DNA of 51,259 nt. Source: an uncultured Actinomyces sp. Lineage in GTDB: Bacteria; Actinomycetota; Actinomycetes; S36-B12. The stretch is from positions 1,604 to 52,862 of the forward strand of contig CAYGMM010000001.1 in NCBI GenBank assembly GCA_964351035.1. Reading direction: 5' to 3'. Below the pieces are notes generated by a model that was not told where the DNA came from, did no database searches, and was given only the letters and a program-made list of their open reading frames with translations. Numbering within the stretch: the first letter of the stretch is position 1; each line of letters starts with the position of its first letter. Shown one piece after another: positions 1-51,259 of this stretch. The position numbers and the translations under genes are program-made.

Positions 1-1218
1 GCCGCAGAGCGTCTGCACGCGACGACCCACTTCCCGGGGTTCAGCGGTCGCCTGTGTCCCGCGCCGTGTGAGACCGCCTGCGTACTCGGCATCAACTCCG
101 ATCCGGTCACGATCAAGCAGGTCGAGGTCTCGATCATCGATCGCGCGTGGGATTCCGGCTGGGTCACGCCCCAGCCGCCGGAGCGCTCCACGGGCAAGGC
201 CATTGCCGTCGTGGGTTCGGGCCCGGCAGGCCTCGCGGCCGCCCAGCAGTTGGCGCGTGCTGGTCACACCGTGGCGGTGTTCGAGCGCGCGGACCGCATC
301 GGTGGTCTGCTGCGCTACGGCATTCCGGAGTTCAAGATGGAGAAGGCCCATCTGGACCGGCGCCTGCGCCAGATGGCCCAGGAGGGCGTGAAGTTCCGTC
401 CGGGTGTCGAGGTCGGCGTCGACATCACCGTGTCCGACCTGCGCAAGCGGTATGACGCGGTCGTGCTCGCCATTGGCGCCACGCGGTGGCGTGATCTGCC
501 GGTGCCCGGCCGCGAGTTGAGCGGTGTTCATCAGGCGATGGAGTACCTGCCCGGCGCCAACCGTGTCCAGGAGGGCGATCTGGAGGAGGCGCCGATCGAT
601 GCGGCGGGCAAGCACGTCGTCATCATCGGCGGCGGCGACACCGGCGCCGACTGCCTGGGCACGGCCCTGCGGCAGGGCGCGGCATCGGTGACCCAGTTGG
701 AGATCATGCCGACACCTCCGGAGGCGCGACCCACCGGTCAGCCGTGGCCGACGTACCCGATGATCTTCCGCGTCTCCAGCGCGCATGAGGAGGGCGGCGA
801 CCGTGTGTTCGCGGTGTCGACGGAGTGCTTCCTGGGGGAGGACGGCAAGGTCACCGCGCTGCGCCTGTCCGATGTCGAAATGGTCGATGGTCGGTTCACG
901 CCGATCGAGGGCACGACCCGGGAGATCCCGGCCGATCTGGTGTTCTTGGCCATGGGCTTCACCGGCCCGGAGCCCGAGGGGCTGGTTGCCGATCTGGGGC
1001 TTGAGGTCACCGAGCGTGGATCGATCGCCCGTGATGACGACTACGCCACGGCGCTGGATGGCGTCTTCGTGGCGGGCGATGCCGGACGTGGGCAGTCGCT
1101 CATCGTGTGGGCGATTGCCGAGGGGCGGGCGGCTGCGGCCTCGGTGGATCGCTACCTCACCGGCGACACGAATTTGCCCTCCCCTATCCCCGCCTCGGCC
1201 CGACCCCTTACCGTGTAA
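1..1218 (+). CDS. gltD: glutamate synthase (NADPH) small subunit, 5' end outside window
   Basis: Frame 1 is open from base 1 (AAERLHATTHFPGFSGRLCPAPCETACVLGIN...) and continues into ORF 211..1218. Fe-S Cys motif CPAPCETAC, dinucleotide fold VVGSGPAGLAAA, C-terminal GDAGRGQSLIVWAIAEGR. Confidence 0.9.
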   Translation, partial: AAERLHATTHFPGFSGRLCPAPCETACVLGINSDPVTIKQVEVSIIDRAWDSGWVTPQPPERSTGKAIAVVGSGPAGLAAAQQLARAGHTVAVFERADRIGGLLRYGIPEFKMEKAHLDRRLRQMAQEGVKFRPGVEVGVDITVSDLRKRYDAVVLAIGATRWRDLPVPGRELSGVHQAMEYLPGANRVQEGDLEEAPIDAAGKHVVIIGGGDTGADCLGTALRQGAASVTQLEIMPTPPEARPTGQPWPTYPMIFRVSSAHEEGGDRVFAVSTECFLGEDGKVTALRLSDVEMVDGRFTPIEGTTREIPADLVFLAMGFTGPEPEGLVADLGLEVTERGSIARDDDYATALDGVFVAGDAGRGQSLIVWAIAEGRAAAASVDRYLTGDTNLPSPIPASARPLTV

Positions 1219-1253
1219 CCGGTTTCGTAACTCCCCCCGGACGGAAGGCGAAC

Positions 1254-2687
1254 ATGCGTCGCGCCAAGATCGTGGCCACCCTGGGGCCGGCAACGGCCTC
1301 CTACGAAGCAATTCTGGAGTTGGTCCAGGCGGGCATGGATGTCGCCCGATTGAATCTCAGCCACGGCAGCTACGAGGACCACACCCGGTCCTATGAGCGG
1401 ATCCGCCGGGCCAGCGATGCGACGGGTCGCGGCGTCGGCATCCTCGTCGACCTACAGGGGCCCAAGATCCGACTCGGCACGCTGGACGGCGGGCCGGCAC
1501 TCCTCGAGGCGGGTGCGGACTTCACGATCACCACCGAGGACGTGCCCGGCGACGCCAAAATCGCCTCGACGACGTACGCCGGCCTGCCCGGTGATGTGCG
1601 CCCCGGCGACATGATCCTCATCGACGACGGGCGTGTGGCGCTCGAAGCGTTGTCGGTCGATGGCCCGCGAGTGCACACGCGTGTTGTCGAGGGTGGGCGA
1701 ATCTCCGACAACAAGGGCATCAATCTGCCGGGCGTTGCGGTGAGTGTGCCGGCACTGTCGGAGAAGGACATCGACGACCTGCGCTGGGCACTGCGTACTG
1801 GCGCGGACCTCATCGCGCTGTCGTTCGTGCGTTCGGCCGAGGACATCCGCGACGTCCATCGCATCATGGACGAGGAGGGCGTGCGCCTGCCGGTCCTGGC
1901 CAAGGTGGAGAAGCCGCAGGCCGTCGACAACCTCGACGGCATCATCGCGGCGTTCGACGGCATCATGGTGGCCCGCGGTGATCTCGGTGTCGAGTTGCCG
2001 CTGGAGATGGTGCCGCTGACGCAGAAGCGGGCGATCGAGAAGTGCCGGGCCGCGGCGAAGCCGGTGATCGTGGCGACACAGATGCTCGATTCGATGATCA
2101 CCGCCACGCGGCCGACGCGCGCGGAGGCTAGTGACGTGGCGAATGCCGTACTTGATGGCGCGGATGCGGTCATGCTGTCGGGGGAGACCAGCGTCGGCAA
2201 GCATCCGGCCCTGGTCGTCGAGACGATGAGCCGCATCATCGTGCACATCGAGGACAACGCCCTCGAGCGTCTGTCGGCACCGGAAAACGACAAGCCCGGG
2301 TCGACGGCTCGTGCGCTGACCGAAGCGGCGGTCAACGTCGCGCGCTCCGTGGGGGCGGCGAGCCTCATCCCGTTCACCGAGACCGGGTCTAGCGCACGCA
2401 TGATCTCGCGCTGGCGCTCGGCGACCCCGATCCTGGCGTTCACCCCCAACCCGCGCACCCGCAGCCAACTCGCGCTCGTGTGGGGCGTGGAGACCTTCCT
2501 GGTTTCTCCGGTCATGCACACCGACGACATGGTCGTGCAGGTCGACAAGGCGCTGCTTGACATCGGCCGGGTGACGTACGGCGAGCGCGTGGTCATCGTG
2601 GCCGGCGTACCCCCGGGCATCCCCGGGACGACCAACGGCATGCGCGTACACCTCATCGGCAGCGGTGGGCGCGGCGGCGGCGTCTAG
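1254..2687 (+). CDS. pyk: pyruvate kinase
   Basis: MRRAKIVATLGPA, NLSHGS, MVARGDLGVELP, SGETSVGKHP motifs. ATG 1254 is preceded by ggaagg. The ORF-track start 1107 overlaps gltD and is rejected. Confidence 0.93.
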   Translation: MRRAKIVATLGPATASYEAILELVQAGMDVARLNLSHGSYEDHTRSYERIRRASDATGRGVGILVDLQGPKIRLGTLDGGPALLEAGADFTITTEDVPGDAKIASTTYAGLPGDVRPGDMILIDDGRVALEALSVDGPRVHTRVVEGGRISDNKGINLPGVAVSVPALSEKDIDDLRWALRTGADLIALSFVRSAEDIRDVHRIMDEEGVRLPVLAKVEKPQAVDNLDGIIAAFDGIMVARGDLGVELPLEMVPLTQKRAIEKCRAAAKPVIVATQMLDSMITATRPTRAEASDVANAVLDGADAVMLSGETSVGKHPALVVETMSRIIVHIEDNALERLSAPENDKPGSTARALTEAAVNVARSVGAASLIPFTETGSSARMISRWRSATPILAFTPNPRTRSQLALVWGVETFLVSPVMHTDDMVVQVDKALLDIGRVTYGERVVIVAGVPPGIPGTTNGMRVHLIGSGGRGGGV

Positions 2688-2696
2688 CCCAGCGCA

Positions 2697-2755
2697 CACC
2701 CTTGTGGGAAATGGTCGCTAAGTCGGCGAGATAGCGACCATTTCCCACGAGGGTG
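2697..2755. repeat. palindromic intergenic element R1 (24-nt arms, 11-nt loop), 10 nt after the pyk stop; terminator-like hairpin without a U-tract
   Basis: cacccttgtgggaaatggtcgcta / tagcgaccatttcccacgagggtg are reverse complements with one mismatch. The core is shared with the elements at 14075, 17178, 33680 and 42076. Confidence 0.7.
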
Positions 2756-2805
2756 CGGCCGTCGAGCCGGCATCAGATAAGGTCGGGACCGGCATCCTTT
2801 AACGA

Positions 2806-2831
2806 CCCGTCCAGCGAGGCGGGGAAGGGAG
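2806..2831 (+). promoter_or_regulatory. putative PyrR-binding RNA hairpin overlapping the pyrR Shine-Dalgarno
   Basis: CCCG-UCCAGCGAGG-CGGG stem-loop. The loop resembles the PyrR binding-loop consensus (UCCAGAGAGG) as I recall it. It runs directly into the ggggaagggag SD, 8 nt before ATG 2839. Confidence 0.55.
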
Positions 2832-2838
2832 TCGGACC

Positions 2839-3375
2839 ATGGCGCCTGCCAGCGCACGTGTGCTCGACGAGGCGGATATCGCCCGCAGTGTGAGCCGCAT
2901 TTCCCATGAGATCCTCGAACGGTCCCACGGCTCCGCCGATCTGGTCATCCTCGGCATCCAGACCCGCGGCGTCCCTCTCGCCCGGCGCATTGCGGCCCGG
3001 ATGTCGGGGATCGAGGACACGCAGATTCCCTGCGGTGCACTCGACATCACGATGTACCGCGACGACCTCCGGCTACGGGGTGCGCGATCACTCGAGGTCA
3101 CCGAGTTGCCCGACGGCGGCGTGGACGATCGCGTCGTTGTTCTCGTCGACGACGTGCTCTTCTCCGGGCGCACCATTCGGGCGGCGCTCGACGCCATCAG
3201 CGACCTGGGACGACCCCGCGCCGTCCAACTCGCCGTCCTCGTCGATCGTGGGCACCGCGAGTTGCCTATCCGCGCGGACTACGTCGGCAAGAACATCCCC
3301 ACCTCTCGCGACCAGGCGGTGCGCGTGCGCCTGAGCGAAGTCGACGGTGTCGACGAAGTGGTGGTCGAGGGATGA
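2839..3375 (+). CDS. pyrR: bifunctional pyrimidine operon regulator / uracil phosphoribosyltransferase
   Basis: PRPP-binding [19 protein letters not shown]. First gene of the pyr operon. ATGA overlap with pyrB. Confidence 0.92.
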
Positions 3376-4328
3376 TCCGACACCTGCTGAGTGCCGCTGA
3401 CCTCGATCGCGACGAGGCGGTCGCCATCCTCGACACCGCGGGCGAACTCGCGCGCGCCACCGGCCGCTCGGTCAAGAAGCTGCCCACCCTGCGGGGTCGG
3501 ACCGTGGTCAACCTCTTCTACGAGGACTCCACGCGCACGCGCATCTCCTTCGAGGCCGCGGCCAAGCGTCTGTCTGCCGACGTCATCACGTTCAGCGCCA
3601 AGGGCTCCAGCGTGTCGAAGGGGGAGAGCCTCAAGGACACCGCACTCACCCTGGAGGCCATGGGCGCGGATGCCGTCGTGGTACGCCATCCGGCCTCCGG
3701 GGCCGCTCACCGGCTCGCGATGTCGGACTGGACCGGCTGCGTCGTCGTCAATGCCGGGGACGGCACACACGAGCATCCAACCCAGGCGCTTCTCGATGCC
3801 TACACACTGCGTCACCACCTGAACGACGGTGCTGGCGATCTCGCCGGTCGCCGCGTCGTCATCGTCGGTGACGTGCTGCACAGTCGCGTCGCCCGATCCA
3901 ATGTGCTCCTGCTCGACACGCTCGGCGCCGACGTCACCGTGGTGGGCCCACCCACGCTCCTGCCCGTGGGCGTCGAGCACTGGCCCTGCGGTGTGTCCTA
4001 CGACCTCGACGATGCCCTCGTCGGGGCAGATGCGGTGATGATGCTGCGCGTGCAGAACGAGCGCATGAACGCGGCCTACTTCCCGTCAGCGCGCGAATAC
4101 TCGCGTCGCTACGGACTCGATCGACGTCGCGCCGACCTGCTCGCTCCTGACGGGATCGTCATGCACCCCGGACCCATGAACCGCGGCATGGAGATCACTG
4201 CTGAGGTCGCTGATGGGCCGCGATCAGTCGTCGTGGAGCAGGTGACGAACGGCGTGCACGTGCGCATGGCCGTCCTCTATCGCCTTCTTGGCGCACTACC
4301 CGAACTCGAGACGGAGGCCGGCTCATGA
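3372..4328 (+). CDS. pyrB: aspartate carbamoyltransferase catalytic subunit
   Basis: [29 protein letters not shown] motifs. Confidence 0.95.
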
Positions 4329-5611
4329 CCGTGGTGATTCGCAACGTGGCGCCGTACGGCGAGGATCTGGTGGATCTCACACTGGCCGACGGTCGTATCG
4401 CCCGGGTGGACGTGGCCGGGCAGGCGCCGGCGGGGGAGCAGGAGATCGACGCGACCGGCCTGATCGCGCTGCCGGGTCTGGTCGATCTGCACACGCATCT
4501 ACGTGAACCCGGGCGTGAGGATGCCGAGACGATCGAGTCCGGTACGGCCGCCGCCGCTCTCGGCGGGTTCACGGCCGTCCATGCGATGGCCAATACCCAA
4601 CCCGTGGCGGACACAGCCGGCGTCGTGGAACAGGTGTGGCGACGTGGCCAGGAGGCCGGTCACTGCGACGTCCATCCGGTGGGCGCGGTGACGGTCGGTC
4701 TCGCCGGTGAGCGCCTCGCCGAACTCGGGGCGATGGCCGACTCCGCCGCACGGGTGCGGGTCTTCAGCGACGACGGCATTTGCGTAAGCGACGCCGTCCT
4801 CATGCGCCGGGCGCTGGAATACGTCAAGGCGTTCGACGGCGTCATCGCCCAGCACGCCCAGGAGCCACGACTGACCGAGGGCGCTCAAATGAACGAGGGT
4901 GAACTCTCCGGTGTTCTTGGGCTGCGCGGCTGGCCGCCGGTGGCGGAAGAGGCGATCATCGCCCGCGATGTCCTGCTCGCCGAACATGTTGGCTCACGCG
5001 TGCACATCTGCCATCTGAGCACCCGCGGATCGGTCGACATCATCCGCTGGGCCAAGGCCCGCGGCATTGATGTCACGGCCGAGGTCACGCCGCATCACCT
5101 GATTCTCACCGAAGAACTCGCAACGACGTACGACCCGAAATACAAGGTGAACCCGCCACTGCGCACCGCCGATGATGTCGAAGCGGTCCGCGAAGGTCTC
5201 GCCGACGGCACCATCGACATCGTCGCGACCGACCACGCGCCGCATGCGCACGAGGACAAGGACTGCGAGTGGGCGGCCGGTGCATTCGGCATGCTCGGTC
5301 TGCAGACCGCTCTGAGCGTGGTCATCGAGACGATGGTGGACGCCGGACGGCTGAACTGGCGTGAGGTCGCCGATCGCATGGCAACGGCACCAGCACACAT
5401 TGGTCGGGTGGTCGATCAGGGGCGCCCTCTCGAAGTGGGCGAGCCGGCCAACATCGTCCTCGTTGATCCCGGGGCCCGTTGGTGGGTTGACCCGGACCAA
5501 CTGGCCTCACGCAGTCGCAACACGCCGTTCGAGGGTCGCGAGATGTCCGGTCGGGTCATCGCCACCTTCCTTCGTGGTCGCCCCACCGTTCTGGACGGGG
5601 CTCTCGTATGA
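4325..5611 (+). CDS. pyrC: dihydroorotase
   Basis: [10 protein letters not shown] metal-binding motif and [12 protein letters not shown] overlaps on both sides. Confidence 0.93.
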
Positions 5612-6123
5612 GCGACGCCCTCGCTCGCACGCTGTGGGTGCTCATCGTGGTCGCGGCCATCGCCGCGACGCTGTGGGCCATGCGCCGCGGATGGAAGCGC
5701 CGCCAGGCCCGCCAGTCCGATATCGCCGCGCCACCCGTCGTGCCGCCCGATGTCGGCTCGACCCTCCTGGGTCCCGTTACCGGGAGATACGTGGGCACCG
5801 TGAGCGCGGGCGACTGGCTCGATCGGGTCGCCGTCCACGACCTGGGCGTGCGCAGTGCCGCCGACGTCACGATCACCGAGGCCGGTGTTGTCATACGTCG
5901 CCAGGGGGCCGCCGATCTCTTCCTCGCGACCGATGCCATCCATGGCGTACGCGCCGATCGGGGGATCGCCGGACGCGTGGCTGAGCGCGGTGGGGTGCTC
6001 GTCGTCACCTGGGACCTAGGTGGCAGGCTGGTCGACAGCGGTTTCCGGGCTGACGTGGGCAAAGAGCAGGCGGCCCTGATCAGCACCATCGAGTCAGTGC
6101 TAGCCGAGGAGAGGGCATCATGA
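5608..6123 (+). CDS. conserved N-terminally anchored membrane protein of the pyr operon, function unknown
   Basis: One N-terminal TM segment ([17 protein letters not shown]) followed by a soluble domain. It occupies the slot between pyrC and carA that holds a small membrane-protein gene in mycobacteria (Rv1382, from memory). Translationally coupled on both sides. Confidence 0.7.
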
Positions 6124-7253
6124 GCGGGCGAGCAGCGACGGAACCCGCGGTCCTCATCCTCGAGGATGGGCGCACCTTCCGCGGTCGCTCGTACGGCGCC
6201 GTCGGGAGCACGGTCGGCGAAGCGGTGTTCAACACCGGGATGACCGGATATCAGGAGACCCTGACCGACCCGTCGTATCAGGGACAGGTCGTCGTCATGA
6301 CCTCCCCGCACGTCGGCAACACCGGTATGAACGACGAGGACCCTGAGTCCCGGCAGATCTGGGTGGCCGGCTACGTCGTCCGCGATCCCTCGCCGATTCC
6401 GTCCAACTGGCGCTCACGCCGTTCACTCGACGAGGAACTCGTCGACGCGGGAGTGGTCGGCATTCGCGACATCGACACACGTGCGCTCACCCGCCACCTA
6501 CGCGATCGCGGCGCCATGCGTGTCGGAATCTTCAGTGGTGCCGAGGCGGCGGCGGACCCCGACGCACTCCTGTCGCGCGTACGCGAGGCCCCGGAAATGG
6601 CCGGCTGCAGCCTGACCGACGACGTCACCGTCGACGAGCCGTACGTGGTTCCGGCGATCGGCGAGGAGCGCTATGTCGTGGCGGCCGTCGACCTGGGCAT
6701 CAAGTCCATGACCCCGCATCGGATGGCCGAGCGCGGCATGACGGTGCACGTCGTTCCCGCTGACATTGAGGCCGACGCCCTCCTCGAACTCGGGCGCGAT
6801 GGCATTTTCTTGTCCAATGGCCCGGGTGATCCGGCTACCGCCGACCACGCCGTGGCACTCGTGCAGGCTGCCCTGGCCGCCAAGCGCCCGCTGTTTGGCA
6901 TCTGCTTCGGTCACCAGATGCTCGGGCGCGCCCTCGGCTTCGGCACGTACAAACTTCGCTTCGGTCACCGTGGCGTCAATCAGCCGGTACAGGATCTGCA
7001 GACCGGCCGCGTCGCCATCACCGCACACAACCACGGCTTCGCCGTGGACGCGGCCATCGGTGAGGTGCTGCAGACCCCGTACGGGCGCGTCGAAGTCAGC
7101 CATGTCTGCCTCAACGACAACGTGGTGGAGGGCCTGCGCTGCCTGGATGTGCCCGCCTTCAGCGTGCAGTACCACCCGGAGGCCGCGGCCGGTCCGCACG
7201 ATGCTGCCGACCTCTTCGATGAATTCGCCGCACTCATGGACGGAGCCCGCTGA
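6120..7253 (+). CDS. carA: carbamoyl-phosphate synthase small (glutaminase) subunit
   Basis: Amidotransferase triad context [12 protein letters not shown] and HNHGF. Confidence 0.95.
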
Positions 7254-10200
7254 TGCCGCGCCGCGACGACATCACCTCGGTCATGGTGATCGGCTCTGGC
7301 CCGATCGTTATCGGTCAGGCGTGCGAGTTCGACTACTCCGGCACTCAGGCCTGTCGCGTCCTGCGCGCTGAGGGGATCCGTGTGGTTCTCGTCAACTCCA
7401 ACCCGGCCACGATCATGACCGACCCGGAGTTCGCCGACGCGACGTACATCGAGCCCATCACCCCCGAATACGTCGAGCGCATCATCGCGCGCGAGCGCCC
7501 AGATGCGCTGCTGCCGACGCTCGGCGGGCAGACCGCGCTCAACACCGCGATCGCCCTGCACAACAGTGGCGTGCTCGAGCGGTACGGCGTCGAACTCATC
7601 GGTGCGGACGTCGACGCCATCGAGCGGGGGGAGAACCGCGAGATCTTCCGCAGCATCGTGGCGGACATCGGTGGAGAGAGCGCGCGTTCGGCTATCTGTC
7701 ACACGCTCGATGAGTGCCTAGAGGCCGTCCACGATCTCGGCTACCCGGTGGTGGTGCGCCCGTCGTTCACCATGGGCGGGGCCGGCTCGGGCATGGCCTA
7801 CGACGAGGCCGATCTGCGCCGGATTGCTGGCAACGGTCTGCAGGCAAGTCCGACGAGTGAGGTTCTGCTCGAGGAGTCCATCCTCGGGTGGAAGGAGTAC
7901 GAACTCGAACTCATGCGCGATCGCAACGACAACGTCGTGGTGATCTGTTCAATCGAGAATCTCGATCCCATGGGTGTGCACACCGGTGACTCGATCACCG
8001 TTGCCCCGGCACTCACCCTCACCGACCGCGAGTACCAGCGGATGCGCAACCTGGCCATCGACATCATTCGATCGGTGGGTGTCGACACCGGTGGCTGCAA
8101 CATTCAGTTTGCGGTCAACCCCGACGATGGCCGACTTATCGTCATCGAGATGAACCCCCGGGTGTCGCGCTCGTCCGCCCTGGCCTCGAAGGCGACCGGC
8201 TTCCCCATCGCGAAGATCGCCGCCAAACTCGCGGTGGGCTACACACTGGACGAGATCCCCAACGACATCACCGCGGAGACTCCCGCCTCTTTCGAACCGA
8301 CCCTGGACTACGTCGTGGTCAAGGTCCCGCGGTTCGCCTTCGAGAAGTTCCCCCAGGCCGACCCGGTGCTGACCACAACGATGAAGTCGGTGGGTGAGGC
8401 GATGGCGATCGGCCGCAATTTCACCGAAGCCTTGCAGAAGGCATTGCGTTCGATGGAGCGCGCCGACGCGGTGTTTGCCTGGCCATCGAGTCGTGCTGAG
8501 ATCGACCTGCCGGGACTGCTGGCCTCCGTGCCCATTCCGCATGACGGGCGCCTGCGTGAGGTCCAGCAGGCACTGTGGGCGGGTGCGACCGTGGAGCAGA
8601 TGCACGAGCTCACCGACATCGACCCGTGGTTCCTCGAACAGATCACCCTCATCAACGACATCGCCGACGATGTACGCGCCGCCGCCGACCTTGACGTCGA
8701 CCTCCTGCGTGAGGCCAAGCGCCACGGCTTCTCCGACCAACAGATCGCCCAGCTGCGCGACACGGACGAGGCGAGCATCCGGACCCTTCGGCAGGATCTC
8801 GGCCTGCGCCCGGTCTACAAGACCGTTGACACCTGCGCCGCGGAGTTCGCCGCGCGTACGCCGTATCACTACTCGGCCTACGACGAGGAGACCGAGGTGG
8901 AGCCCGGCACCGCACCGAAGGTGATCATCCTGGGCTCCGGGCCGAACCGCATTGGCCAGGGCATCGAGTTCGACTACTCGTGTGTCCATGCGTCGATGAC
9001 GCTGCGTGATGCGGGATTCGAGACCGTCATGGTCAACTGCAATCCCGAGACGGTGTCGACCGACTACGACACCTCGGACCGTCTCTACTTCGAGCCGCTG
9101 ACCCTCGAGGATGTGCTCGAGGTGGTTCATGCTGAGTCTCAGTCGGGCGAGATCGCCGGGGTCGTCGTACAACTCGGCGGTCAGACGCCGCTCGGTCTCG
9201 CTCGGGCCCTGAAGGAGGCCGGGGTGCCGATTGTCGGCACGTCACCGGAGTCCATCCACCTTGCGGAGGACCGTGGGGCCTTCGGCGACCTGCTCACGCA
9301 GGCCGGCCTGCCGGCGCCCCGCTTCGGCACGGCGTTCTCCTTCGACGAGGCCCGCAGCATCGCCGCGGAGATCGGCTACCCGGTGCTCGTGCGTCCGTCC
9401 TACGTACTCGGTGGTCGTGGCATGGAGATCGTGTACGACGACGACATGCTCCGCGACTACCTCGAACGAGCGACGCAGATCAACCCCGAGCATCCGGTGC
9501 TGGTTGATCGCTTCCTCGACGACGCCCTCGAGATTGACGTCGACGCGCTGTACGACGGCACCGAACTCTTCCTCGGTGGTGTGATGGAGCACATCGAGGA
9601 GGCCGGAATCCACTCCGGCGACTCCGCCTGCGCGTTGCCGCCGGTGTCGCTCGGTCCGCAGGAGATCGAGCGCATCCGAGAGTCGACGCGACTGCTCGCT
9701 GAAGGAATCGGTGTCCGCGGCCTGATGAACGTGCAATACGCACTTGCCGGCGGCGTACTCCACGTACTCGAGGCCAACCCGCGTGCATCGCGCACCGTCC
9801 CCTTCGTCTCCAAGGCGATCGGCATTCCGTTGGCCAAGGCGGCCGCGCGCGTCATGCTCGGCGCCACCATCGCCGAACTGCGCGCCGAGGGCATGCTTCC
9901 CGCGCAGGGCGACGGCGGCACGCTCCCGGCGGGCGGCCCGGTCGCGGTCAAGGAGGCGGTCCTGCCGTTCGGCCGCTTCCACGGCGTCGACACCGTCCTC
10001 GGGCCGGAGATGCGCTCGACCGGCGAGGTCATGGGAATCGATGCGCATTTCGGCACGGCCTTCGCCAAGTCTCAGGCCGCCACCTACGCTCGCGGGCTGC
10101 CGACGTCGGGCAGCGTCTTCGTCTCCGTGGCCGACCGGGACAAGCGCGCGATGATCTTCCCGATCAAGCGCCTGGCCGACCTGGGTTTCACCATCCTGGC

Positions 10201-10582
10201 CACCGATGGCACGGCGGAGGTCCTTCGCCGCTACGGCCTCAAGGTCGATCTGCTGCGCAAAGCGCGATTCGGCACCGGACCGGCCGGGGAGCCCACTACC
10301 GTCGACGCCATCATGGCCGGCGACGTGGACCTCATCATCAACACGCCCTTCGGCGTGGGCCCACGTCTTGACGGCTACGAGATCCGCACGGCCGCGGTGA
10401 TCAAGGGCGTCCCGTGTATCACGACGATCCAGGGCCTCGCCGCGACCGTTCTCGGCATCGAAGCGCTGGTTGCCAGCGGCGACGGGGAGCCCATCGGCGT
10501 TCGATCGATCCAGGAGTACGCCGCTGACCTTGCCGCGCTGCGCGCCGCGCAAGCGACCGAGGCGATGAAGGGGAGTGGCTGA
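7253..10582 (+). CDS. carB: carbamoyl-phosphate synthase large subunit
   Basis: 1109 aa with duplicated ATP-grasp halves ([14 protein letters not shown] and [14 protein letters not shown]) and a C-terminal MGS-like domain. Confidence 0.97.
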
Positions 10583-11442
10583 TGCCGGTTCACACACGTG
10601 GCGAGGTCGTGACGGTACGTCGCGCCGGTGCCTACTCGGTGCTCACCATCACCGCCCCCGGCGTACCCGAACTCACGCGTCCCGGCCACTTTGCCGCCCT
10701 GGCGATCGGTGACTTGGAGACGAGCAGCCTGTTGCTGCGTCGCGCCTTCTCGATCCACGGTGTCCAGTCGCGTGGCATTTACGGCGGCACGATCGACCTG
10801 GTCATCTCTGATGTCGGCGAAGGCACGCACTGGCTGCTGCAGCGGCGTCGCGGTGACGCCGTCGACATCGTGGCCCCGCTCGGTCGGCCGTTCGCACTGC
10901 CGCGCGAACCGGTGTCGTGCACCTTGGTTGGCGGCGGCTACGGCTCGGCACCGCTGTTCATGCTGGCCGAGCAATTGCGCGAGCGCGGTTGCCGCGTCGA
11001 CGTCGTGCTCGGTGCCGCAACCGAGCAGCGCCTCTTCGGCGTCCTCGAAGCCAAGCGCAGCGCGACGACCGTCACCATCACCACCGAGGATGGCTCCGCC
11101 GGAGACCGAGGTCGGGTCACGGACTATCTCGAAGGTGTGATGGAGCGCGCGAACGCCGAGGTCGTCTACGCGTGCGGTCCCATGGGCATGCTCGCCGCAG
11201 TATCGGAGATCGCGCAGACGGTTGGCGCCTACAGCCAGTGCGCCGTTGAGGAAGCGATGGCCTGCGGGATCGGCGTCTGCATGAGTTGCGTGCTCCCGGT
11301 CGTAGGAGATGACGGCGTGACGCGAATGCTGCGCTCATGTGTCGAAGGCCCGGTCTTCCGTGGGGAGCGCGTGCGCTGGGATGACGTCGGCACCGTTCCA
11401 CCGGACACCCTCGGCGCCCCCGTCATCACGGGAGGTCACTGA
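10582..11442 (+). CDS. pyrK: dihydroorotate dehydrogenase (class 1B) electron-transfer subunit
   Basis: FAD/NAD-binding ferredoxin-reductase fold (RRAFSI) and C-terminal 2Fe-2S Cys cluster CGIGVCMSC...C. TGATG overlap with carB and pyrD. Confidence 0.88.
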   Translation: MPVHTRGEVVTVRRAGAYSVLTITAPGVPELTRPGHFAALAIGDLETSSLLLRRAFSIHGVQSRGIYGGTIDLVISDVGEGTHWLLQRRRGDAVDIVAPLGRPFALPREPVSCTLVGGGYGSAPLFMLAEQLRERGCRVDVVLGAATEQRLFGVLEAKRSATTVTITTEDGSAGDRGRVTDYLEGVMERANAEVVYACGPMGMLAAVSEIAQTVGAYSQCAVEEAMACGIGVCMSCVLPVVGDDGVTRMLRSCVEGPVFRGERVRWDDVGTVPPDTLGAPVITGGH

Positions 11443-12467
11443 TGACCCGGGCGGTCGTGCGCTATGACAAGGGCGGCGAGGCGCCCCCTCCCAACGTCGA
11501 CATGTCGACGGCGCTCAGCACATTCGAGATGCCTAGTCCGATCCTGACGGCATCGGGGTGCGCGGCCTCGGGGCGTGAACTCGATCAGTTCTTCGACATC
11601 ACCAAGCTTGGGGCCATGGTCACCAAGAGCATCATGCTCGAGCCGCGCTCGGGTCGGGCAACCCCGCGCATTGCCGAGACGCCGAGTGGCATGCTCAACT
11701 CCATCGGCCTACAGGGGCCGGGCGTTCGATCGTTCATTGAGCACGACCTGGCCTGGCTGCGCGAGCGTGGTTCCCGGGTCATCGTGTCGATCGCTGGGGG
11801 CACGACCCAGGAATACGAGGAGATCGCCAAGATCTTGCGCTTCCAGGAGGGCATCGACGCGATCGAGGTCAACATCTCGTGTCCCAACGTGGCCGACCGG
11901 GGTCAGGTGTTCGCCTGTCGCGCGGATTCAGCGGCCGGCGTGGTCGCCAGCGTGCGACGGTCGAGCAACCCGAGCATCCCGGTATTCGCGAAGCTCTCGC
12001 CCGACGTCACCGATCTGGCCACCATTGCGCTGGCCTGTGAGCGTGCGGGCGCAGACGGGCTCACCCTGATCAACACCACCCTGGGCATGGTGATCAACAC
12101 CGACACCATGCGTCCTGCTCTGGCGGGCGTGACGGGCGGTCTGTCCGGACCCGCTATTCGGCCGATTGCCGTCCGATGTATCTGGCAGGTGCGCGAGGTG
12201 CTGCCGGAGATCCCCATCCTCGGCGTCGGCGGAGTGCGATCAGGGCTCGATGCACTCGAGTTGATTCTTGCGGGGGCAAATGCCGTATCCGTCGGCACGA
12301 GCGTCTTCCGGGATCCGTCCGCCCCCTTGCGCATCCATGACGAACTCGCCGCGGCCCTGGCCGATCGTGGGTTCGCGCGGATGCAGGACGCGGTCTCCTT
12401 CGCTCATCGCGCGGATGAGGGCACCGATGTAGCTGAGGATGATCTCGAGGTTCCCGAGTGGACGTGA
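11442..12467 (+). CDS. pyrD: dihydroorotate dehydrogenase (class 1B) catalytic subunit
   Basis: ASGCAASG, NSIGLQGPG, EVNISCPN, GLSGPAIRPIA motifs. The true start may be the internal Met (MSTALSTF). Confidence 0.9.
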   Translation: MTRAVVRYDKGGEAPPPNVDMSTALSTFEMPSPILTASGCAASGRELDQFFDITKLGAMVTKSIMLEPRSGRATPRIAETPSGMLNSIGLQGPGVRSFIEHDLAWLRERGSRVIVSIAGGTTQEYEEIAKILRFQEGIDAIEVNISCPNVADRGQVFACRADSAAGVVASVRRSSNPSIPVFAKLSPDVTDLATIALACERAGADGLTLINTTLGMVINTDTMRPALAGVTGGLSGPAIRPIAVRCIWQVREVLPEIPILGVGGVRSGLDALELILAGANAVSVGTSVFRDPSAPLRIHDELAAALADRGFARMQDAVSFAHRADEGTDVAEDDLEVPEWT

Positions 12468-13192
12468 CCGTGGCGCCGGTGGCCGTGGCTCTCGACGCCC
12501 CGGATCTGGCCACCTTGGAGGCATGGGCGGGTGCTGTTGGTCCGCACGTCTCCACGGTCAAGGTCGGACTGGAGACCTTCCTGCGGGACGGCGGCGCGGC
12601 CGTAGCTGCGGCACGTCGTGGGGCTCCGCACGCCGCTCTCTTCCTCGACCTCAAACTGCACGACATCCCCGCGACCGTGGCCGGTGCCGCCCGCGCGGTC
12701 AGCCACCTTCGTCCGGACTATCTCACGGTGCATGCGTCGGGCGGCGCGGACATGGTGGCGGCCGCAGCGCAGGCGCTGCCGGAGACGCGGATCGTGGCGG
12801 TCACGGTCCTGACCTCCCTCGCGCCGGACGACCTCGTGCGGATGGGTCTGCTGCCAACAGGAGCGGAAGCGGACGACGTTCGCTCGCTCGCCGTGCGTCT
12901 CGCGGTGGACGCGACAGGTGCGGGAGCCCGTGCCGTGGTCTGCTCGCCGGAAGAGGTGGCCGACATTCGGGCGGCGCTGAGTGAGGCCGGACGTGACGAC
13001 GTCGTGCTCATCACTCCCGGTGTTCGTCCGGCGGGTGCGGCCCTCGGTGACCAGCGTCGTGTGGCGACTCCCCGAGAGGCACTCCAACGCGGAGCCGACC
13101 TGTTGGTGATCGGTCGGCCCATCACGGGTGCCGACGACCCGGGTGCGGCCGCCGCGGCCATCGCCGCTGAGATCGCACACGGCAATGGCTGA
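12458..13192 (+). CDS. pyrF: orotidine 5'-phosphate decarboxylase
   Basis: [17 protein letters not shown] and LVIGRPIT motifs. GTG start overlaps the pyrD stop. Confidence 0.9.
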
Positions 13193-14069
13193 ACCCGGCC
13201 CCCTCGATGCGGACGCCCGAGCCCGTGGGCGCGAGCAGGCCCTCATCGCCCGGCGGGCGCGGGCCCAGATCAAGGCCGATCTTGCCGAGGGCCGCTGCAA
13301 GCCGGCCGACATCATCGCCGCGCGTTTCGACGATCCGGTCATCGGTCGGATGCGCGTGCGGGACTTCTTACATGCCCTTCCGGGGATCGGCGATGTGCGG
13401 ACCGACCAGATCATGGCCGAATGCCAGATCGCCGATTCCCGACGTATGCGGGGACTGGGCGAGCACCAGGAGAGATGCCTGCTCAGCTGGGTCGCCGGTG
13501 CGCCCCGCCCGCGCGGCCGGCTACTGGTGCTGTCCGGTCCCTCGGGTGCAGGCAAGTCCAGTGTCGTGACCCTTCTGCGCGAGCGACATCCCGAAATCGC
13601 CTTCAGCGTGTCGGTGACCACCCGGCGGCCGAGGCCGGGCGAAGTCGATGGCGTGCACTATCACTTCATCGACGAGGCGACGTTCGATCGGATGATCCAC
13701 GAAGGGCAACTGCTCGAGTGGGCAGAGTTCGCCGGCAATCGCTACGGCACCCCGGCGGCGCCCGTGGATGACCTGGTGGAGGCGGGCCGGCCGGTCCTGC
13801 TCGAGATTGAGTTGCAGGGGGCGCGCCAAGTGCGTCAGAGCGCCCCGGAGGCCGTCTTCGTCTTCCTCGCGCCACCGTCCTGGGAGACGCTGGTGGCGCG
13901 GCTTGAGGGGCGGCGTACCGAGGCCCCCGAGGTCATCGCCGAGCGGCTGGCCACCGCCCGGGTCGAATTGGCCGCCGAGGCTGAGTTCGACGTGACCGTG
14001 GTCAACGACGTGGTGGCGCGGGCGGCCGATGAGATCGCCGGTCTGCTCGGGGTCGGCACCTCGGCCTGA
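13185..14069 (+). CDS. gmk: in-frame fusion: actinobacterial integration host factor (mIHF-like) domain + guanylate kinase
   Basis: The N-terminal ~105 aa ([15 protein letters not shown]...[42 protein letters not shown]) align by eye to mycobacterial mIHF. They continue without a stop into [14 protein letters not shown]...[17 protein letters not shown] (guanylate kinase). Confidence 0.85.
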
Positions 14070-14074
14070 CCTAT

Positions 14075-14137
14075 CGCACCCTTGTGGGTAGTGGTCGTTA
14101 AGTCGCCGAGTGAGCAACCACAGGCCACAAGGGTGCG
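14075..14137. repeat. palindromic intergenic element R2, 6 nt after the gmk stop
   Basis: Outer arms cgcacccttgtgg / ccacaagggtgcg are perfect complements. The loop aagtcgccgag is nearly identical to the R1 loop aagtcggcgag. Confidence 0.65.
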
Positions 14138-14242
14138 GGCGGTGGCGAATCGCCCTGGTGGGCCCGCCTCGGGTAGACTCACGGACTGGTTCGCGGCTCC
14201 CGCCGCCTACTTCTCCGCGAGTTCCTCTCGAAAGGCCGCTCC

Positions 14243-14551
14243 ATGTCCGCATCCACGCGCCCCGAGGGCATCACCTACCCGCCCATCGACGACCTGCTGG
14301 ACAAGACCGATTCGAAGTACTCGCTGGTGATCTACGCCGCCAAGCGCGCGCGACAGATCAACGCCTACTACAGCCAGCTCGGCGAAGGCCTGCTGGAGTA
14401 CGTCGGCCCGCTCGTGGAGACCCACGTGCAAGAGAAGCCGCTGTCGATCGCCATGCGCGAGATCGACGCGGGCCTGCTCACCTCCGAGCCCTACGACCCC
14501 GCCGCTGAGCCGGCCGTGGTCGAGGTGACCGTCGACGAGGACCTTTCCTGA
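14243..14551 (+). CDS. rpoZ: DNA-directed RNA polymerase subunit omega
   Basis: [21 protein letters not shown] core, with an acidic C-terminal tail. Confidence 0.93.
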
Positions 14552-15750
14552 CCGCACGCATCCTCCTCGGCGTCTCGGGAGGCATTGCCGCCTACAAGGC
14601 GTGCACCCTCCTGAGGCTGCTGCGCGAGGCGGGCCACGACGTACACGTCGTCCCCACCGAATCCGCCCTGAGGTTCGTCGGCGCTCCCACCTGGGAGGCA
14701 CTGTCCGGGCACCCCGTGCACACGGAGGTCTGGGCCGACGTCGATCAGGTCCCGCACGTATCCCTTGGACGCTGGGCCGATCTGGTCATCGTTGCTCCGG
14801 CCACCGCCAACCTGCTGGCCCGCGCGGCTGCCGGTCTCGCCGACGATCTGCTGACCAACACCTTGCTGACAGCCACGTGTCCGGTCCTCGTCGCTCCGGC
14901 GATGCACACCGAGATGTGGCTCAACGCCGCCACCCAGGCCAACGTCGCCACACTGCGCTCGCGGGGTGTTGAGGTCATCGAGCCGGCCGTGGGCCGGCTC
15001 ACCGGCGCCGACTCCGGTCCTGGTCGCTTGCCGGAGCCCGAGGATCTCTTCGCCCTGGTGACCCGCACGCTGGGTTCGGGACCGCTGGCGGGCCGCAAGG
15101 TGGTCGTCTCCGCGGGTGGGACCCGCGAACCCATCGACCCGGTGCGTTTCCTGGGCAACCGCTCGAGCGGGCTGCAGGGGGCAGCCATCGCGGCCGAGGC
15201 GGCGCGCCAGGGGGCTGACGTGACCCTCGTCGCCGCCCATCTGGCGGGGCCGGCACCGCACGGCGTGGCCGTCGTCGACGTGCAGACCGCCGCAGATCTG
15301 CTCGACGCGATGCGGGCGGCGAGCGCTGACGCGGACGTCGTGGTCATGACCGCCGCGGTGGCCGACTTCCGTCCCGCCGTCGTACGCGAGGGCAAGATCA
15401 AGAAGGTCGACGGTGTCGATCCGGAACCGATCGCGTTGGTCCGTAACCCCGATGTGCTTGTCGATCTCGTCGAGCGTCGCCGGCCGGGGCAGGTCATTGT
15501 CGGCTTCGCCGCCGAGACGGCGGCTGATGATGAGGGCCTGCTCGAGTTGGCCCGCACCAAAGTGGCCCGCAAGGGCTGTGACCTGCTGGTGGCCAACGAC
15601 GTGGGGGGAGACCGAGTCTTCGGTCGCGAGACCACGCGCGCCCTTCTGCTGGACGGCGATGGTGCGGTGATCGCTGACGTCGCGGGCACCAAGTGCGACC
15701 TCGCCGGCCGCCTGCTGGCCGCCGTGGTCGATCGCCTCGACGCCTCCTGA
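14548..15750 (+). CDS. coaBC: bifunctional phosphopantothenoylcysteine decarboxylase / phosphopantothenate-cysteine ligase (start codon uncertain, non-canonical)
   Basis: Frame 1 reads [24 protein letters not shown]... (flavoprotein motif) from 14551. No ATG/GTG/TTG lies between the in-frame stop at 14506-14508 and this motif. CTG 14548 overlaps the rpoZ TGA. The ORF-track start 14716 (GTG) would remove the FMN-binding N-terminus. Confidence 0.8.
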
Positions 15751-15765
15751 CCTTGTAGGGTGTGC

Positions 15766-15876
15766 GGGTCAAGAGCGCCAGCATCAAGCCCCGGCTCGCT
15801 GGCCGGCAACCCTCGGCAACCGCGGTGGGGTGCCCCGGGTGAGGACTAGGTCCGCAACAGCGGGCAAGCGCGGGTC
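15766..15876 (+). promoter_or_regulatory. SAM-IV class riboswitch in the metK leader
   Basis: gggtcaagagcgccagc-atcaagccccggctcgctggccggcaaccctc...cgcggtggggtgccccgggtga...gcgggcaagcgcgggtc matches, block for block, the mycobacterial SAM-IV sequence as I remember it. It ends about 12 nt before the gaaggg SD of metK. Confidence 0.8.
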
Positions 15877-15895
15877 GATTGACCCCGACGAAGGG

Positions 15896-17101
15896 ATGCT
15901 TGTGTCACGTCGCCTGTTCACCTCCGAATCCGTTACTGAAGGTCATCCGGACAAGATGGCCGATCAGATCAGCGATGCGATCCTCGACAGTCTGCTCGAG
16001 CAGGACCCGCGCAGTCGTGTCGCGGTGGAGACCTTGTTGACGACGGGCCAGGTGCACGTGGCCGGCGAGGTCACGACCGATGGATACGCGGATGTCATGA
16101 ACATCGTGCGCGATGTTGTCCTGGAGATCGGCTATGACCATTCGGAGAAGGGATTTGATGGCGAGTCCTGCGGCGTTTCGGTGTCGATCGGTGCGCAGTC
16201 CCCGGATATCGCCCAGGGCGTCAACGATGCGATCGAAGAGCGTGAGGGGCACAGTGCCGATCCACTCGACCGTCAGGGCGCGGGCGACCAGGGGTTGATG
16301 TTCGGGTACGCCAGCACCGATACCCCGAGCCTGATGCCGCTGCCGATCTCGCTGGCCCATCGACTCGCCGAGCAGCTCACCGCCGTACGCAAGGACGGCA
16401 CGATGGGCTACCTCCGTCCCGATGGCAAGACGCAGGTGACGATCGAGTACGACGAGCAGGACAAGCCGCTGCGGATCGACACCATCGTGGTGTCCAGTCA
16501 GCACGCCAAGGATGTCGATCTCGATGCCACGCTGGCGCCGGAGATCCGTGCCAACGTCGTTGAGCCGATCCTGGCGCAGGTGGATCTGCCCAGCGACGAC
16601 TTCCGACTCCTGGTCAATCCGACGGGTCGCTTCGAGGTGGGCGGGCCGATGGGCGACGCCGGTCTCACGGGACGCAAGATCATCGTGGACACCTACGGGG
16701 GGATGGCACGTCACGGCGGCGGAGCCTTCAGCGGCAAGGACCCGTCGAAGGTGGACCGCTCAGCGGCCTACGCCATGCGCTGGGTGGCCAAGAATGTCGT
16801 GGCGGCCGGACTCGCCGATCGCTGCGAGGTACAGGTGGCTTACGCCATCGGCAAAGCGCATCCGGTGGGGGTCTTCGTCCAGACGTTCGGGACCGGCGTG
16901 CTGCCCGATGAGCAGATCCAAGAGGCGGTGCTCGAGGTGTTCGACCTGCGTCCGGCCGCGATCATCCGCGACCTGGATCTGCTGCGGCCGATCTATCGGC
17001 CGACGGCGGCGTACGGCCACTTCGGTCGGGAGTTGCCGAACTTCACGTGGGAGCGAACTGATCGCGCCGACGCGCTGAAGGCGGCTGCCGGCGCGAAGTA
17101 G
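15896..17101 (+). CDS. metK: S-adenosylmethionine synthetase
   Basis: [44 protein letters not shown]. The start is ATG 15896 or GTG 15902. The ORF-track start 15830 lies inside the riboswitch. Confidence 0.95.
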
Positions 17102-17173
17102 GTGTGCGCTGAAGGCGGCTGCCGGCGCGAAGTAGGTGTGCGCTGAAGGCGGCTGCCGGCGCGAAGTAGGTGT
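17072..17173. repeat. perfect tandem repeat, 3 x 34 bp, duplicating the metK 3' end including its TAG stop
   Basis: The unit gcgctgaaggcggctgccggcgcgaagtaggtgt occurs at 17072-17105, 17106-17139 and 17140-17173 with no mismatch. Confidence 0.92.
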
Positions 17174-17177
17174 GCGA

Positions 17178-17295
17178 TTAGCGGGACAAATGGTCGATAC
17201 GCCCCTCTCAGAGGCCTCCATCGACCGTTTCTCCCGCTAAGCGGGACAAATGGTCGACAGGGCGGTTGCGTGGGCGATTATCGACCGTTTCTCCC
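17178..17295. repeat. palindromic intergenic element R3 (two tandem hairpins) between convergent metK and the GGDEF-like gene
   Basis: gcgggacaaatggtcga occurs at 17181 and 17241. Its near-complement tcgaccgtttctccc occurs at 17221 and 17281. Confidence 0.75.
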
Positions 17296-17323
17296 ATGGG
17301 GAAGCCAAGGCTGTACGGCGGAT

Positions 17324-18544
17324 CTAGGCCGTCACGGGTCGGCTGGCGGATGCGCGCGCGATGAGTTCGTCCGCGCTCAGCGAGGCGGGATCAACGTCAA
17401 TCGCGTGTACGGACAGGTGGACGGGGCGCTTGCCGAGCGCAACACCTGAGTCATCCAATGCCCGGCGAACGCCATCGGCCAACGTCGAACGATCGACGGT
17501 CCCGACGCCCACAGCGGCGAACGCGCCCGCCGTCCATCGGGCGACCAGAGCCCCCTCGGGCAGCGCCGTGCGCAGCGATCGATACGCCGCGGTGATGACC
17601 TCGTCGCCGTACCCGATGCCGTAGCGGTCGTTGATCTCGAGCAGTTCGTCGATGGTCGCGACGACGCCGTACACCGGTTGGGCAGAGGTCTGGGCGGCAC
17701 TCCACACGGCTGGCGCGAGATCGGTGAGGCCGCGCCGCGACAGTGCGCCCGTGAGGGGATCTGACGTCAGCATGGTGGCGATGCGCGCCTGCTCGGCGGC
17801 GATCCGATCGACTCCGATGATGCGCAGTTGGAGCAGAATCGCGCCGACGGCCAATGCGGTCAGGGCGGCGAGCGCCCAGCCAGTGGTCTGGACGGTCTCG
17901 ATCAGGTACCCGGCAATGACGATGCCCACGAGCGCGGCACCGCCGCCGATCATGCCGGCCGGCCATGACATGGCGATCGGCACGAGCCCGACGAGGATGA
18001 CCAGGGCGTAGGCGAGCGTGACCGGGTTGTCTTCTTCCACTGCCTGCCACGACACGAAGCCCACAACGCCGGCCATCCCTGCCGCCCAGAGCCACGGCAG
18101 CGCCCGCGGCGCGATCGCCCGACGGCCCGCCACCTGGGCAACCGCGAGTACGACGAGAGCAAAGAGCGCTCCGGCGATATCCGAGACGACGGATGCCTGC
18201 GGGGAGGTGAAGACCAGGAGGAGGGTCAGGACGATGGCGACGGCACCGCTGAGCGTCAGCGCGATGGGGATCGTTTGGTAAGCGCTCTCGAGGCGTAGCC
18301 GCGAGGCAGGATCGCTTAACTGGCGCAGTTCGGGGGCGGGTTGGGTCACATTGACCTCCTCCGGGTCGAGATCTGGGCGCAGCGGCGCAAGGCGATGAGG
18401 TTGAACCGGTCGAGGCCAGGGCACCAAACGCCCCGCGGTGAGACCGAGATACACGAGGGTGTTGATGCCGACGAAGATCAAGAAGACCCGGAAGCCGGTG
18501 GAGGTCAGCAGGCTCTCTGGTAGGAGGAGACCGGTAGGCATCAT
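17324..18544 (-). CDS. polytopic membrane protein with C-terminal degenerate GGDEF domain
   Basis: Starts MMPTGLLLPE, with ATGATG overlapping the TGA of the upstream GT2 gene. Several hydrophobic segments are followed by DPLTGALSRRG...IDELLEINDRYGIGYGDEVI...RWTAGAFAAVG, so GGDEF is replaced by TAGAF and other catalytic positions are changed. The ORF-track N-terminal extension to 18937 overlaps the GT2 gene and is rejected. Confidence 0.8.
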   Translation of the reverse strand: MMPTGLLLPESLLTSTGFRVFLIFVGINTLVYLGLTAGRLVPWPRPVQPHRLAPLRPDLDPEEVNVTQPAPELRQLSDPASRLRLESAYQTIPIALTLSGAVAIVLTLLLVFTSPQASVVSDIAGALFALVVLAVAQVAGRRAIAPRALPWLWAAGMAGVVGFVSWQAVEEDNPVTLAYALVILVGLVPIAMSWPAGMIGGGAALVGIVIAGYLIETVQTTGWALAALTALAVGAILLQLRIIGVDRIAAEQARIATMLTSDPLTGALSRRGLTDLAPAVWSAAQTSAQPVYGVVATIDELLEINDRYGIGYGDEVITAAYRSLRTALPEGALVARWTAGAFAAVGVGTVDRSTLADGVRRALDDSGVALGKRPVHLSVHAIDVDPASLSADELIARASASRPVTA

Positions 18545-20010
18545 GTCGGGACCTTCTCGCCGACATGGTTCCAACGAGCCTCCTGACCGGTGCCGATCCG
18601 CCACAGGCTGTTGACGAAGACCGCCTGCAGGAACAGGTCGTAGGCCAACTCCGGGAACAGGGTGAGGGCGAGCAATCGAGCACGCCAACCCCCTCGCCAA
18701 GCTGTCACCACGCGTTCGAGCCAGAAGACGGACCCGACGGTGAGCCAGAACGGGAACCAGACCCACTGATCCAACGCGAGCGCGGTCATCCCCATCAGGG
18801 TCAGTGCGCTCACCAGCGCGACCGTGCCGTAGCCAATACCGAATTGCTGTCCCCAGTAGCGCAGGGTCGCGGCACGGAATCCATAAGCCCCGAGGTTCTC
18901 CAGCGCCCCTCGCTGCCACCTTTGTCTCTGCCGCCACAGGTCACCCCAGGTGGGCATGAGTTCCGTCGTGACCGTGCACTCACGCGGAGACAGCATGGGT
19001 GCCCCGAGAACCTTCAGCGCCAAGGTGAGTTCATTGTCCTCGGTCAACGCCGCAGTGTCGTAGACCTGCCCGGGGGGTCCGGGCAGGAAGACACCGCGCG
19101 CGGCCGCTACGTCAAGCAAGAGCGTGGCGCGGAACATGGATGCGGTGCCGGTGAGCACGAAGACGCGTCCGCGCCGCTGCCGGATCTGAGTTCCGTACCT
19201 CGTGTACTCGTTGCGTTGAAATTGGCCCAGTACCCCGTGCCCAGGCTCGCCCGAGAACAAGCCCCCGATAGCGCCGAGTTCCGTGTCATCTTCGAGGCTC
19301 TGCGCGCCGACCGCGATGAAGTCCGCACCGAGCGTGGTGTCGGCGTCCATGACGAGCACGAGGTCTTCTCCACCCATCACGGGGAGCAGTCGATCGAGGG
19401 CCTGATTAAGTGCGCCGCCCTTCTTCTCGGTGTTGTTCCTCGTCTCGAAGACCTCATGCCCGAACCCGCGGGCGATCTCAGCGGTGCGATCGGTGCAGTT
19501 GTCCGCAACGACAATGACGCGGTCCGGTGCGCGTGATTGACGCGACAGTGCTTCGAGGGTGGCGCCGATGCGGTCCTGTTCATTGTGTGCGGGGATGAGA
19601 ACGGTCACCCGCAAACGTCGACCCGGCACCGGGGGTCGCTCATCGCCGCGCAGCAGTTCGAGGTAGCGACGGTAAGGGCTCAACGCCGAAAGGGTGGATA
19701 GGGCTTCGAGCAAGATCGTGATGACGACGATCGCCCCGAGAGCGACGAGGGCGCCGGTGATGACCTGGCTGGGCGGCTGAGCGTCTGAGACGAGCACCGT
19801 CCACGGCCCGATCTGGGTCTGTTCAATGGATCCGGAAGTCTCCACCGGGGCCAGTAGCCGCGCCACGGTCAGGGCGAGGACGGCCACCGCGGCGATGGCC
19901 ACGAGGACGAAGACGACGACGAGTCGCACGTAAAAGGCAGGTCGGAGGGTCAGCGCGGACGGCGGGGGGAGCGGCGGTGCTCCAATATCGCTCGGGTCCG
20001 CCGGGGTCAC
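18541..20010 (-). CDS. family-2 processive beta-glycosyltransferase (polysaccharide synthase-like)
   Basis: VLIPAHNEQ, VVADNCTD, VMDADT, TEDNELT (TED) and RQRQRWQRG (QxxRW), with N- and C-terminal TM segments. GTG 20010 is chosen as start (alternative ATG 20082). The ORF-track extension to 21291 runs antisense through priA. Confidence 0.83.
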   Translation of the reverse strand: MTPADPSDIGAPPLPPPSALTLRPAFYVRLVVVFVLVAIAAVAVLALTVARLLAPVETSGSIEQTQIGPWTVLVSDAQPPSQVITGALVALGAIVVITILLEALSTLSALSPYRRYLELLRGDERPPVPGRRLRVTVLIPAHNEQDRIGATLEALSRQSRAPDRVIVVADNCTDRTAEIARGFGHEVFETRNNTEKKGGALNQALDRLLPVMGGEDLVLVMDADTTLGADFIAVGAQSLEDDTELGAIGGLFSGEPGHGVLGQFQRNEYTRYGTQIRQRRGRVFVLTGTASMFRATLLLDVAAARGVFLPGPPGQVYDTAALTEDNELTLALKVLGAPMLSPRECTVTTELMPTWGDLWRQRQRWQRGALENLGAYGFRAATLRYWGQQFGIGYGTVALVSALTLMGMTALALDQWVWFPFWLTVGSVFWLERVVTAWRGGWRARLLALTLFPELAYDLFLQAVFVNSLWRIGTGQEARWNHVGEKVPT

Positions 20011-20088
20011 ACGTCTATCTAAACATTCTCTCTGCCGCGACTGGGGCGTCACTTCTGCCCCGTCGGACCGGACTGACACCATCGGGGC

Positions 20089-22071
20089 ATGTCGGAGTTG
20101 CCGGTTGCGCGCGTCCTGGTCGACGTGCCTCTCGCGCACCTGGACCGGCCCTTCGATTACACCGTTCCCGATTCCATGTCCGTCGACGCGGTCCCGGGCG
20201 CCCGGGTCCGCGTGCGCTTCGCCGGCCGATTGGTCAACGGCTTCCTGCTGGAGCGAGTTGCCTCGAGCGAGCACGCTCGACTGCAACCGCTGCAGCGCGT
20301 GACCTCCCCGGTCCCCGTCCTCACGCCCGAGGTCGCCACGCTGGCTCGCGCCGTGGCGGATCGCTACGCCGGCACCCTGTCCGACGTCCTGCGTACCGCG
20401 GTCCCGCCACGTCACGCGCGCGCCGAGGCCCAGGTCCTGGCCGAGCCCGCCCCCACCGCCGTGCTCGCCGATCCCCCCACGCCCGATGCAGTGGATGCCT
20501 GGTCGACATACGCCGGTGGTGACGCGCTGCTGCATCGGCTCACCGATGGCGCGCGCGGCATCCGTGCGGTGTGGGACGCCGCTCCCGGCGGGGGCCAGGG
20601 CGATGCCGGTGACTGGCCCGACCGCGTGGCCGACTTGGCGGCGGCCGCCCAGCCCCACGGCGGTGTGGTCCTCGTCGTCCCCGATGCCCGCGATGTCGCG
20701 CGCGTCGACGGCGCCCTGCGGCATCGGCTCGGCGATGACGCGCATGTCACGCTCACGGCCCAGCTTGGCCCACAGCGCCGCTACGCCAACTTCCTCCGGG
20801 CCGCTACGGGTCGCACCCGCGTCGTCCTGGGGACCCGAGCCGCCGTGTTCGCGCCGGTGATCGATCCGTCGCTGCTGGTCATCTGGGATGACGGTGACGA
20901 TTCCCACGACGAGCCACACGCGCCCTATTGGCATGCGCGCGAAGTACTCGCCCTGCGCGCCCACCTGTCCGGGGCCTCGCTCGTTGCCGGGGGTTTCGCG
21001 CGTTCGGTCGAGGCACAGGCGTGGATCGAGTCCGGGTGGGCCAAGCCGGTGGTCCTGAAGCGTGAGGCTCTGCGCATAACGGCCCCTCGAGTCACTGCCG
21101 ATGACGCCCATGATGAGCAGGGGCCTGCGCGGCTGCCGTCCCGGTCGTGGCAGATCGCGCGCACCGCCCTCGAGTCCGGGCCCGTGCTGGTGCAGGTCTC
21201 GCGCCGTGGCTACCTCCCGGGGCTGGCCTGCCAGCGCTGCCGCACGCCAGCGCGCTGTGCCGCCTGCGCGGGACCCCTGGAACTGCCGCACGCCGGCGGT
21301 GCTCCCGTGTGCCGCTGGTGTTCAACCGCGGCCCTTCACTGGCGCTGTGCGGAGTGCGGAGCCGATCGGCTCCGCGCCATGAGCGTGGGCTCGGCGCGCA
21401 CGGTCGAAGAACTCGGCCGTGCCTTCCCCAGCACGCGCATCCTGTCGTCGAGTGGTGATCACATCCTCGATCGCATCGACGGTGGAGGGTTGGTCGTGGC
21501 CACGCCTGGTGCCGAGCCGATCTCCGCCGACGGGTACGCCGCCGTTCTCATCCTCGACGCCCACGCGCATCTGTCGCGCGCGGCGCTACGGGCGGGGGAG
21601 GAGACCGCGCGCCGCTGGTTCGGTGCCGCGGCACTGGCGCGACCCGGTGCTCCTGTGGTGATCACGGCGCCCCCCTCGGTGCCCTTGATCCAGGCCCTCG
21701 TGCGATGGGACCCCGCAGGCTACGCCGCGCGCGAACTCGCCGAACGGTCCGAACTCGGACTACCGCCGGCCGTGCGATGCGCCAGCATCGTGGGCGACCC
21801 TGCGCTGGTCGCGGAGGTAGCCGACTCCCTGTCCGACGACGTACGACGGGTCGGTCCGCTGGATTTGCCCAACAACGCGCGCAGCCGACTTCGGCTCGGC
21901 GACGAAGCGCCCGAGCGGCTCTCCCGCTTGCTGGTGACGGCCCCGCGCTCCGCAGGGGGCACGTTGACGTCGGCGCTTCACGGCATCCAAGCGCAGCGGT
22001 CGGCCCGCAAGGATCCTCGAACCCTCGCCATCCACGTCGATCCACTCGACTGGGGCAGCGACCTCGCGTAA
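20089..22071 (+). CDS. priA: primosomal protein N' (PriA family), ATPase motifs degenerate
   Basis: N-terminal VARVLVDVPLAHLDRPFDYTVP and RVRVRFAGRLVNGFL, plus the four-CxxC zinc region CQRC...CAAC...CRWC...CAEC. No GKT/GKS is present anywhere in the protein. Confidence 0.88.
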   Translation: MSELPVARVLVDVPLAHLDRPFDYTVPDSMSVDAVPGARVRVRFAGRLVNGFLLERVASSEHARLQPLQRVTSPVPVLTPEVATLARAVADRYAGTLSDVLRTAVPPRHARAEAQVLAEPAPTAVLADPPTPDAVDAWSTYAGGDALLHRLTDGARGIRAVWDAAPGGGQGDAGDWPDRVADLAAAAQPHGGVVLVVPDARDVARVDGALRHRLGDDAHVTLTAQLGPQRRYANFLRAATGRTRVVLGTRAAVFAPVIDPSLLVIWDDGDDSHDEPHAPYWHAREVLALRAHLSGASLVAGGFARSVEAQAWIESGWAKPVVLKREALRITAPRVTADDAHDEQGPARLPSRSWQIARTALESGPVLVQVSRRGYLPGLACQRCRTPARCAACAGPLELPHAGGAPVCRWCSTAALHWRCAECGADRLRAMSVGSARTVEELGRAFPSTRILSSSGDHILDRIDGGGLVVATPGAEPISADGYAAVLILDAHAHLSRAALRAGEETARRWFGAAALARPGAPVVITAPPSVPLIQALVRWDPAGYAARELAERSELGLPPAVRCASIVGDPALVAEVADSLSDDVRRVGPLDLPNNARSRLRLGDEAPERLSRLLVTAPRSAGGTLTSALHGIQAQRSARKDPRTLAIHVDPLDWGSDLA

Positions 22072-22134
22072 CGGCAGAGCTGCGGTCCGTAGACTGTCCG
22101 GGTTCCGCCTGCGTCGCCGGTCAAGGGAGTTCAT

Positions 22135-22680
22135 GTGACGGTCCAACCGATCCGCCTGTTTGGCGACCCGGTGTTGCGCACGCCGGCCGCGCCCGTTGAG
22201 ACCTTCGACAAGGAACTCCGCAAACTCGTCGCCGACCTCACGGAGACGATGAAGGACGCTCCTGGCAGCGGCCTTGCGGCTCCGCAGATCGGTGTGTCCC
22301 TGCGGGTCTTCACGTGGTGGGTCGATGACGAACTCGGGCACCTGTGCAATCCGACCCTGGATCTCTCCGACGACATCCAAGATGGTGACGAGGGATGCCT
22401 GTCGATTCCTGATCTGGCCTTCGATACCAAGCGGGCGCGCCGCGTCGTCGCCAAAGGGATGAACATGCATGGCGAACCGGTAGTCGTCGAGGGGAGCGAC
22501 CTGCTGGCCCGTGCCCTTCAGCACGAGACGGATCACCTCGACGGCATCCTGTTCATCGACCGGCTCGATCCGGAGTTGCGCAAGGAGGCAATGAAGGCGA
22601 TCCGCGAGGCGGAGTGGTTCGGCGAGCAGCCGCCGGAGGTGCGGATCAGCCCGCACACCATCTCGTCCAAATGGCTCTAG
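22135..22680 (+). CDS. def: peptide deformylase
   Basis: GLAAPQIGV, EGCLSIP, HETDHLDG. GTG start with an aagggag SD. Confidence 0.93.
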   Translation: MTVQPIRLFGDPVLRTPAAPVETFDKELRKLVADLTETMKDAPGSGLAAPQIGVSLRVFTWWVDDELGHLCNPTLDLSDDIQDGDEGCLSIPDLAFDTKRARRVVAKGMNMHGEPVVVEGSDLLARALQHETDHLDGILFIDRLDPELRKEAMKAIREAEWFGEQPPEVRISPHTISSKWL

Positions 22681-22683
22681 TCG

Positions 22684-23607
22684 ATGCGTCTGCTTTTCGC
22701 CGGCACACCCGCCGTCGCACTTCCCAGTTTGAACGCGCTAGCGGCCTCGGAGCACGAGGTTGTGGGCGTTCTTACGCGGCCACCGGCACCGGCCGGTCGC
22801 GGTCGTGGCGAACGCCGCAGCGCCGTACACGATCGCGCGGACGAACTCGGCATCCCCGTCCTGACGCCGGCCTCACTCCGCGATGCTCGGGCCCTGCACG
22901 CGATCCGTGATCTCTCCCCGGATTGCTGCCCGGTGGTCGCCTACGGTGCGCTAGTACCTCCGCCCGCGCTGGACATCCCGCCCTTCGGCTGGGTCAACCT
23001 ACATTTCTCTCTCCTGCCGGCCTGGCGGGGAGCCGCTCCGGTCCAGCACGCGATTCGGACCGGTGATGAGGTGACCGGGGCGACGACGTTCGTCCTTGAT
23101 GAAGGACTCGACACCGGGCCGATCCTCGGCCAGATGACGACCGAGATCGGTGTCAGCGAGACCGCAGGCGAACTGTTGCAGCGTCTGGCCGACGACGGTG
23201 CCGATCTGCTCGTGATGACGATGAACGCCCTCGAGGCCGGCGAGATCGAGGCGCGTCCGCAAAGTGCCGAGGGGGTGAGCCTGGCCCCACGGATCGAGGT
23301 GGCTGATGCACGCATCGATTGGGCGGTGCCCGCACGGTCGGTTGACCGCTTGGTCCGCGCGATGACTCCCGCCCCCGGCGCCTGGACAACCCTGCGTGAT
23401 GCGCGCGTCAAGCTCGGACCCGTGACGCTCGCTGACTCCGCCGAACTCGAGCCAGGCGAGATCGCCGCGGGTCGTCGTGATGTACGCGTGGGAACCGGTC
23501 GTGGCGATGTGATGCTCGGCGAGGCGACGGCGCAGGGCAAGCGATCGATGGCGGCCGCCGATTGGGCACGCGGGCTGCGGCTCGAACCCGGGGAGCGATT
23601 CGCGTGA
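22684..23607 (+). CDS. fmt: methionyl-tRNA formyltransferase
   Basis: MRLLFAGTP, NLHFSLLPAWRGAAPVQ. Confidence 0.93.
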   Translation: MRLLFAGTPAVALPSLNALAASEHEVVGVLTRPPAPAGRGRGERRSAVHDRADELGIPVLTPASLRDARALHAIRDLSPDCCPVVAYGALVPPPALDIPPFGWVNLHFSLLPAWRGAAPVQHAIRTGDEVTGATTFVLDEGLDTGPILGQMTTEIGVSETAGELLQRLADDGADLLVMTMNALEAGEIEARPQSAEGVSLAPRIEVADARIDWAVPARSVDRLVRAMTPAPGAWTTLRDARVKLGPVTLADSAELEPGEIAAGRRDVRVGTGRGDVMLGEATAQGKRSMAAADWARGLRLEPGERFA

Positions 23608-25022
23608 GCGGCCCCGGCAAGTCATCGCGACGTGCTCCCGGGCGGCGTACCACCGGTGACATGGCGGAGCGACGTGCACGCACGCCGCGCGGCCCCCGCG
23701 GAGCCGCCTATGACCTGCTGCACGCGGTGGCCGCCGATGACGCCTACGCCAATCTTGTGTGGCCCACGATCCTCGATCAGGCCAAACTCGACGCACGCGA
23801 TGCGGGGTTCGCGACCGAATTGGCCTACGGCACCTTGCGCTGGCGCGGTCTGTACGACGCGATCCTGGCCGAGTGTGTCGACCGGCCATTGGACAAACTC
23901 GACGGCCGAGTCCTGGACCTGCTACGTCTCGGCGTCCATCAACTGCTCGCGATGCGCGTGCCCGAGCACGCGGCGGTGGGCGAGACGGTGTCGCTTGCAC
24001 GGCAGGTCGCGGGCGACGGTCCGTCCAAGCTGGTCAATGCCGTGCTGCGCAAGGTGATCGCGGGTGGAGATCGCGATGCGTGGATCGAGAGAGTGGCGCC
24101 CGGAGACGACACCGAGGCGCTCGCCATCTCCACGTCTCACCCACGATGGATCGTCAACGCCCTGGCTCAGGCGCTCGCCGTCCACCGAGGGGAGCCCGAT
24201 CCGCAGGGTCTGCGGGCGCTGCTGGAGGCGGACAACGTGCCCGCGCGACCGGTATTGGTCGCACGCGATGCCAGCCCGGAGGAGTTGCTCGCACTTCCCG
24301 GCGTGGAGCCGGCCCGGTGGTCACCCGTGGCGGGCGTGCTCGTGCAGGGGCGCCCGGAGGATCTCGCCGCCGTGCGCTCCGGGGCGATCGGCGTTCAGGA
24401 TGAGGGCAGCCAACTCGTCGCACAGGCTCTTGCGCGCGCCAAGGTCGATGGGCCGGACCAGACCTGGGTTGACCTCGCTGCCGGTCCAGGCGGCAAGGCG
24501 GCGCTCCTCGCTCGCGCCGCAGCCGAGCGCGAGGGTCGGCTCATCGCTGTCGAACCCCATGCGCACCGAGCGGAGTTGGTCCGCCGATCACTGCCCGCGG
24601 GTGAGCATGAGGTGCGCGTATCCGACGGACGTGAGGCGCTCGCGCCGGGTTTGGCCGACCGGGTGCTGGTGGACGCCCCGTGCACCGGGCTGGGGGCACT
24701 GCGGCGACGTCCGGAGGCCCGCTGGCGACGCAGTGCGGCCGACCTGGCCACCCTCGGCCCGCTGCAGCGCGAGTTGCTCACCGCGGCGATTGACGCAACG
24801 CGACCCGGGGGAGTGATCCTGTACTCAACGTGCTCGCCCCACGTGGCCGAGACCGACCTCGTCGTGTCCGATGTGCTCAAGCGTCGCGATGATGTCGTAC
24901 AGGAGGATGTGCGGCCCCTCTTGCCCGGGGTCCCCGATCTAGGCCCGGGACCGTCGGCGCGGCTGTGGCCGCACCTGCACGGAACCGACGGCATGTACCT
25001 CGCCCTCCTCCGCAAGATCTGA
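23604..25022 (+). CDS. rsmB: 16S rRNA (cytosine-C5) methyltransferase, RsmB/Fmu family
   Basis: NusB-like N-terminal half, VDAPCTGLGALRRRPE and YSTCSP motifs. GTG 23604 overlaps the fmt TGA (GTGA). Confidence 0.87.
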   Translation: MSGPGKSSRRAPGRRTTGDMAERRARTPRGPRGAAYDLLHAVAADDAYANLVWPTILDQAKLDARDAGFATELAYGTLRWRGLYDAILAECVDRPLDKLDGRVLDLLRLGVHQLLAMRVPEHAAVGETVSLARQVAGDGPSKLVNAVLRKVIAGGDRDAWIERVAPGDDTEALAISTSHPRWIVNALAQALAVHRGEPDPQGLRALLEADNVPARPVLVARDASPEELLALPGVEPARWSPVAGVLVQGRPEDLAAVRSGAIGVQDEGSQLVAQALARAKVDGPDQTWVDLAAGPGGKAALLARAAAEREGRLIAVEPHAHRAELVRRSLPAGEHEVRVSDGREALAPGLADRVLVDAPCTGLGALRRRPEARWRRSAADLATLGPLQRELLTAAIDATRPGGVILYSTCSPHVAETDLVVSDVLKRRDDVVQEDVRPLLPGVPDLGPGPSARLWPHLHGTDGMYLALLRKI

Positions 25023-25029
25023 TCGTTGT

Positions 25030-25057
25030 TTGAGAACAACGAAAGTGGCGGTAGCGT
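25030..25057 (+). promoter_or_regulatory. possible promoter TTGAGA-16 nt-TAGCGT giving a leaderless mRNA at ATG 25065
   Basis: The hexamers are spaced 16 nt apart. ATG 25065 begins 8 nt after the -10 hexamer and has no SD. A 6-bp hairpin cgttgt/acaacg at 25024-25041 overlaps the -35. Confidence 0.35.
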
Positions 25058-25064
25058 GCGCCGC

Positions 25065-25553
25065 ATGGCATCCTCCGCGAACCGCGAGCAGTCCGCGAAC
25101 CCGCTGATTTCCCAGTGGCTGATGACGGCGACCTACGTCCTCGCCGGGTCGGGGCTCGCGATCGGTATCTACACCGTTTCGCAGGACCCGCCCTCGCTCA
25201 CCATCGCCGTTCTCCTCACCGTCGGGGCCGGAGGAATCCTGTCCTTCTTCCGTCATGCCGTCTTCCACCGCAGCGATGCGGCGCGGATGGGCTGGGACTA
25301 CGGCACCACCAACGCCTTCCAGATCGAGACCGGGCTCGCCAATCTGGCGTGGGGCCTGGCCGCCGTGCTCGCGGTGGTCTTCTCGTGGGGACTCGTTGCC
25401 GAAGGCATGACCTTCCTGGTCTTCGGGCTCTACATGCTCGGTGCGGCCGTCGCCCAGGTCATCTACAAGCGTCCGCTCGTCACGGTGGTGCTCTCGGTGG
25501 CTTTCGGCGGCATCCTCACCTACGTCGGAGTCGCCGGGATCCTCGCCGCCTGA
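25065..25553 (+). CDS. hypothetical integral membrane protein (about 4-5 TM)
   Basis: ORF 25026..25553. Hydrophobic segments LMTATYVLAGSGLAIGIY, IAVLLTVGAGGILSFF, LAWGLAAVLAVVF, FLVFGLYMLGAAVA, VVLSVAFGGILTYVGVAGILAA. No family recognised. Confidence 0.6.
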   Translation: MASSANREQSANPLISQWLMTATYVLAGSGLAIGIYTVSQDPPSLTIAVLLTVGAGGILSFFRHAVFHRSDAARMGWDYGTTNAFQIETGLANLAWGLAAVLAVVFSWGLVAEGMTFLVFGLYMLGAAVAQVIYKRPLVTVVLSVAFGGILTYVGVAGILAA

Positions 25554-25577
25554 TCGACCGATCGCTACCCTCGCTCC

Positions 25578-26243
25578 ATGGCACCGCAGATCTCGCCCAG
25601 CATCCTGTCCGCGGACTTCGCCCGCCTCGGCGAGGAGATCGCGCGGGTCCCGGACTCCGACTGGATCCACGTCGACGTCATGGACTACCACTTCGTCCCC
25701 AACCTCACGTTGGGCCTGCCCGTGGTGGAGAGCCTGCTGCAGGCGACGCGCATCCCGCTGGATTGTCATCTGATGATCGCCGACCCCGATCGGTGGGCTC
25801 CGTCGTACGCCGAGGCCGGTGCCGGCAGTGTCACCTTCCATGCCGAGGCGGCCAAGGCGCCCGTGCGGCTTGCGCGCACGCTGCGTCAGTTAGGGGCTCG
25901 CGCCGGTCTGGGGATCAATCCCACGACCTCCATCGAGCCGTACGCCGAACTGCTGCCGGACCTCGACATGGTCCTGCTGATGACGGTGGAGCCGGGCTTC
26001 GGTGGTCAACCCTTCCTCGACATGGTGCTGCCCAAGATCCGACAGACGCGAGAGTTGGTGAAGCGCAGCGGCTGCGATGTGTGGATTCAGGTTGATGGGG
26101 GAGTCAGCGAGAAGACCATCGAGCGCTGCGCCGAGGCCGGCGCTGACGTCTTCGTGGCGGGATCCGCTGTTTTCGGTGCCGACGACCCGGACCGTATGGT
26201 GCGCACGCTGCGCGAGATGGCCGCCGCAGCTTCGGATCGCTAG
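25578..26243 (+). CDS. rpe: ribulose-phosphate 3-epimerase
   Basis: [34 protein letters not shown]. Confidence 0.93.
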
Positions 26244-27304
26244 TGCTCAGCAGCCACGAAGTCGCGGCGATGCGGCGGGCTCGCGAGCTCGCCGTCAGTG
26301 TGCCTCTCGCCGACGGTCCCAATCCGCGCGTGGGCTGCGTCATCCTCGATGTCGTCGGCGCAACCATCGCCGAGGGTGTTCATCGTGGCGCGGGCACGCC
26401 ACATGCCGAGGCCGAGGCCCTCGCGATCGCGGGGCACGCGGCCCGTGGTGGCACCGCCATCGTCACGCTTGAGCCCTGCAATCACACGGGTCGTACCGGC
26501 CCGTGTGCCCAGGCGCTGGTCGATGCGGGAATCACGCGCGTGGTCTTCGCGCAGTCGGATCCCCACGTCATGGCATCGGGTGGCGCCCAGCGACTGCGCG
26601 ATGCCGGAATCGACGTGGTGCCGGGGGTCGAGGCCGATGAGGCCATGTCGCTGAACCGCGAATGGTCGATCGCGGTCGCTCGGGGACGCCCCTTCGTCAC
26701 CTGGAAGGTCGCGTCAACGCTCGACGGTCGTGTCGCCGCGGCTGACGGCACGAGTCGGTGGATCTCCGGACCGCAGTCCCGGCGCGACGTTCATGCCCTG
26801 CGTGCACGTTGCGATGCCGTGGTTATCGGCACCGGTACCGCGCTCACTGACGACCCGGCACTCACCGTGCGCGATGCACCCGTACCGCTCACTGGCCAAC
26901 CGCTTCGTGTGGTCGTCGGACGCCGTGAAATCCCGAAGGATGCCCGCCTCCTTGATGGCGCCGCCCCGACCCTTCACCTGCGCACGCACGATCCGCGCGA
27001 AGTGCTTGATGTCCTTGCTGAGCGCGAGGTTCGGCACGTGCTCCTCGAGGGAGGGCCACGCCTGGCCGCAGCCTTCCTTCAGGCCGATCTGGTGGATGAG
27101 ATGGTGTGGTACGCCGCACCGGTGATCCTGGGCGCTGGACCCTCCGCCATCGGCGACCTCGACATCACGACGATCGCCCAGGCACTGCGCTTGCGGGAGG
27201 TTCGTGTCGAGCAGATAGGGGACGATGCGAGGATCGTGGGGCAGATCCAGCCAAGGGAGGCCGATGTTCACCGGGATCGTGGAGGAGTTGGGCCAGATCA
27301 GTGA
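26243..27304 (+). CDS. ribD: bifunctional riboflavin deaminase / reductase
   Basis: Deaminase zinc motifs HAEAEAL and PCNHTGRTGPC, reductase half KVASTLDGR. The GTG start shares one base with the rpe TAG. Confidence 0.9.
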   Translation: MLSSHEVAAMRRARELAVSVPLADGPNPRVGCVILDVVGATIAEGVHRGAGTPHAEAEALAIAGHAARGGTAIVTLEPCNHTGRTGPCAQALVDAGITRVVFAQSDPHVMASGGAQRLRDAGIDVVPGVEADEAMSLNREWSIAVARGRPFVTWKVASTLDGRVAAADGTSRWISGPQSRRDVHALRARCDAVVIGTGTALTDDPALTVRDAPVPLTGQPLRVVVGRREIPKDARLLDGAAPTLHLRTHDPREVLDVLAEREVRHVLLEGGPRLAAAFLQADLVDEMVWYAAPVILGAGPSAIGDLDITTIAQALRLREVRVEQIGDDARIVGQIQPREADVHRDRGGVGPDQ

Positions 27305-27862
27305 CGTGACGGTCCTACCCGATGACGCCCTGCGGCTGACCATTCGTGGCCCCGTGGTGACCGCTGACGCTGGCCACGGCGACTCCATCGCGGTCAACGG
27401 CGTGTGCCTTACGGTCGTTGACGTTGCTGACGGCGACTTCACCGCTGACGTTATGCGGGAGACCCTCGAGCGCACGTCCCTGCGCGGCGCCGCATCCGGC
27501 ACCACGGTCAACCTCGAGCGCGCCGTCCGTGCGGATGCGCGACTTGGCGGTCACATCGTCCAGGGGCACGTTGACGGGACCGGTCACATCGTGAGCCGGA
27601 CCCCCAGCGAGAACTGGGAACTCGTACGCGTCTCTCTTCCGGCCTCCCTCGCCCGGTACGTTGTCGAGAAGGGCTCGATCACCGTCGATGGTGTGTCGCT
27701 GACCGTGACCGATGTCGACGACGACTCCTTCGGTGTTTCGCTGATCCCTACGACCCTCGCGGCCACCACCCTCGGATCGCGGCAGCCCGGGGACACGGTG
27801 AATCTCGAGGTTGACGTGCTTGCCAAGTACGTCGAGCGCCTGATCACCGCACGAGGTGACGT

Positions 27863-27866
<4 letters not shown>
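27264..27866 (+). CDS. ribE: riboflavin synthase (alpha chain)
   Basis: MFTGIVEELG, with duplicated GDSIAVNGVCLTV / GSITVDGVSLTV lumazine-binding repeats. Confidence 0.9.
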
Positions 27867-29514
<1,648 letters not shown>

Positions 29515-29524
29515 GCTGATCCAC

Positions 29525-29788
29525 GTGAAGACCTTCGACGAGTTGTACGCCGAACTCCAGGCCAAGGCGGCCTTCGCCGACGACACGGGCAACACCCGAC
29601 GACTTCTCGATGCCGGGGTGCACGAGATCGGCAAGAAGGTGGTCGAGGAGGCCGCTGAGGCGTGGATGGCGGCCGAGCACGAGGGCTGCGACCGCGCCGC
29701 GGAGGAGATCTCGCAACTGCTCTACCACGCGCAGGTACTCATGATCGCCTGTGGCGTGAGCCTCGACGACGTCTACAAGCGGCTCTGA
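29525..29788 (+). CDS. hisE: phosphoribosyl-ATP pyrophosphatase
   Basis: (V)[10 protein letters not shown]...[17 protein letters not shown]...[17 protein letters not shown] start 10 nt after the ribH stop. Confidence 0.85.
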
Positions 29789-29789
29789 C

Positions 29790-30635
29790 ATGCTGCGCGT
29801 CGCCCTACCCAACAAGGGGCAACTCGCTGAACCAGCACGCGAGATGCTGCGCGAGGCCGGCTACCTGCGACACATGCCGCCCCGCGATCTGGTGATCGCC
29901 GACCCCGACAACGACGTCGAGTTCTTCCTGTTGCGTCCGAAGGATGTGGCGACCTACGTCGGAGCGGGCACCCTCGACGTCGGCATCACCGGACGCGACA
30001 TGCTGCTCGACTCCGGTGCGGACGCCACCGAGCTCGTCGAACTCGGCTTCGGCGACTCGACATTCCGGCTCGCCGCCCCGGCGGGTGCCAACATGACCGT
30101 TCACGACCTGGCCGGTGCCCGCATCGCGACGTCCTATCCGGGTGTGCTGTCTGCCTATCTGGAGCGCGCCGGGATCGAGGCGCAGATCGTGCGCCTCGAC
30201 GGTGCGGTCGAGAACGCCGTGCGCCTCGGCGTGGCTGATGCGGTCGCCGACGTCGTGGCGACCGGCACCACGTTGCGCCAGGCCGGACTGCAGATCATCG
30301 GTGAGCCGATCCTGGTGAGCGAGGCGATCGTCGTCCAGCGATCAGGTGCGGCAGCGAGTGCCGCGGTGGACACCTTCGTCCGTCGCCTCACGAGCGTTCT
30401 GGTGGCTCGGGCCTACGTCCTGCTCGACTACGACATTCGCACCAGCGAGGTCGAGGCGGCCTGTCGCATCACCCCCGGCTTCGAGTCGCCGACCATCTCG
30501 TCGCTGCACGACCCGGAGTGGAGTGCCGTGCGGGCGATGGTGCGCCGCACCGATGTCCACCGGATCATGGACGAGCTCTACGAGCGCGGGGCGCGCGGCA
30601 TTCTCGTCACCGCGATTCACGCCTGTCGCCTATGA
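29790..30635 (+). CDS. hisG: ATP phosphoribosyltransferase (long form)
   Basis: MLRVALPNKG, DVGITGRD, DVVATGTTLRQAGL, with a C-terminal regulatory domain. Confidence 0.92.
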   Translation: MLRVALPNKGQLAEPAREMLREAGYLRHMPPRDLVIADPDNDVEFFLLRPKDVATYVGAGTLDVGITGRDMLLDSGADATELVELGFGDSTFRLAAPAGANMTVHDLAGARIATSYPGVLSAYLERAGIEAQIVRLDGAVENAVRLGVADAVADVVATGTTLRQAGLQIIGEPILVSEAIVVQRSGAAASAAVDTFVRRLTSVLVARAYVLLDYDIRTSEVEAACRITPGFESPTISSLHDPEWSAVRAMVRRTDVHRIMDELYERGARGILVTAIHACRL

Positions 30636-31093
30636 CATCGGTCGAGGGCCGCGGCCGTCGTATCGAGACGCCAACCTCATTCCACGGCGACGATGGGGGA
30701 GCCGACCCGCGGTGGGCCATTGCCCTTGCTGACGGGGATGCCGAGGCCGTCGAGGGGATCCTGCGTGCGGGAGTACGCCTTCTGGTGCCGATCGTCGCCG
30801 TTCTCGATGAGCAGGACGATGACGGGGGTGACAAGTCCAGTCACATGGCCTCGGTCTCGATCGTGCAGTCCGACGGGCGTCGTGGACTGCTCGCCTTCAC
30901 CGGGCTCGGGACGCTGCAGCGCTGGAATCCCGAGGCTCGGCCGGTGCCCGCATGGGCCGCGGATGTCGCCGCGGCGGCCTGCGCCGAAGGCGCCGACGGC
31001 GTACTCGTCGATGTCGCCGGTCCGGTGGCCTTCGCCATTGACGGAGACCTGCTGACCGAGCTCGCGGAGGCGGCTAGACCACCGGCCCGGTGA
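30632..31093 (+). CDS. SseB-like family protein (tentative)
   Basis: ATGA overlap with hisG. The LLVP...LLAFTGLGTLQRWNPEARP pattern resembles SseB-family proteins that neighbour infC in Streptomyces, as I recall. Confidence 0.55.
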   Translation: MTSVEGRGRRIETPTSFHGDDGGADPRWAIALADGDAEAVEGILRAGVRLLVPIVAVLDEQDDDGGDKSSHMASVSIVQSDGRRGLLAFTGLGTLQRWNPEARPVPAWAADVAAAACAEGADGVLVDVAGPVAFAIDGDLLTELAEAARPPAR

Positions 31094-31421
31094 GCGCCTC
31101 GCCCGGGCCCGAACCCGGGGCGTCCGGGATGGCGGAGGCCTCGCGGAACGCGCGCTGCAGGGCCGTGAGCCCATCGCGAAGCGGTGCCGCGTGCGCCGGG
31201 CCGAGATCGGGGGCCGACGCGGTCACGAGGCCGGCCAGCGCGGTGATGAGGATGCGCGCCTCGGCGAGATCCATCTCCTCGGTCGCCTGCGGGCCGTCGC
31301 CGAGTCCGCAGCGCAGGGCGGCGGCCGACATCAGATGAACGGCGAGGGTGGTGACCACCTCGACCGCGGGTACGTCGGCGAGTTCCCGGGCAGCGGTGGC
31401 GGAGTCGTCGGGGCTGGACAT
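31074..31421 (-). CDS. DUF1844-like small acidic protein (tentative)
   Basis: 115 aa starting at MSSPDDSATA, divergent from infC. Its 3' end overlaps the convergent SseB-like gene by 20 nt. The ORF-track extension to 31982 runs antisense into infC. Confidence 0.6.
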   Translation of the reverse strand: MSSPDDSATAARELADVPAVEVVTTLAVHLMSAAALRCGLGDGPQATEEMDLAEARILITALAGLVTASAPDLGPAHAAPLRDGLTALQRAFREASAIPDAPGSGPGEALTGPVV

Positions 31422-31667
31422 GGCGGCAGCCTGCCACGAGTGGATTCGGCTCTGCCGCATGACCCTGGTAGCCTGTGGCCCGATCGCTTGCCGACGTTGG
31501 TCGGCATCGCGCCAAGCGGACCCCGAGTCCCACCCTCCGCCTCCGGGCGTCGGGTTGCGCCAGCGGCCCTCGTGGGTCGCCATCGCCTCGGAGCCTGCCC
31601 GCGTGGAGGGCCCGCCCTCACGATCACACCGGCGAAAGCCGCCGGTGATTGACGTCGAGGAGGCGCC

Positions 31668-32240
31668 ATCAGCGTCGAGCCCAGGATCAACGACAGGATC
31701 CGTGTCCCCGAGGTGCGCCTCGTCGGACCTCAGGGCGAGCAGGTCGGCATCGTGCGCATCGATGACGCCCTCCGTCTCGCCCAGGAGGCCGATCTCGATC
31801 TCGTCGAGGTCGCACCCATGGCCAAGCCCCCGGTCTGCAAGCTCATGGACTACGGCAAGTACAAGTACGAAGCCGCCGTCAAGCTCCGTGAGTCCCGCAA
31901 GAACCAGGCGCACACGGTCATCAAGGAGATGAAGCTTCGCCCCAAGATCGACCAGCACGACTACGACACCAAGAAGGGTCACGTCGTCCGATTCTTGAAG
32001 GCGGGGGACAAGGTCAAGATCACGATCATGTTCCGCGGCCGCGAGCAGTCCCGACCCGAACTCGGTCTGCGCCTACTCGCCAAGCTTGCAGAGGATGTCG
32101 AGGATCTCGGATTCGTCGAGGCCGCTCCGAAGCAGGACGGTCGCAACATGATCATGGTGCTCGCACCGCACCGGACGAAGTCCAGCTCGGGCAAGGCTGC
32201 TGCCGCGCCCGAGGACGAGTCCATCGCCGCCGAGGCCTGA
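31668..32240 (+). CDS. infC: translation initiation factor IF-3, ATC start
   Basis: The frame opens after TGA 31650-31652. (I)[28 protein letters not shown] is the conserved IF-3 N-terminus. ATC 31668 sits 4 nt after a gaggagg SD. There is no ATG/GTG/TTG upstream of the conserved N-terminus. Confidence 0.87.
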
Positions 32241-32266
32241 GCACAGCCCGATCGAAAGGATCAGCA

Positions 32267-32461
32267 ATGCCTAAGCAAAAGACCCACAGCGGGGCCAAGA
32301 AGCGATTCAAGGTCACCGGATCGGGCAAGATCACCCACGAGCAGGCCAACCGCCGCCATCTGCTGGAGGGCAAGCGCTCCAAGCGGACCCGCAAGCTCGC
32401 GCTCGATGAGACCGTCAAGCCCGCCGACGTCAAGAAGGTCAAGCGCCTTCTCGGCAAGTGA
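32267..32461 (+). CDS. rpmI: 50S ribosomal protein L35
   Basis: [21 protein letters not shown]. Confidence 0.96.
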
Positions 32462-32489
32462 CCTGCCCCACTGAAGAAGGAGAACCCAC

Positions 32490-32861
32490 ATGGCACGCGT
32501 GAAGAGGGCCGTCAACGCCCAGAAGAAGCGCCGTGAGGTCTTGGAGCAGGCCAGCGGATACCGCGGTCAGCGCTCCCGGCTCTACCGCAAGGCGAAGGAG
32601 CAGGTCACCCACTCGCTCGTCTACGCCTACAACGATCGCAAGGACCGCAAGGGCGACTTCCGTCGTCTGTGGATCCAGCGCATCAACGCCGCCGCTCGGT
32701 CGCGCGGCATGACGTACAACCGCTTCATCCAGGGCCTGAAGGCCGCGGATGTCCAGGTGGACCGCCGTATGCTCGCCGAGCTCGCGGTGAGCGATCCCAC
32801 GGCTTTCGATGCGCTCGTGGACATCGCTCGGGGCGCACTTCCGGCGACCGCCTCCGCCTGA
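32490..32861 (+). CDS. rplT: 50S ribosomal protein L20
   Basis: [18 protein letters not shown]...[11 protein letters not shown]. Confidence 0.96.
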
Positions 32862-32863
32862 CC

Positions 32864-33694
32864 ATGGCCGACCTCACATCGACGAGGTCGCCTCGGGTGG
32901 CGGAGATCCGCCGACTGCACGACCGAAGGCACCGCGCGCAGCGCGGTGCCTTCGTCGTCGAAGGACCCCAGGCGGTCGAGGCGGCGCTGCACTCGGCGGT
33001 GAGCGAGCTCTACGTCACGCGCGAGGCCGCCGATCGCTACGCGACGCTGGTGGAGCGGGCGCGTGCGCAGGGTGCGCAGGTCCATACCGCCAGCGAGGAC
33101 GTCCTCGCGGCGATGGCCGAAACCCGACAGCCGCAGGGACTGATTGCCGTGTGCCCGCTGGTGACGGTCGGGCTCGAGGCCGCACTTGCCGCTGCGACGA
33201 AGCGCCCCCTGCGATGTGTGGTGCTTTTGGACCGGGCCAATGACCCCGGCAACGCCGGCACGGTGATTCGTACCGCTGATGCACTGGGCGTGGGTGCGGT
33301 GATCTTCACCGAGGGGTCGGTGGATCCGCACAATGGCAAGGTGGTGCGCTCGACGGCGGGTTCGCTGTTCCACATTCCCATCGCGGCCGATATTGCTGTG
33401 TCAGACGCGATCGGTGCGCTCGTTGCCGCCGGGTACGTGCTTGTCGCCGCCGATGCGCAGGGGAGTGTGCACCTCGGCACGATGGGGGCCGAGGCGGTGC
33501 TCTGTGGCCCGGTGGCGTGGGTCATCGGCAACGAGGCGCACGGCGTCCATGAGGATCTGCGCGCGGCCGCCCACGAGACGGTGTCGATTCCCATGTCGGG
33601 CGGCGCCGAGAGCCTCAACATGGCCGCGGCCGCGGCCATCTGCCTCTACGCCACCCGCATCGCCCAACACCCCAACGCCGTTTCTCCCGCTTAG
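32864..33694 (+). CDS. TrmH/SpoU-family RNA 2'-O-methyltransferase (TsnR-like)
   Basis: DPGNAGTVIRTADALG, VIGNEAHGV, IPMSGGAESLNMAAAAAICLY. ATG 32864 lies 2 nt after the rplT stop. Confidence 0.85.
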   Translation: MADLTSTRSPRVAEIRRLHDRRHRAQRGAFVVEGPQAVEAALHSAVSELYVTREAADRYATLVERARAQGAQVHTASEDVLAAMAETRQPQGLIAVCPLVTVGLEAALAAATKRPLRCVVLLDRANDPGNAGTVIRTADALGVGAVIFTEGSVDPHNGKVVRSTAGSLFHIPIAADIAVSDAIGALVAAGYVLVAADAQGSVHLGTMGAEAVLCGPVAWVIGNEAHGVHEDLRAAAHETVSIPMSGGAESLNMAAAAAICLYATRIAQHPNAVSPA

Positions 33695-33748
33695 CGGGAC
33701 AGATGGTCGATGGCAGCCCGCCAGCGGCCCGTATCGACCATTTCTCCC
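33680..33748. repeat. palindromic intergenic element R4, overlapping the last codons and stop of the trmH-like gene
   Basis: gtttctcccgcttagcgggacagatggtcga ... tcgaccatttctccc. The left part is nearly identical to the centre of R3 (cgtttctcccgctaagcgggacaaatggtcga). Confidence 0.7.
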
Positions 33749-33882
33749 ACCACGGGAGCCCGCCAAGAAGGGGCAGGGACGAAAGTCCCCACGACACGGG
33801 TCGTTCGGCGACCGGTCACGCGGTAACGGTGCGCGCACACTCGAAGCATTCGGGCTAACCGAGCCCCGAGGGAGGCACGCGC

Positions 33883-34647
33883 ATGTCCTACTACCGAATG
33901 CCGATTTTGGAGGAGAAGGGCTATGTCGTCCTCTCCCGCGACAACCGGGTCATCGAACCCCGCGAGTGGACCGATCTGGAGTGGGTCGATTGGAAGTCCT
34001 CCGGGGACACACGCTTTGCTCCGCTGGCATCGGCGTACGGCGACATCGAGTGCAACGCCTTCTGGCACTTCGACCCACCGAAGCCGGACAAGGACGGGGT
34101 GTGGATTGACTCCCAGGTAGAGATCGCGCCCACCCTGGCCGAGATCGCCCGCGAGCCAGAGGCCAACGTCGGCCGCGTGCGCATCATCGAGTTGCAGCCC
34201 AACTCCTACGCCGATGCGCTCTATAACTCCCACCTCGACGACAACAACCGCATCAACCCGGACGGCGAGGGCTGGATCGTCCGTGGCTTCCGCAACCTGA
34301 GCGATGACGGTGAGTCCTTCATGGTGCTGCGCGAGGACATCGATGACCCCAGCACCGAGACGCGCATCGCGCTCCCGGCCGGCGCAAGGATCATCGTTGA
34401 CTCCGAGCGCATGTGGCACTCGGTGTGGCACAACGGCGACGAGCCGCGCTACTGCCTGATCACATCCTTCGAGTCTGGCCCCGCGCTGGAGAAGTGGATC
34501 TTCGAGAACGACCCCACCCTTGATGTGGAGATGGCCGACCTCGACGAGGACTTCGCGCGCGAGCAGGAGGAGCAGGCCCAGGAGCGCCGGGCCAAGCGCA
34601 CCGCCCACTACGGGTACGACCCGACCTCGGTCCGATCCGAGGCCTAG
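33883..34647 (+). CDS. uncharacterised protein, paralog A (HxD...H...R cupin / 2OG-Fe(II)-oxygenase-like pattern, tentative)
   Basis: ATG with a gagggagg SD 7 nt upstream. Paralogous to 34783..35544 along the whole length. Conserved SHLDDNNR, ALPAGARIIVDSERMWHSVWHNGDEPRYCLITS. Charged C-terminal tail ending SEA. Confidence 0.85.
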   Translation: MSYYRMPILEEKGYVVLSRDNRVIEPREWTDLEWVDWKSSGDTRFAPLASAYGDIECNAFWHFDPPKPDKDGVWIDSQVEIAPTLAEIAREPEANVGRVRIIELQPNSYADALYNSHLDDNNRINPDGEGWIVRGFRNLSDDGESFMVLREDIDDPSTETRIALPAGARIIVDSERMWHSVWHNGDEPRYCLITSFESGPALEKWIFENDPTLDVEMADLDEDFAREQEEQAQERRAKRTAHYGYDPTSVRSEA

Positions 34648-34782
34648 GCACCGGCAACCACCAGGGTGCGGAAGTCCACGTGAATCGCCCGCGTCGGCGC
34701 GTCCGGAATAGGTCCCGGGGCGTCGATGGGGGACAATGTCAGCGGCCCACGGGGGCACAGAACGCTGAAGGGACCGTCGTCG

Positions 34783-35544
34783 ATGGACTACATCAAGCTC
34801 GCTGAACTGGACGAGACCGGCTACGTCGTTCTCGAAAACTACGACCAGGCGGCCGATCCGGCCGAGTGGGAGGAGATCGAGTTCGTCGATTGGAAGTCCT
34901 CCGGCGAGACGCGCTTCGCCCCGCTGGCCTCGGCATACGGCGAACTCGAGTGCAACGGCTTCTGGCACCACAACCCGCCCAAGACCGACAAGGACGGTGT
35001 CTGGGTCGAATCCAACATCGCCAAGGCGCCCGTGCTCAAGGCCCGCGCTGAGGAGCCGGGAGCCAATATTGGCCGCTGCCGTGTGATCGAACTCCAGCCC
35101 AACACCTACGTCGATTCGATCTGGAACCTCCACCTCGACGACAACAACCGCCTCAACCCTGAGGGCACCGGGTGGATCGTCCGCGGGTTCTTCAACCTGA
35201 CCGACAACCCCGACTCGTACATGATCCTGCGCGAGGACAAGGACGACCCCAGCACCGAGACACGCATCCCGCTGCCTGCCGGTGCCCAGGTGATCATCGA
35301 CACCCAGCGCCTCTGGCACGCGGTGTGGCACAACGGCGACGAGCCGCGCTACTGCCTGATCACCTCCTGGGAGTCGGGCCCCGAGCTCGAGGCCTACATC
35401 CAGAGCAAGAATCCGGTCTCCAAGGTCGAGAACGCCCCCCTGGACGAGGCGGTCATCGCCGAGGCCCAGACGGAGGTCGCCCGGCGACGCGCTGCCCGCG
35501 AGGCGCAGTCCGGAGCCATGACCGATGTCATGAGCGAGGCCTGA
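34783..35544 (+). CDS. uncharacterised protein, paralog B (same family as 33883..34647)
   Basis: ATG 34783 with a gaaggga SD 9 nt upstream aligns with the paralog A start. LHLDDNNR, PLPAGAQVIIDTQRLWHAVWHNGDEPRYCLITS. The tail also ends SEA. Confidence 0.85.
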   Translation: MDYIKLAELDETGYVVLENYDQAADPAEWEEIEFVDWKSSGETRFAPLASAYGELECNGFWHHNPPKTDKDGVWVESNIAKAPVLKARAEEPGANIGRCRVIELQPNTYVDSIWNLHLDDNNRLNPEGTGWIVRGFFNLTDNPDSYMILREDKDDPSTETRIPLPAGAQVIIDTQRLWHAVWHNGDEPRYCLITSWESGPELEAYIQSKNPVSKVENAPLDEAVIAEAQTEVARRRAAREAQSGAMTDVMSEA

Positions 35545-35640
35545 GGCGACTTCGCCGAGGCCGCCCCGCGCCGGTAGCGTGGGGTAGTACACCGTCGCGA
35601 CCGGGCGATCTTGCCTGGTGCGCGCCCGACGATAGGGAAG

Positions 35641-36576
35641 ATGCCTGTGTCGACGCCTGCTTCCGTGAGTGTCTCCGAGGACGACGTCCTCGATGCGCTC
35701 GAGGCCGAGGCCATCCACGTGTACCGCGAGGTCGCTGGAGCGTTCCGCCGCCCGGTCCTGCTGTACTCGATCGGCAAGGACTCCTCGGTCCTGCTGCACC
35801 TCGCCCGCAAGGCCTTCCACCCTGCCCCGATTCCGTTCAAGGTGATGCACATCGACACCACCTGGAAGTTCCGGGAGATGATCGAGTTCCGCGACCGTAT
35901 GGCGGAGGAACTCAGCCTCGATCTCAAGGTGCAGACCAACCTGAAGGCGGTCGCCGAGGGCGTCACCCCATTCTCCCATGGCACGCATGAGTACACCCGC
36001 ATCATGAAGACCGTGGCCCTGCGCGAAGGTCTCGATGAGTTACAGGCGGACTGCGCGATCGGTGGTGCCCGTCGTGATGAGGAGAAGTCGCGCGCCAAGG
36101 AGCGCATCTTCTCCCTGCGCGAGCCCGGCCACCGCTGGGATCCGCGCAAGCAGCGCCCCGAGTTCTGGCGTACGGCGAACACCATGCTGGCCGAAGGGCA
36201 GACGATGCGCGCCTTCCCGATCAGCAACTGGACCGAGTTCGACGTGTGGCGCTACATCCGACGCGAGAACATCCCGATCGTCGACCTGTATTTCGCGCGC
36301 GAACGGCCCGTGGTCGAGCGCGAGGGTGCCTTGATCATGGTCGATGACGAGCGACTGCCGCTGCGCGAGGGCGAAACTCCGCAGCACCTGAGCGTGCGCT
36401 TCCGCACGCTGGGCTGCTACCCGCTGTCCGGTGCGGTGGAGTCCACCGCGGCCGTCGATATCGACACTCTCATCGCCGAGATGCTGGAGTCCAACGTCTC
36501 CGAGCGCGCCGGGCGCCTCATCGACGGCGAAGGCAGCGGCTCCATGGAGTCCAAGAAGGCGGAGGGCTACTTCTAA
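35641..36576 (+). CDS. cysD: sulfate adenylyltransferase subunit 2
   Basis: PAPS-reductase-like fold [43 protein letters not shown]. Alternative TTG start at 35611. Confidence 0.9.
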
Positions 36577-38465
36577 TGACCGCTCTGCTCGAACGCTCAT
36601 CCGGCATCGACATCACCCCGGTCGTTCGCCTCGTCACCTGCGGCTCCGTTGATGACGGCAAGTCGACGCTCATCGGCCGACTTCTGGCCGAGACCGGCTC
36701 CATCCCGGAGGACCAGCTGGAGTACGCGCGGCGCACCCGTCGCGGCGGCTCGATGGTTCCGGTCGGCGAGATCGACTTCTCGCTCCTCACCGACGGCCTT
36801 GAGGCCGAGCGTGAGCAGGGCATCACCATCGACGTGGCCTACCGCCACATGTATCTGCCGAGCGGTCGGCGCGTCATCATCGCCGATGCGCCCGGTCACG
36901 AGCAGTACACCCGCAACATGGCCGTGGCGGCCTCCAACGCCGAGGTTGCCGTTCTCCTCGTCGATGCAGCCCGCGGGGTGCGTCCCCCGCCCTTCCGCCA
37001 TCTCACGGTGGTCGCCCTCAGGGGTGTGCGCAGCGTCATCATCGCCATCAACAAGATGGACCTCGTCGGCTACGAGCACGCGACGTATGAGGAACTGTCT
37101 GGCCAGGTCCGGGCGGCAGCGGCGCGACTCGGCCTCGATGAGGTACTGACGATCCCGGTGAGTGCCTTCGCTGGCGACAACGTCACGTCGCCGACCACGC
37201 ACATGTCCTGGTGGCATGGGCCGTCCCTGCTGCAGGCGCTGCAGGACTGGACCCCACCCGAGGGCACGTCGGAGATCCCGTTCCGGCTTCCGGTGCAGTT
37301 CATCATCCGCTCGGGTGGCAACTTCCGCGGCTACGCCGGCACCGTCGCCGGTGGCGTCGTGCGTCCGGGCGATCCGATCGTGGTGGCTGACTCCGGTCAG
37401 ACCGCTTCGGTGGAGCGCATCGTGGGCTTCTCCGGTGACATGGCCGAGGCGCGCACCGGTGATGCGGTGACCATCACGCTCGATCGTGAGGTCGACGTGA
37501 CACGCGGCGACCTACTCGCCGCGGCAGGCACCACGCCGTCGGGCGACACCGCTTGGCCGCAGCCGGCAGACCGATTCGCCGCCGACGTCGTATGGGTGGG
37601 CGAAGAGTCGCTCATGCACGGCCGCTCGTACCTATTGGCCGTCGGCCCGCGCACCGTGCCAGCGACCGTCACGGTCGTCCGTCACCGTCTCGACGTTGTC
37701 TCCGGGCAAAAACTGGCCGCGCGCGTTCTCGACATGAACGACATTGGTCGGATCGAGGTCGCCACCGACACCCCGATCCCGATGGACACCTACGCCGCAT
37801 GTCGCGATACCGGCGGATTCCTTCTCATTGATCGACTCACCGCCGACACCGTTGCCGCCGGCATGGTGACTCACTCGCTGCGTCGTTCGTTGAACGTCGT
37901 TCCGCATGAGTACGAGGTCGACCGCGCAGCACGTGCACGGTTGAAGCATCAGACGCCGCGCGTGGTCTGGCTGACCGGTCTATCCGGCTCGGGCAAGTCC
38001 ACGGTGGCCGATGCCCTCGAGCGTCGCCTGCACGGTCTCGGTATGCACACCTTCGTGCTCGACGGTGACAACGTCCGTACCGGCATCAACAAGGATCTCG
38101 GCTTCACCCCCGAGGACCGAGCCGAAAACGTCCGGCGCGTCGCGGAGGCAGCGAAGTTGATGCTGGAGGCCGGCCTCATCGTCATCGTCGCGCTCATCTC
38201 GCCGTTCCGCCAGGACCGTCGAGCTGCTCGCGAGATCTACGAGGACGGCGAGTTCCTCGAGGTGTACGTCGACACTCCGGTCGAGATGTGCGCCGAGCGC
38301 GACCCGAAGGGCCTGTACGCGAAGGCCAAGGCGGGCACCCTGCCGAACATGACCGGACTCGGTCAGGAGTACGAGCCCCCGGAGAACCCTGACGTCCATC
38401 TCGACGGCACCGCGTCCATCGAGGACAACGTCGACATCCTCGTTCAACGCCTGACGGGTGACTGA
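36576..38465 (+). CDS. cysNC: bifunctional sulfate adenylyltransferase subunit 1 (GTPase) / adenylylsulfate kinase
   Basis: GTPase G1 CGSVDDGKST, G3 DAPGHEQY, G4 NKMD. C-terminal APS kinase LTGLSGSGKST, LDGDNVR, ISPF, DPKGLY. TAATG overlap with cysD. Confidence 0.92.
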   Translation: MTALLERSSGIDITPVVRLVTCGSVDDGKSTLIGRLLAETGSIPEDQLEYARRTRRGGSMVPVGEIDFSLLTDGLEAEREQGITIDVAYRHMYLPSGRRVIIADAPGHEQYTRNMAVAASNAEVAVLLVDAARGVRPPPFRHLTVVALRGVRSVIIAINKMDLVGYEHATYEELSGQVRAAAARLGLDEVLTIPVSAFAGDNVTSPTTHMSWWHGPSLLQALQDWTPPEGTSEIPFRLPVQFIIRSGGNFRGYAGTVAGGVVRPGDPIVVADSGQTASVERIVGFSGDMAEARTGDAVTITLDREVDVTRGDLLAAAGTTPSGDTAWPQPADRFAADVVWVGEESLMHGRSYLLAVGPRTVPATVTVVRHRLDVVSGQKLAARVLDMNDIGRIEVATDTPIPMDTYAACRDTGGFLLIDRLTADTVAAGMVTHSLRRSLNVVPHEYEVDRAARARLKHQTPRVVWLTGLSGSGKSTVADALERRLHGLGMHTFVLDGDNVRTGINKDLGFTPEDRAENVRRVAEAAKLMLEAGLIVIVALISPFRQDRRAAREIYEDGEFLEVYVDTPVEMCAERDPKGLYAKAKAGTLPNMTGLGQEYEPPENPDVHLDGTASIEDNVDILVQRLTGD

Positions 38466-39575
38466 GTGTCTGCTCCTAACAAGTCCTTCGATCCGGTGAG
38501 CGTGTCGAGTCTGGAGCCCGAGGCTGTACAGGCGATGGTCGATGCGGCCATCGCCGACATTGCGGCGGCCGCCGACCTCGATGAACTCAAGGCAGCACGG
38601 CTCGCTCATGCGGGCGACCGGTCGCCGCTGGCTCTCGCCAATCGGGAGATCGGCGCGCTGCCCCCTGCGGCCAAGGCCGAGGTCGGCAAGCGAATGGGCG
38701 AGGCCCGCGGCCGGGTCAAGGCTGCGTTGGATGTCCGCACGACCGAGCTCGAGGCCGAGCGCGATGCGCGCGTGCTCGTCGAGGAAGCCGTCGATGTCAC
38801 CCTGCCTGTCGATCGCCGCACGACGGGTGCCCGCCACCCGTTGACGACGTTGATGGAGCGCATGTCGGATGTCTTCATCGCTATGGGCTACGAGGTGGCC
38901 GAAGGGCCCGAGGCCGAAGCCGAGTGGTTCAACTTCGATGCCCTGAATGTCCCTCCGGACCATCCGGCCCGCACGATGCAGGACACCTTCTTTGTGGGCA
39001 GTGAGGACAGCGGCGTCGTCCTGCGCACGCAGACCTCGCCCATTCAGCTGCGTGCCATGTTGGAACGCGAGTTGCCCATCTACGTCGTGGCACCGGGTCG
39101 GGTCTTCCGGACCGACGAACTCGACGCCACCCACACGCCGGTCTTCCACCAGATCGAAGGGCTGGCGATCGACGAGGGCATCACGATGGCTGATCTCAAG
39201 GGCACCCTCGAGCACCTGGCAACGGCGATGTTCGGGGAGGGCGTGCGGGTCCGTCTGCGCCCGTCGTACTTCCCCTTCACCGAGCCGAGCGCCGAGATGG
39301 ACCTGGAGTGTTTCGTCTGTCGCGGTGCGTCCGTGGGCGACCCTGCCCGGCCCTGTCGCACCTGCTCGAGCGAGGGCTGGATCGAGTGGGGCGGCTGCGG
39401 CATGGTCAACCCGCGGGTGTTGCGCGCCGCCGGCATCGACACGTCGCGCTACTCCGGATTCGCCTTTGGCATGGGAGTTGAGCGCACACTGATGTTCCGC
39501 CACGGCGTCACCGACATGCGCGACATGGTCGAGGGTGACGCGCGCTTCACGGCGGCATTCGGAATCGAGGTCTGA
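38466..39575 (+). CDS. pheS: phenylalanine-tRNA ligase alpha subunit
   Basis: HPARTMQDTFF, FRTDELDATHTPVFHQIEG, GFAFGMGVER. GTG 38466 is the base immediately after the cysNC TGA. Confidence 0.93.
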   Translation: MSAPNKSFDPVSVSSLEPEAVQAMVDAAIADIAAAADLDELKAARLAHAGDRSPLALANREIGALPPAAKAEVGKRMGEARGRVKAALDVRTTELEAERDARVLVEEAVDVTLPVDRRTTGARHPLTTLMERMSDVFIAMGYEVAEGPEAEAEWFNFDALNVPPDHPARTMQDTFFVGSEDSGVVLRTQTSPIQLRAMLERELPIYVVAPGRVFRTDELDATHTPVFHQIEGLAIDEGITMADLKGTLEHLATAMFGEGVRVRLRPSYFPFTEPSAEMDLECFVCRGASVGDPARPCRTCSSEGWIEWGGCGMVNPRVLRAAGIDTSRYSGFAFGMGVERTLMFRHGVTDMRDMVEGDARFTAAFGIEV

Positions 39576-42070
39576 TGCGGATTCCCGTTTCCTGGCTGCG
39601 CGAGATGGTCGCGCTGCCGGTCGAGGTGAGCGGCCGCGAAATTGCCGAACGCATCACTAACGCCGGCCTCGAGGTCGAGTCGGTCGAGACCCTCGGCGGT
39701 GGTACGAGTGGTCCGCTCATCGTGGGTCGAGTCGAGTCCATCGAGGAGTTGACCGAGTTCAAGAAGCCCATTCGCTACTGCCAGGTCGACGTCGGACCCG
39801 AGCACGGGGGAGTGCGGGGCATCGTCTGCGGTGCGCGCAACTTCAGCCCGGGGGATCTCGTCGTCGTGGCCCTTCCAGGCGCCGTGCTCCCGGGTGATTT
39901 CACCATTAGCGCACGCAAGACCTATGGCCATGTGTCCGACGGCATGATCTGCAGCGAGCGCGAGCTCGGACTCGGCGAGGACCACAGCGGCATCATGGTG
40001 CTCGAGGCCGGCCAGGTCGGCGATGACGCGGCGGCGGCCATTGGTCTCGGTGAAGAGATTCTCGACATCGCTGTGACGCCGGACCGCGGATATGCCCTGA
40101 GCGTCCGCGGCGTTGCCCGCGAAGTCGCGTCTCTCTTCGGATTGCCCTTCGATGATCCCGGGCAGACCCTGGCCCCCCTGCCAGCGCCGTCCGATGCTGC
40201 TGCGCCCTGGCCCTGCTCGGTCGACGACCCCACCATGTGCGAGATGTTCACCCTGCGTCGCATCACCGGTTTCAATCCGGCGGCGCCGACACCGGAGTGG
40301 ATGAAGCGTCGACTTTCCGCCTGTGGCATGCGTCCGGTGTCTCTCGCCGTTGACATCACCAACTACGTCATGCTCGAACTCGGTCAGCCGCTCCATGCCT
40401 TCGACGGCGCCAAGTTGCTCGGTGCCGTCCGACCGGGACGCGCCGGCGATGACTCCGACTTCGAAACTCTCGACCATGTACGCCGCACGCTGGATTCCAG
40501 CGATGTCGTGATTCGCGATGACACCGGCGTCATCGGCCTCGCGGGGACGATGGGCGGACTGAATTCCGAGATTGATGATGAGTCCACCGACATCGTTCTC
40601 GAGGCGGCGTGGTTCGTGCCGGAGGAGGTCGCGCGCACTGCGCGTCGTCACAAGCTATCGAGCGAGGCGTCACGGCGTTTCGAACGCGGTGTCGATCGCG
40701 TCCTTGCGCCCTACGCCTCGGCGCGCGCCGCGGCGCTGCTCCTTGAATTTGGCGGGGGAACCTACGACGGCATGACCGCCTGGGAGGCGCCGTACACCTC
40801 GGTCGACATCGCCATGTCCGCCGACCTCCCGGGGCGCACCGCCGGGATGGACATCGACCGCGAGACGACGGTCGACCTGCTCGAACGCGTGGGTTGCACC
40901 GTTGCTGGCGAGGCGGATCTCACCGTGCGGGCCCCCTCCTGGCGTCCGGACCTGACGGACCCGGCCGACCTCGTCGAAGAGGTCGTGCGTCTCGTGGGCT
41001 ACGACGCGCTGCCCTCGCGCCTGCCGATGGCGCCGGCCGGCTATGGACTGACCCGGAACCAGCGCATGCGCCGCCGACTCGGCTACGCGCTCGCCGGCCT
41101 GGGCGTCGAGGAGATCTTGAGTTACCCGTTCGTCGGTGCTGCCGAACTCGACGGGCTCGGTCTATCCGAGGACGACCCGCGGCGCCGCGGCCCTTTGCTC
41201 GCCAACCCGCTCTCCGATGAACAACCGATGCTGCGGACGACGATGCTGCCGGGCCTTTTCGCCGCTCTACGGCGCAACATAGCTCGCGGCAATGTCGATC
41301 TGGCTCTCGGCGAACTTGGTCGCGTGTTCACACTTCGCGACGGGCAGTCACCGACCGGAATCACTGATCCGCCCCGCCCCGGTGTGGCCGATCGGCCGAG
41401 TGAAGATCATCTGCAGGCGCTCCATGACCTCCTGCCCGATCAGCCGACACATCTCGGTGTCGTGCTCGCCGGCAACCGTGAGCGCGCGGGCTGGTGGGGC
41501 CCGGGGCGTGCTGCCGACTGGGCGGATGCCGTGGAGATCGCCGTGGCCGTCGCAGGCGTGCTCGGCGTTGAGCTCTTGGTCGAGCAGGCCGAGGAGGCTC
41601 CCTTCCACCCGGGTCGCACGGCGCGGTTGTCCGCTGGCGAGGTCGTCGTCGGGTTCGCGGGGGAGTTGCACCCGCGGGTCGTTGCCGCGCTGGACCTGCC
41701 GGCCCGCACCTGTGCGCTGGAACTCGACGTCGATGCGCTGCTGTCCGTGGCGGCCGATGTCGCGCCCGCACCGGAGGTGGGCACTCAGCCCATCGCGAAG
41801 GAGGATCTCGCGCTCGTCGTCGATGCGGCGGTTCCCGCGGGCGCCGTCGAGCAGGCGCTGCGTGATGGTGCCGGTGACCTCCTCGAGGATGTCCGACTCT
41901 TCGACGTCTATGTGGGCCCCCAGGTGCCGCAGGGATCCCGTTCGCTGGCGTTCGCCCTTCGGCTGCGCGCACCGGATCGCACCCTGTCGGCCGACGACAT
42001 CGCCGCGGTGCGCGCGGCTGCGGTCGCCGAGGCAGCGGCCCGACACGGCGCCACACTCCGCGGCACGTAG
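39575..42070 (+). CDS. pheT: phenylalanine-tRNA ligase beta subunit
   Basis: MRIPVSWLRE. 831 aa with tRNA-binding, B3/4, B5 and FDX-ACB domain order. TGATG overlap with pheS. Confidence 0.95.
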   Translation: MRIPVSWLREMVALPVEVSGREIAERITNAGLEVESVETLGGGTSGPLIVGRVESIEELTEFKKPIRYCQVDVGPEHGGVRGIVCGARNFSPGDLVVVALPGAVLPGDFTISARKTYGHVSDGMICSERELGLGEDHSGIMVLEAGQVGDDAAAAIGLGEEILDIAVTPDRGYALSVRGVAREVASLFGLPFDDPGQTLAPLPAPSDAAAPWPCSVDDPTMCEMFTLRRITGFNPAAPTPEWMKRRLSACGMRPVSLAVDITNYVMLELGQPLHAFDGAKLLGAVRPGRAGDDSDFETLDHVRRTLDSSDVVIRDDTGVIGLAGTMGGLNSEIDDESTDIVLEAAWFVPEEVARTARRHKLSSEASRRFERGVDRVLAPYASARAAALLLEFGGGTYDGMTAWEAPYTSVDIAMSADLPGRTAGMDIDRETTVDLLERVGCTVAGEADLTVRAPSWRPDLTDPADLVEEVVRLVGYDALPSRLPMAPAGYGLTRNQRMRRRLGYALAGLGVEEILSYPFVGAAELDGLGLSEDDPRRRGPLLANPLSDEQPMLRTTMLPGLFAALRRNIARGNVDLALGELGRVFTLRDGQSPTGITDPPRPGVADRPSEDHLQALHDLLPDQPTHLGVVLAGNRERAGWWGPGRAADWADAVEIAVAVAGVLGVELLVEQAEEAPFHPGRTARLSAGEVVVGFAGELHPRVVAALDLPARTCALELDVDALLSVAADVAPAPEVGTQPIAKEDLALVVDAAVPAGAVEQALRDGAGDLLEDVRLFDVYVGPQVPQGSRSLAFALRLRAPDRTLSADDIAAVRAAAVAEAAARHGATLRGT

Positions 42071-42075
42071 CCTCG

Positions 42076-42151
42076 CAAAGATGGTCCGCGCCTGACACGA
42101 CCCGTGGCGTTCTTTGGGTGGATTGCGCCACCCGGTGACCACTTTTCACCC
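42076..42151. repeat. degenerate member (R5) of the palindromic element family, just after the pheT stop
   Basis: caaagatggtcc ... ggtgaccacttttcaccc recalls the gggaaatggtcg / cgaccatttccc cores. Internal perfect hairpin gggtgg-attgcg-ccaccc. Confidence 0.35.
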
Positions 42152-42208
42152 GAAGAATGAGGGTCCTCGTGCCACCGGGCAGTCGTCGGTCGGTCACGGG
42201 GGACACCC

Positions 42209-42228
42209 GTATGCGAGTATGCGTATAC
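42209..42228. promoter_or_regulatory. putative ArgR operator (ARG box) overlapping a TATACT -10 for a leaderless argC
   Basis: gtatgcgagtatgcgtatac is an imperfect 20-bp palindrome (14 of 20 positions self-complementary) with TATGC half-sites. TATACT 42224-42229 ends 7 nt before ATG 42236, and no SD is present. Confidence 0.5.
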
Positions 42229-42235
42229 TTCGGCC

Positions 42236-43264
42236 ATGACATTGACGGCGGCGGTAGCGGGCGCCTCGGGCTATGCCGGGGGCGAGTTGCTCCGGCTGCT
42301 CCTCGGTCACGGGTCCATCGAAATTGGACCGGTGGCCGGTGGCAGCAAGGCGGGCCAGACCCTCGGCGAGGTCCACCCGCAACTGCCCGAACTCGCCAGC
42401 ACCCGGCTCGTCGCGACAGATCCGGACGTGCTGAGCACGGCCGACATCGTCTTCCTCGCGCTGCCGCACGGTCAGTCCGCCGCCATCGCGCGGGCTCTTC
42501 CGGTCGATCAGCCGGTGGTGGACCTCGGGGCGGACTTCCGACTCGGTGACGAGGGCGCGTGGAAGGCCTTCTACAACGACTCGTACGCCGGGCACTGGCT
42601 GTACGGCCTGCCCGAACTCCCCGGAGCGCGCGCGCAGATCGCCGAGGCGACCCGGGTGGCCAACCCGGGGTGCTACCCAACATCGGTGGCGGTCGCGATG
42701 GCGCCGCTCCTCGCCGAGGGTCTCGTGGGTGACCTGGTCACGGTTGTCGCAGCGAGCGGGACGTCGGGGGCAGGTCGCAGTCCGAGCGAGACATTGCTGG
42801 CCTCACAGGTGATGGGCAGCATGTCGCCGTACAAGGTGGGCGGCACGCATCAGCACACTCCGGAGATGGAGCAGACGCTGTCGCACGCGGCGGGCCGCGA
42901 CATTGCGGTGTCGTTTACACCGCTGCTCGCGCCGATGCCGCGCGGCATCCTGGCCACCTGTTCGGTCGATCTGGCCGAGGGTGTGACGACGGAGGACCTA
43001 CGCGAGTGCCTGCATGCGTCGTACGCCGCGGAGCGGTTCGTGACGGTGCTGCCCGATGGGCGGTGGCCGCAGACGTCGTCCACGGTCGGTGGCAACAGCG
43101 TCCACCTGCAGGCAGCGGCGGACGCTCGCACCGAACGAGCCATCGTGGTCGCGGCCCTCGACAACCTGGTCAAGGGAGCCGCCGGTCAAGCCCTGCAGAA
43201 CGCCAACCTGATGCTCGGCCTCCCGGAGGATGCCGGACTCACCGACACCGGAGTAGCCCCATGA
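42236..43264 (+). CDS. argC: N-acetyl-gamma-glutamyl-phosphate reductase
   Basis: VAGASGYAGGELLRLL, ANPGCYPT (active-site Cys). Confidence 0.93.
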   Translation: MTLTAAVAGASGYAGGELLRLLLGHGSIEIGPVAGGSKAGQTLGEVHPQLPELASTRLVATDPDVLSTADIVFLALPHGQSAAIARALPVDQPVVDLGADFRLGDEGAWKAFYNDSYAGHWLYGLPELPGARAQIAEATRVANPGCYPTSVAVAMAPLLAEGLVGDLVTVVAASGTSGAGRSPSETLLASQVMGSMSPYKVGGTHQHTPEMEQTLSHAAGRDIAVSFTPLLAPMPRGILATCSVDLAEGVTTEDLRECLHASYAAERFVTVLPDGRWPQTSSTVGGNSVHLQAAADARTERAIVVAALDNLVKGAAGQALQNANLMLGLPEDAGLTDTGVAP

Positions 43265-44427
43265 GCGTGACCGCGGTGAAGGGCTTTCGCGCCAGTGGCG
43301 TGACAGCTGGCATCAAGGCCAGTGGCCGACCCGACGTCGCCCTAGTCGTCAATGACGGTCCGCTGCAGTCGGCGGCCGCGGTCTTCACTGCCAACCGCTT
43401 CCCGGCCGCGCCGGTCATCTGGTCGCGGCAGGTGATCCTCGACGGTGAACTGCACGCGGTGATCCTCAATTCCGGTGGGGCTAACGCCTGCACCGGGCCG
43501 GAGGGCTTCGCTGACACGCACGCCACGGCCGAGTACGTCGCGGAGATCATCTCGGCGGCAGGGCGCGAGACCGGCGCCGGTGAGATTGCGGTGTGCTCCA
43601 CCGGTCTGATCGGTGAGCGACTCCCCATGGATCTCTTGCTGGCGGGGTGTGACGCCGCCTGGGCGTCGGTATCGACCGATGGTGGCGCCGCGGCAGCCGA
43701 GGCGATCATGACGACCGACACCGTTTCGAAGATGAGCGTGGCCTCGTCACGTGGTGCCACCGTCGGCGGTATGGCCAAGGGTGCGGGCATGCTGGCGCCG
43801 GGTCTCGCGACGATGCTCGTCGTACTCACCACGGACGCCGTGGCCGAGCCGGCACTTCTTGATCGTGTTCTGCGCCAGGCGACCCGCGTGACCTTCGATC
43901 GCATCGACTCTGACGGGTGCATGTCGACCAACGACACGGTCATCCTGATGGCAAGTGGTGCAAGTGAGGTCACGGTGAGTGAGGACGAGTTGGCGGCCCT
44001 GGTCACCAGCGTGTGCGCCGACCTGGCCTTCCAGCTGATCCACGATGCCGAGGGTGCGAGCAAGGACATCCGCATCGACGTGCGTCACGCGGCGAATGAC
44101 GACGAAGCGGTCGACGTGGCGCGCACCATCTCCCGGAGCAATCTGCTCAAGTGCGCCATCCACGGCGAGGATCCCAACTGGGGCAGAGTCCTGTCCGCGC
44201 TCGGTACGACGACGGCAACGTTCGAGTCCGATGCGGTCGACGTGGCGATCAATGGCGTCTGGGTGTGTCGCGGAGGCGCTGCCGGTGACAGCAGAGAGGG
44301 AGTCGACATGTCCGGCCGTGAAGTGGTGATCACCGTCGACCTGGACGCGGGTGAGGCTGGAGCGACGCTGTGGACTAACGACCTCACCGCAGACTACGTC
44401 CACGAGAATTCGGCGTACTCGACATGA
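43261..44427 (+). CDS. argJ: bifunctional ornithine acetyltransferase / N-acetylglutamate synthase
   Basis: [19 protein letters not shown] and the autoprocessing site [16 protein letters not shown] overlap with argC. Confidence 0.93.
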
Positions 44428-45308
44428 GTGCCGCGCAGGAGAAGGCCGCCATCCTCGCCGAGGCGCTGCCCTGGCTGCAACGCTTCCACGGCGCCACCGT
44501 CGTGGTCAAGTACGGCGGCAACGCCATGACCGACGAGTCCTTGAAGCGGGCCTTCGCCGAAGACATCGTCTTTCTCCGCCTGGCCGGGCTGCGCCCCGTG
44601 GTCGTCCATGGTGGAGGCCCGCAGATCTCGGCGATGCTCGATCGGGTCGGCGTCAGCAGTGAGTTCCGCGGAGGGTTGCGGGTCACGACGCCGGAGGCCA
44701 TGGAGGTCGTGCGCATGGTGCTCACCGGGCAGGTGCAGCGCGAGATCGTCACCCTCATCAACGCGCATGGTCCGTACGCCGTGGGACTGTCGGGAGAGGA
44801 CGCCCACCTATTCCTCGCCGAGAAGCGCGGCACCGTCGTCGACGGGGAGGCGGTTGATCTCGGTCTTGTCGGTGACGTTGTGGAGGTGCGCCCCGACTTT
44901 GTCACCGACCTCCTTGATGACGGCCTCATTCCGGTCGTGTCTACGGTGGCTCCCGACGTTGACGGAATCGTGCACAACGTCAACGCCGACACTGCCGCGG
45001 CCGCACTCGCGGAGGCGCTCGGTGCGGAGAAACTCGTCGTACTCACCGATGTGGCCGGTCTGTACGCCGACTGGCCGGCTAGTTCCGATGTCATTGCCAC
45101 CATCAGCGCCACCGAGTTACGTCGGCTCCTGCCATCGCTGGAGTCGGGCATGGTTCCCAAGATGGAGGCCTGTCTGCGTGCAGTCGACGGCGGCGTCCCG
45201 CGCGCCCACGTCATCGACGGTCGGGTCCCGCATGGACTCCTCGTCGAGGTGTTCACCGACTCCGGCGTCGGCACCATGGTTCTTCCTGATGAGATGAGTT
45301 CGCCGTGA
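44424..45308 (+). CDS. argB: acetylglutamate kinase
   Basis: [27 protein letters not shown]. Confidence 0.93.
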
Positions 45309-46491
45309 GCGTCGACACCATGACGACCGCGCAATGGCGAGAGCGCTGGCAGGGCGCGCTCATGGACAACTACGGCACGCCCGCAATGGCGCTCGTGCGA
45401 GGTTCCGGCGCCCGAGTGTGGGACGCCGACGGCCGGGAGTACGTCGACCTACTGGCCGGCATTGCGGTCAACGCGCTGGGCCACGCGCATCCGGCGCTCG
45501 TCGCGGCGGTGAGCGAGCAACTCGCCACCATCGGACACACGAGCAACCTCGCGATCACGCCACCCGCGATCGAACTCGCGGAGCTACTGCTGTCCCTCCT
45601 CGATCCGGCTGCCGAGCGCGACGGCCGGGTGTTCTTCTGCAACTCCGGTGCCGAGGCCAACGAAGCAGCCTTCAAGGTGGCGCGCCGGACCGGGCGTCCT
45701 CGCGTCGTTGTCGCCGAGCGTTCCTTCCACGGACGCACGATGGGCTCACTCGCCCTCACCGCACAGCCGGCGAAGCAGGATCCCTTCCGGCCGCTGCCCG
45801 GTGAGGTGTCGGTGGTCCCGTACGGCGATGTGACCGCACTCGAGGCTGCCCTCGGCCCAGACGTGGCCGCGGTCTTCCTGGAACCGGTCCAGGGTGAAGG
45901 TGGTGTCATCCCTGCGCCGGCCGGCTATCTACGGTCCGCACGGGAAGCATGCACGCGGCATGGCGCGCTGCTCATCCTCGATGAGGTCCAGACCGGCATC
46001 GCTCGCACCGGCCGGTGGTTCGCCCACGACTCGTCGGTAGCGCCCGATGTGGTGACCCTGGCAAAGGGCTTGGGTGGTGGCCTCCCCATCGGGGCATGCG
46101 TTGCCTTTGGTCCGGCCGCTGAGCTCCTTGGACCCGGGTCGCACGGGTCGACGTTCGGCGGCAACCCGGCGAGTTGCGCGGCGGCACTCGCGGTGCTGCG
46201 CACCATCACCGAGGAGGGGTTGCTCGACCGCGTGCCCGTGGTGGCCGAGCGACTGCGGGGGATCGTGGAGCAGACCGCACTCGTCGACCATGTGCGCGGG
46301 GAGGGCCTGCTACTCGGAGTCGTGCTCACCGAGGGACGCGCGGCAGAGGTCGAGGCCGCCTGCCGCGCCGAGGGTCTGATCGTCAACGCCGTCGCACCCG
46401 ACGTTGTGCGCATGGCGCCCCCCCTGGTGATCACCGACGAAGACCTCGAGGTCGTTGCGCAGCGGTGGCCGCGCGCCATGGAGCACCTCGC

Positions 46492-46495
<4 letters not shown>
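45305..46495 (+). CDS. argD: acetylornithine aminotransferase
   Basis: [37 protein letters not shown] (PLP Lys). GTGA overlap with argB. Confidence 0.92.
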
Positions 46496-48830
<2,335 letters not shown>

Positions 48831-48834
<4 letters not shown>

Positions 48835-49442
48835 GTCGAGCTCTCCTGCGACAGTCGGCCCACCAGGTGGCGCCCCGCCTCCTCGGTGCACGCCTGGTGT
48901 CCGAGGTGGATGGGGAACCGGTCGTCGTTCGCATCACCGAGGTGGAGGCCTATGGCGGCGTGGGTGAGGATCCCGGATCGCACGCCTACCGGGGCCGGTC
49001 CCCGCGCAACGCCACCATGTTCGGCCCGCCGGGCCATGCCTACATCTACTTCACCTACGGCATGCACTGGTGTGCCAATGTCGTGACCGGGCCGGAGGGA
49101 GCGGCTGCCGCGGTACTGCTCCGCGCAGGGGAGATCATCGAGGGGGTCGATACCGCCCGCGGTCGCAGACCCTCTGCACGAGCCGACCGTGACCTAGCGC
49201 GGGGGCCGGCACGGCTTACGGTCGCGCTGGGCCTCACCGGGGAACTCGACGGTGCGGATCTGCTGGATTCGACGTCACCGGTGCGTCTGGAGTTACCGCG
49301 GCGGCCACTGCCGGTTTCGGCAACCACGCCACGCACCGGTGTCGGGGGTGCGGGCGCGAAGACGCCTTGGCGATTCATCACCGATGACCCGACGGTGAGC
49401 CCCTACCGTGCGGCAGCACCGCGGCGCCGTGCGGCAAGATGA
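48831..49442 (+). CDS. mpg: DNA-3-methyladenine glycosylase (Mpg/AAG family)
   Basis: VAPRLLGARL, ITEVEAYGG, DPGSHAYRGRSPRNATMFGPPGHAYIYFTYGMHWCANVV. Confidence 0.88.
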
Positions 49443-49446
49443 ACGC

Positions 49447-50727
49447 GTGAACGCCCTCATCGAAGATCTGCAGTGGCGCGGACTCATCGCGCAGAGCACC
49501 GATATCGACGCCCTCGCCAAGGAACTCGACGAAGGGCCGCTCACGCTCTACGTCGGGTTCGATCCGACGGCACCGAGTCTGCACCTGGGCAATCTGCTGC
49601 AGATCGTCACGATGCGACGCTTCCAGGCGCACGGTCACCTACCGCTGGCCCTAGTGGGCGGCGCGACCGGGCTGATTGGCGACCCAAAGATGACGGGCGA
49701 GCGCACACTCAACCCGGCCGAGGTCGTCGAAGGTTGGGCGATGCGGCTGCGATCCGAGCTCGAGCGGTTCTACGACTTCGACGGGCCTGCTGCCGCGCGC
49801 ATGGTGAACAACCTTGATTGGACCGCCGGCGTTGACGTCATCGCCTTCCTGCGCGACATCGGCAAGCACTTCAGCGTCAACCGGATGCTCGACCGCGAGG
49901 CCGTGGCGGCACGCCTCGCCGCCGAGGGCATTTCCTTCACCGAGTTCAGCTACCAACTCCTGCAGTCGTACGACTACCTCGAGCTCTTCCGTCGCTATGG
50001 CTGCCATCTGCAGACCGGCGGCTCCGATCAGTGGGGCAACATTACCGCTGGCGTCGATCTTGTTCGTCGCGTCGAGGGCGCCCACGTTCACGCGCTCACG
50101 ACGCCGTTGATCACCAAGGCGGACGGCACCAAGTTCGGCAAGACCGAGACCGGGACCGTCTGGCTTGATGCGTCGATGACCAGTCCGTACGCCTTCTTCC
50201 AGTTCTGGCTCAACGCCGATGACCGTGACGTATCGACATTCCTGCGCTTCTACAGCGAGAAGTCGCACGAGGAGATCGAGGCTCTGGAGGCGGCGACGAG
50301 CGAGGCACCACAGAAGCGTGAGGCGCAGCGGGCCCTCGCCCGCGAACTGACGACACTGGTGCACGGTGCCGCCGCGACGGAGGCGGTCGAGGCGGCCGCC
50401 GCGGCGCTGTTCGGCCAGGGCGACCTGGCATCTGTCGACGAGGCAACGCTCGGTGCAGCGCTGGCCGAAGTGCCGCATTGCACGGTGCCGGCGTCGGACA
50501 TTGTCGACGGGCAACTGCCCGACATCGTCGAGTTGCTGACGCGCAGCGGCCTGGCCCAGAGTCGCGGAGCGGCCCGTCGGACCGTGGGGGAGGGTGGCGC
50601 CTACGTGAACAATGAGCGCGTGACAACCGAGGACTTCACCCCCTCCGCGGAACTGCTGCTCGCGGGGCGATACCTCGTGCTACGCCGGGGCCGCAAGACG
50701 CTCGCGGGCGTCATCGTCGAGGGGTGA
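49447..50727 (+). CDS. tyrS: tyrosine-tRNA ligase
   Basis: GFDPTAPSLHLGNL (HIGH), KFGKT (KMSKS), C-terminal S4-like domain. GTG 49447 lies 4 nt after the mpg stop. The ORF-track ATG 49408 overlaps mpg. Confidence 0.93.
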   Translation: MNALIEDLQWRGLIAQSTDIDALAKELDEGPLTLYVGFDPTAPSLHLGNLLQIVTMRRFQAHGHLPLALVGGATGLIGDPKMTGERTLNPAEVVEGWAMRLRSELERFYDFDGPAAARMVNNLDWTAGVDVIAFLRDIGKHFSVNRMLDREAVAARLAAEGISFTEFSYQLLQSYDYLELFRRYGCHLQTGGSDQWGNITAGVDLVRRVEGAHVHALTTPLITKADGTKFGKTETGTVWLDASMTSPYAFFQFWLNADDRDVSTFLRFYSEKSHEEIEALEAATSEAPQKREAQRALARELTTLVHGAAATEAVEAAAAALFGQGDLASVDEATLGAALAEVPHCTVPASDIVDGQLPDIVELLTRSGLAQSRGAARRTVGEGGAYVNNERVTTEDFTPSAELLLAGRYLVLRRGRKTLAGVIVEG

Positions 50728-50758
50728 TGCACGTCACCCTCGAAATGGCCATCTGAAT

Positions 50759-50787
50759 TTGACCTGCCCGTCAAACCGGCGTAATGT
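50759..50787 (+). promoter_or_regulatory. candidate rrn promoter P1: TTGACC-17 nt-TAATGT
   Basis: The hexamers are at 50759-50764 and 50782-50787, in the lower-GC region upstream of the 16S gene. Confidence 0.5.
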
Positions 50788-50920
50788 TGTACTTCCTCGC
50801 ACGGAGAACCCGGACGATCGTCACCGCCCGCAGGGTGGGTCTGACGAGAAGGCTGGACCGGAGAGGCGCCACGACTCCCAGTCGATCAGACTCAGGTCGA
50901 AACTGCTCGAAAGAGCGGAT

Positions 50921-50950
50921 TTGACCCGGACCGATCTGTGCCGGTAGCGT
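50921..50950 (+). promoter_or_regulatory. candidate rrn promoter P2: TTGACC-18 nt-TAGCGT
   Basis: The hexamers are at 50921-50926 and 50945-50950. The conserved leader motif cttgagaactcaacagtgtgcc follows at about 51008-51030. Confidence 0.45.
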
Positions 50951-51173
50951 GACGGAGTTGCCCCGGGAACGGCCCGCACTGCGGGAACGCCCGACGCGCA
51001 ACCGCTCCTTGAGAACTCAACAGTGTGCCACATATCGATGCCAAATAACCCCGTTACCGGGGCGTGCCTTCGGGCCGACTCGGAACGGTTCCTTTGGTTG
51101 ACAGAAGCATTCAGCTCTGTCCGCCATGATCACTCACGTTGAGTGATGGCGCTTTCGGGCGCAATCAACATTC

Positions 51174-51259
51174 CTTAACGGAGAGTTTGATCCTGGCTCA
51201 GGACGAACGCTGGCGGCGTGCTTAACACATGCAAGTCGAACGGTGAAAGCGGAGCTTGC
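51174..51259 (+). rRNA. rrs: 16S ribosomal RNA, 5' end only (continues beyond window)
   Basis: The universal 5' sequence agagtttgatcctggctcaggacgaacgctggcggcgtgcttaacacatgcaagtcgaacgg starts at 51182. The mature 5' end is estimated a few nt upstream. Confidence 0.95.

Follow-up and report, generated by a model that had tools for sequence, protein, structure and literature searches.

A minus-strand gene for a membrane glycosyltransferase runs directly into a gene for a protein whose GGDEF domain has lost its catalytic motifs. What does such a pair do, and which part of the second protein serves the first? The question is raised by the window, the whole stretch of 51,259 nucleotides analyzed here, in which the two genes lie between metK and priA (Table 1). 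An earlier note on this DNA had read them as a two-component exopolysaccharide (EPS) synthase, composed of a processive family 2 glycosyltransferase (GT2) and a partner with a dead GGDEF domain.

Table 1. Features of the pair and its surroundings, in positions of the window
Feature	Position	Strand	Basis or remark
metK	15830..17101	+	Flank of pair
Perfect tandem repeat, 34 bp x 3.1	17072..17176		metK side
~59-bp palindromic unit, two copies	17180..17298		metK side; third copy at 33693..33751
Partner gene	17324..18544	-	ATGATG start, 406 aa, 7 TM (1+6); ORF call, Pfam, AF2, hydropathy
GGDEF-like domain, aa 246-406, non-catalytic, without I-site	17327..17809	-	Pfam, PDB profile, Foldseek, motif states
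TAGAF replacing GGDEF	17519..17533	-	Translation
PEGA at RxxD I-site position, five residues upstream of signature	17549..17560	-	Translation
TID replacing DxD (metal-binding Asp gone)	17648..17656	-	Translation
DPLTGALSRRG, Ser269 in place of guanine-contact Asn	17729..17761	-	Translation
6-TM block, aa 86-245, like membrane anchor of stand-alone membrane diguanylate cyclases	17810..18289	-	AF2, hydropathy, DGC alignments
Linker, aa 49-85, cytoplasmic, poorly conserved, low confidence	18290..18400	-	pLDDT <50 at residues 56-68; 6 K/R
N-terminal accessory helix, aa 1-48, MMPTGLLLPESLLTSTGFRVFLIFVGINTLVYLGLTAGRLVPWP...	18401..18544	-	Sole partner segment adjoining GT2 in every locus examined
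ATGA start/stop overlap GT2/partner, 4 nt	18541..18544	-	Sequence and translation
GT2 membrane synthase gene	18541..20010	-	GTG start, 489 aa; ORF call, Pfam GT2 families
QRQRW (QxxRW), acceptor-binding motif	18916..18930	-	Translation; Q361, R362, R364, W365 invariant in 59-sequence alignment
TED motif (catalytic base region)	19036..19044	-	Translation; T323, E324, D325 invariant in 59-sequence alignment
DxD (DAD), metal/UDP-binding motif	19339..19347	-	Translation; D222, A223, D224 invariant in 59-sequence alignment
Divergent intergenic region GT2/priA, 78 bp, relatively AT-rich	20011..20088	.	Sequence
priA	20089..22071	+	Flank of pair

The GT2 has the motifs and predicted fold of a membrane synthase

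The GT2 protein matched three Pfam families (Glyco_tranf_2_3, 9.5e-23; Glycos_transf_2, 2.1e-19; Glyco_trans_2_3, 9.5e-16). The D, DxD, TED, and QRxRW motifs and the flanking TM segments listed in the earlier note were recovered from the translation and an AF2 model (pLDDT 75.8, pTM 0.74; residues 306 to 323 of low confidence), and the motif residues are invariant in an alignment of 59 sequences with a mean column identity of 67%. Among them is D170, read from the translation within VVADNCTD. In the model, two N-terminal TMs with a short outside hairpin are followed by a cytoplasmic GT-A domain, interface helices, and C-terminal TMs. TED and QRxRW are marks of synthases that bind an acceptor polymer.

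Whether run with a single sequence or with a profile, searches of PDB sequences for the GT2 returned only weak, N-terminal GT-A matches, and the fold search alone was informative. Its best match was CvHAS (7sp7; E 4.9e-12, TM-score 0.52 over 448 columns), and further full-length matches were to XlHAS1, BcsA, and chitin synthases (8smn, 4hg6, and 7stm among the entries). These matches to HAS, BcsA, and CHS include the TM region, and their TM-scores are moderate, at only ~0.5. The second-ranked match was PcManGT (6yv7), a membrane GT2 that has this minimal fold as well and is annotated as a mannosyltransferase; therefore, the fold alone is no proof of processivity. The best-scoring curated full-domain model was the PgaC/IcaA equivalog TIGR03937, at 58.8 bits against a cutoff of 422.3. 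Assignment to BcsA failed (TIGR03030, 12.6 versus 699 bits; no PilZ match in Pfam), and the N-terminal half gave weak NCBIfam and PDB sequence matches to Dpm1-, AglJ-, and GpgS-type enzymes. The protein carries the D, DxD, (T)ED, and QxxRW motifs of processive GT2 synthases (BcsA/HAS/CHS/PgaC/NodC type), their flanking TM helices, and, at those moderate TM-scores, a synthase-like fold. Its motif set and predicted fold support the view that it is a membrane-embedded processive synthase.

The partner joins a single helix to a membrane-bound GGDEF-like module

As the earlier note had stated, the GT2 stop codon overlaps the ATGATG start of a multi-TM partner. This protein runs from an N-out TM helix through a cytoplasmic linker, a 6-TM block, and an S-helix to a GGDEF-like domain. 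AF2 helices span residues 79-113, 119-140, 146-171, 174-191, 194-215, and 220-260, and hydropathy places RRAIAP as the positive-inside loop of the 6-TM block. No Pfam family was found for this block, and the accessory helix matched none of the Pfam or NCBIfam families. Stand-alone diguanylate cyclases (DGCs) of 340 to 360 aa with an intact RWGGDEF align to the partner only over query positions 80 to 400, with profile matches that start at the linker boundary (about query position 80). Neither of the two checked adjoins a GT2.

The C-terminal domain belongs to the GGDEF (PF00990) fold. It matched the Pfam GGDEF model over residues 261 to 368 (E 1.4e-11; 44.9 bits versus a cutoff of 23.8), 51 PDB GGDEF chains in a profile search, and GGDEF/DGC structures in Foldseek with a probability of 1.00, and AF2 predicted it at a pLDDT of 80 to 92. 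With the GT2 families above, the Pfam match confirms both domain assignments of the earlier note. Translation also bore out its motif readings: DPLTGALSRRG is kept, but TAGAF, TID, and Ser269 are not the residues of an active DGC, and PEGA occupies the position, five residues upstream of the signature, where I-site receptors of the PelD, PssE, YdaK, and BcsE type have RxxD. By its sequence, then, the domain lacks every known nucleotide-binding motif, and in the window genome the receptor module of the partner is probably blind to c-di-GMP. Among its fold matches is 3qyy, titled 'A Novel Interaction Mode between a Microbial GGDEF Domain and c-di-GMP'.

The N-terminal helix always accompanies the GT2

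The GT2 is present in at least 498 actinobacterial species genomes. Of 88 loci, 83 have readable downstream DNA, and in all 83 the downstream ORF shares the ~45-aa N-terminal TM helix of the partner (HMM positions 1 to 44), which has the consensus LLPxSxLxSxWF...FVAxNTxxY and an xxNTx motif in 83/85. An NTGA start/stop overlap lies at the GT2 stop in 72 of the 83, and the order GT2-partner with overlap recurs in unrelated genomic contexts. The co-occurrence outside this genome on which the earlier note had staked its reading is therefore found across Actinomycetota. GT2 identity is 57 to 92% in the family alignment and 49 to 92% over all 80 scanned loci.

Beyond the helix, the partner takes two forms. 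About 50 loci have the long form, with helix, 6 TMs, and GGDEF-like domain; another 31 encode only a 45- to 116-aa peptide, helix plus basic tail, with an ETRSI-type motif in 19. Short ORFs that match the N-helix over its full length do so at E values of roughly 1e-13 to 1e-19; matches are weaker where the start call is truncated. Since the partner is a helix-only peptide in these 31 loci, the GGDEF module is an optional add-on rather than the defining second component, and the constant companion of the GT2 is the helix. The two-component synthase of the earlier note keeps its pair and its degenerate domain, but not the GGDEF protein as its constant component.

A word search with 9 close homologues had made the partner look rare. 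An exhaustive profile search (125 clusters at 50% identity, E<1e-30) and the genome scan showed this to be an artefact of sensitivity; when the indexed search was repeated with a broader profile, no more than 8 usable sequences were gained. Apparent GT2-partner fusions were rejected: P0125 (716 aa) and P0016 (577 aa) merely have over-extended N termini, and P0137 (783 aa) is a partner whose module occurs twice. A GGDEF-remnant match at loci L056 and L057 came from stop-to-stop ORFs that reach back into the GT2 gene.

In five contexts (the window and four related loci), no PgaB/IcaB-type deacetylase, BcsB-like, or hydrolase gene was linked to the pair. Literature searches for the actinobacterial module gave only Firmicute and proteobacterial analogues. 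The family comes from freshwater, soil, and wastewater Actinomycetota (Nanopelagicales-type MAGs, Micrococcales).

The pair is an old resident of the metK-priA interval

The metK/priA synteny is kept in 13 related loci, where priA is only 57 to 76% identical, and the partner reading frame is intact in all 13, down to the lowest of these identities. The GC3 of the two genes (0.79 and 0.81) equals that of their neighbors, and their codon composition likewise matches. The neighbor-like GC3 and the synteny rule out a recent horizontal insertion; the insertion between metK and priA described in the earlier note holds as an old, clade-level event. That note had also taken the tandem repeat and a repeat element as the boundary of the pair on the metK side. 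Because the metK-partner gap in one related locus (L001) is only 10 bp, these repeats and palindromes are lineage-specific filler and not insertion boundaries.

The window is overwhelmingly plus strand. Apart from the pair, no minus-strand ORF has Pfam support, so the earlier count of three minus-strand genes, two of them this pair, broadly stands, although the third was not found. The 78-bp GT2/priA interval is presumed to be the promoter region of the pair. Consensus scans for promoters and terminators gave nothing above shuffled expectation and no promoter in that interval, and an Rfam search found no upstream riboswitch, for c-di-GMP or otherwise; its sole matches were to miRNAs, by chance, on the palindrome.

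The I-site was lost stepwise in a domain under selection

The guanine-contact Asn is found in none of the 51 long forms versus 65/70 stand-alone DGCs. GGDEF is kept in 7 of the 51 and the RxxD I-site in 27, and 20 have Pro for Arg. These Pro-bearing members form a roughly monophyletic clade, with the window protein in its most eroded branch, in which R changed to P first and D to A later. Since 27 family members keep RxxD, the missing canonical I-site, correctly noted earlier for the window protein, is a derived state of its clade. By the same motifs, the family at large fits the class of degenerate-GGDEF I-site receptors and the window member does not. The SGVALGK and RW...F motifs are still conserved in members without the I-site.

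The dN/dS was 0.06 for the N-helix and 0.05 for the GT2. For the GGDEF-like domain, whose rate of evolution is about threefold that of the GT2, it was 0.15 against L020 and 0.26 against L001. The GGDEF-like domain of the window's clade is under purifying selection. Given that the I-site, GGDEF, metal-binding Asp, and guanine-contact Asn are gone and the domain is nevertheless selected, we infer regulation or scaffolding that is independent of canonical c-di-GMP binding.

Comparison with known systems

The arrangement proposed here, a membrane-bound dead-GGDEF protein in a GT2 EPS synthase operon and needed for its activation, has counterparts in YdaK-YdaM (Bacillus subtilis ydaJKLMN; PMC5422440) and PssE-PssC (Listeria monocytogenes pssA-E; PMC4125290). 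EPS production by YdaLMN depends on R202 and D205 in the I-site of YdaK, a 4-TM protein whose GGDEF domain is degenerate (PMC5422440), and PssE is an I-site receptor required for Pss EPS (PMC4125290). About half of the actinobacterial family shares their RxxD, whereas the window protein lacks the I-site on which their function depends. These systems differ from the window pair in that they include BcsB-like or hydrolase components and show no coupling between the receptor gene and the stop codon of the synthase. The window's receptor module is, moreover, fused to a synthase-associated helix that also exists alone; the likeness drawn here is one of description.

In PgaC-PgaD (E. coli) and IcaA-IcaD (staphylococci), as in the window, a GT2 and a small membrane protein are encoded directly adjacent to each other. 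Full activity of PgaC and IcaA requires PgaD and IcaD, respectively, two small membrane proteins that are not homologous to each other (PMC7112194, PMC8461298), and the short partner forms fall within the size range of such subunits. The window pair differs from both in scoring far below the equivalog cutoff and in having no linked deacetylase. PgaD has no GGDEF domain, and the accessory helix, which belongs to no Pfam or NCBIfam family, would be analogous in role only.

In PelD (Pseudomonas Pel) and BcsE, too, a degenerate GGDEF fold serves to regulate EPS machinery. PelD combines 4 TMs and a GAF domain with a degenerate GGDEF domain and binds c-di-GMP through RxxD plus R402 (PMC8461298). Its I-site is intact, and its partner in a multi-protein system is the GT4 enzyme PelF; the window protein has neither GAF domain nor I-site. 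BcsE, unlike the window partner, is soluble. A precedent for a GGDEF fold acting without c-di-GMP is GdpS, a staphylococcal membrane protein that, as summarized in PMC7112194 (its reference 69), affects EPS (ica) output independently of c-di-GMP; in that account it acts on ica expression rather than as a subunit and is not encoded with the synthase. The NCBIfam GdpS match of the partner is weak (E 0.031) and reflects a likeness common to GGDEF domains in general. In the solved structures that best match the window GT2, those of class I hyaluronan synthase, BcsA, and chitin synthase, the D, DxD, (T)ED, and QxxRW motifs likewise occur in a GT-A domain that is combined with a TM channel. At 13 to 20% identity to these solved synthases, the GT2 lacks BcsA's PilZ and a BcsB, and none of them is known to use a coupled single-helix subunit of the window type.

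Proposed mechanism and alternatives

By analogy, the pair is best read as an IcaAD/PgaCD-like synthase whose small subunit is fused to a receptor module of the YdaK/PssE type. As such, it would be a membrane-embedded glycan synthase that is self-contained with two subunits and belongs to an uncharacterized family widespread in Actinomycetota. The GT2 would be the catalytic and translocating subunit, an inverting family 2 synthase of the hyaluronan/cellulose/chitin/PNAG type that polymerizes a nucleotide-sugar and, if processive and exporting as its features suggest, extrudes the chain through its own TM channel. Translational coupling would yield the partner, whose N-out/C-in helix (aa ~10-45) may dock on the synthase as an obligate small subunit, a counterpart in role, though not a sequence homologue, of IcaD in IcaAD and of PgaD in PgaCD. 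A flexible cytoplasmic linker ties this helix, in the window's lineage and many others, to the 6-TM and GGDEF-fold module, which appears related to stand-alone membrane DGCs and non-catalytic across the family. In the RxxD-keeping half, the module is most probably a c-di-GMP receptor that switches the synthase on, like YdaK and PssE. In the window's clade it may regulate or scaffold the synthase independently of canonical c-di-GMP binding, for example as a dimer formed via its S-helix and GGDEF fold or as a relay for signals that the 6-TM block senses. On balance we lean, slightly, toward this account of the window pair as a two-subunit synthase whose helix subunit is fused to such a regulatory module.

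A partner that still receives c-di-GMP at a non-canonical site (another surface of the GGDEF fold, the S-helix, or a GT2 interface as in PgaCD) would make the pair a conventional c-di-GMP-activated EPS synthase. PgaCD indeed binds c-di-GMP without a recognizable domain (PMC8461298), the closest analogues are I-site receptors (PMC5422440; PMC4125290), and the RxxD kept by about half of the family, the RW...F and SGVALGK motifs retained by I-site-less members, and the purifying selection on the domain would all suit this alternative. We nevertheless consider it unlikely: both I-site residues are replaced, and a change at either R202 or D205 abolishes YdaK function (PMC5422440); the site eroded progressively, the pattern of one no longer selected; and 31 lineages dispense with the module altogether. 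That the module is a decaying, functionless relic, with only the helix of importance and truncation yet to occur, seems very improbable. The loss of all nucleotide-binding motifs, the many lineages with a short peptide only, the split partner gene at one related locus (L036), and the threefold faster evolution fit decay, but the dN/dS values above indicate purifying selection rather than neutrality, and the frame intact in 13 of 13 syntenic relatives, the confidently predicted fold, and the family-specific SGVALGK also speak against it.

The GT2 itself could be non-processive, passing a sugar to a lipid carrier or an envelope glycoconjugate, with the helix as a chaperone or flippase-like accessory. 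The invariance of TED and QRxRW in 59 sequences, the full-length fold matches across the TM region of HAS, BcsA, and CHS, and PgaC/IcaA as the best curated full-domain match make this quite unlikely, even with PcManGT as the second fold match and the weak Dpm1-, AglJ-, and GpgS-type similarities in its favor. The lack of linked export, modification, and hydrolase genes in the five contexts also points that way, but monoderm actinobacteria need no outer-membrane export components.

For the preferred synthase reading, a tentative extension is that the helix is an undescribed obligate synthase subunit in hundreds of species and that the GGDEF fold of the window's clade, devoid of A- and I-sites, has been repurposed to bind either the GT2 or some ligand that is not c-di-GMP. 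The family might then present, equally tentatively, a natural series from GGDEF with I-site through degenerate with I-site and without I-site to no module.

Significance

To our knowledge, the mechanism by which degenerate GGDEF receptors such as YdaK, PssE, and PelD switch on synthases is not understood. With only two genes, in monoderm bacteria, the family is a minimal system for studying this control, and its receptor is covalently tied to a conserved synthase-associated helix. Intermediates (I-site positive, I-site negative, and module absent) occur on an almost unchanged catalytic subunit, which makes swaps between short and long forms or between RxxD and PxxA straightforward. The analysis also flags a 45- to 116-aa small-protein family that has no Pfam or NCBIfam model. 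If the GGDEF fold has indeed been repurposed, it would represent a c-di-GMP-independent way to gate a synthase. The family defines a widespread, uncharacterized putative polymer synthase, whose product could matter for aggregation, biofilm formation, and envelope biology.

An overlapping GT2-partner gene pair between metK and priA

The family-2 glycosyltransferase gene (GT2) and its partner gene overlap: the first ATG of the partner and the TGA stop of GT2 share the tetranucleotide ATGA. The earlier note had read this overlap with an ATGATG start from the sequence. Every motif that it listed for the two proteins was present at the expected place upon translation, and Pfam matched the domains that it had named, GT2 families in the upstream product and GGDEF in the partner. 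The GTG start of GT2 leaves a relatively AT-rich divergent spacer of 78 bp to priA. The minus-strand open reading frame (ORF) that holds GT2 extends to 21291, antisense across priA, and an in-frame ATG at 20082 is an alternative start that would leave just 6 bp to priA (20082-20089). Two database homologues, P0016 (577 aa) and P0125 (716 aa), are likewise over-extended at the N-terminus. The start in agreement with the 489-aa orthologues is the GTG at 20010.

Features of the GT2-partner locus and associated repeats, in window coordinates
Feature	Position	Strand	Remark
metK	15830-17101	+	flank of pair
34-bp tandem repeat	17072-17176		perfect
~59-bp palindromic unit, two adjacent copies	17180-17298		between convergent metK and partner
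Partner ORF, 406 aa	17324-18544	-	ATGATG start; downstream gene of pair
GT2 ORF, 489 aa	18541-20010	-	GTG start; upstream gene of pair
GVFLPGPPGQVYDTAAL segment (GT2 aa 306-323)	~19042-19095
priA	20089-22071	+	flank of pair
~59-bp palindromic unit, third copy	33693-33751

GT2 is encoded in at least 498 genomes, as counted by a profile-guided scan in which each species was represented by one genome, and nearly all named records belong to Actinomycetota. Carriers include Glutamicibacter, Leucobacter, Sinomonas, Arthrobacter, Tersicoccus, Phycicoccus, and Microbacterium in the Micrococcales, as well as Nanopelagicales-labelled metagenome-assembled genomes (MAGs), one Mycobacterium sp., one Nocardioides, Coriobacteriia, and Microthrixaceae. 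Among named relatives, a 'Candidatus Nanopelagicales' MAG (locus L020) is the closest, at 92% identity. An NTGA start/stop overlap was found at 72 of 83 loci, a count that is independent of the choice of downstream start codon. In a relative with a 65%-identical partner, both the priA/GT2-partner/metK order and the 4-nt overlap are kept. Around three remoter homologues of GT2 (contigs of 2 Mb, 588 kb, and 744 kb) the gene neighborhoods are unrelated, and in each case the next gene overlaps by 4 nt and encodes a GGDEF protein of 416 to 423 aa. The pairing proposed in the earlier note is therefore not peculiar to one locus, since it recurs with its overlap in unrelated surroundings. A literature search found no paper describing this GT2-partner module.

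The metK/priA synteny of the pair was found at loci L001-3, L009-12, L014-16, L019, L020, and L026, with priA identity down to 57%, and the location of the pair is therefore old. The GC3 values of GT2 and the partner are 0.79 and 0.81, and those of the neighbors are 0.74 to 0.83. The earlier description of the pair as inserted antisense between metK and priA was right about position, but a recent insertion is ruled out by the clade-level synteny and by GC3 equal to that of the neighbors.

The tandem repeat that had been noticed on the metK side comprises 3.1 copies that are 100% identical. The first of them coincides with the final ~30 nt of metK, TAG stop included, so that the gene's 3' end and stop are present three times. 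In the 65%-identity relatives, 10 to 78 bp separate metK from the partner and the repeat is missing; it could reflect recent slippage, duplication, or an assembly artefact. The palindromic unit has the arms AGCGGGACAAATGGTCGA / TCGACCGTTTCTCCCGCT, with five arm matches observed against 0.04 expected. As an intergenic hairpin it is similar to REP or MITE-like elements, and it may be a bidirectional terminator; the sole Rfam matches were chance miRNA hits to this hairpin.

GT2 resembles membrane-embedded polysaccharide synthases

GT2 matches the Pfam families Glyco_tranf_2_3, Glycos_transf_2, and Glyco_trans_2_3 (E 1e-23 to 1e-16) and carries the motifs VVADNCTD, DAD, TED, and QRQRW. It has thousands of homologues; the best ~120, at 56 to 90% identity, are nearly all from MAGs of Actinomycetota. 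Across an alignment of 59 sequences, mean column identity was 67% and all four catalytic motifs were invariant. The AlphaFold2 (AF2) model (pLDDT 75.8, pTM 0.74) places two N-terminal transmembrane (TM) helices, joined by a short hairpin, before a GT-A domain, interface helices, and C-terminal TM helices. Its best full-length fold match was Chlorella virus hyaluronan synthase (E 4.9e-12, TM 0.52), followed by Xenopus HAS1, BcsA, and fungal chitin synthases. GT2 scored below every curated equivalog cutoff tried (PgaC/IcaA, 58.8 vs 422 bits; NodC, 24 vs 550; CelA, 12.6 vs 699), and we therefore class it as a synthase-type GT2 and leave its product unnamed.

The segment GVFLPGPPGQVYDTAAL directly precedes TED. 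Its residues P310, G311, G314, Y317, D318, and T319 are almost invariant across the family, and it is the lowest-confidence part of the model (pLDDT below 50). It may be a mobile, family-specific active-site loop, such as a priming or gating loop.

The partner combines an accessory helix with a GGDEF-type membrane module

A partner HMM was built from 41 full-length partners, and at every locus the ORF beginning on the GT2 stop or shortly beyond it was searched; some downstream starts were set by the best HMM alignment, so individual GT2-partner offsets are approximate. All loci with readable downstream DNA have an ORF at the GT2 stop whose first ~44 residues match the partner N-terminus. This N-terminal helix (N-helix) has the consensus G-[IL]-L-L-P-x-S-x-L-x-S-x-W-F-x-x-L-A-x-F-V-A-[IF]-N-T-[LIV]-x-Y, with the xxNTx core in 83 of 85. 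About 50 loci encode a long-form partner (392 to 430 aa), and Mycobacterium sp. B14F4 is one of the carriers of this form. At 31 loci, covering most of the Micrococcales genera listed (Glutamicibacter, Leucobacter, Arthrobacter, and Sinomonas among them), the ORF encodes a short form, a peptide of 45 to 116 aa made up of the helix and a basic tail only (for example, L086 6329-6535, with 68 aa, and L080 6107-6316).

An exhaustive profile search also recovered stand-alone membrane proteins of 340 to 360 aa that align solely to partner positions ~80 to 400. These retain intact RWGGDEF, D-[IV]-D-G-L-K-x-A-N-D, and RxxD motifs, and no GT2 adjoined the two that could be placed. Since the helix occurs alone in short forms and the stand-alone proteins match the remainder, the partner is a two-part fusion of a synthase-associated single TM helix and a 6-TM/GGDEF module of the membrane diguanylate cyclase (DGC) type. 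The linker between the two parts is poorly conserved, with pLDDT below 50 at residues 56 to 68. Neither Pfam nor NCBIfam matched the N-helix, the short peptides, or the 6-TM block.

Several variants were seen among the homologues. A C-terminal tail motif, R-R-x-E-T-R-S-I-[YH]-P-[DE], occurs in 19 of the 31 short forms (Micrococcales; L061-L088); it is absent from long forms, matched no Pfam or NCBIfam family, and might serve in regulation or as a contact site in the cytoplasm. At L036 the partner is split into a 116-aa ORF with the N-helix (4655-5005) and an overlapping ORF (4869-5891) matching HMM positions 88 to 408. This is either a frameshift, a sequencing error, or a natural break at the linker, and the last would fit the two-module architecture. 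The metagenomic protein P0137 (783 aa) has one N-terminal accessory helix followed by a tandem duplication of the 6-TM and GGDEF-like module.

Hydropathy, the positive-inside rule, and AF2 helices predict an N-terminus outside, TM1 at residues 16 to 40, a cytoplasmic linker with six K/R residues, and then six more TMs, of which the RRAIAP loop faces inward. Residues 220 to 260 form one long predicted helix (TM7 and S-helix) that continues to the GGDEF fold in the cytoplasm. The short forms, with their basic tails, are in keeping with a helix whose C-terminal end is inside. The partner had been described as polytopic with a degenerate GGDEF domain lacking RxxD, and both descriptions hold: hydropathy and AF2 give 1 + 6 TMs, and translation gives TAGAF for GGDEF, TID for DxD, and PEGA at the RxxD position (I-site) five residues upstream of the signature.

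The GGDEF-like domain is eroded in sequence and retained in fold

Residues 261 to 368 of the partner match Pfam GGDEF (44.9 bits; cutoff 23.8), and the partner carries the motif DPLTGALSRRG. PleD-type cyclases use the Asn of DxLTGLxNR to contact the guanine of GTP. Among 51 species-level long forms this Asn was replaced by T, S, or A in all 51; it was present in 65 of 70 stand-alone relatives. An intact GGDEF signature was found in 7 of the 51, and elsewhere the site is hypervariable (e.g., DGDAF, SADDF, EGDCF, SGTRF, TAGAF). RxxD is retained in 27 long forms, and its Arg position is Pro in 20. L005 and L049 are examples of loci whose partner has kept the I-site. On a crude neighbor-joining tree, the Pro-bearing partners form one broad clade, the same as that of the loci with metK/priA synteny. 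Within it the Asp was lost later (PEGD, then PEGA, PQGA, PSGA, and PARA), and the window partner falls in the most eroded branch.

Nei-Gojobori dN/dS between the window and L020 was 0.05 for GT2, 0.06 for the N-helix, 0.13 for the 6-TM block, and 0.15 for the GGDEF-like domain; against L001, the last value was 0.26, with dS near saturation. AF2 predicted a well-formed GGDEF fold (pLDDT 80 to 92) that retains a family-specific motif, SGVALGK. A fold search matched the partner to DGC structures at probability 1.00, and the membrane cyclase ImcA (8wcn) aligned over 351 columns. The domain is kept by selection despite the loss of every known nucleotide-contact motif.

Proposed mechanism and alternatives

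The N-helix, which is coupled to GT2, invariably co-encoded with it, and evolving as slowly, would be an obligate small subunit of the synthase. We liken its role to that of the accessory subunits IcaD and PgaD, two proteins that lack homology with one another (PMC7112194, PMC8461298). The GGDEF-type module is an optional, receptor-type addition. In RxxD-bearing members, c-di-GMP binding by the module would activate the synthase, by analogy with YdaK and PssE, whose c-di-GMP binding activates their synthases (PMC5422440, PMC4125290). In the clade of the window partner, the module would act without canonical c-di-GMP binding, perhaps by dimerizing into a scaffold or by relaying from the 6-TM block; a GGDEF protein that works independently of c-di-GMP has a precedent in GdpS (cited in PMC7112194).

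With PEGA in place of RxxD, the partner might still bind c-di-GMP at a noncanonical site, which we consider unlikely. That the module is a functionless relic would suit its lost motifs, but the dN/dS values disfavor this reading, and we regard it as very doubtful. For GT2 itself, the main alternative to a synthase is an enzyme similar to PcManGT that makes a single transfer; a nonprocessive GT2 seems rather improbable.

Exopolysaccharide synthases with a degenerate-GGDEF membrane partner are already known from Firmicutes and Pseudomonas, and synthases with a small TM accessory protein are known from PNAG systems. The novelty lies in the joining of these two concepts in one polypeptide, an accessory helix family without a curated protein-family model, the minimal two-gene organization of such a system in Actinomycetota, and a graded natural series of regulatory-module erosion over a nearly constant enzyme.

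Follow-up and report, generated by a model that had tools for sequence, protein, structure and literature searches.

The four genes that separate a SpoU-type RNA methyltransferase gene from pheS in an uncultured Actinomyces sp. are probably three adjacent but separate units, set between two core translation operons in a gap of variable content: paralog A, paralog B, and a cysD-cysNC pair that goes with pheST. The two paralogs are predicted Fe(II)/2-oxoglutarate (2OG)-dependent hydroxylases whose chemistry would be independent of PAPS, and the cysD-cysNC pair appears to be a sulfate-activation operon of familiar design. An earlier, sequence-only reading of the 51,259-nucleotide stretch of DNA analysed here (the window) had joined all four genes into a dedicated PAPS-linked system inserted into the translation array. 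As detailed below, the block does not appear to be one PAPS-using system, and the PAPS-linked interpretation is mostly not supported.

Gene Layout of the SpoU/pheS Interval

All of the genes run on the + strand, in the order SpoU-type methyltransferase gene, paralog A, paralog B, cysD, cysNC, pheS, and pheT (Table 1), and a Pfam scan of the window ORFs places infC and rplT ahead of the SpoU-family gene. The sequence-only reading had described four same-strand genes with infC-rpmI-rplT-SpoU on one side and pheST on the other, and both their coordinates and their position are confirmed. Confirmed likewise are the two tight junctions that it had pointed out: the cysD stop and cysNC start overlap as TAATG (ttcTAATGacc), and the pheS GTG (38466) is the base right after the cysNC TGA (ending 38465). 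The start of the SpoU gene is uncertain (a GTG at 32669 opens the ORF), and the matches of its product to the RlmB and TsnR NCBIfam models are sub-cut-off. A longer paralog B beginning at ATG 34726 is not supported, as orthologues begin MDY or MSY. For cysD, TTG 35611 opens the ORF, and the likely start is ATG 35641, which has an AGGGAAG ribosome-binding site. CysNC reads RPPPFRH where its relatives have RPQTFRH, a QT to PP change unique to the window. The pheT ORF matches by tblastn the pheS-adjacent gene of related loci, which in locus L001 carries tRNA_bind, B3_4, B5, and FDX-ACB domains.

Table 1. Features of the SpoU/pheS interval and its borders, in window coordinates.
Feature	Position	Strand	Basis or remark
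SpoU/TrmH-family RNA 2'-O-methyltransferase (TsnR/RlmB-like)	32864..33694	+	Pfam SpoU_methylase 1.8e-34 plus substrate-binding domains
Palindromic element (R4)	33696..33748		16-nt arms 33696-33711 and 33733-33748; 21-nt variable loop; directly after SpoU stop codon
GGGACGAAAGTCCC palindrome (GGGACC-WW-GGTCCC), candidate operator	33776..33789		Lies ~95-115 nt before A-type genes
Paralog A, predicted Fe(II)/2-oxoglutarate-dependent hydroxylase, uncharacterised actinobacterial family	33883..34647	+	254 aa ORF; AF2 model, Foldseek, conserved motif
GGGGGACAATG, -10-like box, putative paralog B promoter region	34728..34738	+	Conserved motif
Paralog B, second predicted Fe(II)/2OG hydroxylase	34783..35544	+	253 aa ORF; 60% identity to A
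GGTAGCGTGGGG, -10-like box (TAGCGT), candidate cysD-cysNC-pheST promoter	35573..35584	+	B-to-cysD spacer
cysD, sulfate adenylyltransferase small subunit	35641..36576	+	TIGR02039, NF009214 above cut-off
cysNC, CysN GTPase fused to CysC APS kinase	36576..38465	+	NF004035; Pfam APS_kinase 2.1e-63, GTP_EFTU 6.4e-38
pheS	38466..39575	+	TIGR00468 298.6 bits
pheT	39575..42070	+	ORF coordinates; start overlaps pheS stop

Two Predicted Iron-Dependent Hydroxylases

The paralogy of the two unknown proteins, already recognised in the sequence-only reading, is borne out by their 60% identity, and structure prediction suggests what they may do. An AlphaFold (AF2) model of paralog A (pLDDT 93.6, pTM 0.91) has a double-stranded beta-helix (jelly-roll) core, and Foldseek returned 210 PDB matches to it at E <= 0.001, of which the best 50 listed are all Fe/2OG oxygenases. 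The best matches are the proline 3-hydroxylase 1e5r (TM 0.54) and 4p7x (0.52), with proline hydroxylases spanning 0.51-0.54; AspH (5apa), also among the nearest structures, is matched at TM 0.40, and phage proteins named 'Asp/Asn/Pro hydroxylase' match the fold at 0.59-0.60. The HxD...H iron triad (H117-x-D119...H179) is present, and both paralogs retain its residues. Across 16 sequences reaching down to 32% identity, D119 and H183 are invariant, while H117, H179, and R189 are nearly so. R189 lies 10 residues past H179 and is, by analogy, a putative ligand of the 2OG C5-carboxylate; in proline 3-hydroxylase (P3H) an arginine presumably stands ten residues beyond the distal histidine, the same spacing as in A and B. 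In both proteins, iron would be bound by H117, D119, and H179 and 2OG by R189, and both would be soluble hydroxylases. The structure prediction and Foldseek search proposed along with the PAPS-linked interpretation point to an Fe(II)/2OG oxygenase fold, and on this model the guess of oxygen chemistry made there was a correct one.

A and B resemble the free L-proline hydroxylases (Streptomyces 1E5R; the Mesorhizobium cis-4 enzyme 4P7X) and the PF05118/AspH family in their double-stranded beta-helix and HxD...H triad, and in being soluble proteins of ~250-290 aa. They differ from these enzymes in that TM-scores are just 0.5-0.6 and identities 14-17%. Moreover, they possess a C-terminal helix and tail of their own that are basic and conserved (RRAARTAxYGYDPTxVxSEA in the A/B clade), and they fall below the PF05118 threshold. 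Membership in PF05118 (Asp_Arg_Hydrox) was rejected at 18.2 bits for A and 16.9 for B, against a gathering threshold of 22.6, which makes them remote relatives only; the profile matches 7 of 16 family members at E < 1 (best 1.4e-4). PDB sequences, searched by HMM, yielded nothing. The family comprises 340 clusters (50% identity, E <= 0.001), many of them fragments, and its members are named 'hypothetical' or 'Asp/Asn beta-hydroxylase domain-containing' in their sources. It is a compact, strongly conserved, and actinobacteria-restricted family with no characterised member, within which A and B fall into separate clades. Identity of B across loci is 68-87%; the corresponding ranges are 69-89% for PheS (one truncated HSP gives 64%), 36-62% for SpoU, and 51-74% for PheT. 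Because conservation equals that of PheS, our best guess is that these enzymes serve core physiology through small-molecule (amino-acid-like) or protein-side-chain hydroxylation.

Distribution of the Block and Its Upstream Motifs

A survey of 162 related loci, with the window counted separately, found the arrangement SpoU-A-B-cysD-cysNC in seven loci in addition to the window. A further 26 have B-cysD-cysNC beside pheS with no A between SpoU and B, a class that includes three contigs beginning too late to show the SpoU-B interval. SpoU-A-B-pheS accounts for 14 loci and SpoU-B-pheS for five; A stands alone in 32 and B in 10, six of the latter being named Microbacterium genomes. B therefore occupies the SpoU/pheS gap with cysDNC in 33 loci and without it in 19, and over the whole survey adjacent cysDNC is missing from 29 loci with B and 46 with A; one MAG has A on one contig and B-cysDNC-pheS on another (L041, L070). 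Where cysDNC does occur at the pheS locus, B is immediately upstream in 33 of 33 related loci and in the window, and no SpoU-cysD arrangement lacking B was seen among the 162. Two of the loci, L093 and L097, show a 4-nt overlap between the end of B and the beginning of cysD, which argues that B is co-transcribed with cysDNC in some lineages. The long-term adjacency of B and cysD could reflect function rather than inertia. The neighbourhood survey called for in the sequence-only reading thus supports it in one respect, in that B accompanies cysDNC here without exception, but not in another, as both B and A are frequent without cysDNC. In our proposal, B would be the anchored gene of the SpoU/pheS gap, cysDNC present or not, and A would be a sister copy that is mobile and takes its upstream palindrome with it to any location.

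The intergenic sequences are consistent with this division. Downstream of the palindrome in question, GGGACGAAAGTCCC, stand the conserved boxes GGGyCGTTCGG and GACAAT/GACACT (-10-like); the palindrome is kept in the linked loci L003-L008 and before 14 A genes that lie unlinked in unrelated surroundings, and it occurs once without mismatch in the window. Most close relatives have GGGGGAGAATGG/GGGACAATG conserved at 37-77 nt before the start of B, with the conserved box GTGACGCACGTGACACCCGCGTGCCC ahead of it. The B-cysD spacers are otherwise divergent (19 aligned), yet GGTAGCGTGGAGG is conserved in them and is followed, in relatives, by a CCCGCGG/CCGCGGG hairpin. The conserved motifs upstream of A, B, and cysD all differ from each other, suggesting separate promoter regions for the three, and each paralog would have a promoter and operator region of its own. 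Element R4 is of another kind. Its hairpin (-29.7 kcal/mol, z = -2.5) belongs to a palindrome family with two further copies after metK (17183-17235 and 17243-17295; 7 matches vs 0.73 expected), and R4, as one copy of this dispersed intergenic family, is probably a terminator or a REP-like hairpin.

The Sulfate-Activation Unit

CysD scores 456.8 bits against TIGR02039 (cut-off 396.6) and 455 against NF009214 (413), and CysNC scores 778.4 against the bifunctional CysN/CysC model NF004035 (715). CysNC has the GTPase motifs GSVDDGKST, DAPGH, and NKMD, as well as the APS-kinase P-loop and lid motifs (GLSGSGKST, LDGDNVR, and ISPF), with the RPPPFRH reading noted above as one caveat to the intactness of the motifs. 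The APS-kinase domain is therefore apparently intact, so that PAPS could be made, as the sequence-only reading had supposed. The unit would represent the ordinary actinobacterial sulfate-activating complex of CysD ATP sulfurylase, CysN GTPase, and CysC APS kinase, producing both APS and PAPS. The relatives of cysD with 72-82% identity occur as cysD-cysNC pairs standing on their own, and in the four loci with annotated neighbours the surrounding genes are unrelated housekeeping genes. Similarity and mycobacterial precedent suggest that cysDNC is the housekeeping assimilatory copy. In Mycobacterium tuberculosis, cysDNC is a two-gene operon (PMC3141025). Like that cysD-cysNC (Rv1285-Rv1286), the window unit is a two-gene pair in which the CysN GTPase and the CysC APS kinase form one fusion protein, stands without adjoining cysH or sirA, and would produce APS and PAPS (PMC3141025). 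Unlike it, the window unit lies 0 nt from pheS and, as in relatives at this locus, always has oxygenase B before it. In 15 related loci, cysNC and pheS are 0-6 nt apart, and across the others the junction ranges from -17 to 87 nt. Given the direct abutment of cysNC and pheS, their transcript is probably shared: in the window's lineage, cysD-cysNC would be co-transcribed with pheST from the promoter in the B-cysD spacer.

Alternative Explanations

That the four genes constitute an accessory island recently acquired within the translation gene array is hardly credible, and we regard this idea as largely refuted. A palindrome does mark the left border, the gene content between SpoU and pheS does differ among relatives, and the ancestral actinobacterial order has pheST after a SpoU-type gene. 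However, block GC (0.65-0.68) is like that of the flanks, as is GC3 (0.83-0.89 vs 0.80-0.87); neither integrase nor tRNA flanks the block (the only tRNA of the window is at 17474), mobility genes are absent, and no direct repeats were found at its borders. The palindrome itself is real, but as a member of a family that recurs twice after metK it loses its standing as a border mark or insertion scar. The block order is shared by relatives with PheS just 69-89% identical, the arrangement tracks the pheS tree, and the identities of the oxygenases and of cysD rise and fall with that of PheS. The claim of a recent or mobile insertion gives way to that of a block which appears old and vertically inherited.

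The relation of the oxygenases to their neighbours requires more careful weighing. B, with or without A, might be a functional partner of CysDNC, whether by hydroxylation preceding PAPS sulfation, by oxygenolytic sulfate release, or by modification of the EF-Tu-like CysN GTPase. The invariable place of B before cysD at pheS-linked cysDNC loci, the overlap in L093 and L097, and the intact look of the CysC domain all speak for it, and cultivated Nanopelagicales are without complete assimilatory sulfate reduction (PMC12817590), such that a retained cysDNC might serve sulfation. Those isolates belong to low-GC genera, however, and the window lineage has 67% GC. B is also equally conserved (70-81%) in the 19 gap loci without cysDNC, and it occurs solo in the 10 loci that include Microbacterium. 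No cysH, sulfite reductase, or sulfotransferase appeared in Pfam scans of ~40 window ORFs, which hold core housekeeping genes only, in agreement with the sequence-only reading; nor did the +/-10 kb surrounding the L001 homologue, as annotated with Pfam, contain a sulfotransferase. TauD/AtsK-type oxygenolytic cleavage was considered and rejected, as PF02668 gave no match at E <= 1 and neither enzyme appears in the best 50 PDB matches from Foldseek. Moreover, in the subclade of the window a conserved box resembling a promoter lies between B and cysD, and pheS is equally tight against cysNC, so close packing here does not imply common function. In NodP-NodQ-NodH clusters, a CysD/CysNC-like PAPS-generating pair likewise adjoins accessory genes, but the window and the L001 surroundings lack the sulfotransferase, and the accessory genes are oxygenases also found without cysDNC. 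We consider a partnership with CysDNC distinctly unlikely. The 32 unlinked A genes and the distinct A, B, and cysD upstream motifs also speak against a dedicated PAPS-linked system. The same block does exist in close relatives, and A and B are apparently transcribed separately, which is part of what the sequence-only reading had named as evidence against itself.

It is unlikely, too, that B is a hydroxylase of the translation apparatus (ribosomal protein, EF-Tu, PheRS, or tRNA) whose place in infC-rpmI-rplT-SpoU-B-pheST reflects its role. B does lie between SpoU and pheS in 49 surveyed loci and the window, with the lineage labels Nanopelagicales, Jatrophihabitantaceae, and Aquiluna, and its conservation is as strong as that of PheS. 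Bacterial precedents exist, in that the 2OG oxygenase YcfD hydroxylates ribosomal protein L16 and EF-Tu is likewise the target of such an enzyme (PMC4295552, PMC4543633), and YcfD (4liu) is among the fold matches. Like Escherichia coli YcfD/RoxA, which acts on L16, and Pseudomonas PPHD, which acts on EF-Tu, B would be an Fe/2OG oxygenase with a tie to translation, the tie of B being its gene neighbourhood. Nevertheless, 10 B-type and 32 A-type genes occupy unrelated contexts with no recurring partner, and the top-ranking matches by fold are proline hydroxylases with small-molecule substrates. YcfD belongs to the JmjC/Cupin_4 proteins and carries additional domains, and a ribosomal oxygenase of this type (with winged-helix C-terminal domain) was rejected for the paralogs on the grounds of no Pfam match and a TM of 0.33 between 4liu and A. 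The SpoU/pheS gap also houses the functionally unrelated cysDNC, suggesting that it collects unrelated genes. The three-unit explanation, with its proposed operon structure and with promoters drawn from motifs, is the one that we favour.

Significance

The known part of this block is a sulfate-activation operon of ordinary type; its uncharacterised part is a paralogous family of Fe/2OG hydroxylases. It is very unlikely that B is a protein hydroxylase acting on a translational-GTPase-type or translation target, such as CysN, EF-Tu, PheRS, or a ribosomal protein. If it were, sulfate activation and the charging of tRNA with Phe would, in freshwater actinobacteria, be tied to the status of oxygen, iron, and 2-oxoglutarate, and such a role would account for the PheS-level conservation of B and for its persistence between SpoU and (cysDNC-)pheST across orders.

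Gene Order and Borders of the Block

The block under study comprises paralogs A and B, two predicted Fe(II)/2OG hydroxylases, followed by cysD and cysNC, and it lies between a SpoU-family RNA methyltransferase gene and pheS. The extents that the sequence-only reading assigned to these four genes were confirmed by the ORF map and translations, and the two genes it had left without a function are indeed paralogs, sharing 60% identity. The curated NCBIfam models for cysD (score 456.8, cut-off 396.6) and cysNC (778.4, cut-off 715) were both matched above their cut-offs. The sequence likewise bears out the TAATG overlap of cysD with cysNC and the pheS GTG that follows the cysNC TGA with no base between. 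The remainder of the window consists of core housekeeping genes (pyk, pyrR, pyrB, carAB, metK, priA, def, fmt, rsmB, rpe, ribBA, and hisG), with infC and rplT before the block and pheST, argC/B/D, argH, tyrS and the start of a 16S rRNA gene after it. As previously read, no cysH, sulfite reductase or sulfotransferase was seen among the genes of the window.

Features of the window, with coordinates and supporting evidence
Feature	Position	Strand	Evidence or remark
SAM-IV riboswitch	15767-15876	+	97.1 bits
34-nt tandem repeat	17072-17176		perfect, 3.1 copies
Palindrome copies after metK	17183-17235, 17243-17295		in tandem
tRNA-His	17474-17544	-	
SpoU-family RNA methyltransferase gene	end 33694	+	Pfam SpoU_methylase 1.8e-34
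Post-SpoU palindrome (R4)	33696-33748		16-nt arms
A-upstream palindrome GGGACC-WW-GGTCCC, GGGACCAAGGTCCC	33776-33789		14 bp; conserved, about 95-115 nt upstream of A-type gene
Paralog A	33883-34647	+	ORF map, translation
Basic C-terminal helix and tail of A	34546-34647		residues 222-254
B-upstream element GTGACGCACGTGACACCCGCGTGCCC			conserved motif
B-upstream element GGGGGAGAATGG	34728-34738		conserved motif, follows GTGACGCACGTGACACCCGCGTGCCC
Paralog B	34783-35544	+	ORF map, translation
B-cysD spacer element GGTAGCGTGGAGG	35573-35584		conserved; followed by hairpin in relatives
cysD	35641 (ATG, most likely start)-36576	+	NCBIfam TIGR02039
cysNC	36576-38465	+	NCBIfam NF004035
pheS	start 38466 (GTG)	+	ORF map
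pheT	start 39575	+	ORF map
16S rRNA gene, 5' end	51175-51259		continues past window edge

Fifteen related loci, the window's nearest relatives among them, have 0-6 nt between cysNC and pheS, and the others range from -17 to 87 nt. Given these tight junctions, cysD-cysNC-pheS-pheT is most simply read as one operon, and in this lineage the sulfate-activation operon appears to drive expression of the essential pheST genes. At about residues 133-140 of CysN (near 36970-37000), the window reads RPPPFRH...VVALRGV where 14 of 14 relatives examined have RPQT(F/H/Y)RH...V(C/S)ALMGV, replacing a Gln-Thr that is conserved in translational GTPases; either the sequence is in error here or the GTPase has genuinely changed.

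The block had been proposed to be an insertion with a palindromic element marking its left border. The palindrome is real, but it does not mark a border: two further copies of the same family stand after metK with conserved arms (GCGGGACAAATGGTCGA / TCGACCGTTTCTCCC) and differing loops of roughly 21 nt, so that the element is best described as an intergenic hairpin of dispersed occurrence, a probable terminator or REP-like element, and not an insertion scar. Recent insertion finds no more favor elsewhere, since the GC and GC3 of the block equal those of its flanks, it has neither mobility genes nor a tRNA gene close by, and its arrangements track the PheS tree. We therefore regard the block as old and vertically inherited within the window's lineage; it is "extra" solely by comparison with other actinobacteria.

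Several further features lie around metK. Because the riboswitch directly upstream covers position 15830, where the ORF was mechanically called to begin, metK probably starts further downstream. The tandem repeat takes in the metK stop region; either the 3' end of the gene has truly been duplicated or the repeat is an assembly artefact. The tRNA-His gene lies shortly downstream of the two metK-side palindromes.

Paralogs A and B as Predicted Hydroxylases

Sequence searches alone identify A and B poorly. Both score below the gathering score of 22.6 for PF05118 (Asp/Asn beta-hydroxylase; A 18.2 and B 16.9 bits), neither matched NCBIfam, PHROGs or PADLOC, and searches of PDB sequences, by phmmer with paralog A and with a 16-sequence profile, returned nothing meaningful. 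The family is a compact one, with 1491 matching clusters at 90% identity, most of them from freshwater metagenomes or from MAGs bearing the label Candidatus Nanopelagicales, and only 340 matching representatives at 50% identity (E <= 0.001), many of which are fragments; source annotations are "hypothetical" or "aspartyl/asparaginyl beta-hydroxylase domain-containing." An AlphaFold run with 12 close sequences gave a pLDDT of 59, and the model was instead taken from a 56-sequence alignment (pLDDT 93.6, pTM 0.91). Foldseek assigns this model to the Fe(II)/2OG dioxygenase fold, with Streptomyces proline 3-hydroxylase (1e5r, TM 0.54), L-proline cis-4-hydroxylase (4p7x, TM 0.52) and human AspH as its closest structures, and phage proteins annotated as Asp/Asn/Pro hydroxylases at TM 0.59-0.60. 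Residues H117, D119, H179, H183 and R189 show no or almost no variation in family members down to 32% identity and are kept in both A and B. On the strength of this fold and these residues, A and B are read as catalytically competent hydroxylases. At the C terminus, the A and B clades share a conserved basic helix and tail (RRAARTAxYGYDPTxVxSEA) that distant family members lack.

Synteny of the Oxygenases and cysDNC

We surveyed gene order from both directions. In the first survey, the oxygenase alignment was compared with one genome per species, giving at least 472 relatives, of which the best 80 loci were taken together with two loci from direct look-ups. The arrangement of the window, SpoU-A-B-cysD-cysNC(-pheST), occurs at 7 loci, SpoU-A-B-pheST without cysDNC at 14 (plus one SpoU-A-B locus lacking a nearby pheS), SpoU-B-cysD-cysNC at 13, and SpoU-B-pheST at 5, while A stands alone in other contexts at 32 and B alone at 10, of which six belong to named Microbacterium genomes. 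The A-B-pheS order is represented, for example, by L023 (CAWJMG01), on a contig of 2.76 Mb. In the reciprocal survey of CysD against metagenome contigs, B lies directly upstream at 13/13 loci where cysDNC adjoins pheS or SpoU. Other, equally similar CysD relatives (72-82%) belong to stand-alone cysD-cysNC pairs, an organization shared with the M. tuberculosis cysDNC operon, described as a stand-alone two-gene unit (PMC3141025); around the four annotated pairs (L085, L090, L098, and L101) the neighbors are unrelated housekeeping genes that include neither cysH nor a sulfotransferase gene.

The A and B sequences fall into two old, distinct clades, and in one MAG the two genes occupy different contigs, A on that of L041 and SpoU-B-cysDNC-pheS on that of L070. 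In a neighbor-joining PheS tree the arrangements track phylogeny: one clade has B-cysDNC-pheS, its close relatives differing in whether they also have A, and the other contains L001 (GCA_041393815.1; A-B-cysDNC), an A-B-pheS group and a B-pheS group. Identity to the window proteins across loci is 68-87% for B and 69-89% for PheS (one truncated match, 64%), against 36-62% for SpoU and 51-74% for PheT, which argues that B is under core-gene-like constraint, with or without adjoining cysDNC. When the neighbors of 41 "solo" oxygenase loci were clustered, no recurrent partner gene common to the groups was found; synteny was lineage-specific only, with ATP-grasp-like, DUF1707-like, ferritin and M14 peptidase genes, and in Microbacterium with DUF262-like and PTS genes.

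Conserved Elements in the Spacers

Each of the three spacers has conserved elements of its own, to which we assign putative regulatory roles at the level of motifs. Downstream of the A-upstream palindrome stand GGGyCGTTCGG and a -10-like GACAAT/GACACT, and this architecture recurs before 14 unlinked A genes in unrelated neighborhoods (L009, L014, L015, L018, L021, L026, L033, L040, L042, L043, L045, L050, L052, and L053), making the palindrome, which stands before linked and unlinked A-type genes alike, a candidate operator that travels with the gene. Two loci without A, L055 and L084, still have it before B, at distances of about 167 nt and about 161 nt, respectively; there an A-B arrangement seems to have lost A and left the palindrome behind. 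No Rfam match was obtained in 33600-35700 at E <= 1, and the spacers thus hold no known riboswitch or leader; a sigma-70 and terminator consensus scan gave nothing useful in this high-GC DNA, and SigH/SigR-type or ECF-type promoters were dropped for the conserved boxes because the spacings did not fit.

In a lower-GC subclade, L093 (5174-5995/5992-6903) and L097 (2009-2851/2848-3786), B and cysD overlap by 4 nt, by which B would be part of the cysDNC transcript there. SpoU-B-cysD-cysNC-pheS is packed like a single operon in these loci, with 21 nt from the SpoU end to B in L093.

Functional Interpretation

The sequence-only reading joined the four genes into a dedicated PAPS-linked accessory system, and this is not supported. 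The oxygenases are retained where cysDNC is missing, and no PAPS-using enzyme was seen in the window. Instead of one unit, the separate upstream motifs delineate three, of which cysDNC resembles an ordinary stand-alone sulfate-activating unit, and tight packing also joins the unrelated cysNC and pheS. The neighborhood survey cuts both ways, as A and B also occur without cysDNC, yet in both surveys cysDNC at the SpoU/pheS locus is never without B immediately upstream, the single observation that keeps a B-cysDNC link alive.

What the oxygenases might hydroxylate can be considered from their surroundings. A translation-linked protein hydroxylase, or one with a CysN/EF-Tu-type target, is speculative, with the gene neighborhood and published precedent (PMC4295552; PMC4543633) as its sole support. 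Distant homologues tell little by their context: P0126 lies on a contig of 819 nt, and P0145 (38% identical; L163-L166) stands downstream of genes for a PadR regulator, for an FAD-dependent monooxygenase and for an unknown protein of 200 aa, a neighborhood that suggests small-molecule oxidation chemistry in that branch.

Assimilatory sulfate reduction is incomplete in cultivated Nanopelagicales (PMC12817590), which are low-GC genera, whereas the window's lineage has 67% GC. Should genomes of this lineage, like those isolates, prove to be without APS/PAPS reductase and sulfite reductase, their retention of cysDNC would suggest a non-assimilatory use of APS or PAPS. With the tempting reading of a new PAPS system removed as unsupported, what remains includes, besides the candidate operator of A and the apparent expression of pheST with cysDNC, a very strongly conserved, uncharacterized pair of predicted Fe/2OG hydroxylase families; freshwater actinobacteria that are abundant carry them, and homologues occur in Microbacterium, which can be cultivated.

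Follow-up and report, generated by a model that had tools for sequence, protein, structure and literature searches.

PHD2-type enzymes are a precedent for 2-oxoglutarate (2OG) oxygenases that serve as oxygen sensors and act on proteins, and the fungal meroterpenoid enzyme TlxI/TlxJ combines two paralogous 2OG oxygenases in one heterodimer. TauD and AtsK (PF02668) are sulfonate and sulfate-ester Fe/2OG dioxygenases tied to sulfur acquisition. Among the proline hydroxylases, cis-P3H carries an H107/D109/H158 triad, with R168 placed 10 residues after H158 (PMC9968057). The same spacing separates H725 from R735 in AspH, in which iron is held by two histidines only, and which has a TPR domain, an ER-luminal location and EGF-domain substrates (PMC6817910).

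Here, we describe a tandem pair of paralogous genes in a 51,259-nt stretch of DNA from an uncultured Actinomyces sp., hereafter referred to as the window. Based on their sequences and structure models, the two products, P1 and P2, are likely to be non-haem Fe(II)/2OG-dependent oxygenases, predicted to be hydroxylases of the Asp/Asn/Pro-hydroxylase-like type.

33883..34647, + strand: P1, 254 aa, predicted to be a hydroxylase dependent on Fe(II) and 2OG; open reading frame, member of the P1-type clade
34783..35544, + strand: P2, 253 aa, paralogue of P1 by BLASTP; open reading frame, member of the P2-type clade

The mechanical reading frame of P2 opens upstream of 34783, at 34726. This longer version was rejected and the start set at 34783, because P2 orthologues initiate at the methionine of MxY(I/V)KL and the 253-aa product is on record at NCBI. 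Codon-position GC analysis gave a GC3 of 0.89 for both genes, similar to that of adjacent genes, which supports P1 and P2 as genes of the + strand. A 765-aa antisense frame at 33691..35988 (GC1 0.86, GC3 0.64) was set aside as a shadow ORF. No signal peptide or membrane anchor is evident in the P1 and P2 sequences, and both are most likely cytosolic, soluble oxygenases.

The two proteins share 153 of 254 positions (60% identity, 76% positives, E 8e-114 by BLASTP) with a single one-residue gap; identity reaches 63.8% over residues 1-210 and 19/44 in the tail. The original prediction, made from the DNA sequence without database searches, had described proteins of 254 and 253 aa that align end to end, with more than half of the first ~210 residues identical. 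The alignment bears this out, and all of the shared blocks quoted at the time were recovered. At the nucleotide level, identity is 69%, ruling out a recent duplication or gene conversion. In a tree of 78 P1-type and 40 P2-type sequences, the P2 orthologues formed one clade (40/40), and the duplication is therefore ancient. Across P1 and P2, 88 of the 254 alignment columns are invariant.

Curated family models provided little guidance. The sole Pfam match was to PF05118 (Asp_Arg_Hydrox), at 18.2 bits for P1 and 16.6 bits for P2, both of which fall below the gathering threshold of 22.6 bits. It was also partial, covering residues 167-197 (including H179 and R189) and profile positions 119-155 of 157. 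One of nine distant homologues matches the same model (E 4.9e-4), a precomputed match exists for the database member P0100, and a few members are named ‘aspartyl/asparaginyl beta-hydroxylase domain-containing protein’ by the NCBI pipeline. Searches of NCBIfam returned no match for P1 or P2, single-sequence and profile searches of the PDB found nothing even at an E-value of 10, PHROGs gave nothing useful, and no TPR or other extra domain was detected by Pfam. No described function was found for the homologues, with a literature search on the family in Nanopelagicales coming back empty. The original prediction had likewise been unable to assign a named family, in agreement with the sub-threshold PF05118 scores and the empty NCBIfam and PDB sequence searches. 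Its impression of a likeness to Asp/Asn beta-hydroxylases (cupin) gains support from the partial PF05118 match, and from AspH being among the fold matches described below.

AlphaFold2 (AF2) models were obtained for P1 (pLDDT 83.3, pTM 0.85) and P2 (pLDDT 91.7, pTM 0.89; all five models at least 90.8). Both display the double-stranded beta-helix (DSBH), with eight core strands and C-terminal helices, confirming the fold. In the first P1 model, confidence was low for loops 58-66 and 121-125, adjacent to the active site, and for the terminal residues. Foldseek searches against the PDB gave 207 matches for P1 and 310 for P2 at E<=1e-3, and the top 50 were all Fe/2OG oxygenases except for 3ibm, a cupin 2 domain protein. 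The family level of the original prediction, Fe(II)/2OG oxygenases, thus agrees with the best PDB matches as well as with the modelled fold. The P1 list was led by 4p7x, 4p7w and 1e5r, followed by AspH, and the P2 list by 4p7w, 4p7x, SnoN and 1e5r; AspH, SnoN, the Cpz10-type 7v4f and PHD2 came next overall. Cis-P4H (4P7W/4P7X) and cis-P3H type II (1E5R/1E5S) were the best matches of both models, with E-values of 4e-7 to 3e-6 over 219-237 columns; for the L-Pro cis-4-hydroxylase the values were E 4e-7 to 9e-7, TM 0.50-0.53 and 222-237 columns. In the viral library BFVD, the top matches bear the name Aspartyl/asparaginy/proline hydroxylase, the best of them being a mycobacteriophage protein labelled ‘Aspartyl/asparaginy/proline hydroxylase domain’ (E 1.2e-8).

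The free L-proline hydroxylases resemble P1 and P2 in size and in having a DSBH core with a C-terminal helical extension. They differ from them in sequence (14-18% identity, with zero PDB matches by sequence), and P1 and P2 additionally possess the invariant loops DWKSSGDTRFAPLASA, HLDDNNRxNP and DDPSTETR as well as a terminal S-E-A (SEA) tail. With a TM of ~0.5 and this level of identity, the nearest structures support the fold and the superfamily, but not the substrate. Human AspH (5APA, 5JQY and others) occupied ranks 4-17 for the P1 model, with a TM of only ~0.4. PHD2/EGLN1, which accounted for many matches of the P2 model, shares the DSBH fold and the HxD...H...R motif; its structural match is weaker than that of the free-proline hydroxylases, and neither P1 nor P2 matches PF13640. 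Cis-P4H, cis-P3H and AspH, which are among the nearest PDB structures, are all members of the Asp/Asn/Pro hydroxylase family, and according to the models P1 and P2 most likely represent a divergent, lineage-restricted branch of such DSBH enzymes. The enzymes closest in structure use free L-proline or L-pipecolate, and so by analogy our first, tentative guess for the substrate is a free amino acid or a similar small acid.

The residues proposed to form the active site are located as follows.

34231..34239, + strand: P1 H117-L-D119 (HxD), proposed as proximal ligands of Fe(II), with the invariant DNNRxN loop after them
34417..34449, + strand: P1 H179 (proposed distal Fe ligand), invariant H183, and R189 (proposed binder of the 2OG C5 carboxylate)
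35131..35139, + strand: P2 H117-L-D119 (HxD), from orthologue alignments
35317..35349, + strand: P2 H179, H183 and R189, from orthologue alignments and the AF2 model

H117, D119, H179, H183 and R189 are kept in 118/118 orthologues (78 P1-type and 40 P2-type) and are invariant in a 33-sequence alignment of the wider family, down to subfamilies with 33-54% identity. Given this invariance, the objection that the motif might not be conserved in homologues falls away. In the AF2 model, strand 178-183 has H179 as its second residue, and strand 189-197 opens with R189. The spacing was partly as first proposed: the arginine does lie 10 residues after a histidine (R189 relative to H179), but the gap from the HxD motif, given as about 70 residues, is 62 from H117 to H179, or 66 to H183. 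The 10-residue step equals those of cis-P3H (H158/R168) and AspH (H725/R735), and the 17 residues between H117 and R134 correspond to H107/H124 in cis-P3H, whereas the distance from the HxD histidine to the distal histidine is 62 here versus 51 in cis-P3H. An RxR pair on the strand before HxD (R98/R100 here, R95/R97 in cis-P3H) is a positional analogy only; R98, R100 and R134 are conserved, and by sequence position they may roughly correspond to R95/R97/R122 of cis-P3H, the ‘handlebar’ arginines for the substrate carboxylate. Unlike AspH, P1 and P2 have a full HxD...H triad, with D119 invariant, and lack a TPR domain, which rules out orthology with AspH.

The conserved residues also bear on whether P1 and P2 could be non-catalytic cupin-like proteins, such as pseudo-enzymes, metal sensors or regulators. 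No member of the family has a described activity, and two distant homologues, P0139 and P0152, have lost both H179 and R189 and look degenerate. However, the triad and the 2OG-binding arginine are fully conserved in the 118 orthologues and in distant subfamilies, a pattern expected of active enzymes, and we consider a non-catalytic role highly improbable.

For the preferred reading as active oxygenases, a reaction course can be suggested. As judged from family chemistry, Fe(II) would be held by H117, D119 and H179, and 2OG would chelate the iron with its C5 carboxylate held by R189, probably together with R134 and/or H183. Decarboxylation of 2OG driven by O2 would release succinate and CO2 and leave Fe(IV)=O. 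The latter would then hydroxylate a C-H bond in a substrate that is polar and probably bears a carboxylate. This substrate may be gripped by the invariant loops, comprising R98, R100, DNNRxN (120-125) and DWKSSGDTRF (36-45).

Database searches retrieved 1491 homologues of P1 and, at E<=1e-20, 2383 of P2, and at 90% identity the family comprises >1400 P1-type, >2300 P2-type and >3600 Ilumatobacteraceae-type clusters. The carriers are Actinomycetota only, largely uncultured ones from freshwater and soil; Longivirga aurantiaca is one cultured carrier. A tblastn search of phage and plasmid collections gave zero matches to P1. In genomes where TrmH is 43-63% and PheS 69-87% identical, P1 and P2 retain 65-87% identity, so that by sequence comparison they evolve at the slow rate of an aminoacyl-tRNA synthetase such as PheS. 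Within a well-known enzyme superfamily, P1 and P2 belong to a subfamily that is uncharacterised and restricted to certain lineages.

The intergenic regions contain several elements, some of which suggest separate expression of the two genes.

33696..33748, + strand: strong hairpin just past the trmH stop codon, separating trmH from P1 (RNA fold)
33776..33789, + strand: GGGACGAAAGTCCC, DosR/DevR-box-like inverted repeat upstream of P1
33836..33841, + strand: CACACT, hexamer resembling a -10 element, 41 nt upstream of the P1 start, found by inspection of 39 aligned spacers
34732..34737, + strand: GACAAT inside GGGGGACAATG, resembling a -10 element, 45 nt upstream of the P2 start, from the spacer alignment

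An equivalent of CACACT with the form (G/C)ACACT-GG is conserved at the same position in related loci, and the hexamer is a putative P1 promoter element. Similarly, almost every P1-P2 spacer keeps the G-rich form (G/C)A(T/G/C)(G/A)AT-GG, and GACAAT may constitute a separate P2 promoter. No canonical sigma-70 site emerged from a consensus scan. The spacers between P1 and P2 range from 73 to 604 nt in 38 loci, indicating that the two genes are never translationally coupled. The region 33695-33885 folds with an MFE of -86.5 kcal/mol (z -2.97), and the hairpin within it is probably the trmH terminator. Folding of the P1-P2 spacer was no better than that of shuffled sequences (z -0.62), and no Rfam elements were detected in 33600-35700. 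The inverted repeat GGGACGAAAGTCCC matches 15/20 positions of the DosR/DevR consensus TTSGGGACTWWAGTCCCSAA (PMC2275270). It is the only exact GGGAC-N4-GTCCC of the window, and this pattern is conserved in 7 related trmH-P1 spacers, at 0.69 per kb compared with 0.039 per kb for the full set of fetched loci.

How the two paralogues work together can be considered from these data. They could form an obligate P1:P2 heterodimer, a complex with a single oxygenase function like that of fungal TlxI/TlxJ. A P2-type gene directly follows a P1-type gene in 38/40 cases, both copies have been retained since the ancient duplication, and fixed differences between them (S174T, E175Q, M177L and S180A) are found next to the distal histidine; the TlxIJ heterodimer itself (7VBQ) is among the fold matches, at low rank and with a TM of 0.27-0.37. 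At the locus level, however, P1-type genes occur without P2 in ~40 loci elsewhere in the genome, all catalytic residues are kept in both paralogues, and a spacer of 73-604 nt lies between the two genes, each of which has a promoter-like element of its own. An obligate heterodimer is therefore doubtful in our view. Because the duplication is ancient, the catalytic residues are intact in both copies, and each gene apparently has its own promoter, P1 and P2 may be either isozymes that differ in substrate or regio-selectivity, or subunits of a heteromer. Such a heteromer would be facultative only, since P1-type proteins are also found alone.

Two genes directly downstream of P2 encode enzymes of PAPS synthesis, an adjacency that went unremarked in the original prediction.

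35641..36576, + strand: cysD, sulfate adenylyltransferase subunit 2 (TIGR02039, E 3.8e-137), neighbour only; starts at ATG 35641, or at TTG 35611 for the mechanical ORF
36576..38465, + strand: cysNC, fusion of sulfate adenylyltransferase subunit 1 and APS kinase (NF004035, E 4.5e-234), neighbour only

The linkage to cysD-cysNC was assessed over 80 genome loci. In 36 related loci, the pair is flanked by rplT-trmH and pheS-pheT, and 24 of these have the order trmH-P1-P2-pheS without cysDNC. The order P1-P2-cysD-cysNC was found in 12 loci, all from one close clade, that of the window itself, with CysD 87-91% identical, and it was therefore counted as one evolutionary event. In other lineages, the same site holds a PIN toxin-antitoxin pair, membrane proteins or a flavodoxin-like gene. 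Since the linkage is confined to one clade and unrelated genes are inserted at this site elsewhere, the adjacency is treated as coincidental, which it probably is.

A functional coupling to cysD-cysNC could take two forms: release of inorganic sulfur for activation by a sulfate-ester or sulfonate dioxygenase of the AtsK/TauD type, for which these enzymes offer a possible analogy, or hydroxylation to provide an acceptor for PAPS-dependent sulfation. It would fit the arrangement of the two cys genes, which begin ~96 nt after P2 on its strand with no predicted + strand terminator between, and the identical four-gene order in the 12 related loci. Against it stand the single event just described, the 24 loci without cys genes, the ~40 single-copy loci elsewhere, and the unrelated insertions at the same spot. 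Moreover, no PF02668 or sulfotransferase match was obtained at E up to 1, and the Pfam-scanned genes of the window included neither a sulfotransferase nor a transporter for sulfur compounds. We regard such a coupling as very unlikely. TauD/AtsK membership was excluded, with no PF02668 match at this cut-off and none of these enzymes in the top 50 fold matches.

The PAPS-synthesis genes also touch on the weaker alternative of the original prediction, that P1 and P2 are PAPS-dependent sulfotransferases, in view of the likeness of KSSG(D/E)TR to the PKxGTT 5'-phosphosulfate loop. This short motif likeness and the adjoining genes are all that favours it. The predicted fold is a DSBH and not the alpha/beta P-loop-like fold of sulfotransferases; in the models, KSSGDT is part of a beta-strand and turn (residues 36-50 of the sheet); no sulfotransferase appears in the top 50 structural matches of either model, or in Pfam at E up to 1. 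The proposal was accordingly rejected, with a residual likelihood that is practically nil.

Other neighbourhoods were equally uninformative for the preferred oxygenase reading. At the single-copy P1 loci, a peroxiredoxin gene adjoins in only 7 and rpiB is nearby in 14; a LysM gene is located upstream in two places in the Ilumatobacteraceae subfamily, and other distant homologues have unrelated neighbours. Across the P1/P2, single-copy and distant-homologue loci, no conserved partner gene, transporter or regulator was found that would hint at a substrate.

Both proteins end in the same three residues.

34636..34644, + strand: P1 C-terminal S-E-A, closing a family-specific tail made of helix 222-243 and then YGYDPTSVRSEA; orthologue alignment
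35533..35541, + strand: P2 C-terminal S-E-A; orthologue alignment

Of the 78 P1-type sequences, 73 retain S, 71 retain E and 67 retain A, and the P2-type proteins have SEA in 40/40 despite a hypervariable, low-complexity linker of varying length before it. The window has 263 stop-to-stop frames with a length of 100 aa or more, and only P1 and P2 have this ending. The 233-aa Ilumatobacteraceae subfamily lacks the tail. The pLDDT of the terminal residues is low in the P1 model and 41 in the P2 model. The original prediction was right about the divergence of the two tails (19/44 identical) and their common SEA ending, but its description of them as charged and divergent falls short, as a conserved RRxxRTAxYGYDP(T/S)xVxSEA is present in P1 orthologues.

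Such a tail raises the question of a protein substrate. P1 and P2 might be protein hydroxylases that act on the translation apparatus or another conserved protein, with SEA as a docking peptide. In favour of this are the location between rplT-trmH and pheS-pheT in the 36 related loci, the unusually high conservation, surface loops included (88/254 invariant columns), at a PheS-like rate, the attachment of SEA to a flexible and variable linker, as is usual for short linear motifs, and the presence of the protein hydroxylases AspH and PHD2 among the fold matches. However, the promoter-like elements and the terminator hairpin after trmH indicate that P1 and P2 do not form an operon with trmH, the site is an insertion hot spot with unrelated cargo in other lineages, ~40 P1-type genes are located elsewhere in the genome, and the best structural matches are hydroxylases of free amino acids. 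On balance, we find protein hydroxylation of this kind unlikely. The proposal that the pair is a protein-directed 2OG oxygenase system targeting a core protein of the cell, perhaps one from the translation apparatus, with SEA-COOH as a docking or pseudo-substrate motif, appears quite unlikely; in that case, SEA-COOH would engage a partner protein or the active site of the paralogue.

With P1 and P2 viewed as likely hydroxylases, the expected chemistry is ordinary for 2OG oxygenases and the enzyme type is common. The present value of the finding lies mainly in an improved annotation and a candidate for enzyme discovery, in an abundant family without an assigned function or curated model, and Longivirga aurantiaca, as a cultured carrier, makes P1 and P2 testable. 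Should the protein-directed proposal with SEA docking be true, the pair would represent an undescribed regulatory module, responsive to oxygen or 2OG, in Actinobacteria from freshwater and soil, and a DosR-like regulator might control it. If the substrate were identified, the metabolic or protein-modification repertoire of highly abundant freshwater bacteria would grow by one reaction, and the retention of two catalytically intact paralogues and of their terminal SEA would be explained as well.

Two adjacent genes in the window encode the paralogous proteins P1 and P2:

33883-34647, plus strand: P1, an ORF of 254 aa
34783-35544, plus strand: P2, 253 aa, the conserved part of ORF 34726-35544, from the ATG at 34783

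The methionine at 34783 is also the start of the P2 orthologues, and NCBI has a 253-aa product on record. The original prediction of a tandem paralog pair was borne out: the end-to-end alignment of the two proteins has a single 1-residue gap and shows 60% identity and 76% positives (E 8e-114), and all the conserved blocks that it listed were found in the two proteins. The divergence noted in the C-terminal ~40 residues was confirmed (19/44 identical in the tail vs 63.8% over residues 1-210; nucleotides 69%), as were the SEA C-termini, which are absent from all other long frames in the window. GC3 is 0.89 for both genes, the same as for the adjoining genes, in a window of actinobacterial, high GC (0.66-0.72). 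A 765-aa antisense ORF at P1/P2 was dismissed as a shadow frame by composition.

The sole Pfam match of the pair was PF05118 (Asp/Asn beta-hydroxylase), spanning the segment with H179 and R189. The scores, 18.2 bits for P1 and 16.6 for P2, fall short of the 22.6-bit cut-off, and searches of NCBIfam, PHROGs and the PDB, by sequence and by profile, returned no matches, in agreement with the earlier failure to place the proteins in a named family. Structure prediction was clear for P1 (pLDDT 83.3, pTM 0.85) and, from a more diverse input alignment, for P2 (pLDDT 91.7, pTM 0.89; five of five models agree). In both models, eight main strands build a beta-sandwich, helices 200-208 and 222-243 come after it and the terminus is disordered, an arrangement consistent with the double-stranded beta-helix that was to be looked for in such models. 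Foldseek gave hundreds of PDB matches at E<=1e-3 for both models; apart from the cupin 2 domain protein 3ibm, the top 50 were all Fe(II)/2OG oxygenases. L-proline cis-4-hydroxylase (4P7W/4P7X) and proline 3-hydroxylase (1E5R/1E5S) ranked first for both, followed by human aspartyl/asparaginyl beta-hydroxylase (AspH), SnoN, the Cpz10-type hydroxylase 7V4F, 6N1F and PHD2. Among predicted viral structures, the top match was a mycobacteriophage 'Aspartyl/asparaginy/proline hydroxylase domain' protein. TM-scores of ~0.5 and identities of 14-18% to the nearest structures establish the superfamily and nearest branch, not orthology. A sulfotransferase fold, suggested earlier from a faint loop resemblance, is contradicted by these matches, and the proteins do not belong to the TauD-like enzymes either. 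P1 and P2 are probably Fe(II)/2OG oxygenases, as originally read from motif residues that proved invariant.

H117, D119, H179, H183 and R189 are kept in 78/78 P1-type and 40/40 P2-type orthologues from 80 genome loci. Together with R134, D173, N122 and N125, they are also invariant in a 33-sequence alignment that takes in subfamilies just 33-54% identical. Two distant homologues (P0139, P0152) lack H179 and R189 and look degenerate. In the models, H179 is residue 2 of strand 178-183 and R189 is residue 1 of strand 189-197. Their spacing of 10 residues equals that of H158/R168 in proline cis-3-hydroxylase (cis-P3H; PMC9968057) and H725/R735 in AspH (PMC6817910), in both of which the Arg anchors 2OG by its C5 carboxylate. 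Likewise, H117 and R134 lie 17 residues apart, like H107-H124 of cis-P3H, and the strand preceding HxD carries an RxR pair (R98/R100; R95/R97 in cis-P3H). The iron site of AspH has two His only (PMC6817910), whereas P1 and P2 retain the acidic ligand; this predicted full triad and the missing TPR domain rule them out as AspH orthologues. Nor can they be demonstrated to be proline hydroxylases.

In the proposed mechanism, each protein would bind Fe(II) through H117, D119 and H179, and 2OG through the metal and R189, aided by R134 and/or H183. O2 would be spent on 2OG decarboxylation, yielding a ferryl species that would hydroxylate a substrate positioned by invariant polar loops. Our tentative choice of substrate is a free amino acid or a comparable small acid, because the enzymes with the nearest structures hydroxylate L-proline or L-pipecolate in free form and the RxR pair is as in cis-P3H. 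The main alternative, a protein substrate, appears unlikely. P1 and P2 may work separately, or together as a heteromer.

Word-indexed searching brought up 1491 relatives for P1 and 2383 for P2, nearly all unnamed or 'hypothetical'; a few are labeled 'aspartyl/asparaginyl beta-hydroxylase domain-containing protein' (NCBI) and one AlkB (JGI). When an HMM was run exhaustively against the representatives of 1.84 billion clusters (50% identity), it gave just 337 matches at E<=1e-3, many fragmentary, which marks the family as narrow. Its carriers include Nanopelagicales-type MAGs, Jatrophihabitantaceae and further Actinomycetes, with Longivirga aurantiaca (Sporichthyaceae) the sole cultured carrier found; phage and plasmid collections held no similar sequence. 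Ilumatobacteraceae have a 233-aa subfamily without the tail (>3600 clusters). There, a 124-aa LysM-domain gene lies 33 nt 5' of the oxygenase gene (loci L085, 7593-7967, and L086, 2567-2941), and the 323-aa protein P0163 reads as a LysM-oxygenase fusion and looks frameshifted.

The gene order in the window is infC-rpmI-rplT-trmH, P1-P2-cysD-cysNC, then pheS-pheT-argC-argJ-argB-argD and, further on, argH. The remainder likewise has core housekeeping functions (carB, pyrD, gmk, coaBC, SAM-IV riboswitch-metK, fmt, rsmB, ribBA, hisG). Other features are:

15767-15876: SAM-IV riboswitch (97.1 bits, E 1.4e-16), directly 5' of the metK ORF
17324-21291, minus strand: GGDEF-domain protein (537 aa) and family-2 glycosyltransferase (916 aa)
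51175-51259: 16S rRNA gene, 5' end only, truncated by the window edge

The riboswitch covers the mechanically called start of the ORF for metK (S-adenosylmethionine synthetase), 15830-17101. The GGDEF/glycosyltransferase pair breaks the otherwise plus-strand housekeeping synteny and looks like an inserted exopolysaccharide/c-di-GMP module.

Across genomes, the arrangement trmH-P1-P2-cysD-cysNC-pheS was found in only 12 loci, all close relatives of the window (CysD 87-91% identical), and trmH-P1-P2-pheS without cys genes in 24. Lone P1-type genes occur elsewhere; in 7 loci their neighbor is a peroxiredoxin gene transcribed divergently, and in 14 rpiB is nearby. In other lineages the trmH-pheS space holds unrelated insertions, namely a PIN toxin-antitoxin pair (antitoxin and VapC-like toxin, assigned by eye from translation), a small membrane protein, a flavodoxin-like gene and a membrane transporter-like protein:

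L024, 5167-5894
L036/L047/L049, ~4590-5840
L043, 4891-5721
L042, 7743-8885

The site is an insertion hot spot, and the cysDNC adjacency, confined to one close clade, therefore represents one evolutionary event at an insertion-prone site. A functional link with cysDNC has a low probability, and a sulfur-linked role of P1/P2 is very improbable. Neighbors of distant homologues were unrelated, and the contexts compared yielded no conserved partner, transporter or regulator, so the substrate cannot be read from gene context.

In a tree of 118 orthologues, P2-type proteins form a single clade (40/40) and the other clade holds all P1-type proteins, paired and single; the duplication is therefore older than the divergence of these genera. 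The P2-type gene directly follows a P1-type gene in 38/40 cases, and P1-type genes stand alone in ~40 loci. Fixed differences between the clades cluster beside the distal His (S174T, E175Q, M177L, S180A). Both proteins are slow-evolving (Longivirga vs window: P1 70%, P2 70%, PheS 75%, RplT 80%, TrmH 48%). One protein on a 973-bp contig, P0111, combines a P2-like core (HQDDNNR, LWHAVWH) with a P1-like C-terminal tail (RTAHYGYDPTTVMSEA), and is either a recombinant of the paralogues or an assembly chimera.

A strong hairpin directly follows the trmH stop, spacers of 188, 135 and ~96 nt precede P1, P2 and cysD, and no Rfam family matched in the P1/P2 stretch. P1-P2 spacers measure 73-604 nt in 38 loci, so the two genes are never coupled. 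Spacer conservation points to these elements:

33776-33789: GGGAC-N4-GTCCC, GGGACGAAAGTCCC, the only exact copy in the window
33836-33841, plus strand: CACACT, the (G/C)ACACT-GG element 5' of P1
34732-34737, plus strand: GACAAT, within GGGGGACAATG, the -10-like element of P2

The G-rich P2 element is conserved in nearly all P1-P2 spacers, ~45-60 nt 5' of P2. We infer from conservation that the P1 and P2 -10-like elements may be promoters; a consensus promoter scan found none. In loci L002 and L004, the conserved P1 element, there GACACT, ends six bases 5' of the P1 ATG, which would fit a leaderless mRNA; in the window, by contrast, the P1 leader is 41 nt long and includes a GGGAGG ribosome-binding site.

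Another P1-P2 spacer element, GGACACACC-N5-6-TTAGG-N4-CCTAA, lies 66-93 nt 5' of the P2 start in L019, L018, L026, L029, L030, L032, L035-L037, L039, L043, L046, L047, L049, L053, L054, L076 and L079; the window and its clade lack it. Its 5-bp arms are invariant and its distance is nearly fixed to P2 and variable to the P1 stop. Beyond the arms the inverted repeat continues outwards and shows some compensatory change (78.7% of cells paired; covariation 0.133 vs 0.083 in shuffles, reached by 2/500). Its position ~17-20 nt 5' of the conserved -10-like element would suit an operator that overlaps the -35 region, or else a hairpin.

Conservation of the GGGAC-N4-GTCCC repeat 5' of P1 extends to 7 related loci, at a density of 0.69 per kb in trmH-P1 spacers vs 0.039 per kb overall, and a conserved GACACGGGTCGTTCGG comes after it. 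The repeat agrees with the mycobacterial DosR/DevR box consensus, TTSGGGACTWWAGTCCCSAA (PMC2275270), at 15/20 positions. This hints that P1, as an O2-dependent enzyme, may be under hypoxia or redox control; the repeat could also be merely a small hairpin.

The ~45-residue C-terminal extension is confined to the Nanopelagicales-type clade. P1 orthologues end in EAQxRRxxRTAxYGYDP(T/S)xVxSEA, and many P2 orthologues have a helix followed by a low-complexity acidic/Gly/Met linker of variable length (e.g. GMGEGMGEGMGGGMGDGMGEVLSEA). SEA forms the final three residues in 40/40 P2-type and ~90% of P1-type proteins. The tail helix is confident in the models and the final 5-10 residues are not. A near-invariant SEA at a low-confidence end is what a short linear motif at the C-terminus would look like; it may bind a partner protein, the paralogue or the protein's own active site.

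In function, P1 and P2 would resemble the Asp/Asn/Pro-hydroxylase branch of the 2OG oxygenases, and they represent an uncharacterised family of a familiar enzyme kind, set apart by its conserved loops, its ancient tandem duplication and its SEA tail. The enzyme class would not surprise a specialist; of more interest are the substrate, in freshwater bacteria of very high abundance, and the role of the tail.
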